From: Bacteriovoracaceae bacterium
GTDB taxonomy: Bacteria; Bdellovibrionota; Bacteriovoracia; Bacteriovoracales; Bacteriovoracaceae
Direction of reading: 5' to 3'
Length of the DNA stretch: 13,467 nt
Assembly: GCA_049599895.1 (NCBI GenBank)
Contig: JBMYPC010000085.1
Coordinates: 1 to 13,467, forward strand
The position numbers were made by a program, and so were the translations under genes. Positions 1 through 13,467 of the stretch are shown here, piece by piece; the first letter of the stretch is position 1; the number at the start of each line of letters is the position of its first letter. The notes beneath the pieces are model-generated. The model was not told where the DNA came from. It ran no database searches and saw only the letters and a list, made by a program, of their open reading frames with translations.

Positions 1-14
1 TTTGAGGAGGGGAA

Positions 15-3000
15 GTGGCAAATCCGTTACGCTTTATTACCGCGGCCAGCTTGTTCGATGGCCATGATGCTTCAATTAATATTATGAGGAGGCTGCTCCA
101 ATCAAAGGGAGCGGAGGTTATTCACCTTGGTCACAATCGTTCCGCTAAGGAAGTTGTGGATGCCTGTCTTCATGAAGACGCCCACGCTATTGCCGTGAGC
201 TCCTATCAAGGCGGACATAATGAATATTTTAAATATATTCGAGAGCTTCTTGATGAAGCCGGTGCAAAAGATGTCCGTATTTTTGGTGGTGGTGGGGGAG
301 TTATCACTCCTAAAGAAATCGATGAGCTTCATAAGGCGGGGATAACAAAAATCTATTCCCCTCAAGATGGGATGACTCTTGGGCTTGTGGGAATTATTGA
401 TGACATGATTGAAAGGGCGAAGCATTCGACCCTAGATACTATTGATCATTCTAAGCTCAAGTTTGATTCTTTAACAGATTCACAAATTGCTAAAACCATT
501 ACTCATATCGAAGAAAAAGGTGAATTACCTGAAGGGACTCTTAAAGAAAAAGAAATACCTGTTCTTGGGATTACCGGAACAGGTGGTGCTGGAAAAAGTT
601 CTTTAATTGATGAACTTCTTTTAAGGTTTGCTCACTATGCAAATGATGTGAGAGTTGCACTTGTTTCAGTTGATCCGACGAAAAAGAAAACTCAAGGGGC
701 ACTTTTAGGAGATCGAATTCGTCTGGGTGCTGCAAGCTATCCCAATTTTTATATTCGCTCACTTGCCACAAGAAACTCAGGAACGGAGCTGTCTCCCCAT
801 ATTGAAAAAGTTGTAAGCTTTTTAAAATCCCAAGACTTTAAGTTAATTATTGTAGAAACTTCTGGAATTGGACAGGCTTCGGATGCCATTACTAAAGTCG
901 CTGATAAGTGTCTCTATGTGATGACTCCTGAATATGGAGCTCAGACGCAACTTGAGAAAATTGAGATGCTTGAGTCCGCTGATTTTATTGCTCTTAATAA
1001 GTTTGAAAAGCCAAGAAGTGAAGACTCTCTTCGTGATATCAGAAAGCAGTATCGAAGAAACCATGGACTCTTTCACGAAAAAGAAGATCATGAACTTCCT
1101 GTTTATGGAACAATGGCCTCAAAGTTTAATGATCCTGGTGTGAATGCACTTTTTAAAGATCTTGTAAGTTCTCTTGAAATTAAAGCAAGCATTCCTGACG
1201 ATTTAAAATGTTCAAAACAAAATCAAGAGAAGTTTCCACTCATCGCGCCTGAAAGAAGTCTTTATTTAAGAGAAATTGCTGGAGCCGTTCGAAGTTATAA
1301 TAAAGAAACAGAACAAACTTTTGATCTTTTAAAAGATTACGAGTCCTTGGTTCAAGTTGAAAAACTTCTTAAAGATAAAAGTGAAGTCGAAGAATTAAAA
1401 AAGAAGGTGGAAAAGGAAATTGGATCGGAGGTTTTCCGGTCACTTGAAACCTTACAAAAAACCATCAAAGAATATAATGATGGGCAATTCACTTATAAAG
1501 TTCGAGATAAAGAGATTAAAGTTGAAACAAAATATGAGTCTTTGTCAGGAACTCAAATCCTAAGAGCCGGAGTTCCTCGAACAAAGAACCTTTCTTCGCT
1601 TTACCGTTTTATGAGAAGAGAAAATATTCCAGGCTTTTTTCCATACGCCTCAGGGATTTTCCCATTTAAAAGAACGGATGAAGAACCAAAAAGAATGTTC
1701 GCTGGTGAAGGTGGACCTAAAAGAACCAATGAAAGGTTTCATTTTCTTTCAAAAAATGATCCTGCAAAAAGGCTTTCAACGGCTTTTGATAGTGTGACTC
1801 TCTATGGAGAGGATCCTGACAAACGTCCCGATATTTTTGGGAAAATTGGTGAAGCAGGAGTGAGCATCGCCACTCTTGAAGACATGAAAGATCTTTATTC
1901 TGGCTTTGATCTGAGTTCTCCTAATACTTCTGTTTCCATGACAATTAATGGACCTGCTCCAATCATTCTCGCTCTTTTTATGAACACGGCAATTTCTCAA
2001 CAACTTGAAGGTGATGATTACCTCGACGATGAAAAACGTATTGAAGTGATGAGAAAAATTCGAGGAACAGTTCAAGCGGATATTCTTAAAGAAGACCAAG
2101 CGCAAAATACTTGTATCTTCTCGCTTGAATTTTCCTTAAAGATGATGGGAGATGTTCAAGAGTATTTCTGCAAAAATGCGATTCGAAACTATTATACTGT
2201 TTCGATTTCGGGATACCATATTGCCGAAGCTGGAGCGAACCCAATTTCTCAGGTTGCTTTTACGATGGCGAATGGCTTTACTTATGTTGAGTACTATAGA
2301 AGTCGTGGACTTGATGTAGATGATTTTTGCCAGAACTTTTCATTCTTTTTTAGTAATGGTCTTGATCCTGAGTATGCGGTGATTGGTCGCGTCGCTAGAA
2401 AAATTTGGGCTGTGGCCGTTCGTGATCTTTATGGCGCAAAAGAAAAAGCTCAGAAGTTTAAATATCATATTCAAACATCAGGAAGATCTCTTCATGCTCA
2501 GGAGATGTCTTTCAATGACATTCGAACTACTCTTCAGGCCTTCCTCGCTTTAAGTGATAATTGTAACTCTCTTCATACCAATGCTTATGACGAAGCGATT
2601 ACGACTCCGACAAAAGAAAGTGTAAGAAGGGCGATGGCAATTCAAATGATTATCAATAGAGAGTTTGGGCTTAATAAGACCGATAATCCTCTACAGGGAA
2701 GTTTTATTATTGATGAACTGACGGATCTTGTTGAAGAAGCCATTCTCTCAGAGTTCGAAAGAATCTCCGATCGTGGTGGCGTTCTCGGCGCAATGGAGAG
2801 TATGTACCAAAGAGGAAAGATTCAAGAAGAGTCGCTTTATTATGAAAGCAAAAAAGACTCGGGCGAACTTCCGATCATCGGTGTGAATACTTATATCTCA
2901 GATACTGTAGATGAAGATCTTAACCGCGAGATTGAACTTTCAAGATGTACAGATGAAGAGAAAATGGATCAAATCAATCGTCTGAATAGTTTTAAAGAGA

Positions 3001-3164
3001 GCAATATTAATAAATCTGAGGAAGCTTTAAGAAGACTTACTGAAGTTGTGATTAATGATGGCAATATTTTTGAGGAACTTTTAAGTACTACGAACTATTG
3101 CTCCCTTGGTGAGATCACAAATTGTCTCTATAAAGTCGGTGGAAGATATCGAAGGAATATGTAA
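15..3164 (+). CDS. icmF: Fused isobutyryl-CoA mutase (B12-binding domain + MeaB-type GTPase + mutase TIM barrel)
   Basis: N-terminal B12-binding FDGHDASINIMRR. P-loop GITGTGGAGKSS, LLGDRIR, ETSGIGQ and NKFE form the GTPase motifs. The mutase domain has RMFAGEG, RLSTAFDSVTLYG, ISGYHIAEAGA, HIQTSGRSL and SLHTNAYDE. GTG start with Shine-Dalgarno (SD) GAGGAGG at 4-10. Confidence 0.96.
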   Translation: MANPLRFITAASLFDGHDASINIMRRLLQSKGAEVIHLGHNRSAKEVVDACLHEDAHAIAVSSYQGGHNEYFKYIRELLDEAGAKDVRIFGGGGGVITPKEIDELHKAGITKIYSPQDGMTLGLVGIIDDMIERAKHSTLDTIDHSKLKFDSLTDSQIAKTITHIEEKGELPEGTLKEKEIPVLGITGTGGAGKSSLIDELLLRFAHYANDVRVALVSVDPTKKKTQGALLGDRIRLGAASYPNFYIRSLATRNSGTELSPHIEKVVSFLKSQDFKLIIVETSGIGQASDAITKVADKCLYVMTPEYGAQTQLEKIEMLESADFIALNKFEKPRSEDSLRDIRKQYRRNHGLFHEKEDHELPVYGTMASKFNDPGVNALFKDLVSSLEIKASIPDDLKCSKQNQEKFPLIAPERSLYLREIAGAVRSYNKETEQTFDLLKDYESLVQVEKLLKDKSEVEELKKKVEKEIGSEVFRSLETLQKTIKEYNDGQFTYKVRDKEIKVETKYESLSGTQILRAGVPRTKNLSSLYRFMRRENIPGFFPYASGIFPFKRTDEEPKRMFAGEGGPKRTNERFHFLSKNDPAKRLSTAFDSVTLYGEDPDKRPDIFGKIGEAGVSIATLEDMKDLYSGFDLSSPNTSVSMTINGPAPIILALFMNTAISQQLEGDDYLDDEKRIEVMRKIRGTVQADILKEDQAQNTCIFSLEFSLKMMGDVQEYFCKNAIRNYYTVSISGYHIAEAGANPISQVAFTMANGFTYVEYYRSRGLDVDDFCQNFSFFFSNGLDPEYAVIGRVARKIWAVAVRDLYGAKEKAQKFKYHIQTSGRSLHAQEMSFNDIRTTLQAFLALSDNCNSLHTNAYDEAITTPTKESVRRAMAIQMIINREFGLNKTDNPLQGSFIIDELTDLVEEAILSEFERISDRGGVLGAMESMYQRGKIQEESLYYESKKDSGELPIIGVNTYISDTVDEDLNREIELSRCTDEEKMDQINRLNSFKESNINKSEEALRRLTEVVINDGNIFEELLSTTNYCSLGEITNCLYKVGGRYRRNM

Positions 3165-3737
3165 TTGAAAAAATCGAAGATTTATACAAAAACGGGAGAT
3201 CAGGGGCAGACTTCAATCCTCTCAGGTGATCGCGTTTTAAAAAGTGATGAAAGAATTGAGCTCTACGGAGAACTTGATGAGCTCAACTCTTTTATCGGTC
3301 ATGCTCTTTCTTTTGAAGAGGGGAAGTTTCAGAACATCAAAACCACTCTTATCTCAGTTCAAAATGATATTTTTCAAATGGGATCTCGTGCAGCTTGTCC
3401 TATCTGTCAAAGAGAGAAATATGGCCTTACAGAGATCTCAAAAGAGAAAGTTGAGGCACTTGAAACTGAGATAGACAGGCTTGATCATGAATTAGATGAG
3501 CTTAAAAACTTTATCCTCCCTGGGGGAAACTCTTTTGCTTCTTCACTTCATATCTGCCGAACAGTCACCAGGAGAGTTGAAAGACGGGCGATCAAACTTC
3601 ATTCTGAACTCGATGATTACTTTGGTGACGTCGAACTAAAATTTTTAAACCGATTGTCTGATTATCTTTTTGTGGCTTCAAGATTTGTAAATGCTAAGCT
3701 TGGAATTCAAGAGACAATTTGGAAAAGTAATAGCTAA
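3165..3737 (+). CDS. PduO-type cob(I)alamin adenosyltransferase
   Basis: KIYTKTGDQGQT, RIELYGELDELNS, FILPGG, HICRTVTRRVER and LNRLSDYLFVASR are the PduO/MMAB signature motifs. The TTG start directly follows the icmF TAA. Confidence 0.95.
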   Translation: MKKSKIYTKTGDQGQTSILSGDRVLKSDERIELYGELDELNSFIGHALSFEEGKFQNIKTTLISVQNDIFQMGSRAACPICQREKYGLTEISKEKVEALETEIDRLDHELDELKNFILPGGNSFASSLHICRTVTRRVERRAIKLHSELDDYFGDVELKFLNRLSDYLFVASRFVNAKLGIQETIWKSNS

Positions 3738-4303
3738 CCATTTTTCTTAAAAAGATTTACGACTTTAGTAAGAACATCCTTACCGTCAGTTCCTTCATCT
3801 TTTTTTGGCTTTTTGATTTTCTTAGAAGGCTTTAGTTTTTTTCTTGCTTCAAGAGAGACAAGCTTTGTTTCTTTGGTTGCTTCATCATCTCCGTCGCTAC
3901 TTAAATCTTTAACAACGGGAGACTTTTGAGGGGCATCAACTTTAAGATCAAGAAACTTTGTTTTAGCAAGTTGCGACTTTCTTGTAAGAAGAGCTCTTTC
4001 ACTTCTGGTGAGGCTTTTCTTGTCAATTTCAATTTTAATTGTTCCAAGAGTGAGAACTTCTCCAATATAGAGATGAGAAGAAACAACCTTGATTCCATTA
4101 ACGTAAGTTCCATTGGTTGAATTCAAGTCAGTAATAACCACTTTGCCGTCGTCATCAAGGTAGATCTCACAATGCTTTGAACTAAGAAGGCCATCAGAGA
4201 ATTTCACGTTACAACTTGAGGCGCGCCCAAGCACAAGTGGCTTAGAATTCAGCCTGACGTTGTGACATTTGCCGTTAACGTAAATGTTAATTGATATCGA
4301 CAT
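3734..4303 (-). CDS. FHA domain protein with Lys-rich low-complexity C-terminal tail
   Basis: FHA motifs LGR, SSKH and DLNSTNGTYVNG. ATG at 4303 with upstream AAGGAAG is preferred over the TTG at 4321. Confidence 0.9.
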   Translation of the reverse strand: MSISINIYVNGKCHNVRLNSKPLVLGRASSCNVKFSDGLLSSKHCEIYLDDDGKVVITDLNSTNGTYVNGIKVVSSHLYIGEVLTLGTIKIEIDKKSLTRSERALLTRKSQLAKTKFLDLKVDAPQKSPVVKDLSSDGDDEATKETKLVSLEARKKLKPSKKIKKPKKDEGTDGKDVLTKVVNLFKKNG

Positions 4304-4427
4304 ATCTTCCTTTGAGGGCAAGCTTGCGCAATTTTATCTTTATCGATCATTTAAACTATCGGTTTAAGTTACTAGAAACATTAGGACTAAGTTGTGTCTA
4401 ACATATTGAGATTACTAGACAAAAGTT

Positions 4428-4436
4428 TGCTATACT
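4428..4436 (+). promoter_or_regulatory. Putative extended -10 promoter (TGcTATACT) for the iscA-ygfZ pair
   Basis: TGn-TATACT matches the sigma70 extended -10 element. TTGAGA at 4406-4411 lies 19 bp upstream. Confidence 0.4.
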
Positions 4437-4575
4437 AAAAACGAGTAGTTTTTAGGCGCCGCAGGCAACTAGCGCGCGTCAGCAAGCGGATGTCAAAGCG
4501 CAAGATTATAGGGATTTACAGAGTTTTTGTGTTATATGCTAAACTCAAGTTTTGGAATTCATCGAGGAGACCTAA

Positions 4576-4914
4576 GTGGCTGAAAATACAATTGTGGAAA
4601 TTACAGACAAGGCCATTGAGCAAATTAAGCATATTTTTAGTGGCCAAGAGAACACTGAGGCGCGAGGGCTTCGTTTGAAAGTCGTCGGTGGTGGTTGTTC
4701 TGGGCTAACTTATAATATGGACTTTGATGAACAAAAAGAAAAAGACAATGTCTTTGAGTTTGGTGAAGTTAAGGTTCTTATTGATCTTAAGTCATCGATC
4801 TATTTAAAAGGGGTGACTCTCGATTATAAAGACGGCCTTAATGGAAAAGGTTTTGTTTTTGTAAATCCCAACGCGACCAACACCTGCGGTTGTGGTGAAT
4901 CTTTTAGCGTCTAG
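4576..4914 (+). CDS. iscA: HesB/IscA/ErpA family A-type Fe-S cluster carrier
   Basis: GGGCSG and C-terminal NPNATNTCGCGESFSV give the three conserved Cys. GTG start with SD GAGGAG. The paralog (iscA/erpA/sufA) cannot be resolved by eye. Confidence 0.93.
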   Translation: MAENTIVEITDKAIEQIKHIFSGQENTEARGLRLKVVGGGCSGLTYNMDFDEQKEKDNVFEFGEVKVLIDLKSSIYLKGVTLDYKDGLNGKGFVFVNPNATNTCGCGESFSV

Positions 4915-4916
4915 CT

Positions 4917-6434
4917 ATGCTCGATCAAGAAATAGAACGAATTCGATACTCCGGTGGATCTTTTCATTTGAAAGACTATGCAGTTGTGGAGCTATCAGGA
5001 TCTGATGCGAGCTCTTTTTTGCACAATTTTTCTACCAGTAATGTGGAAGGCCTTAAAGAATTTGAGTTCAACCTCAGCGCTCGTTTGAATATCCGGGCCC
5101 AGGTACTTTTTTATTTTTATATCCTGAAAAGATCAAAAGAGCTTTTTCATCTCGTGATTCCAAAGTCGTTTTTAAAAGAGTTATCTTCAGAGTTTGAGAA
5201 GTTTATTATTGCTGAAGATGTTGAGTACGAGACAAAGCCTTTGGATGTCATTGTTCACATCTCAAAAGCTCTCGAAGAGAATATTTTTAAAGGCCGTTTC
5301 TTAGAAGAAGAAGCGGGCCTTGAGCTTATTGATGGAGCTGAGTCTCAAAGCTACGATGACTTAGAAATTTTAAATGAGCTTTCATTTTTTTCAGGAGTTT
5401 GCCTAAATCAAGAGAACTTTCAAGCAGAGCTTGTGAATAATACAAGACTTAATGAAGTTGCTGTTGATTATCAAAAAGGTTGCTTTCTTGGACAAGAGAC
5501 TGCAGCTAAGATTCATGTGAACCGAGGAGCGGCAAAGTTCCCGGCTTTATTAGAAATTGGTGGTGATTTTCAAAAGAAAGAAATTACTCTTTCGGGAAAT
5601 AAAAATATTACGATCGAAGAGATAAAAACCTGGAAGGGAAAAACTCTTCTTAAGACAACGCTTTCAAGAGACTTTCTTCTTGATGATTTAGAAGTTGATA
5701 TTGGTGATGGAGTCCAAGCGAAAGTAAAACGTTTTCCTTATTTTAAGGATGGGCGCTTAACTGAAAAAGCCCAGGTGGTATTTGAAAAAGCAGTCGCTTT
5801 TTTTAGCCAGGGAGAGTATGAAAAAGCTCTTGATCATTTCAAAAAAGCCATCGAGTTCGATCCTACTTTTGCAGATGCCTATGAATCTTTAGGAGTTCTC
5901 TATGGACGTCTTGAACAATACGAAAAGGCAATTGAACAAATGGATAAACTTTTAAAAGTCGATCCCGATTCAGTTATGGCCCATACCAATAAGTCTCTTT
6001 ATTTTATGAAACTTGGAAAAATTGAAGAAGCAGAAGAAGAAAAGTCTAATGCTACTGTGAAGTCATTCGCTCAGTTTGGAAAAGAAGCGAAAGAGAAAAA
6101 AGAAAAAGAAGCGCAAAAAGAAGCGCTAGAAAGAGAACGAGAAACCAAGAAGAAAATGTTTCACGAAGTTCTTGAAATTGATCCCGATGATGAGTTTGCT
6201 AATACAAGCTTAGGTGGGATTTATCTTGAAGAGCAAGAGTTTGATAAGGCCAAGACATACCTTGAGAAATCATATGAAATTGATCCCAAAAACCCACAAA
6301 TGCTTTTATCTCTTTGTAAGCTAAGGAAAAATGAAGGTGATTCGAGTTGGGTTGAGCTTAAAAATCTTGGTATCGACATCGCTTTAAAGAAAGGTCGTCA
6401 AAAAATCGCTCTTGAACTTCAGAAAATCTTATAA
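4917..6434 (+). CDS. ygfZ: YgfZ/Iba57 (GcvT-fold folate-binding Fe-S maturation factor) fused to C-terminal TPR repeats
   Basis: VVELSGSDASSFL opens the GcvT fold. The signature KGCFLGQE lies at 5475-5498. From about aa 283 there are TPR repeats (ALDHFKKAIEFDPTFADAYESLG, VLEIDPDDEFANTSLG, SYEIDPKNPQ). The gene starts 2 nt after the iscA stop. Confidence 0.88.
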   Translation: MLDQEIERIRYSGGSFHLKDYAVVELSGSDASSFLHNFSTSNVEGLKEFEFNLSARLNIRAQVLFYFYILKRSKELFHLVIPKSFLKELSSEFEKFIIAEDVEYETKPLDVIVHISKALEENIFKGRFLEEEAGLELIDGAESQSYDDLEILNELSFFSGVCLNQENFQAELVNNTRLNEVAVDYQKGCFLGQETAAKIHVNRGAAKFPALLEIGGDFQKKEITLSGNKNITIEEIKTWKGKTLLKTTLSRDFLLDDLEVDIGDGVQAKVKRFPYFKDGRLTEKAQVVFEKAVAFFSQGEYEKALDHFKKAIEFDPTFADAYESLGVLYGRLEQYEKAIEQMDKLLKVDPDSVMAHTNKSLYFMKLGKIEEAEEEKSNATVKSFAQFGKEAKEKKEKEAQKEALERERETKKKMFHEVLEIDPDDEFANTSLGGIYLEEQEFDKAKTYLEKSYEIDPKNPQMLLSLCKLRKNEGDSSWVELKNLGIDIALKKGRQKIALELQKIL

Positions 6435-6557
6435 TTCTTACATGATTCTCCTTTAATTTCATAACCTTAGAGAAAGTTTTACTCAGTCCATTCACGATTG
6501 AGTGTCGATTCGTTATTTACTTCTTTAAAGAAGTACTCGTTCATTCACGGGGGGAAT

Positions 6558-8666
6558 GTGAGTCTAAGACTAGCGCCAGCAATTTTAATCATTTTTACTT
6601 TCTTTCTTAGTCTAGAGAGTCAGGCAAGGCCAAATTGTTTAAGTGCGATCGTAAAGTCCGTTGCTTCTCACAAAAGAAACTCTCTTCCCTCAAAACTTGA
6701 AAAACAACTTATAAAATCAAAAGACTTCAACCTCACTGAAACCCGTGAAATTAACGATGTCATTGATTCCCTTTATTTCATTGATTACTACCATCAAATG
6801 AATCTGATCTATCAGGCTAGATATGCTGAAAATACCTTGGGTCAGCTTGATATTCCCTTTCTTTACGATGCTAGCACTGAGAAGACTTCAGCTTTTAAAA
6901 ATTATAAGCGAGCACTCAAATTTCTTCGTGAGGAGAAACCGAAGTTTAACTGGGAAGGTTTAACAGAAACTCATAGGGCCCTTATGCGAGGTAGGATTGA
7001 AGAACTTCCTGCTGGAGCTTTAGGAAAGGCGAGAAATTATACAAACTTAGGTTCAGAAACAGACCTTACAGATGCTCAGATCAAGACACTTAAAGATAAC
7101 CCCTATCTTACATTGGTAGAAGAAACAAAAACCTGGGATATCTATTATCCATCAGTCGATTATTCAGATGACTCTGTATTTGAACTTATAAAGTCCGGGC
7201 ACCCTGATCTTTATAAAAGAATTCACGACTATCGAAACGGAAACGGTGGTTCGGTTAAATCATTAACGGTAGAGCTTACGACGGCAATGACTGAAGATCT
7301 GATGGCCTGGTTTGTAAGGGAGAAAGATCAGATTGGAGCAATTAAGACTGTCGCTGATCTAAGAAAGTTTGTTAAGATTGTTGCTAAGTTTCAAAGAGAC
7401 CTCATCTCAATTCATCCGTTTGGTGATGGTAATGGTCGAACAGTGAGAATGTTTGCTCTGTATATGCCTTTTATGCAAGCGGGGATTCCAAGACCTCGTA
7501 TCACGAACCCTAACAATGATTACATTGTTCCTTTAAAAGAATGGGAAGAACAGATCCTTGAAGGGATTCAATCATCTTACCAACTTTATAATGATCTCTT
7601 TGATCGAATTCAAGACGGTCGCTCTCTTAGATTTAGTCCCTATCTCTATTTGCCTCAGATTCCTGAGTATGCACAAGTCGCAGTCAAAGGAAAAAGAGGA
7701 GCAAAACCAGTTCGAAAGGCCATTAATCCTCAGCAGGTTGCAACTTATTTTGATTATCTAGGTAATCATCCAGGCTATTCTGACTGGCATTACACCTTTG
7801 AAGCAGCTCCCTTTAAGGCTTTAGATGAGCTTGAACAAATGTATCTTGAGTTTACGAAAAGAACTCAAGGTGTTTATCACCATAAAAAAAGAGGAAAACT
7901 TGATATTTCAGTTAACCTCCTGGGGCCTGATTTTAGAGCCGACTTCTTTAACGCGAAATATTTAGATCCTGAAAGTTACAAGGCCAAAATGGACAAATGG
8001 TATATGAATCAAACCGTTTGGCGTGGACTTCCTTACCAAGAAGAAGAAGTGACGGAGAAAGAGATCCTTGAACTCTTTACGGGATTCTCAAATAATTTCA
8101 TTGCGATGAATATTGGTTACGCTACTACTCAAAAGCAATTTGTAAAAAAGATTAATAAAGAGTTTGATCGCTTTAATGAAATGTTGGTGAGCGGTGAGTA
8201 TATCGATTACGTTCGAGGTCATGTCAATGGTACCGAGAAGTATGACTATAGCTTTGGTTATTCCACTTCAAGAGAGAGAAGCTCTGCAAAGGGTTATGCC
8301 ATGGGGCTTTTGGTGATCGGTGATTATAAGACTTATCGAAAGCGCCAAGATCAATTGAAATCACGAGTCTTAATGGGAGTTCAACGATGTCATAAAGACA
8401 TTGATGTTTCGATCTTGAGGCAGGTGGATGATCGTTTCCGCTATAAGTATCCAAGACAAAGAGAAGTTCTAGGAATTGGTGCCGCTGATCCTGATTCGAT
8501 GAGAATTGTTCAAACTTTGGATGATGATGGAGAAGTGATCTTTTCTTATCTTCGAAACCCCGAGAAGCCTTATGAAGTCTTAAAAATCAAAGGGCAACAT
8601 GACCCAGATTCTAAAAGGCTACCTGCTAAGTCTCGAATTCTAGAAGTCTTTGACCTACGAAAATAA
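6558..8666 (+). CDS. Secreted Fic-domain protein with putative C-terminal R-S-E class ADP-ribosyltransferase domain
   Basis: Likely GTG start at 6558 after a GGGGGGA SD-like run, giving the signal peptide MSLRLAPAILIIFTFFLSLESQA. Canonical Fic motif HPFGDGNGRTVR at 7413-7448. ART-like motifs WRG (8019-8027), STS (8262-8270) and QRE (8457-8465). The Fic call is strong; the ART call is moderate. Confidence 0.8.
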   Translation: MSLRLAPAILIIFTFFLSLESQARPNCLSAIVKSVASHKRNSLPSKLEKQLIKSKDFNLTETREINDVIDSLYFIDYYHQMNLIYQARYAENTLGQLDIPFLYDASTEKTSAFKNYKRALKFLREEKPKFNWEGLTETHRALMRGRIEELPAGALGKARNYTNLGSETDLTDAQIKTLKDNPYLTLVEETKTWDIYYPSVDYSDDSVFELIKSGHPDLYKRIHDYRNGNGGSVKSLTVELTTAMTEDLMAWFVREKDQIGAIKTVADLRKFVKIVAKFQRDLISIHPFGDGNGRTVRMFALYMPFMQAGIPRPRITNPNNDYIVPLKEWEEQILEGIQSSYQLYNDLFDRIQDGRSLRFSPYLYLPQIPEYAQVAVKGKRGAKPVRKAINPQQVATYFDYLGNHPGYSDWHYTFEAAPFKALDELEQMYLEFTKRTQGVYHHKKRGKLDISVNLLGPDFRADFFNAKYLDPESYKAKMDKWYMNQTVWRGLPYQEEEVTEKEILELFTGFSNNFIAMNIGYATTQKQFVKKINKEFDRFNEMLVSGEYIDYVRGHVNGTEKYDYSFGYSTSRERSSAKGYAMGLLVIGDYKTYRKRQDQLKSRVLMGVQRCHKDIDVSILRQVDDRFRYKYPRQREVLGIGAADPDSMRIVQTLDDDGEVIFSYLRNPEKPYEVLKIKGQHDPDSKRLPAKSRILEVFDLRK

Positions 8667-8668
8667 GC

Positions 8669-10048
8669 TTATCTTTTAAACTTCTTAAAACTTTCAATTG
8701 TTTTAAGAGTTTGTTCGATCATTTTTTTTCGGTATTTGACTTTTTCTGATTTAAACTCATTTTCAACTTTTTCAAAATAGTCTTTTGATTTTTGAACTTC
8801 TTCATCAAACAGCTTTTGAACTTCAAGACCTTCATCTGTCACTTTGTCCATTTGATAAGCTCTCGCAAGTTCCTCTTTTGTATTAGTAAGATAAAGGTAT
8901 TCTTCATAGACTCGATGTTTAATTTTGAAAACTTGATCATCATCAAAACTGTGAGGATGGCTTTCGATGTATTTTCCTAAATCGGTAAAAAGCTTGAGGG
9001 CCCAATAGAATGTACAGTAGGCATGATAGATGCCTCTGATTGGCCTTGGAGCTCTTCTCCAAAGGCTATAGAATATTTTTTCATCATCCTCAACGATCAG
9101 CTCATCAAGGGTCAAAAACTTATTTAGAATATGGTGACCGTTTTCATGAACGAGATCATCGAGAAGGTCGACGAAGTCACGGTCAGCAAAATTAATAAAA
9201 GAAACTCCCGGGAAGTTTTGCATCGAGTAGGAGACCATATTTTTCTCTTGGAAGCTTATAAGGCTCCAAGTGTTCTCTAGAAGAAGCTGATGACAATCAG
9301 GACTTGCTTCTGACAAGACCGTGAGTGCTTCTAGGGTTTGCTTTTTGATGTCCTCAATTTGTGATTTGTCTTGAATTTTAAGAAGAAAAGGGAAGTCTTG
9401 GTTTGCTGCGGATGACTTACCAACTCTTTGATTAATTTCTTTTTCGTCTGGGTCAAAAATTGAAAGACCTTCATCATTATGCTCAAAGCTTTTAAGCTCC
9501 AAAATAGAGTCTTTCGTTTCAAAAGCTTGGTTTCTAATAAAAAATATATTTTGAGTGTCACCGAGATCATTTGATGTCACATAGCTGAGTGGCTTCAGAA
9601 GTTCATAATCTTGGTTATGAATATGGAGGTAATAAAAAGTGATTAAGTGCCCTTGAAAGAGTGAAAGAAGATCAGAGGCCACTTCAAATGGGTTTTCATC
9701 CTGTGAGCGGTCACAGAAAATTTTATAAAACTCTGTTGCCTCAAAGAAATCATACAGCTCTTCAATGAGTTCTTCAGTGTTAATGCTCTCTTCTTGAAAA
9801 TCAAACTCAGAAGCTTCTTTTAGCACTTCCGCAAGATAAAAGACTCTTTCCCAGAACTCAACAAAATAAAAATTGATAGGAGAATAGTCTTTGAGAAGAT
9901 TAAAATTAAACTTTTGGATTTCTTCAATAAAGTTCGTGTCGAGAACTTCTGTAAGTTCTTCTGTTTCAGACTGTAGTTCTTCTAGGCTTTCACTGTAGCA
10001 GCTTTTGAGCTCTTCTGAGGCTTGAGATATATTTTCAATGAGTTTCAT
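8669..10048 (-). CDS. HExxH-motif putative peptide-modification enzyme (aKG-HExxH-type beta-hydroxylase family)
   Basis: VSYSMQNFPGVSFI, DDLVHENGHH (HENGH at 9148-9134) and FYSLWRRAPRPIRGIYHAY match the family pattern HExxH...(S/P)WRxxxRPxxGxxHA. The N-terminal ~200 aa are acidic and unrecognised. Confidence 0.82.
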   Translation of the reverse strand: MKLIENISQASEELKSCYSESLEELQSETEELTEVLDTNFIEEIQKFNFNLLKDYSPINFYFVEFWERVFYLAEVLKEASEFDFQEESINTEELIEELYDFFEATEFYKIFCDRSQDENPFEVASDLLSLFQGHLITFYYLHIHNQDYELLKPLSYVTSNDLGDTQNIFFIRNQAFETKDSILELKSFEHNDEGLSIFDPDEKEINQRVGKSSAANQDFPFLLKIQDKSQIEDIKKQTLEALTVLSEASPDCHQLLLENTWSLISFQEKNMVSYSMQNFPGVSFINFADRDFVDLLDDLVHENGHHILNKFLTLDELIVEDDEKIFYSLWRRAPRPIRGIYHAYCTFYWALKLFTDLGKYIESHPHSFDDDQVFKIKHRVYEEYLYLTNTKEELARAYQMDKVTDEGLEVQKLFDEEVQKSKDYFEKVENEFKSEKVKYRKKMIEQTLKTIESFKKFKR

Positions 10049-13000
10049 TGGGAGTTTCTAACTTAAATTCTTGTGAACGCCAATCAATAAATTTAAATGG
10101 CCTAAGTTCTGGCTCGTGAAGTGGTGTTTTAGCATCTGTGGCTCGACAAAACTCTTGATCTCTGTTCTTGACTCGATGGTAATTACTCCAAGCCGCTTCT
10201 CTCAGATATTGGGTGATTTTTCTCTTCTCAGTGATCATTTGCAGATAACGAAATGATCCTCTTTTTGTTCTTTTAAGGTCTGGGGTTGAGCGATCAACAG
10301 AAATAAGCCCAAACTTAGGACAATAGCCATCTGACCATTCAAAGTTATCAGTGATACTCCAATAGAGATAACCATCGATTTTGAGGCCTTCTTTCATAAG
10401 TTGGGAAAGAACCAGAAGGTGTTCAATAATATAAGACGGCCTGATGTTATCGCTTGAGTCTGCAAGACCATTTTCTGTAATTAAAAATGAAAGGTTTCGA
10501 GTGTCAGATTCAAGTCGGTTCACTCTTTCTTTGTTGTAGCGTTTATCAAGAAGCTTTAAGAGATAATAAAGACCGTCGGGATAAACCCCTCTTCCTGCGT
10601 CTGAATAGAGAACGTTATCAGCAAAGACGAGATCAAACTCACTTAAAACTTCAACTCCATAATAATTGATTCCAATGTAATCAAGCTTGGAGATAAAAAA
10701 GTCCAGTGGTCTTAAGTTAAACCAAAGATGAGCATTCTCAACAGTTTTCTTATCTGCTGTTTCGTTTTGTGGATGATAGAAGTCTACTCTATGAGCAATA
10801 CCAACTTTCTTATTAGGCGTTTTCGTTTTGACATAGTCGTAGAGCTCTCCATGAGCGAGGGCCATTCTATTGAGTTGTTGGTAAAAAACACCATAATTCC
10901 CGTCGCTCACATATTGAGCGATGTCAGTGATATTTTGAGTTTTTTGTTCGAGAGGTGATGGCCAAATCACATTTGTGTAGGTGAAAAGGACATAGATATG
11001 AGGCTCGTTAAAGAATGTGTAGCTGTCGACTAAATCATTAAGATGATCAATCACAAGTTTTCCAAACTTTACGAAATGCAGTTGAACCTCTGAGTTATTC
11101 CAAGAACCAAGATCGAGACTCCATTGTGGTTCAGCATGGTGAAAGAGAGTGATAACAGGTTTCATCCCTCGCTTTTTAACTTTTTCGAGAATCTTTCTGT
11201 AATGCTTTAAAGCTTCAAGGTTTGGCTTGTTTTCTCTTGCGCTTTTTAAGGTTGGAAAAATTCGGGCCCAATCAATACTCATTCTAAAAATTGAGCTATG
11301 AGAAGAGTTACCATTTAATTCTTTGGCCGCATCAAGTTCTCGTTCTGGTTCTGTCCAAAACCGAAGTTTGTCTTTTGGGACTGAGACATTGTGAAAGGCG
11401 GGGATCTTATTGTCGTCGGCAAAAAGATTCCATGAATCACTGGCGACAGGTTGATCTTCAACTTGTTGTGCGGCATTGGCGACACCAAAAGAGAAGTCGT
11501 CAGGGAATTCAGCAAGAGTTGTTGATAATGGTATTTTTTCTTTTTTCTTCTCGCTCCCAGAGGGGTCTTCCCCCTTTTTAAGGGACTTCGAAACAAGTCT
11601 CAAGACTTGTAGTTCATAGATGAAATAGTAGGAGTCATAAAGAAGTTCATAGAGTTCTTCACGTTCAGCCTTCGTTCTTTTAAGAAAAACACCCATCTGC
11701 GTTTCATAATAGTATTGGAAAAAAGAGTCCATCACTCCAAGTTCTTTTTGTGTTGATCGCTTTAAATCGAAAAGAAGACCATAGGGGAGATCTTTTCCTT
11801 CATTGGCTTGCGCGATAGCAGGGGCGATGAGAGTGTTAAAAAAGCCTTCTAATCCATGAACAGCATAAAGAGCAGCACCACCAGCACCGCCATCATCCAT
11901 TTGAGCGTAGCTCTCATTGATTGTGATATCCCGTGCAGTTCTCCCATCGGGAAGAACCTCTTCTTTGAGGGCCTTAAATTTTCCTGTTGCTTCAGGAAAT
12001 TTAAAGTTCTGTAAGCGATATTCTTTTGTGAATTCACCTTTTCCTAGAGCCTTTAGCTTTTTAAGCTTTTCTGAGACATCAGTTGATATGGCTTCTAATT
12101 CTGCGACTCTTTCTTCTATCTTCTGACTTTCGCTTTTGTCTTCATCTGTGATTTTGAGTTCATCCCTGGATTTTTCTCCACCGACTTTATAGCGATGAGG
12201 ATAATCAACTTGATCACCTTGCATCGCTTTTTGGGCCATATTCATAAGCGAGGTTGGATTCATGTCCATTGACTTAATCATGCTGCCAATATTCTGAACA
12301 AACCTCGTTGTTCCGGCTTTAAATGACTGTTGGACCATAAGACAAAGATTATGCTTTCCATCTTTTAACAGAAGTTCTTTATCTTCGAAGGAAATAAGAC
12401 CGACTAATCTTTCCGGGATTTTATAAAATGAATGATCCGAGAGAATCATATTGTGAGAAGTGGTTTCAAGAGATCTCAGTTCTTCAAGGCTTAGAATGTA
12501 GCCTTTTTCAGAAAGTTTCGCTTCGATTGTTGCTTCTGACATCATGGGGTTAATGAATTCATGACGAAAGGCTGGTTGAAAGCAATTATTAATATTACGA
12601 AAGAAAACAAGTGATTCATTGATCATGGCCCCAAGACCTTCTTCGCTTGAAGAAAGTTGCTTAAAGAGTGCTTGAAGTTCTCCACTTGAGCTGGCTTCAT
12701 TGATATTGTTCGCAAGAATGCCAATACCCTTAAGTGCTGTGGTCATCCCTGGAAGATTTTGATTTATGACCTGAAGGCCTTCTTCAATATTCTCCGCATG
12801 ACTTGCAATCCCTTCCATTGGAACAATCATCCTACCAATCGTAGAAGAGACATCCATCAGAAGAATCAGAGTTTGGTCGAGTTGGCTTTTGATGTCTGTA
12901 ATTGGTTTTACAATTTCTTGAAGAAGAAGAGAGGTTTGGCTCAAGGAGAGAACGGTTTCTTTTAATAGTTCTTGGGTCTCTTTGAGATCTTTTTTAATTT

Positions 13001-13157
13001 CATCGAGCTGGTTATTCGTGGTTTCAATATTGTTGTTGGCGCGATCAATCCTGCCGGAGTTGTCATCAATTTTCTTGGCCATGTCACAAGCGGATAAGAC
13101 GACGATTAAAGCGATAAGCTTTAAGAAATAAAGAGATTTTGAGACGTAGTTGGGCAT
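10035..13157 (-). CDS. Lipoprotein with N-terminal coiled coil, unknown middle region and C-terminal glycoside hydrolase family 1 (SFR2-like) domain
   Basis: SD AGGTGA. Lipobox VLSAC (Cys24). Heptad-rich region from aa 25. GH1 domain from about aa 551 (FSFGVA, FRMSIDWARIFP, TLFH) with acid/base TFFNEP (E718), nucleophile ITENG (E895), and WSITDNFEWSDGY. Confidence 0.9.
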   Translation of the reverse strand: MPNYVSKSLYFLKLIALIVVLSACDMAKKIDDNSGRIDRANNNIETTNNQLDEIKKDLKETQELLKETVLSLSQTSLLLQEIVKPITDIKSQLDQTLILLMDVSSTIGRMIVPMEGIASHAENIEEGLQVINQNLPGMTTALKGIGILANNINEASSSGELQALFKQLSSSEEGLGAMINESLVFFRNINNCFQPAFRHEFINPMMSEATIEAKLSEKGYILSLEELRSLETTSHNMILSDHSFYKIPERLVGLISFEDKELLLKDGKHNLCLMVQQSFKAGTTRFVQNIGSMIKSMDMNPTSLMNMAQKAMQGDQVDYPHRYKVGGEKSRDELKITDEDKSESQKIEERVAELEAISTDVSEKLKKLKALGKGEFTKEYRLQNFKFPEATGKFKALKEEVLPDGRTARDITINESYAQMDDGGAGGAALYAVHGLEGFFNTLIAPAIAQANEGKDLPYGLLFDLKRSTQKELGVMDSFFQYYYETQMGVFLKRTKAEREELYELLYDSYYFIYELQVLRLVSKSLKKGEDPSGSEKKKEKIPLSTTLAEFPDDFSFGVANAAQQVEDQPVASDSWNLFADDNKIPAFHNVSVPKDKLRFWTEPERELDAAKELNGNSSHSSIFRMSIDWARIFPTLKSARENKPNLEALKHYRKILEKVKKRGMKPVITLFHHAEPQWSLDLGSWNNSEVQLHFVKFGKLVIDHLNDLVDSYTFFNEPHIYVLFTYTNVIWPSPLEQKTQNITDIAQYVSDGNYGVFYQQLNRMALAHGELYDYVKTKTPNKKVGIAHRVDFYHPQNETADKKTVENAHLWFNLRPLDFFISKLDYIGINYYGVEVLSEFDLVFADNVLYSDAGRGVYPDGLYYLLKLLDKRYNKERVNRLESDTRNLSFLITENGLADSSDNIRPSYIIEHLLVLSQLMKEGLKIDGYLYWSITDNFEWSDGYCPKFGLISVDRSTPDLKRTKRGSFRYLQMITEKRKITQYLREAAWSNYHRVKNRDQEFCRATDAKTPLHEPELRPFKFIDWRSQEFKLETPNETH

Positions 13158-13205
13158 AAATCACCTAAAAGTTTGTTCTATAAAAAGCGCTTAAAAATAT
13201 CATTG

Positions 13206-13225
13206 ATTCACATTTTTTTGTGAAT
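13206..13225. promoter_or_regulatory. Operator-like inverted repeat ATTCACA-N6-TGTGAAT upstream of the GH1 lipoprotein gene
   Basis: Perfect 7-bp arms around a 6-T spacer, 49-68 bp upstream of the start codon at 13157. Confidence 0.4.
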
Positions 13226-13324
13226 GATGGGAAATATTTCAAGTTGGGGGGAGTTGGGGGTGTTTAGATTTTGGGCAGGGTGAAAGAAGTATAGGGGGGA
13301 AGGTTTTTTATTCGATGTTTTGGG

Positions 13325-13467
13325 GTTTTATCTGATTCCTGAACGGAATCATCTGTCCGCTTGGCGCGCAAAAAATGTCCACTGGGGCTTTTGTTTACTT
13401 TCGTTTTTTGGAGTTTTATCTGATTCCTGAACGGAATCATCTGTCCGCTTGGCGCGCAAAAAATGTC
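13325..13467. repeat. Direct repeat of at least 55 bp, two identical copies (13325-13379 and 13413-13467), period 88 bp, containing a hairpin
   Basis: GTTTTATCTGATTCCTGAACGGAATCATCTGTCCGCTTGGCGCGCAAAAAATGTC occurs twice. Internal stem TGATTCC-TGAAC-GGAATCA. The second copy runs into the window end. Confidence 0.92.

What the first reader, a model, noticed from the sequence alone, without database searches (positions are those of the whole stretch)
6558..8666. Secreted dual-warhead enzyme: intact Fic AMPylase fused to a cholera-toxin/pierisin-like ADP-ribosyltransferase
Seen (residues numbered from the 6498 ORF): a Sec-type signal peptide and a complete Fic motif HPFGDGNGRTVR (H306). Downstream, in the expected order, are VWRG (R509), GHVNGT (H575), GYSTS (S589-S591) and YKYPRQREVLGIG (Q654/E656). 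Known: R-S-E clade ARTs use an aromatic-R strand, an STS motif and a (Q/E)xE catalytic loop. From memory, cholera toxin A1 reads DHARGT...GYVSTS...EQEVSALGG, and pierisin and scabin have an aromatic-x-x-QxEV motif. Inference: one exported polypeptide may perform two different nucleotidyl modifications (ATP-dependent and NAD-dependent). Standard annotation would probably label it only 'Fic family protein'. No small antitoxin or immunity gene flanks it, which fits self-protection by export and a role as a prey- or host-directed effector.
Basis: partly seen in the sequence, partly recalled or inferred. Interest (0 to 1): 0.88.

Follow-up and report, generated by a model that had tools for sequence, protein, structure and literature searches.

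The report
Predatory bacteria's exported two-enzyme toxin
This gene encodes a protein, predicted to be exported, that joins a Fic enzyme domain to a domain predicted to fold like the ADP-ribosylating part of pertussis and antibacterial Rhs toxins; the pairing recurs in many relatives of bacteria-eating Bdellovibrio, and it likely helps shut down prey cells early in an attack.

The parts
6549..6554 (+). G-rich ribosome-binding-site-like run 3 nt before GTG 6558
   Evidence: sequence; function inferred
6558..8666 (+). gene for the 702-aa Fic + ADP-ribosyltransferase-like protein
   Evidence: homologues colinear over 77-98% of its length
6558..6626 (+). predicted Sec signal peptide, 23 aa, cleavage inferred after S-Q-A
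   Evidence: sequence; own heuristic with controls; SignalP not run
6690..6869 (+). conserved N-terminal segment with F-x-D-Y motif, role unknown
6876..7667 (+). Fic domain with a family-specific insertion (NPY...YP)
   Evidence: Pfam PF02661; profile match to AnkX and FICD; extent
7413..7448 (+). Fic motif HPFGDGNGRTVR (H306-R317)
   Evidence: His in 68, Asn in 69, first and second Arg in 67 of 71 aligned homologues
7713..7964 (+). conserved linker region, role unknown
7968..8663 (+). ADP-ribosyltransferase-fold domain of the R-S-E (cholera/pertussis-like) clade
   Evidence: model pLDDT 97, pTM 0.92; fold searches; profile comparison; Atlas
8022..8024 (+). R509 (WRG, first strand)
   Evidence: 103 of 108; in strand 12-23 of the model; aligns with scabin-like F/Y-R-G
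8220..8222 (+). H575
   Evidence: 102 of 108; aligns with the scabin-like consensus His
8262..8270 (+). S589-T-S591 motif
   Evidence: 104, 98 and 99 of 108; S589 in strand 97-101 of the model
8457..8465 (+). Q654-x-E656 catalytic motif
   Evidence: Q in 94 (E in 9), E in 105 of 108; E656 opens strand 166-170 of the model

Best explanation
The gene encodes a Fic domain fused to a domain predicted to be an NAD-using mono-ADP-ribosyltransferase, behind a predicted Sec signal peptide, and the protein likely acts as a prey-directed toxin that a Bdellovibrio-type predator would deliver at prey entry. Shown: the motifs, their conservation, the stable fusion, the lack of a shared immunity gene. Predicted: the fold and export. 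Inferred steps: (1) export keeps both enzymes away from the predator's own ATP and NAD, so no antitoxin is needed; (2) the protein reaches prey cytoplasm by an unknown route; (3) the C-terminal domain, the more constant half, ADP-ribosylates an essential prey target, probably not an arginine given Q-x-E (recalled rule: E-x-E enzymes modify arginine; Q-x-E ones asparagine, cysteine or guanine); (4) the Fic domain separately transfers a nucleotide monophosphate, most likely AMP, to a prey protein hydroxyl. The expected effect is an early stop of prey transcription or translation. My odds: fold 0.97, active ADP-ribosyltransferase or NADase 0.85, active Fic 0.85, AMP as the group moved 0.6, prey as the target 0.65.
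Against: No activity, substrate or location is measured. No Pfam or PDB sequence hit for the C-terminal domain, and the smaller profile comparison gave only 16% probability. TM-scores by query are about 0.4, because the domain carries insertions. The domain was found in only 51 of 401 genomes and 26 of 204 genera, so it is not universal among these organisms; lifestyles of most are unknown. Bd2033 was not aligned here; its membership is inferred. A passage in PMC12546842 names only Bd0173 and Bd0993 as signal-peptide entry proteins of interest found in empty invaded prey, not Bd2033. Bd2033 transcript was low and flagged unexpressed in an attack/growth RNA-seq table (column meanings only partly shown). 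17 of 103 long members fail the signal-peptide rule and 19 have a lipobox-like start. In four f9 loci a conserved 126-136 aa ORF converges on the gene and was not characterised. No delivery domain is identified, and the full-length model never finished.
Confidence: 0.55

Rival explanations
1. Both domains are active, but the role is nutritional or internal: the exported or membrane-anchored enzyme breaks down prey NAD or nucleotides for the predator, or modifies the predator's own envelope proteins at the switch to growth.
For: Lipobox-like starts in 19 of 103 members; entry-to-2-hour peak of Bd2033 fits early feeding as well as killing; Bd2033 not named among proteins of interest in empty invaded prey; ART-fold NADases exist (recalled).
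Against: Nearest folds are protein- or nucleic-acid-modifying toxins; Q-x-E is kept in 94 of 108; the periplasm lacks ATP (established knowledge), which a Fic domain acting on the predator's own envelope would need.
Confidence: 0.2
2. It is a defence toxin against protist grazers or other eukaryotes, not a predation factor.
For: Pertussis, LT, cholera, CARDS and AnkX relatives act on eukaryotes (roles recalled); patchy distribution.
Against: No B subunit, receptor-binding or ankyrin domain found in or beside the gene; the top fold match is antibacterial (PMC11606950 listing); Bd2033 is induced at entry into bacterial prey.
Confidence: 0.1
3. The two domains run one coupled reaction, as in Legionella SidE: the ART attaches ADP-ribose, then the Fic histidine splits its pyrophosphate, moving AMP or phosphoribose on to a second acceptor.
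For: Near-obligate fusion; nearest solved Fic is AnkX, which uses CDP-choline (PMC4454073, PMC7228754 passages), a nucleoside-diphosphate-X like ADP-ribose; further Fic + ART-like subfamilies in the phylum.
Against: Second motif Arg, recalled as binding an NTP gamma-phosphate, is kept in 81 of 82 members with the His and absent in AnkX; the alignment does not reach AnkX's CMP-binding residues; AnkX leads FICD by only 9 bits; 13 of 96 keep ART without the Fic motif.
Confidence: 0.1
4. The C-terminal domain has the fold but is a non-catalytic binding module for the Fic enzyme.
For: No sequence-level family hit; insertions near the active site.
Against: R, S and E are among the best-kept positions and survive where the Fic motif has decayed.
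Confidence: 0.05

Closest known systems
Xenorhabdus Rhs toxins TreX and TreTu (PDB 8s2m, 8s2n, 9gco)
   Different: 18% identity. They are Rhs tips solved with immunity proteins; here a signal peptide, a Fic partner, about 90 extra residues and no shared immunity gene.
Pertussis toxin S1, EcPltA, LT-A, cholera toxin A1
   Different: 9-17% identity; AB5 toxins of eukaryotes with B subunits (recalled); none seen here; not fused to Fic.
Scabin, pierisin-1 and PF22596 scabin-like domains
   Different: PF22596 does not match this gene; DNA as substrate is untested.
Legionella AnkX
   Same: Best solved match to the Fic half (E 7e-11), with an insertion in a similar place.
   Different: AnkX lacks the second motif Arg; no alignment to its CMP-binding residues; ankyrin repeats instead of an ART; NCBIfam score 19.7 against cut-off 1400.
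Multi-enzyme effectors (SidE, ExoS, IbpA; recalled, IbpA title seen)
   Same: Two modifying enzymes in one chain.
   Different: Other domain pairs, injected or two-partner secreted into animal cells. I found no Fic + ART fusion in the listings.
Bdellovibrio bacteriovorus Bd2033 (Q6MLH7)
   Same: Fido-domain annotation, 770 aa from its table coordinates, reported homologue in B. marinus SJ, whose 773-aa CBW27710.1 is a family member: likely the same family.
   Different: Not aligned here; published only as hypothetical or Fido-domain protein in what I saw, with no ART domain noted.

Membership tests
R-S-E (cholera/pertussis-like) ADP-ribosyltransferases | Split beta-sheet ART fold | tested here: met
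   Predicted model pLDDT 97; top rows are all such enzymes; Atlas agrees
R-S-E ADP-ribosyltransferases | Aromatic-Arg in the first strand | tested here: met
   W508-R509, 103 of 108; in a strand; aligned to scabin-like RG
R-S-E ADP-ribosyltransferases | S-T-S motif on a core strand | tested here: met
   S589, 104 of 108
R-S-E ADP-ribosyltransferases | (Q/E)-x-E catalytic motif | tested here: met
   E656, 105 of 108; Q654 94, E 9
R-S-E ADP-ribosyltransferases | R, S and E meet in space | not testable with these tools
   Model coordinates were not in the script box; inferred from fold match and strand positions
R-S-E ADP-ribosyltransferases | NAD turnover and ADP-ribose transfer | not testable with these tools
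   needs an assay
Pfam Scabin-like, Enterotoxin_a, Pertussis_S1 | HMM score over the curated cut-off | tested here: not met
   No hit for the protein, the genome with PF22596 or 33 domains
AB5 toxins | Linked B-subunit genes | tested here: not met
   No small co-oriented ORF in the window or shared across 20 loci; unlinked genes not searched
Rhs/T6SS Tre toxins | Rhs core and downstream immunity gene | tested here: not met
   No Rhs Pfam hit; downstream gene is convergent and unrelated
Fic family | H-P-F-x-(D/E)-G-N-G-R-x-x-R motif and Pfam PF02661 | tested here: met
   (34.2 vs 24 bits)
Fic classes with an inhibitory helix or antitoxin | (S/T)xxxE(G/N) motif (recalled) in the protein or a flanking antitoxin | tested here: not met
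   No such motif in P0002; no flanking small ORF
Fic AMP transferases | Transfer of AMP from ATP | not testable with these tools
   second Arg kept; nucleotide cannot be read from the motif
AnkX-type phosphocholine transferases | CMP-binding domain with D28, R30, Y41, R44 (PMC4454073 passage) | tested here: inconclusive
   Alignments start beyond those residues; full-length model not obtained
Sec-exported proteins | Cleavable signal peptide | tested here: inconclusive
   Own rule positive, 86 of 103 vs 4 of 60 controls; source name 'putative exported protein' for P0007; no SignalP

The most novel reading that the evidence does not exclude
This family is the cytoplasm-directed killing effector of Bdellovibrio-type predators: the protein delivered at entry that stops prey gene expression within about 25 minutes by ADP-ribosylation plus a Fic-catalysed modification, possibly as one coupled reaction new to Fic enzymes. 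It would give the predation gene Bd2033 a biochemical identity and head a wider set of exported Fic-ART proteins in the phylum.
Probability: 0.35. Interest if true: 0.93.

Novelty: new variant of a known kind. Interest (0 to 1): 0.82.

Why it matters
How Bdellovibrio kills and silences its prey is open. A 2026 review says prey transcription stops 20-25 min after invasion and that mechanisms against further effectors or toxins remain to be studied (PMC13689555, passages). A conserved, exported Fic plus ADP-ribosyltransferase whose likely orthologue is already a transposon-defined, entry-induced predation gene makes that question testable with two point mutants in a laboratory model. It also adds an ART subfamily invisible to Pfam and a domain pairing I did not find in the searched literature, which matters for anyone annotating or using these predators as living antibiotics.

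Full report
Observation. The window holds an ORF at 6558-8666 (+), 702 aa from a GTG with a G-rich run just upstream. It lies between a YgfZ-like/TPR gene and a converging HExxH-domain gene, with no small ORF of 60 aa or more between. Named relatives are Halobacteriovorax proteins at 30% identity, and the Halobacteriovorax domains group with a locus from the window's own family in the tree, so the host is inferred to be a Bacteriovorax-type member of the Bdellovibrionota.

Fic half. It passes the Pfam cut-off. In 71 aligned homologues the His is kept in 68 and both Arg in 67. No inhibitory (S/T)xxxE(G/N) motif (recalled) occurs in the query. The best solved match is AnkX, which has an insertion inside the Fic domain and CMP-binding residues near its N-terminus (PMC4454073 and PMC7228754, passages). 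The alignment does not reach those residues, AnkX leads FICD by only 9 bits, and AnkX lacks the second Arg kept here. So nucleotide transfer from an NTP is the best guess and AMP the likeliest group, but this is not shown.

Family. The C-terminal domain finds 118 representatives at 50% clustering, query included, mostly 700-800 aa, some 1391-2349 aa with a long unannotated N-terminal extension. It occurs in 51 of 401 genomes of the phylum: 27 of 100 in the window's family and 12 of 53 in family f9. All 46 full-length Fic-half hits at E<1e-70 lie in frames that also hold the domain (compared by eye); one further genome has a gene cut at 378 codons. Of 96 homologues of 590 aa or more (one near-duplicate left out), 77 have both sites, 13 only the ART site, 3 only the Fic site (one truncated) and 3 neither; this set was collected through the ART domain and so leans that way. 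My signal-peptide rule was positive in 86 of 103 long members, 4 of 60 generic Fic ORFs and 407 of 1182 long ORFs of the genome. In 20 neighbourhoods plus the window no small partner gene is shared across lineages, while two blocks of synteny (5 and 4 loci) point to long residence in the chromosome. The domain was not found in viral contigs, nor convincingly in 251 and 250 genomes of two other groups. Four further groups of long Fic or Fic-derived proteins in the phylum carry ART-like ends: three match the family profile at 98-99% and one only weakly.

Link to predation. A supplement of PMC12546842 (table rows only) lists one Fido-domain protein of B. bacteriovorus, Bd2033 (Q6MLH7), with 49 peptides, in the entry-peak cluster: level 6.3 before entry, 8.0 at 30-60 min, 4.9 at 5 h, log2 change 1.77. 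The main text does not mention it. Its gene spans 2313 nt, 770 codons (PMC3627812, one table row), where its transcript was low and flagged unexpressed in attack and growth samples. PMC2797640 (one passage) reports it as one of Tudor's transposon-defined predatory genes and as up-regulated at 30 min. PMC3526173 (passage) lists it among conserved hypothetical genes shared with B. marinus SJ and induced at 30 min; that strain's family member is CBW27710.1, 773 aa. Annotation, size and shared homologue make Bd2033 a likely family member, but I did not align it and did not see the pairing table. Against delivery into prey: a passage on empty invaded cells names two other proteins. Only these two papers held 'Bd2033' in their main text.

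Mechanism. Most likely the protein is exported by Sec, is harmless to its maker because ATP and NAD are cytoplasmic, and reaches prey cytoplasm at entry, where the ART domain modifies an essential target and the Fic domain adds a second, separate modification. Separate action is favoured by ART-only members, stand-alone ART proteins and a converging pair of paralogues with opposite losses (L111). Timing fits the stop of prey transcription 20-25 min after invasion (PMC13689555, passages). Delivery, targets and activity are inferred. Rivals are a feeding or self-regulatory role (0.2), an anti-protist role (0.1), a coupled SidE-like reaction (0.1) and a pseudo-enzyme (0.05).

Known or new. It works like an R-S-E ADP-ribosylating toxin and meets the tested structural features of that clade, but it is not a member of the AB5, Rhs/Tre or Pfam scabin-like families. 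Searches for Fic domain + ADP-ribosyltransferase + Bdellovibrio (0 papers), Halobacteriovorax + ADP-ribosyltransferase (1, unrelated by title), Bdellovibrio + ADP-ribosyl (26 papers, 20 listed) and two broader ones (45 and 12 papers, 15 and 11 listed) showed no description of this fusion in titles or abstract openings; the library lacks most subscription papers. PMC11606950 was seen as a listing only and PMC12428579 as passages. Verdict: real, a new variant of known effector chemistry, with high interest because it offers a direct test of how Bdellovibrio-type predators silence prey.

Noticed in passing
L206, L208, L209, L210 (group B); L204, L205 (C); L217, L218 (E): Further 650-830 aa proteins of the phylum whose C-termini match the family's ART profile at 98-99.5%. 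B has an intact Fic motif and E-x-E instead of Q-x-E; C has an intact Fic motif; E has lost the Fic motif.
   Followed up: partly
L211-L215, L219-L221: Eight 736-910 aa Fic-domain proteins with a shared C-terminus holding R, H, S/T and x-Y/F-E motifs in ART order; profile support is weak (17% to scabin-like). Possibly a second Fic-ART lineage.
   Followed up: partly
L111:5975-7879 (+) and 7874-10201 (-): Two converging paralogues with complementary decay: one has a decayed Fic motif and intact ART motifs, the other an intact Fic motif and a decayed ART-like end.
   Followed up: partly
P0046, P0056, P0071, P0075, P0081, P0087, P0091, P0092, P0094: Divergent members without a signal peptide by my rule, most with both sites intact; taxa unknown. 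They would need another export route or protection.
   Followed up: partly
P0025, P0027, P0028, P0031, P0039, P0042, P0045, P0050 and others: Long forms of 1391-2349 aa with a 700-1500 aa N-terminal extension that has no Pfam family over cut-off; a candidate delivery or targeting part.
   Followed up: no
P0113, P0120: Stand-alone signal-peptide + ART proteins of 359 and 244 aa with E-x-E.
   Followed up: no
L203:2425-3558 (G160): Family gene ends after 378 codons, before the Fic motif, with no ART remainder detected in 8 kb.
   Followed up: partly
L109; L101 and L104; L107-L110: Tandem duplication in L109; gene inverted relative to its syntenic neighbours in L101 and L104; a conserved 126-136 aa ORF converging on the gene in four f9 loci.
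   Followed up: no
window 8669-10048 (-): aKG-HExxH peptide beta-hydroxylase domain over cut-off (TIGR04267, 53.7 vs 40 bits) with no precursor peptide or radical SAM gene seen in the window.
   Followed up: no
window 10035-13157 (-): 1040-aa protein with a lipoprotein-like start, a coiled-coil region and a GH1 glycosidase domain; an unusual exported GH1.
   Followed up: no
window 15-6434: Housekeeping block: fused cobalamin-dependent mutase/GTPase (recalled from sequence, not scanned), cobalamin adenosyltransferase, FHA protein, IscA-like protein (recalled) and a YgfZ-like + TPR fusion.
   Followed up: no
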